A stretch of 64,000 bases of DNA. Origin: Diplonema japonicum (lineage: Eukaryota; Protista; Euglenozoa: Diplonemea). The position numbers were made by a program, and so were the translations under genes. Shown piece by piece: positions 1 to 64,000 of this stretch; position 1 is the stretch's first letter; each line of letters opens with the position of its first letter. Location: contig OZ025728.1 in assembly GCA_964019335.1 (NCBI GenBank), positions 248,001 to 312,000 on the forward strand, read 5' to 3'. The notes below the pieces were generated by a model. It was not told the DNA's origin. It did no database searches and saw only the letters and a program-made list of their open reading frames with translations.

Positions 1-125
1 AGTCCTTGTGAGACCGCCTTAAGAGGTAAAAGGGAAATCCCTGATTGGGACGTCCACACTTGGAAAGGACCCCTGCGGAGTCTAGAAAGGAAAAGAAGGA
101 AACGAGAGCGGGCTTTCATCGTTTC

Positions 126-128
<3 letters not shown>
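1..128. repeat. Partial copy of the ~330-bp tandem-array unit
   Basis: Near-identical to 3650-3778 and partly to 4052-4122 (agtccttgtgagaccgccttaagagg...gggctttcatcgtttcg). Confidence 0.9.
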
Positions 129-156
<28 letters not shown>

Positions 157-324
157 TCCTAAACCACCCTCGGAATAGGTTCTTTTTTTTTTTTTTTTTT
201 TAAAAACCTAGAACCCATATCAAACAATCTTTTTCATTTTCTTTCTTTTAAACTTTTAAACTAGGAAGATTAAAAATTTTAAAATAGAAAGAAAAATAAG
301 AAAAAGAAACTAAAAAAAAAAAAA

Positions 325-2877
325 CTCAAAGTGCAGGACAAACCCCCTCATGGAGGGCCGCCCTTGGGTGGGTTGGGGGGGTTATCTATTTATACTCCCC
401 TTCTGGAGCATTGCTTTCGTTCCAATCGAGGCCCTGAGCGTCTTGCGGAGTCGTGTGATGCGGTCTCGCTTGTAAGCGGCTTTCAGTTCCATCAGCTTGT
501 CGTGCGTGGAGTGGGTGGCGAAGATGGGCCTCCTGGCGAAACCCATAGCCGTCTTCCCACCTATTGCGATGAGGGACTTCACTCTCTTCTGTTCATCCGC
601 TGGGAAGGGGCGTGGCTTCTTCCGTGCCCTGCATGCCGCGTTCAGCTTTCTTATCAGTGCTTTGATCTTGCGAGCCCTTTCTTCCTGCAGACCTCCCAAT
701 AACTTGCCTGTCGTCCATTCGAAGTCGATGGCCAATTCCACCGCTGACACTTCAGAGCTGGTGTCCTCCTTCACCCATCCCGTAGCTGTGACAACCACTG
801 CAGCAGCGGGTTCAAGAATTCTGCGACGATTCCTCCCACTCCTTCGAGCTCCCCCGCCGTTGGCACGAGGCATCTCCTTCCCTCCACATCGCGTACCCAC
901 GGCAGCGGCTGTGTGCTAGCGTTGTCTATTTGCATGAGCTCCACATCCCGTTTCCCGACCACCACAGCCATGTATCGCTGCAGCTTCTCCAGGTGTGCGA
1001 AGACATGCCCCCTCGGCAGTATCGCGTGCAGCTCCAGACATAGGGGCCATCCTGATCTGTTGCGCAACGGCTCCATTCCGTCTAGTGCCAGTTCCTCTTG
1101 TGCACAGGCGCACTCATACAGCTGATGGCGGAGTAAGGTCACCGTGTCCGGGTGTGGAGACTTGCACAGGTCGCATCTGAATCCTTGCGTGTGCGATACC
1201 TCCGTCGTTGGTGCCTGGCCCATGTTCTCCTCGTCGTCACCGTTGTCGTCACCTTCAGGCGCCAGTGGGACGCTCTTTCGGTTCGCATTTGCGTGCGGGT
1301 TTAGGTAGGGAACCCCTCCTGCGATCACTCGTCTCAGGCTGTAGGACATGAGCGGGTCCTTGGCCGTCCTCCATAATCGGTTCGTCTTGGGGTCCGCCCC
1401 CGGCTCTATACCGCTTATCGTGCTCCTCTCGACCGCCAGCCTTCCTCACCACCTCTCTAAAGATGTGTCCGCGTTCGGCCCAAGATGTTGCAACCTAGTA
1501 GCTGCGCCCAACTCCATCCTATGGGAAGCCACCGGCAGACCAGGTTGCCAACCGGCCCCATCGGGATGGAACCCGCGTCATACCCCGCAGCGATCTGTAT
1601 GCATCTCTGCCGTAGCCGACTGTCATCGAGTGCTCCGGATACTACCTTCAGGGAGTGGTACATTGCGTAGGAAAGGGGGTCATTGGTGTGCCCCTTCAGC
1701 AGGACTGTGTTTACCGCGGTGGGCAACCGTCCACGGTGATGAGGGCCCCACAGGTTACAAGTGATCTTCGTCGTTAGCTTCTTGAGTGCCTCATCACATG
1801 GAGGGGAGAACGGCCCACTGTATAGGCAAGATGGCAGGACCGTCGTGCTGACCAAGTGTGCTTTGGTTTCGAAAGCAATCCTTGTGCCCCCCAGTCGGTC
1901 CAGCGAGCCAAGCGCCCCCGTGGTCGGTTTGTTCCACGTCGTTCCTGTCCTGCGTGTGTTGATCTTCACCCCCAGTCCGCAGAGGTCTGTCACCGTCTTG
2001 TAGGGTACCGCGACCTCCAAGCCTTTCCTCATCTCCGTTCGGTTTCCTATGACTTTCGACTTGAAATCTTCAGCAGTGCCGAAACCAACAGTCTTCTCCT
2101 TGTTGATTTCCATCCCCGTCAGGTCGCAGAACTCCAATGTCCCATTGACCGCAGCTTGTAGGAGCCACGCAGCTTTGCCAGCAGGTATGCGTCGTCAGCG
2201 TAGGCTAGCACTTCGGCGTCTGGCGCGACTTGCTCGACTGCCCGCACCATGATGGACAACAGGACATTAACGACGATGACTGACAGCGGGCATCCTTGGA
2301 GAATTCCGTTCGTTGTCTCAAATGTTTCTCCCACTCCTATGGGGTACTTGAACCTCCTTGTGATTTGGGTGTACATCCCTTGGAGTGCTCTCCCTATGGA
2401 TTGGTCCATCCCCAGGGCGTCCATGAGGTCGAGAGACAGCCGTTGTGGCACTAGATCGAAGCATTTCCGAAAGTCTGGGGCTAGTCCTTCCAGCGGTTCT
2501 CCTTCCACCAGAGCAAGTTCCAGCTTGGTACATAACTCCATGAGGGCAGTTGTCGTACTGTGTTTGGGTCGAAACCCGTGCTGTCTCGGCGTGATCCAAC
2601 GTTCTTGCCAGTCAAGGACACCCTTCAGCCTCGTACACGCCCACAAGCGGTAGATGGTGCTGGTCACTGTGATGGGACGATGATTCAGTGGTGCTGACCC
2701 CTCACCCTTTGGAATCAGGGACACCAGGGCTGTCGTGATCTGTCTCGGCCACTGGCCTGTTTCCTCGATCAGGTTGAAGAGGTCTGCGAAAGCCTTCAAG
2801 ATGCTCGTTAGACGCTTCAGTTCACTCATCCGCCAACCGTCCACGCCACATGCTCCTTTCTCCGGCTTCTTCCTGGG
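325..2877 (-). mobile_element. 5'-truncated, frameshifted non-LTR retrotransposon (RT, CxxC...HxxxxC zinc finger, C-terminal domain)
   Basis: ORF 2119-2844 has LINE RT motifs (LIPK, RPITV, QHGFR, DFRKCFD, GILQGCPLS, AYADD). Downstream pieces at 1457-2137, 771-1349 (CDLC...HQLYEC) and 382-900 (ELAIDFEWTTG) are in shifted frames. Its 3' ~510 bp recur at 35527-36030. Confidence 0.9.
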
Positions 2878-2944
2878 AAAAAAAAAAAAAAACTAAAAAT
2901 AAAACACAATTTAAAACTAAAATTAAAATTAAAAATAAAAATAA

Positions 2945-2982
2945 GCTCGATGACTTAAAGGAAGCCGGTTGGGGCACCCTGT
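2945..2982 (-). mobile_element. Short 3'-end fragment of the SINE/SIDER-like family
   Basis: ctcgatgacttaaaggaagccggttggggcaccctg matches 25614-25650 and 3171-3198. Confidence 0.7.
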
Positions 2983-3084
2983 GAATAAAATAAAATTAAA
3001 AATAAAAATAAATAAAAATAAAAGTAAAAATAGAGAGGGAGAAGAGAGGCAGACAATCAATGCTTTCTTCTCTTTCTTTTTATT

Positions 3085-3117
<33 letters not shown>

Positions 3118-3164
3118 CCCTCCCTAAAAAGAATTTTTTTCTTCGCAGAGTTTCGAAAAAAAAT

Positions 3165-3458
3165 ATATGAGTTAAAGGAGGCCGGTGTGGCGCCCTGCAC
3201 AAGAACTGTCTACTTGATTACAGGGGGCGCGCCGCGGCAGAGTTGTAGCTTCTTCTGCGTTCCGCGTCGTGTCCTTAATGCGTGCGGTGTACAGCTCAAC
3301 CCCAGCCGGTGCGTCCCGGGTAACCAAGATTCTGCGCTCGTGTAGTTTGCTGCCTGTTCTTCCACTCGGGCGCTACCGGTGATGACCGACGAGGAGGTCA
3401 ACAGCGAACAACACATCTGATGTTTTTCTTATATTTTCATGTTATCCCCACCACCTGA
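3165..3458 (-). mobile_element. ~300-bp SINE/SIDER-like non-autonomous retroposon
   Basis: Homologous to 25608-25920 and to the split copy 16673-16808 + 15202-15250. It interrupts the array unit inside its A run. Confidence 0.75.
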
Positions 3459-3985
3459 AAAAACCGGAAAACACCGTTCAAAATTCACGCTACTCATACT
3501 CAGCAATTGTTCTGTCAGGCCCCCCCTCCCTTTTTTGGAAGAGCTGAACCCCTTTTTTTAATTATTTTCGATAACTGAGCAAAGAAGCTTATTGAAGAGA
3601 GAGAAAGACAACTATGTTTTAGCTGGTACAGGGGAAAGCTGAAGGAAACAGTCCTTGTGAGACCGCCTTAAGAGGTAAAAGGGAAATCCCTGATTGGGAC
3701 GGCCACACTTGGGAAAGGACCCCTGCGGAGTCTAGAAAGGAAAAGAAGGAAACGAGAGCGGGCTTTCATCGTTTCGTTTTTTTTTTTTTTTTTTTTGTTC
3801 CTTTTTTTCTTCGCAGAGTTTCGAAAAAAAACCGGAAAACACCGTTCAAAATTCACACTACTCAGCAATTGTTCTCCCTTTTTTGGAAGAACTGAACCCC
3901 TTTTTTTAATTATTTTCGATAACTGAGCAAAGAAGCTTATTGAAGAGAGAGAAAGACAACTATGTTTTAGCTGGTACAGGGGCAA

Positions 3986-4022
3986 CTGAAATGATTTTAA
4001 GTTAGAATAGAGAAGCGAAGAA
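3986..4022 (+). mobile_element. 37-bp insertion with 17-bp target-site duplication (intron-like element)
   Basis: agctggtacaggggcaa at 3969-3985 and 4023-4039. The sister unit at ~3621 lacks the insert. The insert is 33/34 identical to 60652-60685. Confidence 0.85.
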
Positions 4023-4506
4023 AGCTGGTACAGGGGCAAGCTGAAGGAAACAGTCCTTGTGAGACCGCCTTAAGAGGTAAAAGGGAAATCCCTAATTGGG
4101 ACGTCCGGCTTTCATCGTTTCGCTCTTTTTTTTCTTCGCAGAGTTTCGAAAAAAAACCGGAAAACACCGTTCAAAATTCACGCTACTCATACTCAGCAAT
4201 TGTTCTGTCAGGCCCCCCCTCCCTTTTTTGGAAGAGCTGAACCCCTTTTTTTAATTATTTTCGATAACTGAGCTAAGAAGAGAGAGAGGGGCAAATATGT
4301 TAACGGTCTTTGTCAGGCCGCCCTGGAAAAAGTTTGATAAATTTCGGTGGGTTTAGTTTCGATCTAATCTTGCGACTCCTCCAAGTGCTGATCTCTTCAG
4401 GCAAGTAGACCCTTCATTGGCTCCCACTAGCGTCCCAGCAGGTATGGAGAGTGGACAAGGCTATGGTAGAGCCAGGTCCTTAGTGGCTCCTGCGGGAGGG
4501 GGGGAA

Positions 4507-4732
4507 ATAAAAAAATTTCGAACTGCCAAAAAAAAGTGTTGACATTTCTTTCCGGGACGAGCTCATATGTACTTATAAAAATATCGCGCATATTCGACGA
4601 TATTGATCAAGCGACTGGCACCGCTTTATTCCCACTTGCAATATCATTTCAGCTGCCTTTTTTTGCTCAAATATCAAATAAAAAAACTTCCGCCAAAAAA
4701 AGTGTTGACATTTTTTTCCGGGCGAGCTCATT
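4507..4732. repeat. ~55-bp direct repeat pair
   Basis: gccaaaaaaa(a)gtgttgacattt.tttccggg(a)cgagctcat at ~4525-4567 and ~4692-4731. Confidence 0.75.
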
Positions 4733-7013
4733 TAGCGGGTTGAAACAAAACATTCACTCTTGTATCCACGGTTCTCTCTGGGACTAAGAGGAAAGAACAC
4801 CTCATGTGTCGATGCTTCTTGGCGTAGTCAATCGCTGTGTAGCCATGCCTGTCCCGCAAGGCCACATCAGCTCCCTTCTCGACCAAGAGGGAAACACAGT
4901 CCTCGTCTCCATAACAAGAGGCGTAGTGAAGTGCGGTGTTGCCATCATTGTTCTGTAAGTTAACATTAGCTCCCTTCTCGACCAAGTAGAAAACACACTC
5001 CTTGTGTCCACCCATTGCGGCGTAGTAAAGTGCGGTGTTGCCATCACTGTCCTGCAGGTCTACATCAGCTCCCTTCTCGTCCTTGTGTTCACCCATTGCG
5101 GTGTTGCCATCACTGTTCTGAACGTTAATTGTAGCTCCCTTCTCGACCAAGATGGAAGCACAGTCCTTGTGTCCACCCTTTGCGGCAATGTGAAGTGCGG
5201 TCTTGCCATCACTGCCATTCAACTTAACATCAGCTCCCCTCTCGACCAAGAGGGAAACACACCCCTTGTGTCCACCCATTGCGGCGTAGTAAAGTGCGCT
5301 TCTACCATCACTGTTCGTCAGATTAACCTCAGCCTTCTCGACCAAGATGGAAGCACACTCTGTGTCACCACCTATTGCGGCAATGTGAAGTGCGGTGTTG
5401 CCAACACTGTTCTGCACGTTAACATCAGCTCCCTTCTCGACTAAGAAAGAAGCACTCCCCTCGTCCCTATCAATGGCCAGGTGCGGTGCACTCCCCTCGT
5501 CCCCATCAATGGCCAGGTGCGGTGCAGTGCTCCTCGTGTAAGCTCCTTGCTTTACCAAGTAGTCCTTGATTCTTGAATAAGCATCCTCGTGAAGTGCGGT
5601 GTTCTGCACGTTAACCACACCTCCCTCGACTAAGAACTCCTTTGGTAAGCCTACTCCAAGATCCAAGTACGATGCAACAGCATACTCAGCATACCTCTCA
5701 GCATACCTCGCACTTTCCTTTACCAAGTAGTCCATGATTCTTGAATAAGCAGCCTCGTGAAGTGCGGTGTTGCCATCATTGTTCTGCAAGTTAACATCAG
5801 TTCCCTTCTCGACCAAGAGGGAAACACACGCCCCGTGTCCCTTCGAAATGGCTATGTGAAGTGCGGTGTTGTCATCCTTGTTCTGCAAGCTAAGACTGGC
5901 TTTGTTCTCAACCAAGTGGGGAACACACTTTAATTCTCCAGTAAGAACGGCGATGTGAAGTGCGGTGTTGCCATCCTCGTTCTGCAAGCTAACATCTGTT
6001 CCCATCTCGACCAGGTAGAGGGATGCACACTCCTCGTATCTATTCAAAACGGCTATGTGAAGTGCGGTGTTGCCATTATTGTTCTGTAAGTTAACAACGG
6101 CTTTGTGCTTGACCAACTGGGGAAGACATTTTAGTGCTCCATTCCAAACGGCTATGTGAAGTGCGGTGTTGCCTTCCTTGTTCTGCAAGCTAACAACGGC
6201 TTTGTTCTTGACCAAGTGGGGAACAAACTTTAATGCTCCCTTCCAAACGGCTATGTGAAGTGCGGTGTTGCCATCACTGTTCTGCAAGCTAACAACGGCT
6301 TTGTTCTTGACCAACTGGGGAACACACTTTAATGCTCCATTCCAAACGGCTATGTGAAGTGCGGTGTTGCCTTCCTTGTTCTGCAAGCTAACATCAGTTC
6401 CCTTCTCGATTAAGAAGGATGCACACTCCTCGTAGCTCTTCGAAAGGGCTATGTGAAGTGCGGTGTTGCCATCTTTGTTCTGCAAGTTAGCAACGTCTTT
6501 GTTCTTGACCAACTGGGGAACACACTTTAATGCTCCGTTCCAAACGGCTATGTGAAGTGCGGTGTTGTCATCCTTGTTCTGCAAGTTAACATCAGTTCCC
6601 TTCTCGACCAAGAGGGATGCACACTCCTCGCGGCTCCTCCTAACGGCAATGTGAAGTGCGGTGTTGCCATCATTGTCCTGCAAGTTAACATCAGCTCCCT
6701 TCTCGACCAATAGAGAAACACACCCCTCGCATTCAGTGGACCTGTGAAGTTCTATCTCACCATCAATGTACTGCAAGTTAGCTTGTCTGCAAAAACACAC
6801 GAAGGGTTCAGGGATTATTTCAATACAACGTGCAATATGCAAAAGGGGTGAATGGCTTGGTGCTTTGCACGGCTCACAACGAGTAGGCCTTTGGTCATCT
6901 GCATCACTCTCGGCTACCGATAGAGCGTTGTTGGCTATTGGAGCGTTGTAGGGCTCGAACTTCTTTTCGTTGCGCACCGATACAAGAAAATCCACAGCTT
7001 CGCAGCCCTTCAT
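4728..7013 (-). CDS. Ankyrin-repeat protein (761 aa)
   Basis: Many 33-aa GNTALHIA...LVEKGADVNLQ repeats. Confidence 0.9.
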   Translation of the reverse strand: MKGCEAVDFLVSVRNEKKFEPYNAPIANNALSVAESDADDQRPTRCEPCKAPSHSPLLHIARCIEIIPEPFVCFCRQANLQYIDGEIELHRSTECEGCVSLLVEKGADVNLQDNDGNTALHIAVRRSREECASLLVEKGTDVNLQNKDDNTALHIAVWNGALKCVPQLVKNKDVANLQNKDGNTALHIALSKSYEECASFLIEKGTDVSLQNKEGNTALHIAVWNGALKCVPQLVKNKAVVSLQNSDGNTALHIAVWKGALKFVPHLVKNKAVVSLQNKEGNTALHIAVWNGALKCLPQLVKHKAVVNLQNNNGNTALHIAVLNRYEECASLYLVEMGTDVSLQNEDGNTALHIAVLTGELKCVPHLVENKASLSLQNKDDNTALHIAISKGHGACVSLLVEKGTDVNLQNNDGNTALHEAAYSRIMDYLVKESARYAERYAEYAVASYLDLGVGLPKEFLVEGGVVNVQNTALHEDAYSRIKDYLVKQGAYTRSTAPHLAIDGDEGSAPHLAIDRDEGSASFLVEKGADVNVQNSVGNTALHIAAIGGDTECASILVEKAEVNLTNSDGRSALYYAAMGGHKGCVSLLVERGADVKLNGSDGKTALHIAAKGGHKDCASILVEKGATINVQNSDGNTAMGEHKDEKGADVDLQDSDGNTALYYAAMGGHKECVFYLVEKGANVNLQNNDGNTALHYASCYGDEDCVSLLVEKGADVALRDRHGYTAIDYAKKHRHMRCSFLLVPERTVDTRVNVLFQPAK

Positions 7014-7306
7014 CTTTCACCTGGTGATTGTAGAGAGTCAGATAATGAAAAAAAAAGAAAAGAGAGAACTAGCGACAACTTTAAAAAAAGAAGAAAAGGA
7101 TATGTTCAAACTTTAAATAAAACGTGTAAAACGTGCTTCTTCGTGATCCTTTTTTTTTTTTTTTTTTAAATTCCACTTCCTTTTCGACTTGCTAAGGCCG
7201 CACCCACTAGGTGGGTTGGAAGTGTCTCGAGACGCTCACCCGGTTGCCCGAGTACTCATGACCATACTGGTGTTCTCTACCCACAAGCTTTGCTGGATGT
7301 TTGGCA

Positions 7307-8075
7307 TTTTTTTTTTTTTTTTTTTTTTTTTTTTCACTCTTTCAATTCGCTCAGCTGCCTTGATCGGCTTTGCTACGTCGGCGGGTTAGTCGGTTGCTGT
7401 GGTGGGTTTGGGGGGTAGGTTTTCGGTCTCTTCAAGGAATAGGATCGCTTTTCGGGGGTCTTTCCCAAGGATGTGTTTTAGCGTCAGGGTGTCGAAGTGT
7501 TTAGCCCTGGCCGCTTTGGTAGCAGGGCATTTCAGGAGGAGGTGTTCGAGCGTTCTCTCTGTTGCGGGTCCGCATCTTTCGCAAATGCGTTGCTTGAAGT
7601 CTTTCTTCAACAGCTCGTGATGCCCGGACTTCAGCTGGTTGATCATCACCTCTTCTTTTCTGCTGAGCCCTTCCATCCTTTTGGGTGCTTCTGTCCCTCT
7701 CCAGGTGTGCAAATCCGTGCCCCCTCGGCAAGATCCCGTGCAGTTCCAGGCAGAGAGGCCAGCCCGACCTGTCGCGTAGCGGTTCCAACCCGTCCCTCGC
7801 CAGCTCTTCCAGCGCAAGTGGGCATTCGTACAGCTGGTGCCGTAGCAGCGTCACTGTGTTCTGGTGTACTGCTGTGCATACGTCGCATCTATAATTCTGA
7901 GGAAGCATTGTCTCTCCGGGTGGTCTCCCGTCCTCTCTTTTCAAGTCATCATTGTCCGGTTCCTCTTCCTCACTTGCCGGGTCGAGCGGAACGGTTTTCG
8001 GTCCCGCACTGGCGTGTGGGCTTATGTAGGGGACTGCTCCTGCTATGATCCTCCTGATCTGGTAGGCTACCACCG
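7307..8075 (-). mobile_element. Chimeric retroposon fragment: LINE zinc-finger segment joined to an ingi-like 3' end with poly(A) tail
   Basis: 7700-8075 is homologous to ORF 771-1349 (LRHQLYEC...RSGWPLCLELHGILPRGH). 7386-7700 encodes QLKSGH...CERC...TLEHLLLKCP. A sense-strand A run lies at 7307-7334. Confidence 0.75.
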
Positions 8076-8267
8076 GATCCCTCTCCTCCTCCAGAATAAT
8101 GTAAAAAAAAAAAAAAAGGAAAAAAAAAGTTTTTTTGAAGCAAGCCCACTGAGAATAGCCATTCGGGACTACTCCCTTTTAAAGAAAAAGAACAAGAAAA
8201 GAACTGTGAGTATTTAGTGGAGCGTCCCCCCCTCTCCCCTTTTCTTTCATAGAAAGAAAGCTTTTAA

Positions 8268-9148
8268 TTAAACTTTCTTCCCTCCCCCCTTCTTTTTCCC
8301 TTCCTCTGATTTTTTAGGATTCGTGTGCAGGTAGTGGCAAACCTTCCCATGGCGGCAGAAACCACCTGCGTAGTGCTCGCATATCGTTTTTTTCTTGTCG
8401 CTTTTTTTCACCCGCTCGCCTCTTTGCTCGCTTGCACCGTGGGCGAAGATACAGGCCCTCCCGTGTGGACAATGTCTATTTTTACTGAACTCCTCACACA
8501 GCTGCATTTTGTACCAGTTTTGCTTCTCAGAAGGAAGCTCGTCAACGCTGTGCGCGTAATGACAAGCGCCGCCATATTCACAATGTTCATTAGGACACAT
8601 TGCGGTTTTGAACCGACTGCGAACGTCAGCAGGGAGTTCATCACGGGAATGCGCGAAGAGGCATTTCTTCCCCCTGACACACTTCCTGTTAAAGAAATCA
8701 AAGCACAGCTTCGACTGCTTCACACCCGCGGTCTCGTCGGCGATTTTGACCGGTTTTTCAACAACAACACACGGGGCCTTTACAACCTGTTTCACAGTGG
8801 GCGGCTTCCCACCAGCCGAAGCTGCAGCGACGTAATTGAATTTCTTCAAAGGCGATGAAGGTGGTGACACAGGTTTAGATGTTATAGACGCTAACGAGGC
8901 AAGAGATGGGAGGTCAAACAAACTAAGCCCGGGAATCGATCCGGCATCAGGACGCTTTATCACAGAACTTGTTGTAGAGGATGGCCCACTACTGCTGCCG
9001 TTCAAGGGGCTGCCGTGGCTTGAGTCAGATAGGAGATTTGAGGTGTCGGCGTAGATGTCTCTGCTGTTGCCCAAGCTGAAGACTTTGAACATGGGTTGCT
9101 CTTCGTCTTCTTGAGATGATGCGGGGTTGGAGAATGCTTGCCCCCGTA
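8268..9148 (-). CDS. Tandem CCCH zinc-finger RNA-binding protein (4 fingers); 5' end uncertain
   Basis: CFDFFNRKCVRGKKCLFAH, KTAMC...CHYAH, YKMQLC...CIFAH, KTIC...CHYLH. Sequence upstream of 9148 comes from another gene. Confidence 0.85.
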
Positions 9149-10711
9149 TATCTTGGTGTCCCCACACCGCACCAACATCCCCCCCTTGCCGTTACCCGAG
9201 ACAGCTATCTCACACACAGGGCCGCGTAAGAGGAAAGAACACCTCATGTGTCGATGCTTCTTGGCGTAGTCAATCGCTGTGTAGCCATGCCTGTCCCGCA
9301 AGGCCACATCAGCTCCCTTCTCGACCAAGAGGGAAACACAGTCCTCGTCTCCATAACAAGAGGCGTAGTGAAGTGCGGTGTTGCCATCATTGTTCTGTAA
9401 GTTAACATTAGCTCCCTTCTCGACCAAGTAGAAAACACACTCCTTGTGTCCACCCATTGCGGCGTAGTAAAGTGCGGTGTTGCCATCACTGTCCTGCAGG
9501 TCTACATCAGCTCCCTTCTCGTCCTTGTGTTCACCCATTGCGGTGTTGCCATCACTGTTCTGAACGTTAATTGTAGCTCCCTTCTCGACCAAGATGGAAG
9601 CACAGTCCTTGTGTCCACCCTTTGCGGCAATGTGAAGTGCGGTCTTGCCATCACTGCCATTCAACTTAACATCAGCTCCCCTCTCGACCAAGAGGGAAAC
9701 ACACCCCTTGTGTCCACCCATTGCGGCGTAGTAAAGTGCGCTTCTACCATCACTGTTCGTCAGATTAACCTCAGCCTTCTCGACCAAGATGGAAGCACAC
9801 TCTGTGTCACCACCTATTGCGGCAATGTGAAGTGCGGTGTTGCCAACACTGTTCTGCACGTTAACATCAGCTCCCTTCTCGACTAAGAAAGAAGCACTCC
9901 CCTCGTCCCTATCAATGGCCAGGTGCGGTGCACTCCCCTCGTCCCCATCAATGGCCAGGTGCGGTGCAGTGCTCCTCGTGTAAGCTCCTTGCTTTACCAA
10001 GTAGTCCTTGATTCTTGAATAAGCATCCTCGTGAAGTGCGGTGTTCTGCACGTTAACCACACCTCCCTCGACTAAGAACTCCTTTGGTAAGCCTACTCCA
10101 AGATCCAAGTACGATGCAACAGCATACTCAGCATACCTCTCAGCATACCTCGCACTTTCCTTTACCAAGTAGTCCATGATTCTTGAATAAGCAGCCTCGT
10201 GAAGTGCGGTGTTGCCATCATTGTTCTGCAAGTTAACATCAGTTCCCTTCTCGACCAAGAGGGAAACACACGCCCCGTGTCCCTTCGAAATGGCTATGTG
10301 AAGTGCGGTGTTGTCATCCTTGTTCTGCAAGCTAAGACTGGCTTTGTTCTCAACCAAGTGGGGAACACACTTTAATTCTCCAGTAAGAACGGCGATGTGA
10401 AGTGCGGTGTTGCCATCCTCGTTCTGCAAGCTAACATCTGTTCCCATCTCGACCAGGTAGAGGGATGCACACTCCTCGTATCTATTCAAAACGGCTATGT
10501 GAAGTGCGGTGTTGCCATTATTGTTCTGTAAGTTAACAACGGCTTTGTGCTTGACCAACTGGGGAAGACATTTTAGTGCTCCATTCCAAACGGCGATGTG
10601 AAGTGCGGTGTTGCCTTCCTTGTTCTGCAAGCTAACAACGACTTTGTTCTTGACCAACTGATTATTATATGTACTTATAAAATATAAAATATAGCGCGCA
10701 TTCGACGACAC
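9002..10711 (-). pseudogene. Partial chimeric duplicate of the ankyrin gene
   Basis: 9227-10657 is nearly identical to 4785-6215. 9149-9223 matches 18992-19066. 10667-10730 matches 4565-4622. Confidence 0.8.
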
Positions 10712-10739
10712 TGATCAAGCGACTGGCACCTTCCAAAGA

Positions 10740-13700
10740 AGGGCCTCCCACGTCCGCCGGGTTGAGCAGAGGATGCCCCGGGGCGGCCGTTCCAGTCTGA
10801 TCATGTCGCACTATAATATGCTCTCATCTCCAAGGAGAAAAGAGGTTTTTTGCCCTCGTAGCTCGCCGGGCCAGCACTCTTACTTGCGTAAGGTCTTCGT
10901 GGTTCTTGGGGGGTGGCGCTGTCCCACATTATGCCACTGCAGCGTGGTGAAGAACAGCCAGTTAGTGGCCACGAAGTAGTGATCCTTCAAGGCTCTCATA
11001 TCTCCGTGCCGCGTGAACTGCTGCCGTCTCTCGACGTCCCCCTTCGCCTTCCAGCCTTCCGAGTCATACCTGGCCATGATCCACGTCTTGTCAAAGTCCA
11101 GGATGAGGGCGAACCGGACAAACTTCATGTGAATCCCGAGTTCCTTCGCGGTTTTAGGCTCTTCGCCAAGCACGTGTTTGCAGACCCGTATCATGGCTTC
11201 TGGCGTCCACTCCCCTTCCGCTTCGACGATCCCGGCCGTCGCCAGTTTCGTGTGGGAGAGCTTATCTTCCAGACCCGCTCGATGTTCTTCAGCCAGGGCG
11301 TGAACGGCGGCCTTGCCCGACCGTCGGTTCGCCCTGAGGAGGTCCAAGCGGTCTTTCTTCTTTGCGGGCTCCGCTTGTCCGTCGCACAACTGCCCGCGCT
11401 TCGCGCTCTTGGACCGCCATTTGACGAGCAGAGGTGGCTCTGGTGCACGATCTGTGCTGGTCCTTACCAGCTTGGTGTCGTGGCCAAGGTACACGTCCGG
11501 GCATGCGCCTCCCTTTCGCTTCTTCTTGTGGTGGCTTGCGAGGGGCGGGGCCGGGGCTGGGGCTGAGTGTGGGGCCAGGGCTTCGTCGCCGTCGTGGGTA
11601 GTGAGGCATGCCAGTTCCAGCTCCTCCGTCCGTGGCGCAGGTTCCGCCGTTTCCGATGGCGGGGTCGAGGTCGGGGCAGAGACTTTGTCGCCGTCGTCGC
11701 CAGTCAGGTCTATGACCAGGGGGTCGTCGTCTGTTTGCGTCGACTCTGTGGGTGGTGGCTCCAGCATGTACATGTCCCCCTGTGGGGGAGGAGGAGGTTC
11801 CGTCGCAGCAGTCAAATCCGCGGGTGGCTCCAGCATGTTCATGTCTCTGCTGTGCTGTGTCAGCTCCGGCATGTACAGGTCGTCTGTAGCCGACAGACCG
11901 GCCAGGGGTGAGAATCGTTCTGGGGTGCGAGGGAAGCACGCGGTCGTTGCGCTGTGTGCGCGTCTCGGTTGTGATCCGGGGCTTGACGTGCGACCTCTCG
12001 TGATGCCCACGACCTCGTTGGTGCCCCGGTACATCGGTCCACAGCAGACTCTGATGGACAGTCGTCGTTGTCCGCGTAAAAGAAGAAGAAGCAGAAAAAG
12101 AAGGAGGAGAAGTAGAAGTGCCCCGTCCTGACGCAGTCCTGCTACTGCTTTGCATCTGTCGTTGCGACATCGTCGTCAGAGCTAATTGCACCCAGGGCTC
12201 CGCTGTCGTCAAGAGGGGTGGTGGGGCGACCGCCTCCGTTGAGGGCTCGGGTTGCACCCATGTCGTCCATCCATGCTGCCCCAGAGGTTCAGACAGGTCC
12301 ATCTGCACGGGGACTGGGTCTGTTACGGGGAGGGCATCAACTTCGGGTAACGGGTCCGAGGCGAGGACCGGGTCAGACGCGGGGACCGGGTCTCTGGTGG
12401 AGGCTGCGCCTGATGTAGGAACCGGGTCTGCGGAGGGGATCGGACTAGAAGCGTGGACCGGGCCTCTGGTGGGGACTGCGTCCGTGACAGAGATCGGGCC
12501 AGGCGAACTGACTAGGTCCGTGGCGTAGACTGGGCCAGTTGTGGGCACTGGGTCGTCATGGACTATCGAGACCGGGCCAGATGCGGGGACCGGATCCGTG
12601 ACGGGGACCGGGTCAGCGATCGGGCTATTTGCGGGGACCGGGTCAGCGACTGGGCTGGCTGCGGGGACCGGGTCTGTGATGGGGGCCGTGTCTCCAACCG
12701 GGTTGGTTGTGGGGGCCGGGTCCGTGACAGGGACCGGGTTAGCTGCGGGGACCGGGTCAGCGACTGGGCTGGTTGCGGGGACTGGATCTGTGGCAGGGGC
12801 CGTGTCTGCGACCGGGTTAGCCGTGGAGACCGGGTCTGTGGTGCGGACCGGGTCAGCGACTGGGTTACTTGCAGGGACCGGGTCAACGACTAAGCTGGTT
12901 TCGGGGATCGCGTCTGTGATGTGGGTCGTGTCTGCGACCGGGTCAGCGACTGGGCTGGTTGTGGGGACCGGGTCTGCGACGGGGGCCGTGTCTGTGACTG
13001 GGTTAGCTCGGGTCGGGTCCGTGACGAGGGCCGGGTCCGTGATCGGGCTAGCTGCGGTAACTGGGTCTGTGATGAGGACCGGGTCAGCGATTGGGCTAGT
13101 CGCGGGGACCGGGTTCGTGACGGGGGCCGTGTTCGCGACCGGTTTAGTCGCGGGGACCGAGTCCGCGACCGGATTAGCCGTTGGGGCCGGGTCCGTGACG
13201 GAGACCGGGCCAGATGTATGGACCGGGTCTGCAACGGGGGTCGGGTCAATGCTGTGGACCGGATTAGCGTCTGAGTCCGGACCAGGTGAAGGGACCGGGT
13301 CATCATTGGGGGTGAGGCTAGCTGCAGGGGTCTGGCTCAAACAGGGGCCTGAAACCGGTGGCATTACCTCGTCCTGCGCTCCCTTGATGCAAGCGTGGAC
13401 GTCGAACGCTTTTGGTCTGCCGCCGTTTTGCTCCCTTAAGGTCCTTGCTCTGGCCCAGCTTTCTTCGGTGATACCCAGGATGTTCTGTTCGTCATACATA
13501 CGTAGGACCTGCCTCAGTCCATTGACACGGTGTTCTTCCTCGTCTGTGTCCATCACGGTGTACCACGACCTGCCGGTTTTGATGGCTGTAGTCCAGTGGC
13601 CCGTCCTGGAGCCTTTCGGCGGGCCGATTACCAGAACTGGGTACCGTCCGCTCTTGACCACGCTCTGCAGCGAGGCCTCTTCGCCAAGGATCTTTTGGCA

Positions 13701-16672
13701 GGCAAGGGACAGGGTATCTTGGGAGAAGTCGCCTTTCTCGTTCGGCTGGTACTCCTTCGCATGCCCCTCGGTGTGCAGGGCGAGCTCCGAGGTACAGAGG
13801 TGGTGTTGGATTGTCTGCATCTCTGCGAACGGCATGCGTGCCAGCTCTGCGTAGTCTGCGATCCAGTTCACCACGGCCCAACCACACTCGAGGCCTACGC
13901 GTCCTTCGCCACTTTCCTGGTGTAGCGACGTGGGGTATTCCGATGTAGGTGTCTCCATTGGTGTCGTTTCCGTTGAGGGCGGCTGTTGTGGAGGTGGTTC
14001 CTTTTGCGAGCTCGTGTCAGCGGTGGAGGTGGACTCTTGTGTTGTCTGCGTCGGTTCGGAGGGGAGGGCTGTGCTCTTTCGGGGGTCCTTACGTCCCACA
14101 TACGCGAGATCCGGGTAGCATTCGTCAAGTTCGCGGCCTGCTCTGTAGTTCTTCCCTGCTTCGGTAAAGAAACTTTGGAGCTCCCCTTTCTCCCAGCCGT
14201 AGTTCTTGTTGACGCGCTCACAAAGGAACTCGTGGAATGCTCGGTTCAGGAGTTTGTGCTCGTGACCTCGATCGCGCAAACTGAAGTATGTCTTTGCAAT
14301 TTGCCTCTTGAAGTCCGGTGAGCTGTTGGTGAGGCAAAGCGCTTGCTGCATCATGCCCTTCAGGATACCTGGGCCTTGTGTTGAGGGAGCTGCTGTGTGC
14401 CCGTGTGTGAAACGCGTGGGCTTGAACTTCCAGTTCGCAGCCTTGTCATAGACTGACAAGCGTACCCAGTTGTTTTTCGGCGTTTCGTGCCGTTCGGTCC
14501 TGATCCGCATGCCGATGAACGGAACGTCGTCGTCGTTGTCCGACGTCTTGGCGTAGGACATCCCGTACAGCTCTTCGGGTGGGGGGGTCCGGGGCCCATC
14601 GGTATGCCCCGCACCTGGCGCAGAGCACGGCCGCCTTGCTCGACGTACGCGTTGTTAACGACGAATTCGACTAGTTCCTCCACCATCGAGAGGGAGTACA
14701 CTTTGTCGTCGTCTTCTGCATCCGCGAAGCTACTTCCGCTCTTGTTTATCACCAGCTCCTTCCCGGCGTGCTCGAAGGCTTCGCGGATTGCTCTGCCCAG
14801 GCCCTTTCGAAGGAGTCCCTGGTCCAGGTTGGAGTACATCGTTTTAAAGTCGTAGGTGGCGGGGACCTTCGACTTGAAAAACGTGTACCGCTGCTTGATC
14901 TCAGCCGCGACCTGCTCAGCTGATTCCACGATCCAGAAGCGGCGTACTCCGCTGAGGCCCGGATTCACCTCCTTGCTTCGGAACTCCAGGTCCTTCTCGT
15001 GCAGGGTGCGTTGTACAGCTTTTAGGAGGCTCGAGAGCTCTTTGTGCGCTCCTGTCATCGCTGCAACCGGTCTTGCTGCGTTCGTTGGGGCGGCGGCCTT
15101 GAAGGCGTCGTCGCGCTCGCCGTCGGAACCTGCAGCTAGCAGTCGTTCCATTATGGACTGCGTTGATTGTGCTTGTGGGTTGGTGCCTTCCTCCGTCGCT
15201 GCACGAGCGCAGAATCTTGATTTCCCGGGACGCTCCGGCTAGGGTTGAGCACACCCGACGCGCTCACGAGCTCCGAAAGCCTGGAACAAGACTTGGTCGG
15301 CTTCGTAAACCTTCAACGTTCCTACGGGCTCTACACACCAAAGCAGAGGCTACTCTGAACAAAGAGCTCCAGCAGCCCGTTTTTGATCCTAAGGTCCCCG
15401 AGCAGCTTAAATCAAAGCTAAAAGAGTTGCAGAAGGCTTTCGTGTTCTTGCCAGTCGACAAAAGCGTCCACGACATCGGCATGGTCTGCAAGACACACTA
15501 CCTACAACTGCTCCACGCCCAGCTCGACCGGCGAGTGTTTTGCAGAGGTACAAGAAGGGTAGGATACCGCCCACCATCTCTCTCGACGATGACGGAGAGG
15601 TACAGATCTCCAACAACGGCCACTATCAAGCAGTTGCTAGGAAGATCATGCACCTCCTGAACCACGAGGACCTGGCGACATACTCGTACGAACGCTGGCT
15701 TCCAAAGACCGTGGTACGGTACCTCAGTTTTGTGCGACGATACATAACAGGCAAATTCTACACAGAACGAGTCCAATTGCTGGAGAAAGGCCTCTCGCAC
15801 CGTCTAAGCCCCTCGGAACTGCAGAAGGTCAAGAAACCCGCAGACAACACAATCTGGTTCAAGACGGTGTTCGACCACAAGGGTAAGCAGAAGATTCCAT
15901 GGCACAAGATCTTCGGCGACCCAGCAGTCCGCACGGCATGCCCAAACCCGAAGATCTTGGACAGAGTTAGGGTTTGCAATCGACTTGGGAAGACAGTACG
16001 CTCCGCGGTGTGCAATGTCAGCCAGGTCAGCCTCGCTGGCATAAGACCGAAAACGAGCGATGTTGACCCATGCCCTTGCGCCAAGTGGAACTCCTCGCAC
16101 CAGCACGAAGGACACACATGCGGTATCGCCTCGGAGCTGACAGACGACGAGCAACTGCTGAAGATCCTAAGCATGGGTATGAAGTTCCGCCTGTCAGTCG
16201 ACGCGCTCACGAGCTCCGAAAACCTGGAACAAGACTTGGTCGCTTCGTAAACCTTCACTTCAAGAAAGCCCTCGCGTCTGAAAGATTGACGTTCCTACGG
16301 GCTCTACACACCAAAGCAGAGGCTACTCTGAACAAAGAGCTCCAGCAGCCCGTTTTTGATCCTAAGGTCCCCGAGCAGCTTAAATCAAAGCTAAAAGAGT
16401 TGCAGTTCTTGCCAGTCGACAAAAGCGTCCACGACATCGGCATGGTCTGCAAGGCACACTACCTACAACTGCTCCACGCCCAGCTCGACGGCGAGTGTTT
16501 TGCAGAGGTACAAGACATGGAGAACACAAGGCATAGCATCACAGAAGAGACTGAATCGTTCGGCATCAAGATCAAGTCGACGAAGATGCCATACCTTTAC
16601 GGGGCCATCAAGTTACACAAAGAACAAGTAGGCTTCCGGTGGATTTCTGGCGTGTCGTCCCGAGACCCCCCT
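10740..16672 (-). mobile_element. Penelope-like retroelement (Naiad/Chlamys-type RT) with Josephin-like domain; rearranged and defective
   Basis: Motifs on the + strand: CPC...HEGH...MGMKFR, FVFLPVDKS...VCKxHY, PYLYGAIKLHK...RWISG. Motifs on the - strand: FWIVES, TYDFKTMYSNL, RQVRGIPMG, FIGMRI, VYDK. No YxDD segment. Left boundary approximate. Confidence 0.85.
12320..13300 (-). repeat. Degenerate 18-bp coding tandem repeat (PVTDPV/PVADPV) in the PLE ORF
   Basis: Recurrent ggggaccgggtc units; Pro/Thr/Asp/Val-rich translation. Confidence 0.9.
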
Positions 16673-16808
16673 CAGTTTGCTGCCTGTTCGTCACCCTGAG
16701 CATCTGCTTCTCCCACTTGGGCGCTACCGGTGATGACCGACGAGGACAACAGCGAACAAACACATCTGATGTACCTCTTTATATTTCCATGTTATCCCCA
16801 CCACCTGA
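16673..16808 (-). mobile_element. Half of a SINE/SIDER-like copy (adjoining part inverted at 15202-15250)
   Basis: Matches 3343-3458 and 25795-25919. Confidence 0.8.
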
Positions 16809-17448
16809 AGAAAAGAAGCAAGAAGAAATCCAAATAGAGAAATGAATAAAAAAAAGGGGGAAGAAAGAGGTCGGTTGGAATTAGGAGCAATTTTTTTTTT
16901 TTTTTAAATTCCAATTAATTAACTAGAAGGCGGAGATAAATGAGAGAGCAGCTGAGAGGTGGAGAAGAGGACAAGCAGGTGCTTAGGATTAAGAATCATG
17001 GTTTTTCTTTTTCTTTTTTCTTTTTCTTCTTATCTGATGAGAAGGAGTGCCAGTCTTGTCATAGATTTGATGATCCCTCCCCCCCCCAGGGATCATCAGT
17101 TACGCTTGTTGCACTTTTACACTTATTCCCCCCCCCCCGTTATAATTATTTAAATTTTAATGTTATTAGGATATTCTTTCTTTACACTAAAGAGAAAAAA
17201 TCGGCTGATTGTTTGTGCAAGCTGCCTTTACTCTTTTTTGCAATAACAATTCTTTTCAAAAAGAATTGTTTACTTGTTCCAGCAAAAAAAAAAAAAAGAG
17301 AGAGAGAGAGGGGAAAAAAAATAAAAACCACAAAGATTTTCTTTTTATTTTTTTTTTTTCCACCCTCCATCTCTTCCTTAGTTTCTTCCCCTTAGCTTCG
17401 CACGGGTGGGTCCATTTTATTCAAATCAAAAAAAAAAGAAAGAAAAAC

Positions 17449-17494
17449 TCGATAAAATTTCAGTGTGCATGGGGGCGCTTACTGTTCAGGTAGG
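17449..17494 (-). mobile_element. ~46-bp LINE 3'-end fragment
   Basis: tcgataaaatttcagtgtgcatgggggcgcttactgttca matches the element end at 51701-51739 and lies between A runs. Confidence 0.75.
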
Positions 17495-17528
<34 letters not shown>

Positions 17529-17781
17529 GGCAATCGGCGAGTTTTTTACTCCCAAAATTATCATCCTCATGGATAGTCCTTCGGCAAAGTGGATGCTACT
17601 TCTCATCTTTCTTTTAAAAGATTGAAATTGAAGGTAAGAAGGATCCACCAAAAGAGAAAACAGAAAGAAGCAAGAAGCAAGGATGAGTACCACCCGCACA
17701 CCGAAAACTTATAAAACCTTCTTTCTGTCTTCCATAGAATGAAGATCAACAAGAATTCTATTCTTTCGTAACTAGTCAGGT

Positions 17782-17842
17782 CGGGTTGGGCCGAGGATGC
17801 CCCGGGGCGGCTGTTCCGTCTGATCATGTGGCACTATAATAT
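17782..17842. repeat. ~60-bp direct repeat of 10758-10819
   Basis: cgggttg...gaggatgccccggggcggc.gttcc(a)gtctgatcatgt.gcactataatat at both sites. Confidence 0.8.
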
Positions 17843-18256
17843 AATCTTACTGGCGCTCTTCCGTGCAAGAATATGGTGGGGTAACACTTAAACAATGCCT
17901 TTGCACAAAATTAAAGTTATCTAGCACTTCGTCCTTTAATGGTTAAGAAATAAAGAAAAAGATTGTAAAGGGGTGAACGCAGGGGCAAGTGAACAAAGTA
18001 AGCAACTCTTCAGAAAGAATCCTTTTTTTTTTTTTTTTGCGAATAACAATGGACCCACCCATGCGAAGCTAAGGGAAACTAAAGGGAGGAGGATATCGGG
18101 GTGCACGGCGGAGTGAACAAGGGACGGGAAAGGTTTTTTTTTAATTTACTTTTGTTCCCTTCAGGTTAACTGGGCTATTTTTTCTTCTCTTTTTAAGGGA
18201 TTGTTGGGGTTCATGGTATTTCTTCATTCTTTCTTTTCTTTCTATTTGTTTACACT

Positions 18257-21200
18257 TCATTTGTTTTCTTCCTGCTGCCTTTGGTAGAGGTTGACTTCTT
18301 CGTTCAGCAGCAGCAGGCAATCCTTCATGCAACCTACCTGGGGTTCGTCCTCAGGAACAAGCTGCAAGCGTCGGCGTCTGAATGCAGTGCATTCATGACA
18401 TGCGACCTTCGCGACCATCACGATGTTGGTATCAGTGAGCCGCTTGATCAAGTGCAACCCCTGACACGAATTCTTCCAGCCCCAGTAGTAAACGTTCCTT
18501 CCAGCGATGGCAACAAGGCTGTCGCCGATTAACTGAACTGTGTCTATAAAGTCTGCCTTCAGAAGATCATTCATATCCGCCACGAGTTTCGGTTGTCTAT
18601 AACCCTCTACCCATGCCTCGTGTGAGCCCCAACGTATGGTGTCAGAGTTAAATCCATGTTTTGCAGGGGACACAAAGGTGTAATTGTGCAGCAGCTGATC
18701 GCAGTTCAGGGTATTCTGGTTCTCTTTACTGGAACGAGGACCCTTGAGCATTTTAGGGGCGGGCGTTCGCGTAATTTCCGGCGGATCCGTATCCACCAAC
18801 TCAATCATCTTGGTGCCTACATCTACTGTTCTATACCATTTTTCTTCCCCTTCTTCTTCTTTTTCTTTTCCGCCAGACCTCACCTTGAACACTTCTTTAC
18901 GGCGGTCCCATTTGATCTCAGCTAAGCTCATGTCCACTGGTTCCTTGAGACGCTTCACAGTGTTCCTCCACCTGCAGTACGTGACAACATCTATCTTGGT
19001 GTCCCCACACCGCACCAACATCCCCACCTTGCCGTTACCCGAGACAGCTATCTCACACACAGGGCCACCCAGGACTAATTCTCTCTTTGGGGGCTCCATT
19101 GCCACCAACAAGTCACCCTCAAGGTGGTAGTACGCATGTACCGCAGAAGCGTAAACATTGAGAAGCTTCAACCTCCTGTTCCTTAATCGTCCCATATTTC
19201 CGTCAAAAAAGATCGTTGTGCACAGACGCACTGCCTTGTCTTCCTTCAGTATCCAGTTGCTGCCGTCTTTGTCCCCTCCCGGCACGAGCAGCATGTCGCC
19301 ACACACCACATGTCGCAGTGGTCCTTCCTCGCTTGCGGGGATCGTGAAACGATACTTTTCTTCAAGAACGATGTACGGTAAAGTTGCACTACGCACTTCA
19401 CTGTACACAACGCATTCCCACGACAGTCGATCTGCACTCCTGTTCAAAGCAAGGTACCTGTCCACCCCAACTGGTGTGAGCCCCTCCACAACTGGTGCTA
19501 ACTCCATGCACTTATCCTTCAAACTCACCCCTTCATCATTGTTCACTAACACACGATTCTCCTTGACAGTGTCCAGGCAGAGCAGCCATTCGCATATTTT
19601 ATGCCCCTTCTCCCCTTCCTCCCCATCTTGAGCCCCTGTCGTATCCTTCACGCTCCCCCCTTCACCTCGATTCACACACCACACTTTACTGTCGTCTGCA
19701 ATGAACATAAGCCTCATCGGCGAGCTCACCACCTTCACAGAAATCTCCTCCTGTTGACACTCAGCGATCGCCACAGCTCCGTCCATTTCGTAAGCAACGA
19801 CAAGAACACATTGTTCCCCCCTTTGCACTATCTTGCTCAGGATCTTCATTGTCTTCAGGTTCATAATCGTTTCCGGCAGTTGTACTTCCCTCCCACCGAA
19901 CACCACCTTGTCCGCATACACCTCTGCAATAATATCCTTGCCGTTGTCAGTGAAGGCCGCAAATGAAAGGAGGCCCTCCTTCAGGGAACTTTTGATACTT
20001 TCCTTGTCGTCGTGCAGGTAGGTATGAACGAAGTCTGTTCCTTTCATCTCCACATCAGTAAAGACTATCCTATCAAAGGTGCTGTCCTCAAGGCACTCCC
20101 CCGGTATTTGGATCCCTCTGTAGTTCATCTCAGCAAAGCTTTCGTTCGCAGCCGACAGGATCGTGATCGCCACGGCTGCAGGAGCACTGCACCACTGCAG
20201 CTTCGATAGCTCCAGCAGCGAGAGCAGTGCGTCCCTGAAACAGATGAGCTGCTTCTTCTCAGAGTACTTCTCGTACAATACCTTCTTCGCCAAGTAGCGC
20301 CTCAGCACACCACGGAAGTTCGTCAAATCTCCCATCAGCACATCCCATGTTTCCTCCCTCGCGCACGCCGCCTTGCACGCCATCACCAGGTACTCAGAGG
20401 CCTCATCCTCGGTGAGGTCAGGGTTTTCCTCTCTGACCTTCATCATTTTTTCTTTCTTCTTATTGAAGTACTCCCATATGAGATCGCCGTTCAGATTGGC
20501 TTCGCAGACGTCCGAAAAAGCAATCACAAAGAACTTCGTACAGTTAGGGTTCAGAGGGAACCTCATCAGCTTGTCGTGGACAGCAATGGCGGTGAAGAGC
20601 TCCTGCAGCCACTCGGAGCTGAAGCTAAACACCCTCTTCTTGCTACGGTAGTCGCTCGAGACCTCCACCGGAGAGGCCGCAAACAGGTCCCGCACCAGCT
20701 GCCGGTCCGGCTTGTCGACATCGTGCCCTGTGTGCTGTGCCTTGTACCTGTCCTCGTAAGGTGCCTGCCTCGCGTGGTCCCGTGTCATGTCAAGTGCGAG
20801 GCGCGAGTTGTAGTCCACCAGAAGCTTCACGAGTTTCTCGTCGCTGATGGAGGGGTGCTTTGTACTCAGTGACCTCAACTGCAGCCGGAGGTACTCCTCA
20901 AGGCAGGTCCTCAAGAAGGCCATGTTCATCTCTTCGTTTCGATGGTAGACGAACCGCGCATCCTGTTCATCTACCTTCATGCCATCATACAGCTTATGAA
21001 GGAGAGCAGACTCCTTGTTGCTTTCAACCTCTTTCATAATATGCTTCACCAGCCCACACATCACCTCCTTGTGTGATGCTTCCTCCCCCACTCCGCTTTC
21101 TGGTACCATCTCCTTCAACATCGTTTTCATCAGAAGCTTAGCTTCGTCAGAACTGGGGTTGGTTGTGAGTATGTCTCCGTTAATCCGGATTCTGCTATCA

Positions 21201-24200
21201 TGCAACTCCCACTCCTTGCAAATGGTACGAATGAAGGCACGAAGCATGCGGAGTGTCATGTGCTGTTCTTCATTCACTCCAATGAATTTAGAGAACCTTC
21301 CGTATTGAAGAGCGCACTTCAGCACTGCCCCGATGGAAGCCTCCTCTGTGCCGATCATTATCTCGATGTCCTTGTCCTCCATTTTCTTCATTCTGTACAC
21401 CTTTTTTTTTTTCTCGTCACAGGTTTCCCTTGAATTTCCCTTAACATGATCAACGCACACACTCGGGTTGCGTCCGAACAGCTCGTCCGCAGTGTACTCC
21501 AGGATGGCTGTGTCTGCTTCCACCAAGATGATGGGGTCACCCCACTCACCCAGCCTGTTCTTTTTCTCACTATTGTTCTTCTCTCTCACGGAATCCAAAA
21601 GGAACTTCTTGTCGAGGAACGAGTACCCCACGAGTATCAGTGCCAGGCGTGTCTCCCGTTCCCTCGTCTTCTCCTGAAGCCGTTGCACATTCCTCTTCGT
21701 GAACCCATGCTGCTCCAGGGCCTCTTCCACAAGGCTTGTCGTCGGATTCTTCATCTTTGGCAGGAACACGTGAACAGGGAGAAGGCTTTTAGTACTTCCT
21801 GCAGCATCGTAGGCGCTCCATAGCTCCTTCTCCACCAGTGACAGGAACTCCGCACTCCAATAACTGCCGTTGAACACAATGCTCCTCCCGGCAGGGCGGG
21901 CTTTCAACAAGTGGGTCGCAAATTCCGAGGGGTTGAAATTCTCAAGGTTGTCGTCGCTATTTTCGGGGTCATCATTCTCAACCCGCATGAACGAGTACCT
22001 CTCACACCCATGGAGGTCACTGCTGCAAGACATGCGAGCCTTGTGCAGGAGGTCGATGTTGTCCTCCAGCTTCCTGTGAAGCTGGAGGTAGTTGTGGATG
22101 TCACTCACCTCCATCTTCATGTCCTGCAGCTGCTTGTCGATCCCTGTCACCCTTTCGAAGATGCTTGTCGTGAGCAGCAGGGTCGTCCCCGCTATCGCGT
22201 TCATCCCCTCAAGGTTCCTTGCGTACACCTTCACAGCCTCCTGCGCCGCTTTCAGCATCCCGTCAACGTGCTGCACAACTTCCTCGCTTGGAACCACCTT
22301 GCGCAGCCCCAGAAGCCTCTCCACCTCCCCAAGCAGCCCCTCCACATCCTTCTTGTATCGTTTCGCCTCTGTCCGTAGTGTCATCCTCAGGTAGTTCTTT
22401 GCCTCCTTGAACACCTGTCCTTGCTTCTCCAATTGATCTCGCTCTCCGTCGCTCCTCATTGTGTTCAGGATCTCGCTGCTCATTGTCATCGACATCCTGT
22501 CATCCAGCACCTTGCTCTCGATCACTTCGAGGCAGGCAAGAACTGCCCTGTGCCGTACCATCGTCCCCTCGGCCATTCCAGAAAGAGTCGTCAGTTCCTC
22601 TATCACTTCAGTGCCGATGCGATCCACCTCGCTGATCTCCACATCGCTAACTATCTTCCCTAGCTTAGTTCCAATATCAGCCTCTTCATCTTCGTCTTTC
22701 GTGTCCTTGGTTCCAACGTGTTTCTTTTCGTTGGTCTCAGGATCAGCCTGTTCTTCTTCGTCTTTTCCAGAATGAGCTGTCAGTTTCTTCACCGCATCAG
22801 CCACTCCAGTGCCGATTTCCTTCAAGTCATTGATTGTCTTTATGTCAAACATCTTCCCCAACTCTGTTATCACTTCATCTTTCAAGATCGTTTTGGCTTG
22901 TTCCTGAACACCACCCAGAATCACAGTCGCTTGTCGAAGACACTTCATCAGCATACTTGGCAGCTGGCGTTCGTGTTTCAGAAGATCTATCAAGCACTGC
23001 ACCATGCAGTCTTTCGCTTCCCAAGAGAACTGTATGATTCCCTTGTCTTCTCCCAACACAGGAAACCTGTGGTACAGGGTACCCGTTTCGTGGATATGCT
23101 TCTCACCCCCCTCCTCCTTGTCTTGCTCAGGGGACACGACACGAGAGAACACCAGGAGCTCGGCAAGGGTCCCTGCCCACAGCTGTGCAGGAAGAACTTT
23201 CCAGTTCTTCTTGTTCTGTGGGCATATATCCGAGTGCACGAGGTTAACGAAGTCACGTAATGCCTCCGTGGCATCATGAGGCCTCACCAGAAGCAGGTGC
23301 TTCAGGTGCTGAGATTGAGTGTTGAACGTTGCTGCGATCTGAAGTTCATCACTTGTGGACAACAAGGTGTCCTTCATTCTGGAGGATAAGGACACAGCCC
23401 CATGCCAGGCGGCTGTCATTACCTTCAAATTGAACTGCATTGTCTTGATAGCTATGGCACCATGTGCCACGGAAACAACATCACCCCAAAAAGTAGTTTT
23501 TGAGAGAATGCCGCCCCCTTTGGTGATGACCTCGTGGTCTGCTGCCGATGCCGGGTGCATGAACGCTTTGTTCTGTCCTTTCCCAAAACCTTCGACGACT
23601 TTCCGGAATTCCGGCAGTTGATCCGAAGCAGTGCCGTCATTGTCGAAGGTCACGAGCTGCAACACCAAGGTGGCCACCACACGGTACAGGTGTATGTTGT
23701 TCAAGGTTACAAGGTGCTCAGTGTCGCCCGCCTCGAAAAGTGCGCTGTCCTTCAGCGACTGCTGCAGCACCTTCAGCAGCTCGCACACAGCGGCCAGCAT
23801 ACGCTCTGCAGGCTCGCTAGTGTCCTGAACCTCAACCAGTGACCCGAGTTTTGTTTCGTTCAGCTTGAACCACTTCACAAAGGTTTGCAACTCCGCAAGT
23901 CTCTCCTTTGCCATTGTGCACTGTGCCACAGCTTTCGAGCTTTTTTCCAACTTCATGAGAAACGACATTATGTCTTGTGTTCCGTGAAGCGACCTTCTCA
24001 CGAATGGGGCCGCTGCCGGGGGTCTTGGCCGTGCCATTGCTTCAGCAAGCACAGATAAGCTGCCTTCATACCTCTCGACAATTGCTTGCAACTTGCCCAA
24101 CTGGTCTGGGTGTTTCGTCACCTCATTCAGCAGGTGCTCATTGTCGACCTTGAAATTGATGTATCTTTCATTCAGCATGATGTTCAAATAGTACTTCGTG

Positions 24201-25471
24201 TGCTCGAAGGTCTCCATCTGCTCAACAAGTGACTGTGCCTCCCCGTCGCTCCTCACTGTGTCCAGAACTTCACAGGCAATCCTTCCTGACAGCTCACTGC
24301 CCAGAAGCCCGCTCTCGATCACTTCATAACTGGAAACGACCGCCCTGTGCCGTACTTGAGCCTTCTCATCGCCAACAGTCTCCAGCAATGCACACACAGC
24401 CTTCCTCACGTCGTTGGCTGCTGTCTCCCCTTTCTTGAGAATCTCTGTCAGTGCACCAGGTGTCAGCCTTCCATGCCTCAGAAGATCCACCAAGCAGCCA
24501 ACCACCACTTCCTTAACATTCACAGGAAACTGTATGGCCCCTTGTTCCCCGAGCATTGGAATCCTTTGATACAGAACACAGTTGTTGTGGAGAACAAGGC
24601 GACATTCTCCCTCTTTGTTGGTTGCCTTCGAGGACACGACACGAGAGAATGTCAACAGCTCAGAAAGGGTCCCCACCCACAGCGACACAGGGTGAACCTT
24701 CCAGTCAACATTTTCCCCAAAGGGGCACACCACATCGTGGATCTCTTTGACCAGTCGTTGGAGCTGTGCCGCATCTCGCTCGCTCCCTGCATGGCCGTGA
24801 GACATGAAGCCCGCCATAAGCAGGTACTTCAGACGCTGAACAAGAACGCTGTGGGTTGCAGCACTGCGCTGTGCTTCCGCCACCCCAGTCCCAGTGAACA
24901 AGCCTTCAACAGAGGGCCGCGGTGTCACGAAAGCTGCTATGTCCTTCACCACAGCAGCAAGGTCGCCAAGGGGACTCTCCCCGAGGACGTCTCCACTGGT
25001 GATGATAGTCTCGTACGCTACCCACTCAGGGTGCTTCTCATCTTTCAGCATGTTAACGAGTGCCCGGAAGCCAACCAGCTGATCAGCAGGAATACAGCTC
25101 TTGTCGTGTATGACGAGCTGTCCCACCAAAGAGGCCACCACACGATACAGGTGTATGTTGTTCATGGTAATGTGTGTCGAGCCACCTCCTCTTTGTAGCA
25201 GCACCTTCAGCAGCTCACACACAGAGGCCAGTATGGACACCCGCATTGCCTCCAGCAAGGGGGCCCACTGGTCGGGCTGTTGGTTCATGTCGAACAGTGC
25301 CGAGAGCCTCACCTCGTTCAGTTTGAACCATTCAATGAATTCTCCTGTTTCTGCACCTCGCCTTATGCGCTTCGTCCAGTCACCCAGCTCCCTGAGGAAG
25401 GCTTGCACGTCATGTGTAGCGTCTACTGGTGGTTCTGGTGCCCTGACCCGCCTGAAGCACACGAGGTCCAT
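18257..25471 (-). CDS. 2404-aa NLR/STAND-like protein: duplicated N-terminal helical domain, degenerate NACHT, pentapeptide repeats, degenerate beta-propeller
   Basis: Intact ORF. LPVHVFLP...LVEEALEQHGF...LILVGY resembles the NACHT core. AITILSAANESFAEMNYRGIQIPG resembles the pentapeptide junction of NACHT-WD40 proteins. FKLNE...VCELLKVL...NNIHLYRVVA occurs twice. Confidence 0.7.
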   Translation of the reverse strand: MDLVCFRRVRAPEPPVDATHDVQAFLRELGDWTKRIRRGAETGEFIEWFKLNEVRLSALFDMNQQPDQWAPLLEAMRVSILASVCELLKVLLQRGGGSTHITMNNIHLYRVVASLVGQLVIHDKSCIPADQLVGFRALVNMLKDEKHPEWVAYETIITSGDVLGESPLGDLAAVVKDIAAFVTPRPSVEGLFTGTGVAEAQRSAATHSVLVQRLKYLLMAGFMSHGHAGSERDAAQLQRLVKEIHDVVCPFGENVDWKVHPVSLWVGTLSELLTFSRVVSSKATNKEGECRLVLHNNCVLYQRIPMLGEQGAIQFPVNVKEVVVGCLVDLLRHGRLTPGALTEILKKGETAANDVRKAVCALLETVGDEKAQVRHRAVVSSYEVIESGLLGSELSGRIACEVLDTVRSDGEAQSLVEQMETFEHTKYYLNIMLNERYINFKVDNEHLLNEVTKHPDQLGKLQAIVERYEGSLSVLAEAMARPRPPAAAPFVRRSLHGTQDIMSFLMKLEKSSKAVAQCTMAKERLAELQTFVKWFKLNETKLGSLVEVQDTSEPAERMLAAVCELLKVLQQSLKDSALFEAGDTEHLVTLNNIHLYRVVATLVLQLVTFDNDGTASDQLPEFRKVVEGFGKGQNKAFMHPASAADHEVITKGGGILSKTTFWGDVVSVAHGAIAIKTMQFNLKVMTAAWHGAVSLSSRMKDTLLSTSDELQIAATFNTQSQHLKHLLLVRPHDATEALRDFVNLVHSDICPQNKKNWKVLPAQLWAGTLAELLVFSRVVSPEQDKEEGGEKHIHETGTLYHRFPVLGEDKGIIQFSWEAKDCMVQCLIDLLKHERQLPSMLMKCLRQATVILGGVQEQAKTILKDEVITELGKMFDIKTINDLKEIGTGVADAVKKLTAHSGKDEEEQADPETNEKKHVGTKDTKDEDEEADIGTKLGKIVSDVEISEVDRIGTEVIEELTTLSGMAEGTMVRHRAVLACLEVIESKVLDDRMSMTMSSEILNTMRSDGERDQLEKQGQVFKEAKNYLRMTLRTEAKRYKKDVEGLLGEVERLLGLRKVVPSEEVVQHVDGMLKAAQEAVKVYARNLEGMNAIAGTTLLLTTSIFERVTGIDKQLQDMKMEVSDIHNYLQLHRKLEDNIDLLHKARMSCSSDLHGCERYSFMRVENDDPENSDDNLENFNPSEFATHLLKARPAGRSIVFNGSYWSAEFLSLVEKELWSAYDAAGSTKSLLPVHVFLPKMKNPTTSLVEEALEQHGFTKRNVQRLQEKTRERETRLALILVGYSFLDKKFLLDSVREKNNSEKKNRLGEWGDPIILVEADTAILEYTADELFGRNPSVCVDHVKGNSRETCDEKKKKVYRMKKMEDKDIEIMIGTEEASIGAVLKCALQYGRFSKFIGVNEEQHMTLRMLRAFIRTICKEWELHDSRIRINGDILTTNPSSDEAKLLMKTMLKEMVPESGVGEEASHKEVMCGLVKHIMKEVESNKESALLHKLYDGMKVDEQDARFVYHRNEEMNMAFLRTCLEEYLRLQLRSLSTKHPSISDEKLVKLLVDYNSRLALDMTRDHARQAPYEDRYKAQHTGHDVDKPDRQLVRDLFAASPVEVSSDYRSKKRVFSFSSEWLQELFTAIAVHDKLMRFPLNPNCTKFFVIAFSDVCEANLNGDLIWEYFNKKKEKMMKVREENPDLTEDEASEYLVMACKAACAREETWDVLMGDLTNFRGVLRRYLAKKVLYEKYSEKKQLICFRDALLSLLELSKLQWCSAPAAVAITILSAANESFAEMNYRGIQIPGECLEDSTFDRIVFTDVEMKGTDFVHTYLHDDKESIKSSLKEGLLSFAAFTDNGKDIIAEVYADKVVFGGREVQLPETIMNLKTMKILSKIVQRGEQCVLVVAYEMDGAVAIAECQQEEISVKVVSSPMRLMFIADDSKVWCVNRGEGGSVKDTTGAQDGEEGEKGHKICEWLLCLDTVKENRVLVNNDEGVSLKDKCMELAPVVEGLTPVGVDRYLALNRSADRLSWECVVYSEVRSATLPYIVLEEKYRFTIPASEEGPLRHVVCGDMLLVPGGDKDGSNWILKEDKAVRLCTTIFFDGNMGRLRNRRLKLLNVYASAVHAYYHLEGDLLVAMEPPKRELVLGGPVCEIAVSGNGKVGMLVRCGDTKIDVVTYCRWRNTVKRLKEPVDMSLAEIKWDRRKEVFKVRSGGKEKEEEGEEKWYRTVDVGTKMIELVDTDPPEITRTPAPKMLKGPRSSKENQNTLNCDQLLHNYTFVSPAKHGFNSDTIRWGSHEAWVEGYRQPKLVADMNDLLKADFIDTVQLIGDSLVAIAGRNVYYWGWKNSCQGLHLIKRLTDTNIVMVAKVACHECTAFRRRRLQLVPEDEPQVGCMKDCLLLLNEEVNLYQRQQEENK

Positions 25472-25607
25472 TTTGCCCTATGTGGTTGAAGGAGAGGGGA
25501 ATAGGTGGTGCTTAAAAGATACAAAATAAAAACTCAAAACATAAGATCTGGCTTGGAAATTCCTGCTTTCAGAAGAAAAGCCTATTCCTTCCCCTTAAGA
25601 ACATAAA

Positions 25608-25920
25608 AATAAACTCGATGATTTAAAGGAAGCCGGTGGGGACACCCTGCACAAGCACCATTTACTTGATTACAGGGGGCGCTCCTCGGCCTAGCTGTAG
25701 CTTCTTCTGCGTTCCGCGTCGTGTCCTTAATGCGTGCGGTGCGCAGCTCAACCCTAGCCGGGGCGCCCCGGGTAACCAAGATTCTGAACCCGTGTAGTTT
25801 GCTGCCTGTTCGTCACCCAGAGCATCTGCTTCTCCCACTCGGGCGCTACCGACGAGGAGGTCAACAGCGAACAACACATCTGATGTACTTCTTTATATTT
25901 CCATGTTATCCCCACCACCA
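25608..25920 (-). mobile_element. ~300-bp SINE/SIDER-like copy
   Basis: Homologous to 3165-3458 with the same ccaccacc boundary. Confidence 0.75.
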
Positions 25921-26029
25921 AAATAAAATGGGTGTTGGTTGCAACACTATTTGCCGTTAAGTGCGCAGCGCGGTGGAGGGTCTATCTATGTGTTGTTACC
26001 CATGTGCTGCTCACTTTAATGAATGGGAA

Positions 26030-26400
26030 AAACAACATCAAGTACGGTAACCACAACTTTTTTTATACCGTTACTGTAACCACCAAATTTTTTCCTTATG
26101 CAACTACAAACTTTTTATTCCACCATCCACGGTAACCTGTATCATTTTTATTTTGTCAGATTAGGGTTTATCATAAAATGAACTTGGTGGAAAAAAAGTT
26201 CCAACATACATGGTTTAGTGGAAATAAGATTAGGTTACCATGGACAGCGGGAACTTTATTTAAAAAAACCGTTTTGGTGGGAAAAAAAGTTATGATTACC
26301 GTACTTGGTGGGAAAAAAGTTCTAAGTTACCGTGGATAGAGGTAAAAATTCTGCTTATAGTACTTGGTGGAAAAAAGTTATTTGCTTACCGTGAACGGTG
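26030..26400. repeat. AT-rich foldback/MITE-like segment with inverted subrepeats
   Basis: caagtacggtaa (~26039) versus ttaccgtacttg (~26296). Four ttggtgg(g)aaaaaa(a)gtt units on the right and inverted ccacca/aacttttt units on the left. Confidence 0.55.
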
Positions 26401-26404
26401 TTTT

Positions 26405-27100
26405 TCATTTAGTGAATTTAGAGAACTTTCCGTAATGAAGAGCGCACTTCAGCACTGCCCCGATGGAAGCCTCCTCTGTGCCGATCATTATCTCGATGTC
26501 CTTGTCCTCCATTTTCTTCATTCTGTACACTTCACAGGTTTCCATTGAATTTCCCTCACCCTGGGGTGGTGGACCCTGCACACCAACATGATCCACACAC
26601 ACACTCGAGTTGCGTCCGACAGCTCGTCCACAGTGTACTCCAGGATGGCTGTGTCTGCTTCCACCAAGATGATGGGGTCACCCCACTCACTCAGCTTGTT
26701 CTTCTCTCTCATGGAATCCAAAAGGAACTTCTTGTCGAGGAACGAGTACCCCACGAGTATCAGTGCCAGGCGTGTCTCCCGTTCCCTCGTCTTCTCCTGA
26801 AGCCGTTGCACATTCCTCTTCGTGAACCCATGCTGCTCCAGGGCCTCTTCCACAAGGCTTGTCGGATTTTTACGGGGTCATCATTCTCAACCCGCATGAA
26901 CGAGTACCTCTCACACCCATGGAGGTCGCTGCTGAAGACGTGCGAGCCTTGTGAAGGAGGTCGATGTTGTCCTGCAGCTTCCTGTGTAGCTGGAGGTAGC
27001 TGAACTAATACTGGGGGGAATAAAAAGGTTCACAACGAGTGTTTGAAATTCCAGCAGTTGATCCGAAGCAGTGCCGTCATTGTCGAAGGTCACGAGCTGC
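26405..27100 (-). pseudogene. Deleted, frameshifted fragment of the NLR-like gene
   Basis: Mosaic of matches to ~21283-21745, ~21965-22090 and ~23605-23660. Confidence 0.85.
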
Positions 27101-27513
27101 TAAGCCTCGCTTGCTCACACAAACATGTCCCCGCAGTTTGGTTTCATCTTTTTTGTTGCACCCTCATTTTAAACCTTTGAGACACAGAATGGAAGTGCTT
27201 GAAAACCATACAAAACGAGCCCAGCAACACACTGAAAGGTGGGGGAGGGAGAGGGGGAGTTACCATACCCGGATCATAAACGAGACTTTTTTGTTTCTGT
27301 TTTTCGGGCTTTTTTTTTTTTTTCCAAACCCTTTTTAGTGTACTTAAGTTTTTGACCCACCTTTTTTTTTTTTTGAATATTAAATACGTGAGGGGGGTGG
27401 GAGATGCACGGGCTTATCACCAAGAGTTTGCCGACGGTTCAAAAAAAAAAAAAAAAAACCACTTCGGTGAAAGAGAATCTCGCTGTTAAAAGAAAGAAAG
27501 AAAAATAGCAACG

Positions 27514-29929
27514 TTAGCATTTCATGGCTCTCTTGCTTCCAACGAACTGCCTCCCGGACGCCCCGTTGGGGCACTTGGCGTACAGCTCGCACAGGGTGAT
27601 GGGGAGGGAGTGACACTGGGCTCCCTCGCTGCAGTACAACTCGTGCACGGAACCCCCGAGACGGCCTACTGCCTGATTTTTTTTTTTTTTTTTTTCACCC
27701 CCAACACACCGGCACATAGTCCCCTTGGCTGTAGACGTTAGTGACAAGCTTCCTGACGGAGTAGGAGCGGACGTAGTTCTTGTTGTGGACGAACTTCTTG
27801 CGGGAGTCCATGATGCCTGGTGACGAGATGCCAACAGCCTGTCTGTCGACAAGCGCTCCAGCGATCTTGGCCACAGCCCCACCCAGCGAGTGCCCTACAA
27901 AGACCACCTCACGCGGCTGGTCCTTCAGCGTCTGCTCCGCGTAGGCCACGACAGGGGTGAAGAATTTCATCCCGTCACCAAAGAGCCCACCCACAATGGA
28001 TGTGTAGGCAGAGAGGAAGGACTGAAAGAACCCAGGGGGCCAGTACAGCAGCCCAGGGACGAGGCCTGAAAGAAGCGAGAAGATGGTCATCTCACCGAAC
28101 AGCGACATGTCTTCCAACCAGTCCATGAAGCGGGGCGACGAGCCCCTCACTGCAATCACCGACACGTTCCTCGAGGCGGAGTAGATGTCGAGGAAGGCTA
28201 CCCAGTCGTCTGTCTTGTGGTTGTTATGCCTGACCACCCAGTCGGGCTCCCCGTCTGTGCCCGCATCTCTACTGGCAGCGTTGTTCAAAACGTGCATGAC
28301 GGAGTCCCCATCCGTGACGTTGATGTAGGCCATGGACGCTGCGTAGGAAAGGTCCATGATGTCCAGCCCCGCCCAGCGTGCGTTGCACAGCTGGTAGCAG
28401 TCCACCTCGGAAGGGGGGTCTTGTTTCGCACCTCCACTACACTGCGGGTTTCGGTGAAGCGGTGCCTCGAGAGGGTCCGTGAAGATGTCGGTAAACGCTT
28501 CCTGCTCGAAATACCCTTGGGTGAGACCCCACGTCGCATATCCTTCTTGGATGACGGTGAAGACCGCAAGGCAGAGGACCGCCACGTAGGCGAAGACGAA
28601 CGGGTAGCGGAGGGTGTTCAAAAAGGTGTCCAACGCACGGAGGCCACGTTCGCCTTGGTGCGCCCGCTTGCGTTCTTCATCAGTACGGCACACGACAGCG
28701 CACCCCATACCAGGGAGGACACTGTCGTTGAAGAGAAGCTGCGACGCTGCAACAACAGCGGACATCCCGATCTTAGCAGAGACGGACCCTTCATGGTACC
28801 AGAAAGGCGCGACAAACGAAGCAGTTATGAGAAAACGCATAACAGGGTTGATGTGATACCTGGTGTTCCCTTTGATCATCTCTTTCTTTTTCGGGACAAC
28901 GACAACCAAGAAAACAGCGATGAAGGTAGAGATGGCAACAGACACCAATGGTTCCTTCTTAGTCGTGTTGGAGAGGACCATGAGCACAGCTGCCGTACCT
29001 GTGTAGCATATATAGATAATCCAGTTCAGCGTGCTTTTTTTCGAGTATGACGATGGCTGCGATACGGACGCCCAGCACGTTAAGATCACAAAGCTGACGA
29101 GTTCAATGAGGCACAGCACCGTCCCCGAACCGAGGAAGTACGCCACGGAATGCCTCATCGCGGACATTGGTGTGGTGTCGATGGATTCTTGAAGCGATGT
29201 TAGAATGGCAGAACCCAACGCGACCGCAACAGCGATTTTCTTATTAGAATCGATGCTTCTGTTGATGGCAGTGGTGACGTCCTTCATGCTGGTCAATGTG
29301 TAGATTGTAAACGCTGTCTGCAAACCGGAATAAACCCACCCTGCAAGGGCGAGTCCTCGCTCGTAACGGGTGTTACTACGGTTGAACGCAAATGACGCTG
29401 GGAACAGAACTGTTAAGATGTGAACTGTGATGATTACAGCGGCTTGGGAGAGAACACGTCGTTCGGGGAGAACAGACAGATACAACTTTTTAGTGTTTGT
29501 CATGGAGGTCGAGCTGAACACTTCCTCGAATGTGTCATAGACAACAGCATGGGTAGTCTTCATGACAAAGTACACGGGGATCATCACGAAGAATAAAGTA
29601 GCGAGCTGTGCCGAGAGCTGGCCCCACTGTTTGGCGTCAACCGCCGTGTTCTGCCCAGCGATCTCCCGTAGAAACGGTTCCGTCAGAACGTGGAAGACGT
29701 CGATGGGGACGTTGAAAGAGAGAGAGATCAGGAGCGGCACCACCGGGAGCATAAACGAAGCGTGGCCTGCTTTCGACACCCATCCGGGCATTGCCTTGAA
29801 CACAACAGGAAGCCATGCTGTACACATGATGAATGTTGCAATCTTCTCAACATTCATCTTGCTGATTATCACGTAAAATGGTATCACGGCTGCCACTACC
29901 CCCAGCAACTGGCTCACAGCCGCTGACAT
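27514..29929 (-). CDS. Multi-TM class-3 lipase (Atg15-like C-terminus); exons 27710-29929 and 27514-27672 (792 aa)
   Basis: VIAVRGS, VFVGHSLGG nucleophile elbow, and GDYVP|AVG...CHS completed across the intron. Many hydrophobic helices at the N-terminus. Confidence 0.85.
27673..27709 (-). other. 37-nt GT-AG intron (A19 core)
   Basis: GTGTGTTGGGGGTG-A19-TCAG; splicing restores the frame. Confidence 0.85.
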
Positions 29930-30021
29930 TGGATTTTTTTTTTTTCCCCCCCTTTTTTTTTTACTTTTTTTTTTTTGCGGGAAAAAAAAAAAAAAAAAAG
30001 AGGGGGAAATTACCCACTTGG

Positions 30022-30606
30022 TCACCCCTCTGAAGGCACCACACAGTCATAATAACATAGTTCGCTTCCAACTGAAAAGGCACCGACCCTCACCTGACAC
30101 ACCCCGCATTGTATAGAATAGTACTCTGGTTCGTCGGTGGAAGTTGTATTTTTTGATTTGCTGGCCTTAACGAGTTTTTTTGGAAGGGTACCTGCAACGA
30201 TGGGTGAGTCCACCGTGCAGGTGAGTGGGGGATGCTCGGTGAGCCAAATGTTGTCCTTGAGGTGGTACACACAAGCTGCATTTAGGGTAACGGTGGTGAA
30301 GCAGCAAGGGCAGCTAAGGTGGCATCGTAGCTCCGACTGATCTTTATTTTTCTCTTTTTTTATACCCCGGTTCATGTATGTTTTCTGCACCCATTTTGCA
30401 TCGGCGTCGTCGGCGTCTGGATCGAATAAATCGTCGGCTTCCGTATATTTCAATTGTTTCTTTGCTTTAAGTTTCATCTCTTTATCGGTGCCGCCCCCTC
30501 TCCACACCACACCCTTTTGGTGATCGAAGCCAAACTCTTGTCCATCTTCCTCGCTGTCCGACACAGCCGTGTTCTCTGCCCATTCTGTGTGTGTTGACCC
30601 TGCCAT
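30022..30606 (-). CDS. EAPP: E2F-associated phosphoprotein (EAPP)-like
   Basis: LFDPDADDADAKWV, LSCPCCFTT, IQCGVCQVRVG and terminal VVPS match the EAPP C-terminal domain pattern. Confidence 0.75.
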   Translation of the reverse strand: MAGSTHTEWAENTAVSDSEEDGQEFGFDHQKGVVWRGGGTDKEMKLKAKKQLKYTEADDLFDPDADDADAKWVQKTYMNRGIKKEKNKDQSELRCHLSCPCCFTTVTLNAACVYHLKDNIWLTEHPPLTCTVDSPIVAGTLPKKLVKASKSKNTTSTDEPEYYSIQCGVCQVRVGAFSVGSELCYYDCVVPSEG

Positions 30607-31791
30607 TTTGTTTTCTTTTTTTTTTTTTTTTTTCCCTGCTGTATTTCCGTCTGGAAGAACTTGAAGACAAATAAAAAAAAAATTTTTTTTTAAAGAGGGA
30701 AAGAAAAGAGGAGGGGGTGGAAGGGGAGGGTGGGGGGTTAAGAAAGAATGTATAAAAAAATATAGGTGGAGACAGTACTCTGACAAAAAAAAAAAGAATA
30801 TAAAAGGGTAAAAATATGAGAACACACAATGGGAAAGAAAAAAAAGTAGGGGGGGGGGACCAAGGAACCGCGGTCACATTCTGGAGGGAGACTAAAGTTT
30901 TTTTTTTCTTTGTCCATTTTTTTTTCTCTTTGCGAATGAGCGGGAGAGGGCAGGGGAATACAATTTTCAAAGGGGGGGGGGGGGGGGGGGGGGAGTTTCT
31001 TTGTTGTTGTTTGCGCGCACGAGCATTTTACTAAATAAAATTACTGCTCGTTGCGATTGCTTTTGTTAAACAAAAGTACGGTGCACTTTAGCCGCTCTTT
31101 CATACACGCCTGCTTCAGCAGGGGTATGAACAGTAATTGACATTTTTTTTTCCCCCTCCCCGAACTAGAAAAAAAAAAGAAACGCCAATTCTCATCATTT
31201 TCCCTATACCCCCCCATTTTTTTTAAGGCAAGAATGTGGCACTCGTAGGTAGCTATATTACTACTGCTAAAGGTAAGAAGGAGTGAGGGTGGAGACGATG
31301 GAAAAAAAGAAAAAGTGGGGATGAAAATGAATGCGTGAGTATGGGCAAAGAGAAAGAGCTCACACCTGTAGTTGAATGTAGCTTTTTTTTTTTTTTTTTT
31401 TTTTTTTCTGGCTGCCTAATTTAAATAAAAGGGTTATCTCATAGAGGAAGAAAAAAAAAATTCTTTCCCCTCTCTTTCATGAAAAAAAAAATAACCCTGA
31501 GTAAGGATAGACCGTGTGTGTAGGCGTGAAAGGTGTTTTTTCTTCTTTTTTTTTCTGTTTGCTACTTTTTTTTTTTTTTTCTTTTCTTTTTTCTTCTCCT
31601 ATCCCTCCCTCTTCCTTTCAAAAAAAAAAATAAATAAAATAAATAAAATAACAAAAATATGGCCCTTTTGGACTTGTGACCGGAGGGCTCTCCAAAACCA
31701 CAAAGTAAAACAAAAACAAAAAAAAAGGGGGGGAAAGAAACGCGCTGCGGGTTACAAAAAAAATTTTCTTTTTTTTAAGTACCTAAGACAT

Positions 31792-31827
<36 letters not shown>

Positions 31828-32940
31828 ATAATGACCGCAGGATTATACTTCGTGTTGCTGAACCTGTTTTGAAACTTTATCGCATATGCTTAGAACAAAA
31901 AAAAAGTTTTTTTTTTTTTCCTGCAACGAAATACGCTCTCTTTCATCCCCCTCCCCCCTCCCTTTTTTAACAACTACAAAGTGTGGTAATTTAGAAAAAA
32001 GAAGAAAAAAAAAAAAAGAAACCCTTTCCCCCCGCATTTTGCTGTGTGAACTTTACATTTTTTTTATACCCCCTTTCCCCCCCCTTTTTTTCCTTTTTAG
32101 TACAAATTTCTCCCTATTAATTCGTTTAGTTCATTCCTTCTTGCCCCCCCCCCCCCCCACCTTCCTTGGCTAGCAGCTAGTTAATAAGAAGAGAGGAATG
32201 GGAGGGGGGGGTGTTGAAAAACTTTTCTTTTTCAAATCTGCGCATAATTCGGGGAGAGCATTTAACCTTTTTTTTCTTCTTTTTTTTTTCCCCCTTCCCT
32301 TTTTTATGTACGAAAAAGCCATGAACCAAAATAAAGTAACTTTTTACACAACAAAAAAAAAAGGCGATGTTTAAGGGCAAATCCCACTCGAGGACCACCC
32401 AAAAAAAAAAAAGAAGGAAACAACTAAACTGGTGAATATAGGGACGAATGGAAGGAAGAAACAAAAAAGAAAAGAGAGAGAAAAAAAAAAAAAAGAAATC
32501 TTGCCTCGCACTAGCGGGGTTCATAGCTGGCGGGCACAGGGCTTATTCGATGAGTGGTTACCTGCCGGGCTACCGATGCCAACTTCCATGGCCACCCGCC
32601 CTGCTGTGTATTTGTGTGTGTGTTTTTTTTTTCTTTCTTTTTTGCACTCTTTTTTTCTTCTAAGGGGGAGTAACAGGTATGAGAGAGCTGAAAGAAAAAA
32701 AGGGGGGAGAAGAGGGGGGGGGGGGTAAAAACGGAGTTGGTGTGAATACATTTCTTTTTTTAAATTTTTTTTTTCCAAAAAGGAAAAAAAAAGTCATGCG
32801 TTTTCTGTGAGTGGAAAAAAAAAAGAGAAAAAAACTGCCGACACTATCCCCCCCCCCCCCCCCCCCCTCCCCTTTTTTGTTTACACTTAACAATTCATAT
32901 CCGCCAGGAAAAATTTTATTCGCCCCGGAATTGATTTGCG

Positions 32941-32978
<38 letters not shown>

Positions 32979-33442
32979 CCTCAGCCTTTGTGTCAGTGAA
33001 GACCTGCCTCCTTTTGCTTGCAACTCTTCATTCAGGTATGAGGTGTGCGCTCCCGGTGTGGGGGTGGGGGAGTGCTTACTGCGCTCTGTGGAAAAACGAG
33101 CACAAAAGTACCGGCCTGTCCCTTGCGTGTGACAGGGCCGGCTAACAAAGCAAACCCCGAACACTAATAATAATAATAATAATAAAAAAAGGTAGCCAGT
33201 CATTCACAAATTCATTAAAAAATGTCAAAACGAAATTTTATGTCACTCGAGTGATTTTTTTTTTTTTCCCCCGAGCGACAGAAAATTCATTGGGCGTGAA
33301 TTATGTGTTATTTTTTTTTTTTTTTTACCTCCTCAATTTTTTTTTTTACGCATACCCCCTCTCCCCTCCCCCCCCCCTTTTTTTTCTCTTGCTTTTTCGG
33401 GGAAAAAAAAAAAAAAAAAAAAAAAAGGGCCAACTCCGTTTT

Positions 33443-34984
33443 CTACCTGTATTGCATAGGATGCCTCCCCTGCGTCAGCGGAGACACCAATGTCGACTGC
33501 GGGACAGGGAGAGAAAGCGGGATGTCGAAAAAGCCCCCTTTGAAAAGCTTTGCCACAAATGCGTACATCGGCGAGCTCGGCCCCGCCTGCCCGTTCCACT
33601 GCGCCCTGTACCGCGACCGCGCTTGTTCTGAAAAGTCACCAAAAAACAAATCACGGAAAAAACCGTACTTCCCAAGCACCTCGTCAAGCGGCTCAGCAAG
33701 AAGAGACAACACAGGATCAGCCATTTGCATACCAACATGCTGCAGCTGCTGATGAGGGTAAACAGGAGAAGGTACTGTCCCGGCATCGGACGAAGCTGGA
33801 GTATGCGGCAGTGAATAGTTTGAACTAACATCTGCTGTGTTATTGTTAAAACTACTTTCCTGAAGGTCGAACGTCAATGGTGCGGGAGCCAAGGGCGAGC
33901 CTTCTGGAGTTACTGATCCGCACGTGCTTCCAGGTGCGGGTTTTCCTTTTTTCTTCACGACGAGATCGTCAGCGTCGACATCGTCATCCGAAGCTTTTTC
34001 TCTCGCAGAAGCGAATTTTCTCTCCGCAGTGGTTTGCTTGCCTTTCTCGTGAAGATGTTTGTCTTCACAAGTATACTGTGCTTCGACCAAGAAATGTACG
34101 TCATTGATACACGCTCTGCGATCGTGAACTGCAAGTTTTAACAGTTCAGCGTGCATTGCCGTTCCACAATCGGCGAAATATGCTCCGAGAAGAACAGATG
34201 GGTGCGACCACGAGCCCGGTTTTTTCTTTTTCATATCATCCGCAAGCATTGCAACGTACGACCAGGCCGGTGTGATGTTCTTCAAAATAACCAAAACACC
34301 GGTCCATGTCAGCCTTGATACGGGTTCCAACCATGATTTCCTCTGAGCGTACAAACGAATTCGCAGAGTTGACCTCGATGTTGTGATATCGGTTGTTATC
34401 GGCCTCGATCGCTGTGATAGGTCAGACACCGCAACACGAATTTCCTCGTCGCGATTCAATGAGAGGTTGACGGATGTAGAGCCTGCTGGGGACCAGATAC
34501 CGATTACCTGTGCGAACGCGTGGCAGTGTTTTGTTTTGTGCTTTCGGATAACATCGAGAGATCCTCTGCGGACCTGTCCAATACCCGCTTCCACCGCTTC
34601 TGTAATCATTGCTGCTGACGCGTCGGCAGGAATTCGGTCGATGTATATTAATGTGCTTTGTGTTTCTTCGATTGACGATCCCGAAGCGGTCAAACCCTTC
34701 GCGCCATGTTCTTTGTTCAGCAAAACCGGCCATGATCTCAGCGATCGGAGGAGCGGTTCTGGATCTTTACCGTTTTGTGCGCCTGGTGTGATGGCGTGGG
34801 ATGACAACGAGCACCGTCTCAGAGATGGTGGCGATATACTGCCGGCAGCTGTCAAGAGCTGTGTGGAGGAGTTCGCGGACTTCTGCGAAACGGAGTGCAT
34901 GCTGCTGTCAAGTTCTGACCCATCATGAAGGTATGGTGGTTCAGACCCTGAGTCAGACTGGGTGCCTTGGCTTTTAACCTCCAT
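33443..34984 (-). CDS. Hypothetical protein (513 aa), possible divergent RRM
   Basis: Long ORF after an A-rich leader. LIYIDRIP...HAFAQ is weakly RNP2/RNP1-like. Confidence 0.7.
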   Translation of the reverse strand: MEVKSQGTQSDSGSEPPYLHDGSELDSSMHSVSQKSANSSTQLLTAAGSISPPSLRRCSLSSHAITPGAQNGKDPEPLLRSLRSWPVLLNKEHGAKGLTASGSSIEETQSTLIYIDRIPADASAAMITEAVEAGIGQVRRGSLDVIRKHKTKHCHAFAQVIGIWSPAGSTSVNLSLNRDEEIRVAVSDLSQRSRPITTDITTSRSTLRIRLYAQRKSWLEPVSRLTWTGVLVILKNITPAWSYVAMLADDMKKKKPGSWSHPSVLLGAYFADCGTAMHAELLKLAVHDRRACINDVHFLVEAQYTCEDKHLHEKGKQTTAERKFASAREKASDDDVDADDLVVKKKGKPAPGSTCGSVTPEGSPLAPAPLTFDLQESSFNNNTADVSSNYSLPHTPASSDAGTVPSPVYPHQQLQHVGMQMADPVLSLLAEPLDEVLGKYGFFRDLFFGDFSEQARSRYRAQWNGQAGPSSPMYAFVAKLFKGGFFDIPLSLPVPQSTLVSPLTQGRHPMQYR

Positions 34985-35099
34985 TTTTCTTTTTCCTTTT
35001 TTTTTGAACGATCCCCCCCCCCCTTTTTTTTTTCCCAGAGATCCTTTTTTTTGTGAATTTTGAGAAAGAAAAAAAAAATTTTTTTAAAATAAAAATTTT

Positions 35100-35453
35100 T
35101 TATGGTATAAATTTAACAGCATCTACGCCGGGTTCTGTTTTTCGATCGGCGCCTTCCCACTGCACGCCCATGGCGGTTTGTATGCGCCACACCCCGTTGT
35201 CCTCTTCTGTTATATCAGCGGGCTGGATCACCGTGAGTTTTACCGAACCCTCGCCGCACGAGTTGGTTGGTTCTATCTCCAAGGTCATCAGTCGTTGCTT
35301 CTGCATGAACATGCCAGTGGCTACCGTCCACTTTTTCGTGGGGTCCAACGGAGCGGCAACGCCGAATATCTCCACCTTTGTGAACACCGGTGCCTGTGCG
35401 GGGTCTTCGCCCCAGGTTTTTATTACCTCTCGCGGGTCGCTCCAGGTTCGCAT
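35100..35453 (-). CDS. Small hypothetical protein (117 aa)
   Basis: GC-balanced ORF bounded by homopolymer spacers, with AAAAAAATG start. Confidence 0.65.
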   Translation of the reverse strand: MRTWSDPREVIKTWGEDPAQAPVFTKVEIFGVAAPLDPTKKWTVATGMFMQKQRLMTLEIEPTNSCGEGSVKLTVIQPADITEEDNGVWRIQTAMGVQWEGADRKTEPGVDAVKFIP

Positions 35454-35509
35454 TTTTTTCTTTTTCTTTCTTTCTTTCCCCCTATCACGGAACTATGCTA
35501 GAAAATACT

Positions 35510-36030
35510 AAAAAAACTCAAAAAAACTCAAAGTGCAGGACAAACCCCCTCATGGAGGGCCGCCCTTGGGTGGGTTGGGGGGGCTATCTATTTATACTCC
35601 CCTTCTGGAGCATTGCTTTCGTTCCAATCGAGGCCTTGAGCGTCTTGCGGAGTCGCGTGATGCGGTCTCGCTTGTAAGCGGCTTTCAGTTCCATCAGCTT
35701 GTCGTGCGTGGAGTGGGTGGCGAAGATGGGCCTCCTGGCGAAACCCATAGTCGTTTTCCCACCTATTGCGATGAGGGACTTCACTCTCTTCTGTTCATCC
35801 GCCGGGAAGGGGCGTGGCTTCTTCCGTGCTCTGCATGCCGCGTTCAGCTTTCTTATCAGTGCTTTGATCTTGCGAGCCCTATCTTCCAGCAGACCTCCCA
35901 GTAACTTGCCTGTCGTCCATTCGAAGTCGATGGCCAATTCCACCGCTGACACTTCAGAGCTGGTGTCCTCCTTCACCCATCGTAGCTGTGACAACCACTG
36001 CAGCAGCGGGTTCAAGAATTCTGCGACGAT
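35510..36030 (-). mobile_element. 5'-truncated 3' end of the LINE at 325-2877
   Basis: Near-identical to ~325-830. Ends TTTGAGTTTTTTTGAGTTTTTTTAG on the sense strand. Confidence 0.9.
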
Positions 36031-36060
36031 TAAAAAAAAGAAAAAAAAAAAAAAAGGAGG

Positions 36061-36501
36061 CTACTCATGAGCAAACTTACATCTCTTCCCGTATCGGCAT
36101 TCTCCATCGGCGGACCAGTTTCTGCATGGTTTCGTTTTATAGTGCTCGTTCTGTTCCCGACGGAGTCGGACGAGACTGGCTGGGGGGGGTTTGAGGGGGA
36201 GGGGGCTCGGCTGACGGATTTCTTCGGTCTCTTCTTCAACGATGGTGTACATGGCCACCTCCTCGCCTGCCTTGCGCACCCTCCACAACGCCTCGTCCGT
36301 GATAGACTGCATAGGCTTCAAATATTCGATTGTGTCCCCGCTGTCTGAAGCAACCGCTACTTCCACACCCTCCACCAAAACCCTTATCTCTTGAAGCACG
36401 TCGGCAACCGTTTCCACGCCAGGGGGTACAGCAAGCATCGCCCTGCGGGTGCCCGCAAGCTGTGCAGCGGTGCCATGAAAACGTAGTTTGATGCGCTTCA
36501 T
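36061..36501 (-). CDS. Small protein with C-terminal CCCH zinc finger
   Basis: YKTKPCRNWSADGECRYGKRCKFAHE. Confidence 0.8.
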   Translation of the reverse strand: MKRIKLRFHGTAAQLAGTRRAMLAVPPGVETVADVLQEIRVLVEGVEVAVASDSGDTIEYLKPMQSITDEALWRVRKAGEEVAMYTIVEEETEEIRQPSPLPLKPPPASLVRLRREQNEHYKTKPCRNWSADGECRYGKRCKFAHE

Positions 36502-36630
36502 CGTGGCATTGGCAGATTTTATATCCCACCCTGTCTGGATGAGTTGTGTCAAAAGAAAAAAAAAAAGTTTTTTTTTTTTTTTTTCCAGAAAGAAAAACAA
36601 AAAGAGAGAGAATATGTAAATATTCTTTCT

Positions 36631-39600
36631 TCAACCATCCCTGTTCTTTTGCAATATAAGAAGCGGTGATCCGTAGTCGACCACCGGTGCGGAGGTGTGT
36701 GCGGTTCGGGGTTTGACAGCGATCGCCGGGAGCTTTGGCGGGACGGCGTGCGGTTTAGCCTTAGACAACGGGAACACCTCATTGGGCTGGTACCGCTGCT
36801 CGTGGTGCGAACGGAGCATCGCGTTGATGAGCTCAGCGTCCCACTTCGGGTCGCGCGTGTGATGCTTAGGAGGGGCATTGTCTGTCTTTGTTATAATCGA
36901 CCGACGTGGCGGGGGAGCGGGGTACGCTGGGTGGCTTGGCTCCACAGGAGACGGGACCCTTGGTTCGTGTACAATAACTGGCTGCCTAACTTCCCGTTTC
37001 GCCCGAAGATCTTTTTTTTGAACGTTGAACACTTTATGCCCCCCTTCCAAGGTCACGCTGACGGTGTCCTCCTTTACAAACCGAACCACAACATGGCGTA
37101 AACCGTTCCCACTGTCCCAAGAGTACACCCCATCGATCTCAAAAACGCCGATTTCAGGGATCCTGGTGTCGATGTTGATGTTGTTGTTGTTGGTGTTGGC
37201 GAGGGCCACGCTTGCTTTGCGTTCCAAGTTCGGCAGAGGGGGCACCGAAGCCGTTTGCGAGATGGAGGTTTCCACAGGGCCGTCGTCGTTCTCCAGAATT
37301 TTCTGCTTGCGTTGCTTCTTCATCATGTTTCCTCGCTGCATCATCTTCGCCAAGATCGGCAGGCTTGGTTCGTTTGCAGCCTTCACAGATTCTTCTTCCA
37401 CCACGCTTTCTAACATTTTCATGGTGTTTTCGCAGTGAACGGTCCCCGCTTCTATCCCTTTGTGGATCACATCTTTCAGCTTGGTCAGGAGGTTGTGACG
37501 TTCTCTGTGTAGCATTCCAACGTTCGATGTCGCACCCAGCATGGCTTGCATGGCGTCTTGCATTTCTATAAGGGTTTCTATAGGGGTGATTCTTGGCGAT
37601 TTGAACCAGCGTTCTTCGCTCACCGGGGCTTCCTTTTGGCTGGTGCTGCTCGACGGTTGTTTGAAAAAGTCTCCCGGGGTTACTACGGTTGCGTGCTTCC
37701 TCGATTCGATCGCCTGTTGCTGCTGCTGCAGCTTCTTCTCCGCTTGCACGGAGGACGTTTGTTGTATCTTGTGCTGGTTCTCCTGCTCGAAATTTCTGGT
37801 GGTGTGCCGCTTGCTTTGCTTCAAGGCTTCCTTCAAACCGTATATTTCCCGCCGTAGCTCCGTAGCGTGCAAATCGAAAACGTAAAACAGTGAGGTTAAA
37901 GTGGAGTCAACCACCTTTCTAAGAAGGGATTTGTCGGCCTGCAACATCTTCAGCATCACGTTCAAAAGCCCGCGGACGTGCTGTGCCAAGGGGAGCCCAG
38001 TGTCCTGGGCTTTCTTGATGATAATTTCTTGGGCTCTGCTGCTGAACAGCGGGGCGGCACACTTATCCCTCTGCAACATGCTCTCAGCTTGGAATTCAGT
38101 CTGCGTCATTTTACAACCGTTGGGGAGCTCTTCCTCTCTGGTGATTTCCAGCGAATCGGGTTCAGAACCTTGGTCGCTGTTCTCGTCATTGTTCTCGCTG
38201 TCCTTTTTCCCTGCGTCCTGACCGGCGGGGTCAGTGTTTCCAGTTGCCTCCGGTGGAGTCTGTTCAGGCGGTGGTGGTGGTGGTGGGTACAGCTCCTCAT
38301 ATCTGTCTCTAAGATCGCATAGTTTATGAAGTTGAAGCCTACCCAGTATCTTCTCCCGTCCGAGCAAACAGTTGGGAAGCGATCTATAACATCGATGCTC
38401 TGTTTGGAACGTTGACAAATCGCACATTAACTTCACGTTGAAAGAGTGTGGGTTCGGCAGCCGTTCGATTGCTTGAGCGGATACTAACGTCTCTCCAGCA
38501 CGCGCAGTGTTGGAAAGGGCAGATGCGTAGGACCGTCCGGGACCGCGGAGATTTGTGAAACCTGTTGAACTTTTCTGTGGTTCGATGTGGCCGGTGTGGA
38601 TACCCACTGCAGGAAGGGTCCCACGCCATATAGTTGCGTCAAGGTGAAGCGGGTCTTGACCGACGAACCAGTATCTTTCAAGCCCGCGTGGGATTGGGCA
38701 CTCCATCAGCGAGCTGTGCAGTTGGTCCGCCCATTGCAACGCGCAGGAAATGTTCGGGAACAGAAACACGATCTCATCCCTCGCCACCTCTACCAGCACA
38801 CCGTTGCAGGCTTTCCCTTGCGCGAGCTCGTCCGCTTTTGTTACAATCAACGAGACCACCGCATGCGTCGCGTCAACGCTCGTCTCCATCATCCTCTTAA
38901 TCCCCGGTACCGTCACTGCCGCTATAGTGGCATGACTGTCCAGACCCTCTGCTTTTTTAATCACCGCTAAGTTGTCGATGGGAAGCGCCTTCGACGTTCC
39001 CATAAGAATGATTTTTTTACACTGACTGGAAGCCGGGGAGCCGGGGTTGTCGTCCTTCCCAAGCGTTTCGCGGATTTTATCGAGCGTAAGAGTGACCTTG
39101 GGTTCGTTTGCGCTGCCTTCTACGGCGTGCTCCAGTTTTTGAAGATGTTTCATACGGTGGGACAGCGCAAGCGGCAAGACTCTGTAAACAGTGTAGTTCT
39201 TCACGCTCGAAGACTTAACGTCGTCGGTGTACCCAAAAGCTTCTTCTTCCGATGTCTCCAGCTGCACCATTTTCACAACGAATCCGACTTTCATGGCAGG
39301 GTTTGCTGCGGTGGCCTTTACCCATGCAGCGCTCGATACCAATGTTTCCCCGCCTGATGCAAGCTTTGCCAGCCCCACTGCACACACCACATCGTAAGAC
39401 GCAAAGCCTGTTCTACCTGTGACGGGGTTGGTGTCGCAATGAGGTGGTTTTGGAGGTGTCATGTGGACACCGATCGCCACGCGCAGTCCTTTCCACACGT
39501 GTGCCTGCGATTTCCCGTTTGCCTTCTGCTCCGAGTACGGTTTGTAACCCGGGAACTTCAATAGATGCATCCCCCACGGGATTTTAATAAGCCCTTCGTG

Positions 39601-40701
39601 AACCATGCTGCAGAAGGAGAATGCGTTGACCGAGGTCTCGAAGAAGATGATGGTGTGCTGGAGGGGCTCGTTGGCCATGACCCAGCCGGATGTCGATGTA
39701 GCAGTTTGAAGAACCAGTTGGTTGCACCTCGCGTAAGCTTCGAACATGGTGGAGCTTTCCCGACGCCAGAGGTGGTTCAGAATGGGACCCTTCACACCAA
39801 CAGCGACCACGAAAAAACTCCCGCCCGAGATGGGCCCCGTGGTGTCGGAGAATGACGGCAGCCGCGTTCTGGTGACGGGCGTCCCGAAGCTGATAGAGCT
39901 TTGCTGCCCCCAGAACGACCCGTTGATCCTGCTACTTCGAGACGAGGCGATCCGGGAAGCCCTGCTTTTTGCCTCGGTGACTGCTGTGAGAGTTGTTTTG
40001 AGCTTCAAATCCTCGTTTTCCGTTTGAAGCTTTTCAATGGAGTCATAAGCGGCCGTGAGCGCTTTTTGTTGAATCTCAAAAGATCTGTGCAGTTCCGATG
40101 CTGCTGTCTTCTTCATGCTCTTCTGGGATGACACACCAGGGATGCTGTCTGCCTCGAAATACAATTCCTCGTCTTGCGCGATCTGCTGCACTCTTATGTT
40201 CAGGGACCGCATAAGGTCTGGGTGGGGCTCAATGCTGAACGTTTCTAACAAGGAGGTGACAGGTGTCATGGATTCGATTTGTTTTAAAAGCTTGCGCTTC
40301 ATCATCGCGCTGCGAGTTCCCAAGCCGCCGTCGAGCTCGCTTTCTAAGTAGTTCAGTAGATTTGAAGCTTTATCTGCGAGCACGCCTGCTTTTCTTAGGT
40401 TGTGGTCTCGTTCTACCCCGCCGTCTCTTGTCGCTTCCAGGAAGCGTTGGTTCTCAGCCTCGTTCTCGTCGTTGCTGTCGTCGGTTTCTTCGTCCTCGTG
40501 GCGGTTTTCGATTTTGACGTGGTGGTGGTGGTGGTGGTGATCGTGGGGTTTTCCCTCTTCTCCCAGGGCCCTGGTTCTTCTCGTCTCCTTTGTCACAACA
40601 ACTGTGTGCCCTGTGCGGGAGTCATCCATCGCATTTGCTTCAAGCAACCTTTGTATCGCCAAGTCCTTTGGTTGGAAGTACCCATCCTGCGGGATCGACA
40701 T
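36631..40701 (-). CDS. Protein with two degenerate class-III nucleotidyl-cyclase domains plus coiled coils
   Basis: WKGLRVAIGVH...ASGGETLVS and WRGTLPAVGIHTG...ARAGETLVS resemble trypanosomatid adenylate cyclase motifs. Confidence 0.75.
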   Translation of the reverse strand: MSIPQDGYFQPKDLAIQRLLEANAMDDSRTGHTVVVTKETRRTRALGEEGKPHDHHHHHHHVKIENRHEDEETDDSNDENEAENQRFLEATRDGGVERDHNLRKAGVLADKASNLLNYLESELDGGLGTRSAMMKRKLLKQIESMTPVTSLLETFSIEPHPDLMRSLNIRVQQIAQDEELYFEADSIPGVSSQKSMKKTAASELHRSFEIQQKALTAAYDSIEKLQTENEDLKLKTTLTAVTEAKSRASRIASSRSSRINGSFWGQQSSISFGTPVTRTRLPSFSDTTGPISGGSFFVVAVGVKGPILNHLWRRESSTMFEAYARCNQLVLQTATSTSGWVMANEPLQHTIIFFETSVNAFSFCSMVHEGLIKIPWGMHLLKFPGYKPYSEQKANGKSQAHVWKGLRVAIGVHMTPPKPPHCDTNPVTGRTGFASYDVVCAVGLAKLASGGETLVSSAAWVKATAANPAMKVGFVVKMVQLETSEEEAFGYTDDVKSSSVKNYTVYRVLPLALSHRMKHLQKLEHAVEGSANEPKVTLTLDKIRETLGKDDNPGSPASSQCKKIILMGTSKALPIDNLAVIKKAEGLDSHATIAAVTVPGIKRMMETSVDATHAVVSLIVTKADELAQGKACNGVLVEVARDEIVFLFPNISCALQWADQLHSSLMECPIPRGLERYWFVGQDPLHLDATIWRGTLPAVGIHTGHIEPQKSSTGFTNLRGPGRSYASALSNTARAGETLVSAQAIERLPNPHSFNVKLMCDLSTFQTEHRCYRSLPNCLLGREKILGRLQLHKLCDLRDRYEELYPPPPPPPEQTPPEATGNTDPAGQDAGKKDSENNDENSDQGSEPDSLEITREEELPNGCKMTQTEFQAESMLQRDKCAAPLFSSRAQEIIIKKAQDTGLPLAQHVRGLLNVMLKMLQADKSLLRKVVDSTLTSLFYVFDLHATELRREIYGLKEALKQSKRHTTRNFEQENQHKIQQTSSVQAEKKLQQQQQAIESRKHATVVTPGDFFKQPSSSTSQKEAPVSEERWFKSPRITPIETLIEMQDAMQAMLGATSNVGMLHRERHNLLTKLKDVIHKGIEAGTVHCENTMKMLESVVEEESVKAANEPSLPILAKMMQRGNMMKKQRKQKILENDDGPVETSISQTASVPPLPNLERKASVALANTNNNNINIDTRIPEIGVFEIDGVYSWDSGNGLRHVVVRFVKEDTVSVTLEGGHKVFNVQKKDLRAKREVRQPVIVHEPRVPSPVEPSHPAYPAPPPRRSIITKTDNAPPKHHTRDPKWDAELINAMLRSHHEQRYQPNEVFPLSKAKPHAVPPKLPAIAVKPRTAHTSAPVVDYGSPLLILQKNRDG

Positions 40702-41278
40702 TTTCCTTTTGTGCCTTTGGGTGGGGTGGGGAGTAAAAATTTTCAAAAAAAAAAAAAAAAAAAAAAAAAAAGAAAAGAAAATGTGACAAGAAATACGAAG
40801 ATGAGGGATGGGACGCAAGGAGTGGGATGCTTTTTTTTTTTTTTTTTTTTTTTTTTTCCCCTCCTATTTCTTTTTCTCACAACGTATTTCCTCCAAAAAT
40901 CATTGCGAAGAAAAATAAAAGAGGGAAAAGAAAAAACAAAAAAAAAAAACGAGGGATAAAAAAAATGGGAAGGGAGGGGGGAAAAATCACTATGATAGGG
41001 AACGAAGTTGTTAGCGACGGCCCACAAGGTTATTCTTTTTTCCATTTTTTTTCTTTTTCTTGTGTTATGTGCAACAAAAAAAAGAGGGGGGGGGAGGGGG
41101 GATGCACCAAGGAAGGCTCCAGCGAAATGAAGTACAAAAACCTGCAACGCCCGCGCGCTTTATTTCCACTCCCCTCCCCTCCTCCCGTGACCAGTTTCAT
41201 TCATTCGATTGCCTTTGTATATCAGGCTCTCTCTTTTTTTTTTTTTTTTCTTTTTCCTTCTTTTTCTCCCAGGACACC

Positions 41279-41312
<34 letters not shown>

Positions 41313-41566
41313 AGGAAAAAACAAAATAACGGAGGGAAGTAGTGAAAGGCGCCCCCCCTACGTTTTGTGTTACTTTTTTTTTTTTCAAAAAAAGCGGGGG
41401 AGGGGGAGGGGAAATCCGTAAGTTTTTATTTGGGGGGGGGAGAGGTATGGGTATGGAAAAGGGGGAAGAATTCCTTCTCTCCCCCTCCAACCCGACCCTT
41501 GTACACAAAAAAAAAAGAAGACACACCCGCAGTTTTAACGTTTTTTTTTTTTTTTTTCTTTCCCTC

Positions 41567-43321
41567 TCACTTCTTAAAAGCGCGGATGACATACAGCGCA
41601 CCGACGATCAAACCGGCGGTCAAACCTGCGGTTCTGAGCTCCTTGCCCAGGTTGAAGGCCTGCTGCTGTTCGTGCAGCGAGTCAACAGTCTTCTGAAGGT
41701 TGCCAACAAGCTCACGAAGCTCAGACGTGTTGGGAGCAGGAGCATCAGTTCCGGCCTTGTGCTGAGGCGCACTATCAAGTGCTGAAATACCAGGGAGGTT
41801 CTTTCCCTCAAGAAGCTCAAGAGACGCGCCACCACCAGTCGAAACGTGTGAAATGGCACCCGCGTACCCGCTCATCTCAGCCGCAGAGGCAGAGTCACCA
41901 CCACCGATGATCGTCATCCCATTACACTCAGCAAGCGCCTTGGCAACGTCAAAGGTACCCTGCGCGTAGGTTGGGATCTCGAACACACCCATGGGGCCGT
42001 TCCAAACAACGGTGGCGCAGCTGGAGATGTTTTTAACGTACCTGGCTCTTGTCTTGGGTCCGATGTCGAGTGCCATGTGGTCGCTGGGGATGTCCGCGCT
42101 CTCTGTGATAAGAGGCGAGTCGGTCCCCTTGAACTCGGTGTTGCAGACGTGGTCCTCGGGAAGGAAGAGTTCTACACCGCACTCGTCGGCTTTCTTGACG
42201 AGGTCCAGCGCCATGTCGATGATTGTGTCGCGTTCCTCGCCGTACTTGTCTGTGAAGGACTGTCCCTTCTCGCAGTACGACTTACCGATGGAATGCCCCT
42301 TCGCCTTGAGGAACACGTACGCCATGGCACCGCCGATGAACAGTTTGTTAACCTTTGTGACAAGGTTCTCCAAAACCTTGATCTTGTCAGACACCTTCGA
42401 CCCCCCGACGATGGCGCACATGGGTCTTGACGGGTTTGTCAATGCTCTGGCGAAGCTGTCGATTTCCTTCTTCATAAGGTAACCTGCAACACCATGGCCA
42501 AGAACTTTTGGAATCCCGGTCATGGAAGCGGAGTCGCGGTGAGCCGTTCCAAAGGCATCGCACACGTAGTAGTCCCCGTAGCTTGCAAGGACAGTGGCCA
42601 TCTTGAGCCTGTCGTCTTCCTTCTTGCTGTTCTCCTCTTTGTAGAACCTGACGTTTTCAAGGAGAAGAACGTCGCCGTTCTGCAGAGCGTCTACTGCCGG
42701 CGCGGCGTTGAGGCAGTCCGGTGCGAACCCAACCTTCTTCCCGAGAAGTTCACCAAGACGCTCGGCGACGGGTTCCAGAGTGTTCTCCTCCTCGTACCCG
42801 TTGTACTTCCTGAGGTTCGTGAAGTCGTCGGTCTCCTTCTTGTTCTTTGCAGTCCACTGGTTGAGAAGGTCTGTTTTGGTCGCTTCAGGAAGCCCTGCGA
42901 AGAAGTGGGTCTTACCGTTGCCCACCTCTTTGGGAGGGGATTTCTTCCAGGTTTTTGGCATCTCGGACTTGTCCTTGAGCTGCTCGAGGATCCACACCTT
43001 CTCCTCAGACGGGAGAACAGCGAAGAAAACGGTCTTACCCCTGCCCCTTTCTGAGACCCAGGTTCTCATCAAGGCGTCGTGCTGCGCTTGGTTAGCATCG
43101 TCCCTCATCGGTGCTCCGGTGGGCCTGCCGAGGTGGCTCATGACCACGCAGATGCCACCCTGGTCGACAATCTTCCTGATGGTCGGGAGGGCAGACCGAA
43201 TTCTGTAATCGTTCTGAATCACCCCGCCCTTGATAGGCACGTTGAAGTCAACCCTCACGAGAACACGCTTTCCCTTGATGGGCCACAGGGCCTCAAGACC
43301 TTTCTTGGGTTGAAGGGACAT
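41567..43321 (-). CDS. PGK: Phosphoglycerate kinase with PGK-A-like insertion and C-terminal membrane anchor
   Basis: RVDFNVP, SHLGRP, LLENVRF, DAFGTAHR, VWNGPMGVFE, IIGGGDS, HVSTGGGASLELLEGK. Confidence 0.97.
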   Translation of the reverse strand: MSLQPKKGLEALWPIKGKRVLVRVDFNVPIKGGVIQNDYRIRSALPTIRKIVDQGGICVVMSHLGRPTGAPMRDDANQAQHDALMRTWVSERGRGKTVFFAVLPSEEKVWILEQLKDKSEMPKTWKKSPPKEVGNGKTHFFAGLPEATKTDLLNQWTAKNKKETDDFTNLRKYNGYEEENTLEPVAERLGELLGKKVGFAPDCLNAAPAVDALQNGDVLLLENVRFYKEENSKKEDDRLKMATVLASYGDYYVCDAFGTAHRDSASMTGIPKVLGHGVAGYLMKKEIDSFARALTNPSRPMCAIVGGSKVSDKIKVLENLVTKVNKLFIGGAMAYVFLKAKGHSIGKSYCEKGQSFTDKYGEERDTIIDMALDLVKKADECGVELFLPEDHVCNTEFKGTDSPLITESADIPSDHMALDIGPKTRARYVKNISSCATVVWNGPMGVFEIPTYAQGTFDVAKALAECNGMTIIGGGDSASAAEMSGYAGAISHVSTGGGASLELLEGKNLPGISALDSAPQHKAGTDAPAPNTSELRELVGNLQKTVDSLHEQQQAFNLGKELRTAGLTAGLIVGALYVIRAFKK

Positions 43322-43488
43322 CTTTTTTTTTTTTTTTTCTTGCTTCGATGCTTTTTTTTTGTTTTTGTTTTTGAAAGGGGGGGCAAAAGATTATTTGATG
43401 ACGCCAAACAAAAAAAAGGGGGGGAAGGGGGGGGGGAACGTATATAAAAAAAAAGGAAATAAAACACTTTTTAACACTATTCCCTCTC

Positions 43489-44013
43489 TTAAAGCGAACG
43501 CATTGTTGGTTGAAGATCTTGGTACCCGTAAACATTCTGCGTGGGGAGAGTTTTTTTTTTTCTTTTTTTTTTTTTCTTTTTTTTTTTTTCCATACCGGGT
43601 TTTCTTCGATGGGGTGCTGCCACGTTTCGTTTTTAGTGGGGCTGTGGTCGTAGCGGCCCTTCCCGCTGTTCAGCTGCCAAGAGTCAAATCGCCTTCTCTG
43701 GACCTCGATGCCGGTGGGAGAAGGAATGTCAACGCTTGCCTCCTGCCAAGCCTGAATAGCCGTAGGGAAATGTATGACGTCATCAACAGTAGGAGTGTGA
43801 CGCCTGGGAACGTGAGTTGTTTTGAAAGCGGCAGCGTGGGAAGCATGGAGCGTGTGGGCACCATTGATGGCTTCCTTGCAGATCTCAGCAATGTGGTGTG
43901 GACGCAGCGAGATAGCCTCAGGAATGGCGGTGGATATCCCTGTTTGTTTTGCCAACCTCTTGACGTCAGACACGACATGCTCACCCTCGAAACCTTGCGG
44001 AAGCTTCACAGTC

Positions 44014-44045
<32 letters not shown>

Positions 44046-45082
44046 CTTTCGCATACCACTCTCCCCATTGTTATTTCCCACCGCTTTTCGTTAAAATCCA
44101 CCGCGGCAACCACCTCCGGATCCGTCCCTTCGACCTCCACCATCAACCTGTTCTCTGCATTAACAAACACCTTTACAGATGTACGAACAGGTAACTCTGT
44201 TGCGGGGTCTGGGAGCGTCGTTTTAAAGCAGCACTCCGACTCCTCCAACCCAGAGGACGTAAGCGGGACGCGAATTCTAGGAAGCCCCGAGGCTAGACTG
44301 AGGTCCGACACCAGCCCGGACCCTTCGTACCGCAGCTTTGCCAGACGGGTGGAGTGGTTGGTGTACAAGTTTGCGAACTTGAGATCTAAGTGGTTTGCAA
44401 GAGGATTGGAACCGGTGTCTGGATTTTTTTTAAAAAAAAAAAAGAAAAAAGTTTTTTATACCAAAACCGTCAGGGCCCCATTCCAACTCAGTGTCGTGGC
44501 TCCACCACTGGTCGTTCTTGCCGTTTGAAAGGATGTCGGACTTGACGGCGTCCCATTCACGGTTGGTGGCGGCGGGGTGTGATGCCTCCCAGGCTTTTTT
44601 CTTGCCTGCGTCGTGGCGGGTGATGAACCTCTTCACAGGGTCGGCGAGAAGCTCTTCGCGGTGATGGTCCGCTTTCATGCTGTCGAGGAGAACACTGACA
44701 TGGACAACAGGTGTGTGCGTTGTGCCGTGTGCAGTGTGCACGATGATGTCACTCCCGATTCGTGTTTCCCGTTGAAGGTCGAACTCTATCCCGCTCTCTG
44801 CCTTCACGAAGTCGATGGCGTCCTGGACCTCCTTGGCGGGGAGGAGATTGCGCTCGCTGCCGAGCAGAGCCGGCCGTCCTTGTCTGCCGTTCTTCACGAA
44901 CTCGTCGAGCTTTGTAGACAGGTTGTCGAGGATCTTGAACTCTTCGCTCGCCTCGCTCCCTACCCTCTCGTTCTTCACAATACCCGCCACCTCAACCCTG
45001 TACACAGCACTGGGGTCAAGCTTGACACCATCACGCGTGAATGGAAGACGAACCCGGTGTGACCCCGTGTTGGAACAGGTCT

Positions 45083-45116
<34 letters not shown>

Positions 45117-47813
45117 TTTATACCCCTGTCAGATCCTCGTTTAGGTCGAATTGTAGATCCCACAGCTCACCGGCCTTTTCGGCTTCGGTTTCCGTCTGTT
45201 ATTTTTTTTTGGTTTTTTTTTTTTTTTTTTTTTTTGATTTACCAAATGTGTATCCCCGTCGATGAGCTTTTGCAATTCACCGTTTGTAATGGCTTGGAGC
45301 AGCTCGGTCTCGACCCTCGCCACCCCGGAGTTGTGCTGTATCGATTCGACAAAGGAGTTGACCGCCCAGTCGCGTGCCTTGTCGATGATAATGCTGAGCC
45401 TCCTAGTCTCGGAAGACTCAGACGCCTCGCCGGCACTTTTTTGGAAGTCCCGGATCAACTCCCGCTTCTTCTGCAGGTTCTCAAGCTTCGACGTGTTCTT
45501 CTTGTACAACCCCACGTGCACCTTGTACCGGTGCTCGATTTGCACGTCGGCCCTCATTTTTTCCTCGTCTTGCTCTCTCTTCCACTTGTGGTACATTTTC
45601 GTGAACGCCCATTCATGGCGTTCCGTATCAGGAGTGGACACTGCAGCATCGTAAGAGTCGACCTTGGCCATGACCTCCTGGATCATTGACTCGGTGGACC
45701 ATCCATCAGCGGTGCTTTTTCGATTGTTCACGATTTGTGTGAAGGTGTGTTCTTTTTGTTCCTTCGATGCGAGCTTTACCTCGTAGCCCGGTTCCGGTAT
45801 CCACTTCCATGTGACCTGCTTCGTGCTCCCACAGACCCAGGGTTTGTCGGAGATGTTCGTGACAGCTACGTTTTCAACCTTTGCAGGGGATTCTTCTTCG
45901 GAGATTTTCAGCGTGATTTTACGGCGGAGGTGGCCTATACAGTGGTGAACGTCTTGCGCGGCCCATTTGACCATCGCAAGGGATTTCTGCTGTGTTCGAA
46001 GGTAGGGCTGGAAGCTTTTCAGAGTTGTCAGGTACGCCACAGCTTGCGTGTCCCGTCTCACGGCCTCCCTCGCCGAAGAAGCCGACTCTGTTGTCGTCCA
46101 GTCGCGATTGGCTGTTTTCGTGAAGAGCTCTGCTATGATAGAGTTTCTGTCATACACAGACAGATCACCAGGAGGCACGCTTGGGACCGACAGTTCACCG
46201 GTTTCAAGGTATTTCCCCGCCGCGGTTGAGCTCATGAGAAATGCTCTGGACATCTGGCTGTTGTAGTTCTGAATGTTGCTCCCGTTGCACACCATCCTGA
46301 GAAACTGGAAAAACGCCAAGCCCGGTTTTTCAGGGTCCGGTTTTGCGAACAAGGACAATCTTGCGAGAGCGTGCGCGGAGTGATCCTGAGAAAGCGATTT
46401 GAAAACCGACCGGAATGTCATGTTTTTGAACCTGGCGGCGAGCATTGCGAAGGGTTGTACTGGGCCTCTGTCGTTTGTCTCGTGGATCTTCATGGGGAAC
46501 GTAAATTGTGAGAGGAATTCCCATCTCAGCCACTCTCCTGCTGTGATCTTCCCCGAGATCTGCTCGTCGAGGATGGTTTGAATCGCGTCCTTGTCCTCGT
46601 CGTCCCATTCCGGGAATGGTTCGCCTGTCTTGGCCCAGTCTTTGAACGGGCTCAAAACCAGTTTTTCCGCAACGGATATCCAATCTTCTGATGTAGCGAG
46701 GTACGATGGTGGTGCTTCGCCTGTATTCAGCATCTTCTCGTACTTCCTTTCAAGGACTTCGCCGAGCTTTACGATGCTTTCCGCCGCGTTTTGTATCGTG
46801 GTTTTCAGTTCATCGTTGGTGAGCTCCAGCTTATTGTCCAAGAAAACCGAGAACTCTGTTTTCGACTCGGAAAGCTCGGAGAACGCTTTCCAAAACCCGA
46901 AACCGGCGTTTGATTTGTACCCCTCCACCAATTTCGTGAAGGATTCCTCGCCGATCTCGTCGTCGTCAGCTATACAGTGGTTCCATTCTGATGAAAACAC
47001 ATCGATCGACGCTTCCAGACGCGCCACCGCAGCGAGTTGTTGAAACACATCATCGACAAGAGCCCCGCTTGAAAGCGTTTCGGAAAAGTCGGCTAACCAT
47101 TCTGCCGATCGTCTGTATGTCATGAGCCCTGATCCGGAACCAGCGTTGGCCATGATTCCCGAGGAGAGGTTTTTGGTGATTTCAATGAAATCTAAACCGG
47201 TTGCGGGGATGTTCGATACTTTTGACAGGGCGGTGTATCGTGTTTGCAATTCTGCGAAGGTTACAGGGCTGATCAGCTGCTTAAACGATGTTGCGATGGG
47301 ACGGTACGCTGGTGTGAGCTCCCACGCGGCATTGATGGGATCGGGAGAGGACAGGACACCATGTGGGTCAACACACCCAACGTCGGAAGAAGTGTCCAGT
47401 TCGACTGGCGTCACGTTCCTTCTGAGAAAATATTCCACAGTCTGCGCGCCGGACCATGTTCGTTTGTACCGTCCTTTTCCGTCTTGGTTGGTTTCCTCCC
47501 ATGTAGGGAGGTCTCTTTCAACAGAAGACGCTCGTCGTGAATTTCTTTCAAGAGTTTTTCTGTGGTTCATGAGTTTTATTCTTTGTATCCGTTCCTCCTC
47601 TCGGGTCATCTCCGCCGTGTTGGTCTCATCTAGCTTAGCTGGCCGAAGCTGTTTGTTGTCCTTATGCTGTGTGTAGTCCGGCAAACCATAATACATCATG
47701 GAGTTCGAAAAGGGCTGCATGGTGTCGACATCCGGCTTGGGGTAGAGGTTCAGGTACCATCTCCGCTGGGGTTTGAGCCCGGCTGCTTTCTCAGCAAGGC
47801 CTCGCCGGTGCAT
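43489..47813 (-). CDS. 1362-aa hypothetical protein, six exons (45243-47813, 45124-45195, 44462-45080, 44057-44418, 43596-44012, 43489-43536)
   Basis: Five GT-AG introns join four listed ORFs in a single frame. The Arg-rich N-terminus could be a mitochondrial presequence (inference). Confidence 0.8.
43537..43595 (-). other. 59-nt GT-AG intron (poly-A)
   Basis: GTATGG-A-rich-CTCTCCCCACGCAG; gives a clean C-terminus NVYGYQDLQPTMRSL*. Confidence 0.7.
44013..44056 (-). other. 44-nt GT-AG intron (poly-A)
   Basis: GTATGCGAAAG-A(n)-TAG; joins MGRV|TVKLPQG. Confidence 0.85.
44419..44461 (-). other. 43-nt GT-AG intron (T then A tracts)
   Basis: GTATAAAAAAC-T-rich-A8-TCCAG; phase 1, joins PDGF-D-TGSNP. 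Confidence 0.85.
45081..45123 (-). other. 43-nt GT-AG intron (poly-A)
   Basis: GTATAAAC-A32-CAG; joins DLTG|TCSNTG. Confidence 0.85.
45196..45242 (-). other. 47-nt GT-AG intron (poly-A)
   Basis: GTAAATC-A(n)-CC-A9-TAACAG; joins DTHL|TETEAE. Confidence 0.85.
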
Positions 47814-48095
47814 CTTATTTCTTTATATTTAGAGATTAAAACAGAACAGGTAGAATGGAAAAAAAAAAGTAAAGGCGCGACCACGTAGTAAAAGAAGGGG
47901 GGGGGGGGGGGCTTCATTTTCAAACAAAAAGTGTTTTGCGATGCATTCTCTTTGTGTAAGAAATGCCTATAAAAAGTCTCTTGGAAAAAAAGGGGGGTGG
48001 TGGTGGGAAACGTTAGCCTTGCTCCGTCTGGTGGTGTGGCTTCGATTTGTTTTTAACTAGCACTTTGATACAGATTTGAGGCGGGGGGGGTTTCC

Positions 48096-48108
48096 CACAC
48101 ACACACAA

Positions 48109-48170
<62 letters not shown>
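48096..48170. repeat. (CA)n microsatellite
   Basis: Direct reading. Confidence 0.98.
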
Positions 48171-48173
<3 letters not shown>

Positions 48174-48428
48174 CTGCAGTGTGCGAAAGAATGAGGAGAA
48201 ATGCTATATAGTTTTATTTATTTTCCCCCTCGTTCTGTGCTCCGTTCGTTCTTTTCTCTGGTTTACTTTTTTTTTTTTTTTTTTTTTTCTTCATAAATAC
48301 GGAAAGGGGGTTTAATAGGAGAAAACAAAAAACAAAAAAACAAAGGCTGTGAAACAAAGGGGTTATTTATTTATTTTTTTTTTTTTTTTTTTTTTGGGTC
48401 TGCCTTTTTTTTTATGAAGCGAAAAAAA

Positions 48429-48463
<35 letters not shown>

Positions 48464-48566
48464 ATCTAGCTGGTGGTGATGATTTTTTTTTTCTTCAAAT
48501 TTCTTTTTTTTTTTTTTTTGCTCGTTTAGAGGGGGCAGGGTTGGCAAGAAAAGAGAAATTTTTTTT

Positions 48567-50090
48567 TCACAATTTTGCCTGGACCTTCCGTGGTCTCCGC
48601 CACTTTCTAGCAAGCTGATACATCCCCCCGCCTAGAATCTGCCGTTCCGCCTCGGCTTCCAGCTTGTGCGACATGTCAGCGGCACGGTTCCGTCCTTTCT
48701 TCTGGTTTAGAATCGTTCTGTCAAACGCACCGCCTGCTTTGTTTGCAGCCTCGGCGTTGGCACGCACGAGCCAAAGCAAGGGTGAGAAGGGGTTTTCACG
48801 CGATCTCGCCTGTGCAAGGTGCAAAGCCTCAGATGACCCAGACCTGACCAGAGTGTCGAACAACGTAAACGTAAACGTATCCCGCTGGGCAGACGATCCC
48901 CCGATTTTAAAAATCTTCGCCGTCCTTAACTGTTCCGCAGCGGTTGCGAAATCCCCCTCCGCATGGGATTGAAGACCTTTACATATCGGTAGCGCAGCGA
49001 CTTTACAAATCTCGCCGAAATCCGTACCTGCCTCCACCGCGTGCTCCATTGACACCATCACTGTCCTCCGGAGATCGTCATCACCAGCTAAGACCGCACC
49101 AGCAAAAACATGGCAAGCTGTAAACGCCCAGACCTTCGCTTCGTCATGCCCGCCGATTCTCGCCCCGCTGCATAGTATTTTCGCGCGAGGACAGAGTTCA
49201 GACAGCCTTGACGGGTCCATCAGATACACCCTCCATAGTAGGCCGACGGAATCTGACAAAGTGAACGCTGTTGTGGGTGGTGAGGCTGGTTCAATCCCTC
49301 CAAGGTGTCTGTCATAGACAAACATTGCGCGGTTTGGCTTGCTCACGTCCAGATGATTGATTCCGCTGTGCCACCATAAATGCTCGGCTAGTAGTTCGGA
49401 GCGTTGCCAGATCTCCGCCGTGGCGTTGAGATATTGCAAGCCGAGCGCGGGTTTTCCTTCTGCTGTGTATGAATGAACCACAGCGTGAATCGCCCAGGAG
49501 TCCTTCGCACCGCCTTGAAGCGATTTTCTCGCAGCGTTTCTGCATTCTTTTAAGTACCCGCATTCTTGAAGCCCGAAGGCGAGCATTCCTAAAACGTAAG
49601 AGTGCTCTATAACGAATTTTGTGTTCCTCCAGTGGGGCTCGACATATTGAAGAATAGAGAGGTAGGCTTCGGGCTGTCCAAGGATTATCCTTGCGTCACA
49701 TAAAATTCTTAAGGCGAGAAAGTCTAACGGGAATTTTTTGATGGTGAGCTCTGCTTTTGTGATGGCGCTGACCAGGTCGCCCTTGGCCCAGGATCGAACA
49801 CAGCTTAGAAGGCCTTCTTCCCGTTCTGTGTTTGTTCCGTGGATTCTGTACCGTGATATGAGCTCGTCTATCACTGTGATCGATTTCGGTAGTACCTCAG
49901 CGTTTCCTCCCGACAGCCCTAGGAGTACTGCCATGAGCTCTGCTTCAATACTTTTCCGTTTTGTCAAAGCGGGTTTCAGGTACTTCTCGGGGCTAGTGTA
50001 GCTTGCTATGCATGTTAGAGATTTTGCAACCAGCTTGTTGCACTCTTCGTCCCGACATTTTGTGTCGAGCGTCTCTAAGAAGGGCGGCAT
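48567..50090 (-). CDS. TTC38: Tetratricopeptide repeat protein 38-like, with PTS1 (-AKL)
   Basis: GMLAFGLQECG, DSWAIHAVVH, HLWWH, IGGSSAQRD; ends QAKL*. Confidence 0.85.
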   Translation of the reverse strand: MPPFLETLDTKCRDEECNKLVAKSLTCIASYTSPEKYLKPALTKRKSIEAELMAVLLGLSGGNAEVLPKSITVIDELISRYRIHGTNTEREEGLLSCVRSWAKGDLVSAITKAELTIKKFPLDFLALRILCDARIILGQPEAYLSILQYVEPHWRNTKFVIEHSYVLGMLAFGLQECGYLKECRNAARKSLQGGAKDSWAIHAVVHSYTAEGKPALGLQYLNATAEIWQRSELLAEHLWWHSGINHLDVSKPNRAMFVYDRHLGGIEPASPPTTAFTLSDSVGLLWRVYLMDPSRLSELCPRAKILCSGARIGGHDEAKVWAFTACHVFAGAVLAGDDDLRRTVMVSMEHAVEAGTDFGEICKVAALPICKGLQSHAEGDFATAAEQLRTAKIFKIGGSSAQRDTFTFTLFDTLVRSGSSEALHLAQARSRENPFSPLLWLVRANAEAANKAGGAFDRTILNQKKGRNRAADMSHKLEAEAERQILGGGMYQLARKWRRPRKVQAKL

Positions 50091-50205
50091 TCTTTTTTTT
50101 TTTTTTTTTCTCTTTTTTTTTCCCCCCCCACTCTCACCCCGCCGCCGCTGCCGCCTATAGAATTTAGAGAATTTAAAAAAAAAAAAAAAATAATAATAAT
50201 AAAGA

Positions 50206-50778
50206 CTATACATATCTAAGTTGTAAACTGTCAATTTCGTTGTTTATCGCCTGCATTTTGTTATAGATGGTGGTGTTCCGGGCAGAGATGTTTTGGTTCA
50301 TAGCATAGACATGGCGGGCTGCCTCGACGGTGCGGGGTTGGGAAGAGATCTCCACGGGATCTTGTATTTGCGATTGTAGAGACCGGAGTTGTGATTCATA
50401 TCGTGCCAGGGTGGCAGCGCGAGAGGCTCGAAGTGATGGGGACATTGGGGACGATTGGTTTGGTGGTGAGTGAGGTTTTGTCAAGCGTTCCAGCATTGCT
50501 TTTATGTCGTTTAGTTCGCCTGCTTCTGCAAGCTTTGCTTCGCACAGGTTTTTCACTAGTTTTCTGTTGCCTTCGCTCGTTTCCTCGAGCGTGTCGATTT
50601 TGCGGCTCAACGCCTCCCTCTCCACACTCAATTCTCTTATTTCCTCCAGAAGATCCCATGTGTCTTCCTCTTCACAAGCTTCGGGGGCGATTTCACGCTT
50701 GTCCTGCTCGGTAATGTCCAACCGTCTTAGGCACTGCCTGACAATTTGGTCGTTTTCCGCTGAGTCGGGTGCTGTCAT
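50206..50778 (-). CDS. Hypothetical coiled-coil protein (190 aa)
   Basis: Heptad-rich ORF with A-rich leader. Confidence 0.7.
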   Translation of the reverse strand: MTAPDSAENDQIVRQCLRRLDITEQDKREIAPEACEEEDTWDLLEEIRELSVEREALSRKIDTLEETSEGNRKLVKNLCEAKLAEAGELNDIKAMLERLTKPHSPPNQSSPMSPSLRASRAATLARYESQLRSLQSQIQDPVEISSQPRTVEAARHVYAMNQNISARNTTIYNKMQAINNEIDSLQLRYV

Positions 50779-50965
50779 TTTTTTTGTTTTTGTTTTGTTG
50801 TTCTCCTCCTTTTTTTTTTTTTTTTATTTGAACGGGGTGGGGTAGTAGAGACAAAAAAAAAATATATATATATAACTTTATATAATTGTGGAACCGGTTT
50901 GGTGGGGTTAAAAAAAAAAAAAAAAAAGACGATGAGGGAAGAAAAAAAAAATATCCGATGGACAC

Positions 50966-51000
<35 letters not shown>

Positions 51001-51059
51001 CCGGCCACCACCCTAAAAACTTTTTTTTGTTGACACTCTTTTTTTTCCTTCCAATTCTT

Positions 51060-51653
51060 TTACCAATTGTTGATTCCATCATCGAAGTCGTCAATCCACC
51101 TGCCCACTGGGTCGCCCATTGCTTTTTCTAAGATTTCACTGATACCGGGCTTCATGGGGTCTGACGGGGGGGAGGGAGGAGGGCTGCTCGGGGGTCTGGG
51201 GGCTTCGTCAGCCGACTCTTCTTCGTACCTCCGCGCTGGCGCCCTCGGTTCCCAGGAGTCACTATTGTGATTGCGTTGCCCTTTGTAACCACCCTTCTTG
51301 CCGCCCTTTCCACCTTTTTTGCCCCACGATTGCCCCTTAGCGCTGCTATGGCGTTCGGCTGTGGTGGGATTTTTTTTTTTTTTTTTTCTTTTACCCCTCC
51401 TGCCATACTGTGTCTCTTGCTTCTTTGCGCAATGCGGTGCATCTCACGCTTTATGTATTCATTCTCCTTTTTTTTTTTTTTTTTTTTTTTCCCTTTAAAA
51501 AACATAGCCATACATCATTAATCCTATTTATCTTGAAAAACAGCCCTTTAGAAGTATAAGCAAGCTGCCCAGCTTCTTTTGTACTCGATTTCAATTTGGA
51601 AGAAATATCTTGTTTCGCTTTTTTGAACTCCTCTGTGTCCGTTTTGGCTTGTT

Positions 51654-51686
<33 letters not shown>

Positions 51687-54486
51687 AAAAAAAAAAAAAA
51701 TCGATAAAGTTTCAGTGTGCATGGGGTGCTCACTGTTCAAGAAGAAATTCACACTAATCGGTCACCGTTCTGCGGTTGCTGTCTGGTGCCTGCGGTGGCT
51801 GTTTGTCGCGATGAGATGGACGGCATCTGGGCGAGGAACATTACATGGAGTCGTGCTAGGTAAGGGGCTGTTTGGCTCGAGGAGAAGAGTGGTCTCCTGT
51901 TGTAGCCGTGTGCCGTCGGGCCCCCAAGATGTCTCAAGGTATGCACCCTCGACTTAGCTTTGGCAGGGAAAGCAGTGCGTCCCCCTTTCTCTGCACTCTT
52001 CTGGACGCGACCCAAGAGATATCGCATTCTATTGGCTTTCTCCGTGAGGAAGTCCTGGTCGTCAAGCGGGCCTATGAGCGACCGGCGGGTGGTCTTGCTC
52101 TTACCTACGTACCATCGCAGGCCTCTTAGCCATTTGAGGACGCTCTTCAAGTGGAACATCAGGATCAAGCCCGACGCTCCATTCGATTTCAGAAACGCCT
52201 CTGTTGGAACATCATGTTGTCTCCCAGTTTTAACCTCATCCCACGGGTTGCAGGTGAGTAGCCTCGCACTCCTCTCCGCCGCCTTGGCGTCACGCTCTGT
52301 CATGACATTCACTAAATACGTCTGGATCATCCTCGCCCGTTTCTTAGCATCCTCATCTGCTCCCCTCGGAATGATTCCATGCAGGCTGTAGCTGCGGGCA
52401 GGCCATCACGCACCACTCCCAGCCCCCTGTACATCGCCGCCTCACGGATTCTTCCTGTGATCGCACACTCCCACAAAGCATGCTCTGTCATCTCTGTCGT
52501 CGACTTGCATCGGTAGTCGCAGACGTCACACGCCAAATCTGGTTTCTCCACCTCTGGACCGTCTAGCTTCTTCCCCCACACAATCGGATGCACAGTAAAC
52601 ACCGCACCACTAATGACCCGTCTCATCCTAAAGGCGATCAGGGGCTTCCTCGCCTGGAGGCTCTTCCACCAACCGTTCGTGGACGGACACGCTCCGGTCT
52701 CCATTCCAGCAAAAGATGTCCTCCTCTTTATCAATTCCTTCGCGATCGCAGGCCTGATCACCTGCCTTACCGTATGTGGCACATTCGCTTCCCCTCGCAA
52801 GGCGACGATAAAGGACCACTCCTTGCCCAGCAGTGGGAGCCATCTCCTCAGCAGACTACCTACCGGACCCACCGTCTTGCAATTGTCGTGGTCTTGATAG
52901 GTCGCTCTCCGCATCCTGAGTCTCGACAGGTAATGTCGGCTCACCGTCCCGTGATGTCACGTGCAGCCGTCTACATTGCTTTCCACGACCCTCGTTGGTG
53001 TCTAGCAACACTTCGGCTACGACACCCTTGAAACAGGGGAGCCGCTCCCACGACACAACAGTCGCGCCCTTTGCGTGCTTTAGCCACATCCCTGCCAGCC
53101 TCTCGTCCCCCCGCGGAACGAGGAACACCGCGCGCTCCGGCTGCGTGTCCGCCCCCATCCACTCCCTAACGTGGACGGGCCACTCTTCTTCAGCGAGGCA
53201 GGCTTGCATCTCCTTGCGCACCTCCCTCGCGTTCTGCTTCCCGTTCTTCCCCTTAGCATCCACGCTGCGCAGGGGGAGCGGCACCTTTATCGGAGGGGTG
53301 TACCTCCCGGCCCGTGGCAGCGTCGCCCCTTCCTCCCTCTTCACGTACACGAAGTGATGTACGTACCCTAGCCACACCGGTTCAAGACCCGGCACCACCT
53401 CGTTCTTCGCCGGTTCGAACCGGCTTAGGGTGAGGGCACCCTCGCGCACTGCAAAGACGTAGATGGGACGTCCCATCTCCCCGGCCAGCGTGCTGACCAC
53501 CAGCCTGTCCGCCCACGTTCCTACCAGAGCCTGAACCTTCTGGTATTCCGCCCACATGGCCGCCTTCTGCTCGTCCTCCGCCATCATGAAGACCGCATAG
53601 TCTTCCACGGCCAGCCTCGCCGTCACCACCTGCCGTAGTGCTTCCGCCCCATCTCTCGCACCGTGCAGGGAGTACGAAACGCATTCGTAGAAACATTCCC
53701 CGCTCGTCCTGGACACGTCCTGCGCCCGCCATCCATCACCCAGCCTACTGCTCAGGTCCTCAACCGCTTCCACCGTTCCTTGCCTGGTGGATTTGCCAGG
53801 CCCCCCTTTTGAGGGGAGGGCCTGCCCGGGAACCGCCGACGAGGAGGCTCCACCACGGCACTTCTTCTTCGGTGGCATCTTCTGTCTTCGCGACTTGATA
53901 TTATAAAACCCGAAACCCAGTGTTCCCTGGTATTCCAAAAAAAAAAAAAAAAAATGAAAAATACCATTTGTTGCTGGGCCACCTCCGCGTGTTCCTTGAT
54001 TTTTTGCAGTTGTGCCTCACCCTCGACAAGCTGTTCCTTGCTCAGCTTGATTCTTTCCTTGACGATAATGCCCCTCTGGCTGTACTTTGCTATCCGTTCT
54101 TGCAGCGTCTTTGTGAGCTCTTTCTGTTCAGAATATTTTTCTGTAAGTCGTTCCATTTCCCTTTCCAACTTCTCGCATTCTTCTTCTCGTGAATTCTCAA
54201 ATCCCTCCATCTCCGACTTGCACACGTCCCTCCTGACTTTGCTTTTTTCGTACATTTTTTGCACGTTTTTCAGCTCCTTTAGTAACTCATCGTCGGCGAC
54301 AACCACCTTTGCCGTTTCTTTAACTGTTTTCACGGACTTCGCTTTCTTTCCCGTCTTTGCATTCATGGCCAATGGGTCCCATGAGTCGTTCTTGCGCTCC
54401 ATCACCATCAGCGCGTAGATTAAGTACATGACCCACCCAGTGTTTGTCAAGAGCACAAGGCCCCAGATGAAGTCACCACCATCCAT
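51060..54486 (-). CDS. N-terminal TM + coiled-coil protein (339 aa); exons 53965-54486, 51514-51654, 51409-51466, 51060-51358
   Basis: Introns 51655-53964 (contains a LINE), 51467-51513 and 51359-51408 give one open frame: AQQQM|EQAKT...RIND|ENEYIKREM...KRH-T-ERH...INNW*. Confidence 0.8.
51359..51408 (-). other. 50-nt GT-AG intron (poly-A)
   Basis: GTATGGCAGG...A(n)-TCCCACCACAG, phase 1. Confidence 0.75.
51467..51513 (-). other. 47-nt GT-AG intron (poly-A up to the AG)
   Basis: GTATGGCTATG...GGG-A(n)-G, phase 0. Confidence 0.75.
51701..53936 (-). mobile_element. Internally deleted non-LTR element with N-terminal OTU-like protease, located inside an intron
   Basis: SGECFYECVS...ALRQ...GTWAD...GRPIYVF...GYVHHF (OTU-like). 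This is followed directly by post-RT sequence (GPVGSLLRRWLP; CDVC...HALWEC; GYNRRPLF) homologous to the 325-2877 element. No RT. Confidence 0.8.
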
Positions 54487-54533
54487 CCTCCCCAGGGTGC
54501 TTCCTTTTTAAAAAAAAATTTTTTTTTTTGGGG

Positions 54534-54568
<35 letters not shown>

Positions 54569-54610
54569 ACTCAAAATTCAAGTTATGTGTCCCGTGGGTC
54601 CCCTTTTTTT

Positions 54611-55378
54611 TTATACAGAATTGCTGATCAGCTTGAAGAAGAAACTCGCGACACCCACCACCGCGAAGAAAACAGTGGATACAACCAACTGCCGGTATAG
54701 GGTCCGCGACCTCTTGAAATACTTCGGTGTAAAGTTCCCGTTGAACTTTCCGATGATGAACAGCGACAAGTAAACGAGGAATGTGTTGATCGCGAAGGCG
54801 ACGCTGGAGGGCCATTGAGGGATCCAAGGGAGGACAGACACGAAGGATCCGAGGGAGAAGTAGAAGAGGGAAGACAAACTGACTTTTATAGGGCTTATTT
54901 TGGGTTTATCCAGATCCAATCCCAACTCCACCTTGGAGTGGAGTCGAAGTGGATCACGTTTACAGTCTTCGTTGATGAGTGAGATGGTGGTATCGCTGAG
55001 GAAGCCCCATTCTGTGAGGAGCTTAGTCATGTGGGCTTCTTCTTCTTCGTAATGAGACATGAGATGTTCCTTCTCTGTGTTGAGTTCCCTGTCGTCGGCC
55101 TCATTCTGAAGGGTGGTTGATGCCCAGTCGTTGCCCGCCTTTGCACACCCCTGCGCGATGCAGCTGATGAAACACAGCAAGAAAACCCAGTTGCTGTTCC
55201 CCCCTGTTATGACCACAACACCGAGCATCGTGCAGTAGTTGCAGATGAGCCCGTCGGTGATCCCAAACACCAGGTCCCTCCACTTCCCTGTGTCGTATAC
55301 TGTGTGTTCATCCTGCCACGGCGACCCGGGCGGCTTGTTCACTTCATCTCCGAATGTGTCATAATGGTGGTGCCCCAT
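54611..55378 (-). CDS. VIT1/CCC1 family vacuolar Fe/Mn transporter
   Basis: WRDLVFGITDGL, acidic ELxxE loop, VELGL, five TM helices. Confidence 0.88.
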   Translation of the reverse strand: MGHHHYDTFGDEVNKPPGSPWQDEHTVYDTGKWRDLVFGITDGLICNYCTMLGVVVITGGNSNWVFLLCFISCIAQGCAKAGNDWASTTLQNEADDRELNTEKEHLMSHYEEEEAHMTKLLTEWGFLSDTTISLINEDCKRDPLRLHSKVELGLDLDKPKISPIKVSLSSLFYFSLGSFVSVLPWIPQWPSSVAFAINTFLVYLSLFIIGKFNGNFTPKYFKRSRTLYRQLVVSTVFFAVVGVASFFFKLISNSV

Positions 55379-55441
55379 TTTTTTTTTTTTTTTTTTTCCC
55401 CACCCTCACCTTTTTTTTTTTTTTTTTTAGTTACTGTAGCG

Positions 55442-55473
<32 letters not shown>

Positions 55474-55525
55474 TTAGGGGGAGAAAAAAAAAATCGGAAG
55501 ATTTTTTTTTTTTTTTTTTTTTTTT

Positions 55526-56932
55526 TTACGAACTCACCTCTGTCGCCCTCCGTCTCAGTCTTTCCTGTACCCGTTCGAAAAGCCTCTTCTCGCACAGGTG
55601 CTCCGTCATGTTCAGTGTTCTTAAGGACGTGTTGCACTGCAGCCCTTCTGAGATGCTCTGCAACGTGACGTCGGGAACGGGCACACGCTCAAGATCAAGA
55701 CTCAGAAGGGCCGTGTTCGCCTTTAAAAAATCAGCCAGCCGTACCGGGTTCGGGCTGGGCGACGACAACGGATGATTAAGCGCCACCCCAGACAGGTTCA
55801 ACACAGCAAGCGTCTGATTGTCCGACAACACGGAAAAAAGAATATGCAGAGCCTCCGGTGAAAGCCCTGTATTATCAGAAATGTCCAAGGATGTCAGTGT
55901 GTGGCACGACTGCACACCGTCGGTTAAAAGCGAGAGGCCTTTATCTGTAATACCGGTGTTGGAAAGTCTCAGGGTAGCCAGCGTTCCTGATGTTTTAAGA
56001 ACGTCTCCAAGACCCCCAACAGCCTTCTGAAGAGGATTGCACGAGAAGCTTATATTTGTTAAATTCAAACTTTTTCCGATAATCTTGAGCATTTCGTCAA
56101 AGCGTGCACCTGGGGTGATACCGTTGTCCTGTAGCTCCAAGCACGTAACACCGTTGCAGATAAATTGCGGGTCAAAGGAAGCTACGACCGTTAGGGCTCC
56201 CTTGTCGCGAAGACCCATACTGTTTAAGATCAAGGATTTTAATGTGGGGCAATTCCTTATAGACGAAGCTAGCTTAGCCACGCCACTGATATCAGTCTCG
56301 CCGAGAAGGTTCCCCGTGAGGTTGAGCTGGGTCACGTTCTGCAGCTCATATGACGATAGCATTTTGAACAGTACCCTCGTTGCTTGTTTCTCTGAGTGCC
56401 GGACGTGGAGTTTTGACACTTCCGTTGTTGCTACCTTCTTCAGCACACCTGTGAAGGCTTCTATATGGAGCGGGTTGCGTATATTAACTAGTCCCGGGGT
56501 CTCGGAGAGTTCCTGTTGTACCATATCGTTGCACCATGAAGCGAGGTCGGAAAGAGAGTGGGATTGCAAGCACCCGTCTGCCGTGCATGTTCCTTCGATG
56601 AACTCGCTGCATAGGACGGTCGGGTCTTCCTGGCTGGTGTTCTGCATGAGTTCCAGTTCTTTTTGTTTGGTGGCGATCACCTTCCCCAGCTCGTCAAGCA
56701 CGCCACCTGGGGTGAACCGGAGGACCATGCCCTCCCTGCTGGATCCGTGTTGTGATAGGATTTTGTCCAGGACCTCGACCTTGGCTCTCAACAGGTCGGA
56801 GAGTGTGGGCTTCGGGCCTAGGACTAAATCGTGGTTCTTCGCCTCCGTGCGTTGTAGGAGCGAGTCGAGCGAAATGGTGCTGACGCCTTCCACGACTTCC
56901 CCCGGCACGTTTTTGAGGCTGTTCACATACAT
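55526..56932 (-). CDS. RNI-like leucine-rich-repeat protein with a CCCH-like finger
   Basis: LxxLxLxxN repeats; CSEFIEGTCTADGCLQSH. Confidence 0.85.
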   Translation of the reverse strand: MYVNSLKNVPGEVVEGVSTISLDSLLQRTEAKNHDLVLGPKPTLSDLLRAKVEVLDKILSQHGSSREGMVLRFTPGGVLDELGKVIATKQKELELMQNTSQEDPTVLCSEFIEGTCTADGCLQSHSLSDLASWCNDMVQQELSETPGLVNIRNPLHIEAFTGVLKKVATTEVSKLHVRHSEKQATRVLFKMLSSYELQNVTQLNLTGNLLGETDISGVAKLASSIRNCPTLKSLILNSMGLRDKGALTVVASFDPQFICNGVTCLELQDNGITPGARFDEMLKIIGKSLNLTNISFSCNPLQKAVGGLGDVLKTSGTLATLRLSNTGITDKGLSLLTDGVQSCHTLTSLDISDNTGLSPEALHILFSVLSDNQTLAVLNLSGVALNHPLSSPSPNPVRLADFLKANTALLSLDLERVPVPDVTLQSISEGLQCNTSLRTLNMTEHLCEKRLFERVQERLRRRATEVSS

Positions 56933-57026
56933 TTCTTTTTTTTTTTTTTTGCCTCCGCCTTTACAAGAAAAAAAATGTACAAAAAAACGAGGGGGGGGGG
57001 GGGGAATTTAAAACGTTGTTCTCTCC

Positions 57027-57971
57027 TTAAAGACCCCATACAGACCGGTGTCCAAGCACAACGGAGTCCACAGCTTGTTGAATTTCTGTCAGCTGCAGTG
57101 GTGTTAAAGGAGGGTCCGCTTCTGTCGGGAGCGGAGGGGGTGCGCCCTGCGCGGAGCTGTTGAACAGCGTCGCGAAGAACGTCAGCGCGTTGATGTACTG
57201 CCCAGCAACGTTGGGGTGTATGTCGATGACCCCACCCCCAAGGATACGGTACAGCATAAGGTTCTTCAGGGAGCCGGTGGTGGGGAGAGGAAGGTCGATC
57301 CCCACTGGCGTCGGGTACTGTTTATCAATCTCACTCCGACAGCCCCCTATCGAACTCACCCCTCTAACAACTTGCCATGCCACGCCACAAGGTGAAACCA
57401 AATCAGCACCTGTTCTAAAGGCAGCAAGGTATCCTCTAACCAGGGAATACCCCATACACGGGAAATCACCCACCATACTTTGGTAGTAAGGAGAATTCTC
57501 ACATGAAGGATCTGTCATTTGCGCCAGCGTTCCTTTGGGAAAGCACGCTGGTACGTCAGAAGAAGGACAGGGAACTGTGTTCCCATCGTGGTAGCCCCAT
57601 GTTAAGTACATCACGATTTTGGCTTGTTTTTTTTGCTGGGAGAATTGTGTAACAGCGGGATCAAGGTAAGCTGCTCTTGCTTTTTGGACCGTTGGCAGTG
57701 CGGAGTAGTCCTGCAGCACAATGTAGTCCCAGTCTTCACGAAGAAGCATCTGTGTTCTGTTGTCGTACTGTGGTAGCTGGTGGAACAGTGTGCAGCCCCC
57801 GATTGTGCTGTTGGCCACTTCCACCTGTTTTCCCAGCCCTTCCGCCACGTGCTTGAACTGATGCGGCAAGTCGTTGACATAAGTGAAGCTGTTCCCTATA
57901 AACAACACCCTCACTGGAGGCGGAGGGGTTGAGATACACATTGCAGCTGCTGTCAATACGAGGTGGAGCAT
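57027..57971 (-). CDS. Secreted SGNH/GDSL-type hydrolase
   Basis: Signal peptide; RVLFIGNSFT, WDYIVLQ, DIHPNVAGQY. Confidence 0.85.
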   Translation of the reverse strand: MLHLVLTAAAMCISTPPPPVRVLFIGNSFTYVNDLPHQFKHVAEGLGKQVEVANSTIGGCTLFHQLPQYDNRTQMLLREDWDYIVLQDYSALPTVQKARAAYLDPAVTQFSQQKKQAKIVMYLTWGYHDGNTVPCPSSDVPACFPKGTLAQMTDPSCENSPYYQSMVGDFPCMGYSLVRGYLAAFRTGADLVSPCGVAWQVVRGVSSIGGCRSEIDKQYPTPVGIDLPLPTTGSLKNLMLYRILGGGVIDIHPNVAGQYINALTFFATLFNSSAQGAPPPLPTEADPPLTPLQLTEIQQAVDSVVLGHRSVWGL

Positions 57972-58384
57972 TTTTTTTTTTTTTTTTTTTTTTTTTGCTT
58001 TTCTTTTTTTCTTGCTTTGTAACAACGTTGTTGTGAATGCAAAAAAAAAAAAAAAAAAAAAGAAAAAAAAAAGAAAAAAAAACCAATTATAAGAAACAAG
58101 GGGGAAGCGGGGGCATAAAAAAAAAAAGGGATAGCAAAAAAAAAAGAGGGGGGCAATAGGACTTTTTTTTGGGGGGGTTTTTTTTTCCCCCCGTAGCATT
58201 TACTTAAGCTCCCCCCCCCCCCCCAACAGTAATAAAGTCAAACAAAAAGGTTCATATTATGACCAATAAGTGGAAAGGGGTGCCAAGGGAGGGGGAGCTT
58301 GGGGACATGTCCCAGATGCATTTTACCAAAAGGGGGAAGGAGGAAAAAAAAAAAAGGGCTATCTTCGTCATTGTCTTGGCTTTA

Positions 58385-58584
58385 NNNNNNNNNNNNNNNN
58401 NNNNNNNNNNNNNNNNNNNNNNNNNNNNNNNNNNNNNNNNNNNNNNNNNNNNNNNNNNNNNNNNNNNNNNNNNNNNNNNNNNNNNNNNNNNNNNNNNNNN
58501 NNNNNNNNNNNNNNNNNNNNNNNNNNNNNNNNNNNNNNNNNNNNNNNNNNNNNNNNNNNNNNNNNNNNNNNNNNNNNNNNNNNN
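58385..58584. other. Assembly gap (200 N)
   Basis: N run. Confidence 1.
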
Positions 58585-58957
58585 CCGATTTATACTCCCC
58601 TTTGGAGTAGTACTCCGCTTCGTTGATGTCCTCCTCCTCCTCGAGGTCCTTGGCAGGTAGGGGCACGACCCCGCCCTGCAGCACGTCGTTTTTCTTGATT
58701 TTCTCCTGTTGCTTGTTCTGCAGCGTTTTCTCTTCGTTCTTCTTCTCCATCTCAGTCCTCAGCTTTTGGGCGAGCTCCTTCCCTCGCTTCTTTTTTTTCT
58801 TCGCCACCTCCGTGCTGTTGGTGGTGCCCGTGGTGTTGGACAGAACCGGCGGGGACACAGGCGGTGCTTTCGCAACCACGTTTACATCTGCGTTGGCCTG
58901 TGCCTGCACGCTTGCTACCCCGAACCATGCCATTGCTACTAATATAACTAGTTTCAT
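58585..58957 (-). CDS. Signal-peptide protein, 3' end lost in the gap
   Basis: MKLVILVAMAWFGVASVQA. Confidence 0.7.
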
Positions 58958-59368
58958 TTTTTTTTTTGTTTCTTCTTCTTTTTTTTTCCCCCTCCTTTCC
59001 TAATTGCACTTTCTTCTCACCCCCCCCCCCCCCCCCCCCCCCAATCCCAATGTTTCGCGCAATAGGAGCAATTCCTCCAGGTTTCCCTTCATCAGAGCGA
59101 TAGTTTTGTGACTGAACTACATGGAACGACATCACGACCAACAATAGGGGACGAACGGCTAATGAAAAGCCCAGAAAGCCAGCAAAGCAGAAGAATCGTT
59201 CTTTCCAGGTAAGAATAAAGAGAAAAAAAAAAAGAAGAAAACATTTAAGGACGGGGGGGGAGGTACTAAGAGAAGGAAAAACAAAAAAAAATTGCAAGCC
59301 TCCCTTGCCGAAAGGGGGTGCAGGAGAGACGGAAAACAAAAAAAACAAAAAACTATTTCTGGCATTAT

Positions 59369-59411
<43 letters not shown>

Positions 59412-59489
59412 CCCAGCAATGTTATAAAAAAAAGGGGGGGGTGGAAAGTGAGTGCAGAAACAACTCCTCTCCCCCCCCCCTGTTCAGTG

Positions 59490-61984
59490 TCAATATCGAA
59501 CACCGTTCCCAGTTACGGTAAGACCCCCCTGACGTGGCTTTCCTCGGGGGTACACATCGGACGCCCGGATAGCAGAGCCTTTAGTTTGCTTGCGGCTGTT
59601 CTGAAGCCCGGAGTTCGATCGCTGGGGGGCACGGACTTTGCTGTTCCTCAGGTTTTCCTTGAAACGATCCCAGTTCGACACACGAGGAGGCTCGTCGTCC
59701 TCCTCTCGAATCTCAAGATCCGGATAAAGCATCGACTTCAACGGCAGCCCAACACCATGTACACTGTCCTCGATAGCGGTGCTCGGCTTGGGAACAATGA
59801 AACTAGTATCGGGCACCTCAGGAAGGAGGGTAAGCGGCTGTGCGGGCCCCCATTTATTGACAACAACTGCCCTTTCGGAAGGCGGAGATGGAGGAGGCAG
59901 AGGTTGCGCGTGAGATGGTGCTTGTGCTCGTACTTGAGATGGTGCTTGTGCTTGCACTTGAGATGGTGCTTGTGCTTGTACTTGAGATGGTGCTTGTGCT
60001 TGCACTTGAGATGGTGCTTGTGCTTGTACTTGAGATGGTGCTTCTCTTTTAACAACCGTGGTGGTGGGTTTTTTGACGACAGTTGCCTCACTTTTTCTGA
60101 CAACAGTTGTTTCGCTGACGACGGCGTTGAAATTGTAGTCCAAATACAAATCGATCTTTACGTCCCCGGGCCTGAAGGTCATGGTGGTCGACCCCAAGGT
60201 GGAAGGTAGTTGCGTCCTCTTTATCATGACGCACTCCTCCCAATCGCGGTTCGTCGTGATCCTGATGCGATCCTCGTCCGAGTCCAAATAGCTGACCTTG
60301 AAAGCAACTTCGTCCAGCTCCGGGTTGTCCTCCAGGTATTGTGAAACCATGGTCTGGTGGAGTTGTTTGAAGTCGATTTTTTGAGGGACGGTGATGACTT
60401 TGATGTCGCCTTGTGGGTAGAATATCTTCACGCGGGTGCGGAGCAGAGTGTTTAAACGCTTCTGAAGATGGTTCCGGTCGGGGGCGTGGTACGCATTGTC
60501 GTCCATCTTCGCCGTCAACTCCGCGAAAAAGTCATCCAACTGCGCCGCCCTCACAAAGTCATCGTCGGGAAGATCCATCAAATCCTTCACCTCACAGCTC
60601 AACGACGCTGCCGTACGCCGCTGCCCGTACTGAATACAGGCCTCTTGGTACCTGAAATGATTTTAAGTTAGAGTAGAGAAGCGAAAAAAACATACACAAC
60701 AGTACACTCCCCTGTCCACATCTTATTGTTGTAGTGGTCAAGGTACATGTCGCATTCGTCAGTGGTGGGCGGGATGACCTTTCCGTTCGTGTCGTATACT
60801 GGTGCTCGTTCGATGTAGAGCCCGGTGGTCATTAGGTATTTGTTCGCCACCACGATCGCTTGAAGAAGGTGTTCTGTTGAAGTCCCGCTTGTTACGTTCA
60901 AATTGCTTACAATCTCGTGGATCTCTTGGGTTTCTTGGAGGTAAACTTCTGCGTGGTGAAGCGTCCCGTCGGTGTCCTTCATGCCCACAGATTCCGCGTT
61001 AGCAATGGCTGTTCGCACGGTGTCGATGTTGCCGGAGCGAAGGGCGGATTTCAAAGAAATTCTGGCCTCCTCGCCCCTTGTTAGTCTGTCTATCGTGGTT
61101 GTTAAGATTTGCGTCATGTCGTGTATCTTCAGCTCCATGACGCCGAGCGATTCCAACTCGTTAAGACACCTGTCGCGGGTTTCTCTTAATTCGACAATGT
61201 CCGTACAGGTCTGAACTGTCTCGTCGATGACAAGCTGGATCTTTGAGATGTTATCCCACGTCTTTGTAACGTCCGCAGCATTGCTTATGATTGTTGCGGT
61301 GAAACCGCTGTCGGTAGGGGGTAGATGGAGGTTTGAGATCCCCTTGCACGTTGACGCGACTATATCCATGTCTTGTTTGACCAAGCCGCAGCACAGTCGT
61401 AATGTGAGCACCCCTAGTTTGTTTTTTTCCGCGCATCGTTTTAAAAGCCTGGCGCTTGCATTGTACAGGTTTTCATCTCCGCAGTCGTTCAGCCCGTGGA
61501 CCACGGCATCTAGCGTTGCCTTGTGTTCGCTTAGCTGGTTTATGTCTTTTGTCAATGAGGGTAGCTTCCTACGGTATCCTGCTGTCACCTCCTTGACCCC
61601 TGCTGCGATGATCTTGTCGGTCGCCATGACAGAGGGGACTAACGTTGAAATAAGTGTTTTAAGAGAAGCAGGCAGACGGCTCTCGTACTTTGTTGCGAGG
61701 AAGCGGTACCGTGCGTCGCGGCCTCCTGCTGTGATGGGGCTGTGTTCGATTTCGGACAGTTGGGTTATGAAGTCCAGAAGTACTATGTTGTCACTGGGGT
61801 GCGGCGAAGCCGGGGAAGAAGAGGAAAAAGAGGAAGAAGAGGCGGGCATCACAACAGGCGGGTCGCCCTCCGTTATGGCCTGCGCCATCTCCATGCTCTC
61901 GCTCAGCTTCCACAGTTCCCACAAGACTGTTTCCGTGCTGTGCTGTGTTCGGTATCCGAGAACCTCTTCGATGTAACTATTCAT
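59490..61984 (-). CDS. 816-aa helical protein with PB1 domain; exons 60696-61984 and 59490-60651
   Basis: The intron joins ECTV-V-YQEACIQ...SLSCEVKD in frame. RVKIFY...FKVSYLDSDEDRIRITTNRDW is a PB1/OPCA pattern. Confidence 0.82.
59912..60043 (-). repeat. 24-bp coding tandem repeat (APSQVQAQ)x5
   Basis: gagatggtgcttgtgcttg(t/c)actt units. Confidence 0.95.
60652..60695 (-). other. 44-nt GT-AG intron derived from a mobile 34-37-bp element
   Basis: GTATG-T6-CGCTTCTCTACTCTAACTTAAAATCATTTCAG; matches the insertion at 3986-4019. Confidence 0.85.
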
Positions 61985-62316
61985 CGTCCCCTCCCCTTCT
62001 CCCCCTCACTGGTGTTTGTTTGTTGACCTCGATTGGCAGTTTTCTAATAAAATAAATAAAAAAAGTAGAAAAGAAAAAAAGAAAGTTAGAGTTTTTAGTC
62101 CTGTTTTTTTCTAATTTTAAGGGGGGGGGGACCCGATTTTCATCTCTCCTCCGGAATCAATACTGCGCATTCTTTTTTTTCTTATTTTTCACTTTCACAG
62201 TAGTTTCCTTTATCCCCCCCCCCCCCGATGGAATCACTAATGCAGGACCAAAAAAAAAGGAGGGGAGCAACTCAATGTGTCATGTTTTCCATTTTCTTTT
62301 CTCACTCTCTAAAAGA

Positions 62317-63794
62317 TCAGCACCCCATGACCCACCCAGGAACGGGGTCATGCACCCCCAAGATGGGGTTGCCAACGCAGGACTGCTTGTTTAGCTGGAC
62401 ATAAGGGGCGCCATAGAAGCCTGTCGTCAGCCGCAGTTCGTTGATCAGCCGGTTCCAGTTGGACTTGTCAGTACCGATCCAATGGGTGCAGTGCAGCTCT
62501 TGGATGAGGAGGTTCACGAATGAGATCTGTTTTTTTTTTTTTCTTTTTTTTTTTTTTCAGATACCTCCCCCAACATCGATGGCCCGACCAGCATCGCGTA
62601 GTCCATTGGGGACCCAACGTTGCTTCTGTTGTTTTTCGTCCAGTGAAAGATCCAGCCTTCTTTTTCATAGTTCTTCGATTCCTCCAGCACACCAGGGTCC
62701 TCCGTCGATAGGAAGATGTGCCTCAAATCTGGCTCCTTTTCCCGCAGCTCGGCAGCCGCCTTGAGGTACTCCGGTAGCTCGATGAGTTTCATCTCTTTGT
62801 ACTTATCACCGTGGCGAACATGCATTCCTATCATTTTGTTAGGCACTCCATTGGGAAATGTTTCGTCGACCCATTTTTTGAATTTTTCTTGGAACCATGG
62901 TTGGGGCTGTCTGAGGAGGTATCTAACTGTCTGTGCCATCCACCATTGGTACCCGTACTGCCTCCACCGGAGCCTGGGGATCAACGACCATTTGTTCCCA
63001 ACATCGCCGGATTTTCGGAGCGGGTTCGAGACCGATCGGGGGCCTTCCTTCTTGATGGTCAACCGGGTGCTGGGCATCATTCTATTCGTCTTTCTGTTGA
63101 GGACCCATGGAGGCATGAGAACCGCACGGTCCCCTGCATCAGAAAGCTTGCAATTTGACGGGGGTATGAAGAAGCACTCCAGCGACGCGGGGTATCGATC
63201 CATTGCATACCACCATGTTTCAGATGTGTCGATAAGAAGAACACGTTCAGTCGCCATTGCATAACCTATCGCTTGCGCTAGTGTGTGTAAGTCAGCCCCC
63301 AAACCGGTATTCCACAGTCTCCACACAACGAAGCGCGTTGAGTTCGCTCTGCAGTCTTTCGGGTGCTGGTGTGCGTAAATAGCCTGTTGCACCTCCTCTG
63401 TCAACGGTAATAGTTTTTCGCTGTTCGGGTTTCGCACTCTGGACTTCCATGCGGAAGGGTAGTCGACAGCTCTTTTACCGTCAGGGAGGCATTTGTACGC
63501 GCGGTCCCGTTGCTTCACATTCACCAAGTACTCCGCGCGGGTGAACCTCAGGCGTTGTTTTTCCCACTCCTCGACCGTCCAACCTGTTTCGTTGCCTTTG
63601 TCTTCTTCTTCGGGGTCTTTGCCTGGGCTTATGAGGTCTTTTGGGTTTAAGAGGGGCGGAGGGTCGAAATAGTCAGCAGCGATGCTTGGTGCGTCTGCAT
63701 TCAGGAACGAGCTCTCCTCAGACGATGCGACGATGCTCCAAAAACAAAACACGGAAGCAGCTGCCATGATCGCGATTTTACTGTTTCGCTTCAT
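62317..63794 (-). CDS. GT23 / alpha-1,6-fucosyltransferase-like type II membrane protein; exons 62565-63794 and 62317-62526 (479 aa)
   Basis: HQHPKDC, GLGADLH, IGMHVRHGDK, IFLSTEDP, and after the intron HWIGTDKSNWNRLINELR. Confidence 0.85.
62527..62564 (-). other. 38-nt GT-AG intron (poly-A)
   Basis: GTATCTG-A(n)-G-A(n)-CAG; restores the third GT23 motif. Confidence 0.9.
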
Positions 63795-64000
63795 TTTTTT
63801 TTTGTCTTTTTTTCTTCTGTCGTTTTCCCCGCCCCTTCCCCCCCTTCCCGCTCTCCTCCTTTTTTTTTTATTTGTCTGAATTCTCGAAATAGGCAACAAA
63901 CAATAAACATAAAAACAAATACAAAAATTCAATTTGAGTGGGGGGGGGGATTCTTCTTCATAAATAAATAAAATAGAGGGGGTCTATTTCTTTTTTTTCC

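Follow-up and report, generated by a model that had tools for sequence, protein, structure and literature searches.

Where a 44-nt sequence interrupting a PB1-domain gene of Diplonema japonicum came from, and whether the spliceosome removes it, are questions that bear on an old one, the origin of spliceosomal introns, for which new introns with every base explained are few.

Anatomy of the intron and its counterpart

The gene is on the minus strand of the window (the whole stretch of 64,000 nucleotides of DNA analysed). Its exon A (60696-61984), taken from the list of open reading frames, begins with the ATG at 61984 and comprises 429 codons and 2 nt of a split valine codon, while exon B (59490-60651) completes the split codon with 1 nt, adds 386 codons plus the stop, and contains the PB1-type region. 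Sequence and frames place between them a phase-2 GT-AG intron of 44 nt (60652-60695, minus strand), and without splicing the reading frame stops at a TAA within it. Read on the minus strand from 60695 to 60652, the order is GTATGT, a T-run, CTAAC (60671-60667) and TTTCAG, with GTACC after the acceptor; the T-run, CTAAC and terminal TTTCAG pointed out for this strand in a first-pass annotation are thus present. The GT...AG boundaries agree with the splice-site consensus of the species, as expected of a U2-type intron, and the A of the branch-like CTAAC is 16 nt before the acceptor.

An origin can be assigned to each base: 3 derive from a target duplication, 3 are filler and 38 come from an element terminus. 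Of the two GTA copies that form the 3-bp target-site duplication, the upstream one is at 60693-60695 and the downstream one, at 60649-60651, constitutes the first bases of exon B and with the next CC reads GTACC (all on the minus strand). Direct reading gives this, and a search for target-site duplications returned GTA plus 3 nt of filler. The GT of the 5′ splice site is part of the upstream copy, and the donor GTA mirrors the GTA of GTACC, which bears out the proposal that the donor came from duplicated target. The 3 nt that follow, TGT (60690-60692, minus strand), match neither element nor target, complete the GTATGT donor and are presumably filler at the 5′ junction; filler of 1-7 nt is also present at other copies of the element. 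The remaining 38 nt (60652-60689, minus strand) align in sense orientation to the end of the element reference, as the 3′ terminus of a putative Penelope-like element would, and hold the T-run, the CTAAC at 60667-60671, an A-rich stretch and the terminal TTTCAG. The branch-like motif and the acceptor are, as first suggested, supplied by the element.

On the plus strand, the 34-mer at 60652-60685 matches 3986-4019, also on the plus strand, with one mismatch (33/34), just as had been noticed, and 100 shuffles give 0.00 expected chance matches. This second site, within non-coding repeat units, has a 38-bp stub of the same element (copy c11, 3986-4023, minus strand). It is bordered by perfect target copies of 16 bp, at 3970-3985 on the left and 4024-4039 on the right of the plus strand, or of 17 bp when the preceding A is counted, and a sister repeat unit has the empty target, uninterrupted and with one mismatch, at 3622-3637. 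The description of a discrete insertion with a target-site duplication, absent from the sister unit, therefore stands, with the sizes adjusted from 37 to 38 bp for the insertion and from 17 to 16-17 bp for the duplication.

Removal of the 44 nucleotides

Taking out the 44 nt yields a frame of 816 amino acids that is colinear with diplonemid homologues, and the resulting open stretch of 823 codons is by far the longest among all the short copies of the element. The homologues of Diplonema papillatum and Artemidia motanka are colinear and a conserved block, CTV[VL]YQEACI, runs through without a gap. The D. papillatum orthologue is DIPPA_17255. A D. japonicum protein in EukProt, P0001, which is the ORF of a Trinity transcript, is continuous across the junction; when the two exons were compared with it separately, exon A was identical (100%) to its residues 1-429 and exon B to its residues 431-816 (386/386), keeping in mind that its transcriptome and the assembly are assumed to represent one strain. 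Two sequencing runs join the sequences on either side of 60652-60695 with just these positions left out, X7 (in a contig of 1969 nt, with 0 mismatches) and X1, while both the assembly and a deep, DNA-like run, X4 (single-copy depth ~600), retain the 44 nt. Taken together, the 44 nt are present in DNA and missing from mature RNA, with the caveat that the records give no library kind for X7, X1 and X4, and the view that this is a spliced intron accords with their absence from the transcript-derived protein. Excision restores the reading frame that preceded the insertion to the base.

A reading without any splicing is nevertheless conceivable, in which the 44-bp stub, recently inserted, disrupts the gene in the assembled haplotype, and X7, X1 and the transcriptome stem from an insertion-free allele, sub-line or relative. 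The X7 contigs are of uniform depth and total ~63 Mb, close to genome size, such that X7, its kind being unrecorded, may be DNA with an empty site, and X1 is from a relative that is ~95% identical. Yet no joint across 60652-60695 was seen in X4 at its depth of ~600, the protein identical to both exons is the ORF of a transcript, and the insert has a donor, branch motif and acceptor of the species consensus. Furthermore, both contigs stop shortly upstream of the ATG, X7 at 62009 (25 nt away, 17 letters being unmatched) and X1 at 62006, which is how the 5′ ends of transcripts behave. Absence of splicing is consequently considered quite improbable. Relatives of the gene with an empty site were also sought in metagenomes, where 194 pattern matches included 0 relatives.

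The source element and its truncated copies

Poly(A) RNA-seq and HiFi DNA reads of D. japonicum YPF1604 accompany its genome note (PMC13598402). In the 62.5-Mb genome of this strain, 67 copies match the 34-mer with no more than 3 mismatches and the last 20 nt of the element occur at least 156 times, against 0 matches to a control pattern read backwards, and the thought that only the two copies in the window might exist can be set aside. The 34-mer in the intron stub is identical to that of one copy (L002; 34/34) and matches most family-A copies at 33/34. Copies have the ...TTTCAG end in common and vary at the other, where every length from 30 bp to >8 kb is represented (30, 31, 32, 35, 38 ... 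313, 498, 613, 751, 1055, 1212 and >1500 bp); two long ones, L038 and L041, have 8.3 kb in common at 99%. The longer parent retroposon whose existence had been envisaged was in this way found, as a 7.9-kb element with the same terminus. Judged by alignment, the 38-nt stub in the intron is a 3′-terminal piece of this ~7.9-kb, seemingly Penelope-like, retrotransposon and one point in its 5′-truncation series. An apparent SINE of ~313 bp arose because the reference was itself a truncated copy; longer references extend the element to 7.9 kb, and a SINE or small A-tailed retroposon is discounted by the A-rich end, which in all longer copies runs into element sequence at the 5′-truncated side. The sharp end of the 34-mer in an organism that practises trans-splicing also brought to mind a spliced-leader RNA gene or its relic; the terminus is instead the end of an element encoding a reverse transcriptase.

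Target duplications of the copies vary from 2 to 30 bp, and their variable and often considerable length supports the mobility by a retroelement (target-primed) route that was proposed at the outset. In a target logo from 73 unique flanks, R is at +3 in 96%, C at +4 in 97% and C at +5 in 95%, giving YTRCC as the family target. The GTACC at the PB1 gene fits positions +2 to +5; weighing on the other side are a duplication of only 3 bp and, at +1, a G that is an 11% minority in the family. Being multi-copy, with target duplications and with both filled and empty sites, the element displays the transposition to be expected of the source of an introner. The source retrotransposon is still active.

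Its ORF of 2152 amino acids is on the strand that ends in TTTCAG. N-terminal to a putative reverse transcriptase it has a GIY-YIG match (residues 263-303; 24.5 bits, cutoff 22.6), and between the two a CPC motif of the CxC linker type. The reverse transcriptase match itself is weak (RVT_1, 23.5 bits against the Pfam curated cutoff of 29.6) and covers YIDD, and a PDB sequence search gave 0 matches. Relatives in D. papillatum and Rhynchopus have the GIY-YIG domain, a reverse transcriptase with the same weak match and a UCH domain. The 3′ end is directly joined to the 5′ end of the body at 8 occurrences; such a partial tandem (pseudo-LTR), frequent 5′ truncation and variable target duplications, all characteristic of Penelope-like elements, are present here. 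A hammerhead ribozyme was sought in the element and not found, and Rfam gave no match in the window or in the element.

From domain order and pseudo-LTR, the features appear to match those of the Penelope-like elements with an N-terminal nuclease. In that group, Naiad and Chlamys elements carry an N-terminal GIY-YIG nuclease, and in some Chlamys of Chara braunii the ORF is long and is extended at its C-terminus by a cysteine-protease-like region (Craig et al. 2021, PMC8557442; a search of which found no mention of Euglenozoa). With Naiad and Chlamys the element shares the order GIY-YIG, CxC, putative reverse transcriptase, a partial-tandem pseudo-LTR, heavy 5′ truncation and the lack of a canonical hammerhead. 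It differs in having YTRCC rather than microsatellites as target, kinship being judged by domain layout, and in a 3′ terminus that resembles a spliceosomal intron in its 3′ half. A GTATGC...CTAAC...TTTCAG cassette takes up the final 76 nt and ends exactly at the boundary between pseudo-LTR and body. An intron in the 5′ UTR spans the same boundary in Drosophila virilis Penelope (75 bp) and in Chlamys-3_cRei (PMC8557442), and the cassette is like these at the level of sequence resemblance. Junctions of pseudo-LTR and body lacking the 76-nt cassette, as would be left by splicing followed by retrotransposition, gave 0 matches in the genome.

Origin of the intron and its relation to introners

The 44-nt intron of the PB1 gene was very probably created by retrotransposition of a stub of this Penelope-like element. 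The source would be the ~7.9-kb element with GIY-YIG, CxC linker, reverse transcriptase and C-terminal extension, full copies of which lie behind a pseudo-LTR. It is envisaged to nick YTRCC targets and to copy its own RNA from the 3′ end, ...CTAAC(N15)CAG. Reverse transcription would very often end early, and so the genome would have become littered with 3′-terminal stubs of 30-60 bp. Since TTTCAG is the 3′ end on the same strand as the 2152-aa ORF, the stub is in sense and not, as the first-pass annotation had it, antisense. One of 38 nt would have inserted into the coding exon at GTT GT|G TAC C, where the 3-bp duplication GTA and the filler TGT together form GTATGT, the 5′ splice-site consensus of the species, and the stub would contribute a branch motif of the form YTRAY, A-rich sequence and the CAG acceptor, on which it ends exactly. 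With donor, branch motif and acceptor thereby in place, the spliceosome would excise stub, filler and one copy of the duplication, leaving the frame restored to the base.

Probably no intron preceded the insertion at this position, and TGT is presumably filler. Short introns number more than 10,000 in D. japonicum, where 10,131 introns are supported by RNA (PMC12621601), and insertion into a short intron is conceivable; an old intron would then have been overwritten nearly fully by the stub and the element would not be its creator. Such an overwriting is given an even slimmer chance than the absence of splicing, as the element accounts for 38 of the 44 nt, its last base is also that of the intron and what remains is GTATGT alone, of which the GTA repeats the bases after the acceptor; neither a remnant of another intron nor a second, internal target duplication was seen.

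If creation by the Penelope-like stub is accepted, the standing of the case in relation to introners has to be considered. Copies number 67 in family A and ~89 in family B; among the former, which were the ones examined for gene context, one is a convincing host-gene intron, and GTAT at most 55 nt upstream of the exact terminus occurs at 2 sites genome-wide, the PB1 gene and a candidate, C85:363040-363094. Many independent copies acting as introns of different host genes were not found, and this is therefore a single intron made by a retroelement rather than a proven introner family, contrary to the earlier suggestion of a family making many introns. Three other copies were looked at as introns and rejected: c27 (L025, 55 bp), at the 3′ end of a protein-kinase ORF, is without a precise donor; c45 (L053, 135 bp), in a pogo-like DDE transposase ORF, has a sole in-frame GT whose use deletes 9 nt; and c1 (L002, 39 bp), between a host ORF and a LINE reverse transcriptase, is unconvincing. 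The intron being a fragment of a mobile element, as first proposed, is supported by the copies in the genome, but scarcely any credence attaches to the accompanying proposal of a tiny, discrete retroposed RNA of ~35 bp, A-tailed and inserted antisense in exons as a retroposon-type introner family: in its favour are an excess of 38-41-bp copies (the T-run is where 6 of the 67 end), the length and variability of target duplications and the one copy that is a spliced intron; against it, lengths are graded without a break up to the element encoding a reverse transcriptase, which has the same terminus; the ‘A tail’, an internal T-run read on the other strand and situated where 5′ truncation occurs, gives way to further element sequence in every longer copy; ORF polarity puts TTTCAG at the 3′ end; and convincing introns and GTAT sites are as few as given above.

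DNA-transposon introners are known from Micromonas and Aureococcus. Of classified introner families ~82% are TIR DNA transposons and ~5% non-LTR retrotransposons, and neither Penelope-like elements nor diplonemids are named in the main text of that survey (Gozashti et al. 2025, PMC12130899). As with introners, the insertion in the PB1 gene is in an exon and is precisely removed, element and target duplication provide one splice site each, and the source is multi-copy and recently active. In contrast to introners, which are defined by many intronic copies, one is shown here, and it is the abortive product, 38 nt long, of an autonomous element and not a member of a dedicated non-autonomous family. 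The range of transposon-made introns would thereby come to include Penelope-like elements, abortive target-primed reverse transcription and diplonemids.

The terminus may be splice-competent because the element uses it itself, a suggestion that comes from its own last 76 nt forming a complete GTATGC...CAG cassette, and the idea is raised that a retroelement whose terminus is a splice signal is pre-adapted for making introns. The fuller proposition, that the 3′ terminus is the element's own splice signal, either the acceptor of a 76-nt intron up to the pseudo-LTR/body boundary, like that of Penelope and Chlamys-3_cRei, or a spliced-leader acceptor setting where its mRNA begins, and that its stubs are a standing route of intron gain in diplonemids, is on sequence grounds tentative and rather unlikely. 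Were it true, every abortive stub that enters an exon in sense and just after a GT would be an intron from birth, and further cases could be anticipated among family-B and older copies.

Diplonemid introns are unusual and are being studied, with a minigene splicing assay already published (PMC12621601). In introns of D. japonicum the median length is 41 nt, the donor reads (G)/GTATG, and A-rich sequence leads up to a CAG acceptor (Thakur et al. 2025, PMC12621601). At 44 nt, with a GTATG donor, an A-rich stretch and CAG, the PB1-gene intron is like these ordinary short introns; what sets it apart is that its sequence copies the terminus of a retrotransposon, is datable and has a target duplication. 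In the window, ordinary introns such as the one at 44013-44055 are low-complexity poly(A).

Probable splicing of the 44-nt segment

Two minus-strand ORFs of a Diplonema japonicum PB1-domain gene adjoin a 44-nt segment at 60652-60695. The upstream ORF runs from an ATG at 61984 to a TAA within the 44 nt and the downstream one is in a different frame; excision of the segment gives a phase-2 join and an 816-aa product. With the translation of the upstream exon (exon A) alone as query, the top protein match was P0001, an 816-aa ORF from a Trinity transcript of D. japonicum in EukProt, which is identical to exon A (100%) and to the downstream exon B (386/386) and passes from one to the other without a break. 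Two homologues, from D. papillatum (38% identical) and Artemidia motanka (31%), align colinearly and without gaps over the conserved block re-formed at the junction.

Three public sequencing runs, for none of which is the library kind on record, bear on the excision. X7 has a 1969-nt contig whose joint skips exactly the 44 nt with 0 mismatches, and X1, from a relative about 95% identical, has a contig with the identical joint. X4, a deep run from the same organism with a single-copy depth of about 600, retains the 44 nt and has no skipping joint. A short way upstream of the ATG, the X7 contig ends at 62009 (with 17 unmatched letters) and the X1 contig at 62006; these ends look like a trans-spliced 5′ end, a resemblance that is not proof.

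Read on the minus strand from 60695 to 60652, the segment opens with GTATGT and a T-run, continues with CTAAC and an A-rich stretch, and closes with TTTCAG; GTACC comes after the acceptor. For D. japonicum introns in general the median length is 41 nt, with (G)/GTATG at the donor, CAG at the acceptor and, unusually, an A-rich stretch ahead of it (PMC12621601), and the segment fits them in length, donor, A-rich stretch and CAG. Five mini-introns in one gene at 43547-45242 (minus strand), e.g. 44013-44055, run from GTAT(G/A) through long poly(A) to CAG or TAG, in agreement with that A-rich stretch (PMC12621601).

The parent element

The first-pass annotation proposed that a ~35-bp A-tailed retroposon, inserted antisense, had created the intron. 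What it observed is confirmed in all particulars: 60652-60685 is matched at 3986-4019 with one mismatch, where chance predicts no match, and at that second site a discrete 38-bp insert lies between two perfect 16-bp targets (17 bp counting the preceding A), the uninterrupted target being at 3622-3637 in the adjacent repeat unit. The window is C81:248001-312000 of a 62.5-Mb assembly, in which the genome-wide search that it called for gave 67 copies with no more than three mismatches to the 34-mer (family A) and found the last 20 nt 156 times; a backwards-read control pattern had zero matches.

The sharp end common to all aligned copies is ...TTTCAG, on the strand opposite to that originally taken. 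The other end varies by copy (30, 31, 32, 35, 38, 38, 39, 40 ... 313, 498, 613, 751, 1055, 1212 and >1500 bp), 23 of the 67 unique copies being 60 bp or less. What was taken for an A tail is an internal T-run read on the other strand; it lies at the truncated 5′ side, and element sequence continues there in every longer copy.

A longer parent, which the annotation had proposed to search for, was found. Two long copies, L038 and L041, have 8.3 kb in common at 99%, and L038 has two termini 7877 bp apart, with a ~400-bp partial copy ahead of the full copy. On the strand ending in TTTCAG, the full copy encodes a 2152-aa ORF with a GIY-YIG domain (residues 263-303; 24.5 bits when searched by itself, cutoff 22.6), a CPC motif, a YIDD-containing but weak match to RVT_1, and a long C-terminal extension. 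The nearest proteins, from Diplonema papillatum, Rhynchopus and further assemblies, have GIY-YIG, an equally weak RT match and a UCH deubiquitinase. The 3′ end is directly joined to the 5′ end of the body in eight occurrences, and an Rfam search of the element matched no family, hammerhead included. Domain order, CxC linker, pseudo-LTR, heavy 5′ truncation and lack of a canonical hammerhead are shared with the N-terminal-nuclease Penelope-like elements of Craig et al. (PMC8557442), among which some Chlamys also have a cysteine-protease-like C-terminal extension. These shared traits provisionally place the element with the N-terminal-nuclease type. The D. papillatum protein P0006 (‘Kinesin-like protein 3’, 2811 aa) is 39% identical to the nuclease-RT part over half of the query region, and its public gene model is probably a fusion of a Penelope-like ORF and a kinesin.

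The last 73-87 nt of the element (76 nt in 39 copies) form a complete intron-like cassette, GTATGC...CTAAC...TTTCAG, in 49/49 copies long enough, one of which has GCATGC; it ends at the pseudo-LTR/body boundary and in L038 occupies 9538-9613 and 1661-1736. In sequence it is reminiscent of the 75-bp intron inside the pseudo-LTR of D. virilis Penelope and of the 5′-UTR intron across the pseudo-LTR/body boundary of Chlamys-3_cRei (PMC8557442). Because of these introns, the element may be suspected of splicing at its own terminus, either in cis or to a spliced leader. Retrotransposed ‘spliced’ pseudo-LTR/body junctions numbered zero in the genome.

Target choice and the proposed origin of the intron

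Target duplications are of 2-30 bp, with filler of 1-7 bases in some copies. Across 73 unique flanks the sequence after the 3′ end is Y, T, R (96%), C (97%), C (95%), T, a pattern equal to the six bases with which the body of the element itself begins, TTGCCT (L038:1737-1742). Targets may therefore not be chosen by the specificity of the nuclease alone: a read-through ‘tail’ on the template RNA may pair with them. An identical 30-nt flank follows each of four stubs of 74, 90, 202 and 202 bp (L063, L064, L067 and L071), which points to a hot spot or to separate insertions into several copies of some other repeat.

The exon before insertion would have read ...GTT GTG TAC CAA..., its GTACC fitting positions +2 to +5 of the family motif. 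Target-primed reverse transcription halting 38 nt from the 3′ end of the RNA would leave exon...GTTGT, GTA (duplication), TGT (filler), the 38-nt stub ending CAG, GTA (duplication) and CC...exon. Splicing from the first GTA to CAG would then remove stub, filler and one copy of the duplication, and restore the original message. Target and filler would supply the donor, as the earlier suggestion of a duplicated target had it, the donor GTA being mirrored by GTACC after the acceptor; the element would supply the acceptor and the branch-like CTAAC, whose A is 16 nt ahead of the acceptor. A less likely reading is that an older intron already stood at this codon; a metagenome scan for orthologous DNA of the gene was blank.

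Such births should be rare. The logo has G at +1 in 11% and T at +2 in 56% of flanks, a combination expected in roughly 6% of targets; with one insertion in two being in sense, only a few per cent of exonic insertions would be born spliceable. A lone survivor among ~156 copies fits this expectation.

Other stubs and neighbouring elements

The wider proposal, of an introner family, does not hold on present evidence: one of the 67 family-A copies, the set inspected for gene context, is a convincing host-gene intron, and a GTAT search adds one candidate site. Family B numbers ~89 copies. In a scan of all short copies, excision leaves 823 open codons at 60652-60695 and at most 379 at the next best, which are in transposon ORFs or have no precise donor. 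GTAT occurs 55 nt or less upstream of the exact terminus at two sites genome-wide, the PB1-domain gene intron and G000:C85:363040-363094 (minus strand), and GTAA in its place at none; as the only other such site, the latter is a candidate second stub-made intron. At L025:2819-2873, and in its duplicate L026, a protein-kinase ORF has a 55-bp sense stub at its C-terminal end; the locus is part of a segmental duplication on contig C95, and translation continued into the stub meets a stop there.

Transposon-made introns are already known. In a 2025 survey, ~5% of classified introner families were non-LTR retrotransposons and ~12% LTR elements, and neither Penelope-like elements nor diplonemids are mentioned in its main text (PMC12130899); the diplonemid intron paper has only speculation on MITE-like origins for noncanonical introns of hemistasiids (PMC12621601). 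New here would be an intron from the abortive stub of an autonomous Penelope-like element, with its donor from the target duplication.

The window also has a ~4.4-kb tandem duplication with arrays of 99-bp (33-aa) ankyrin repeats at 4821-6729 and 9263-10657. The second copy of the ankyrin-repeat gene is broken, in the gene's orientation, by a second, diverged Penelope-like element at 10660-16700, which has 45-55% protein identity to the family studied and an inverted 5′ part. Its last bases, ...AATCAG, adjoin the ankyrin frame (10660/10659); at ~6215 the sister copy runs on uninterrupted.
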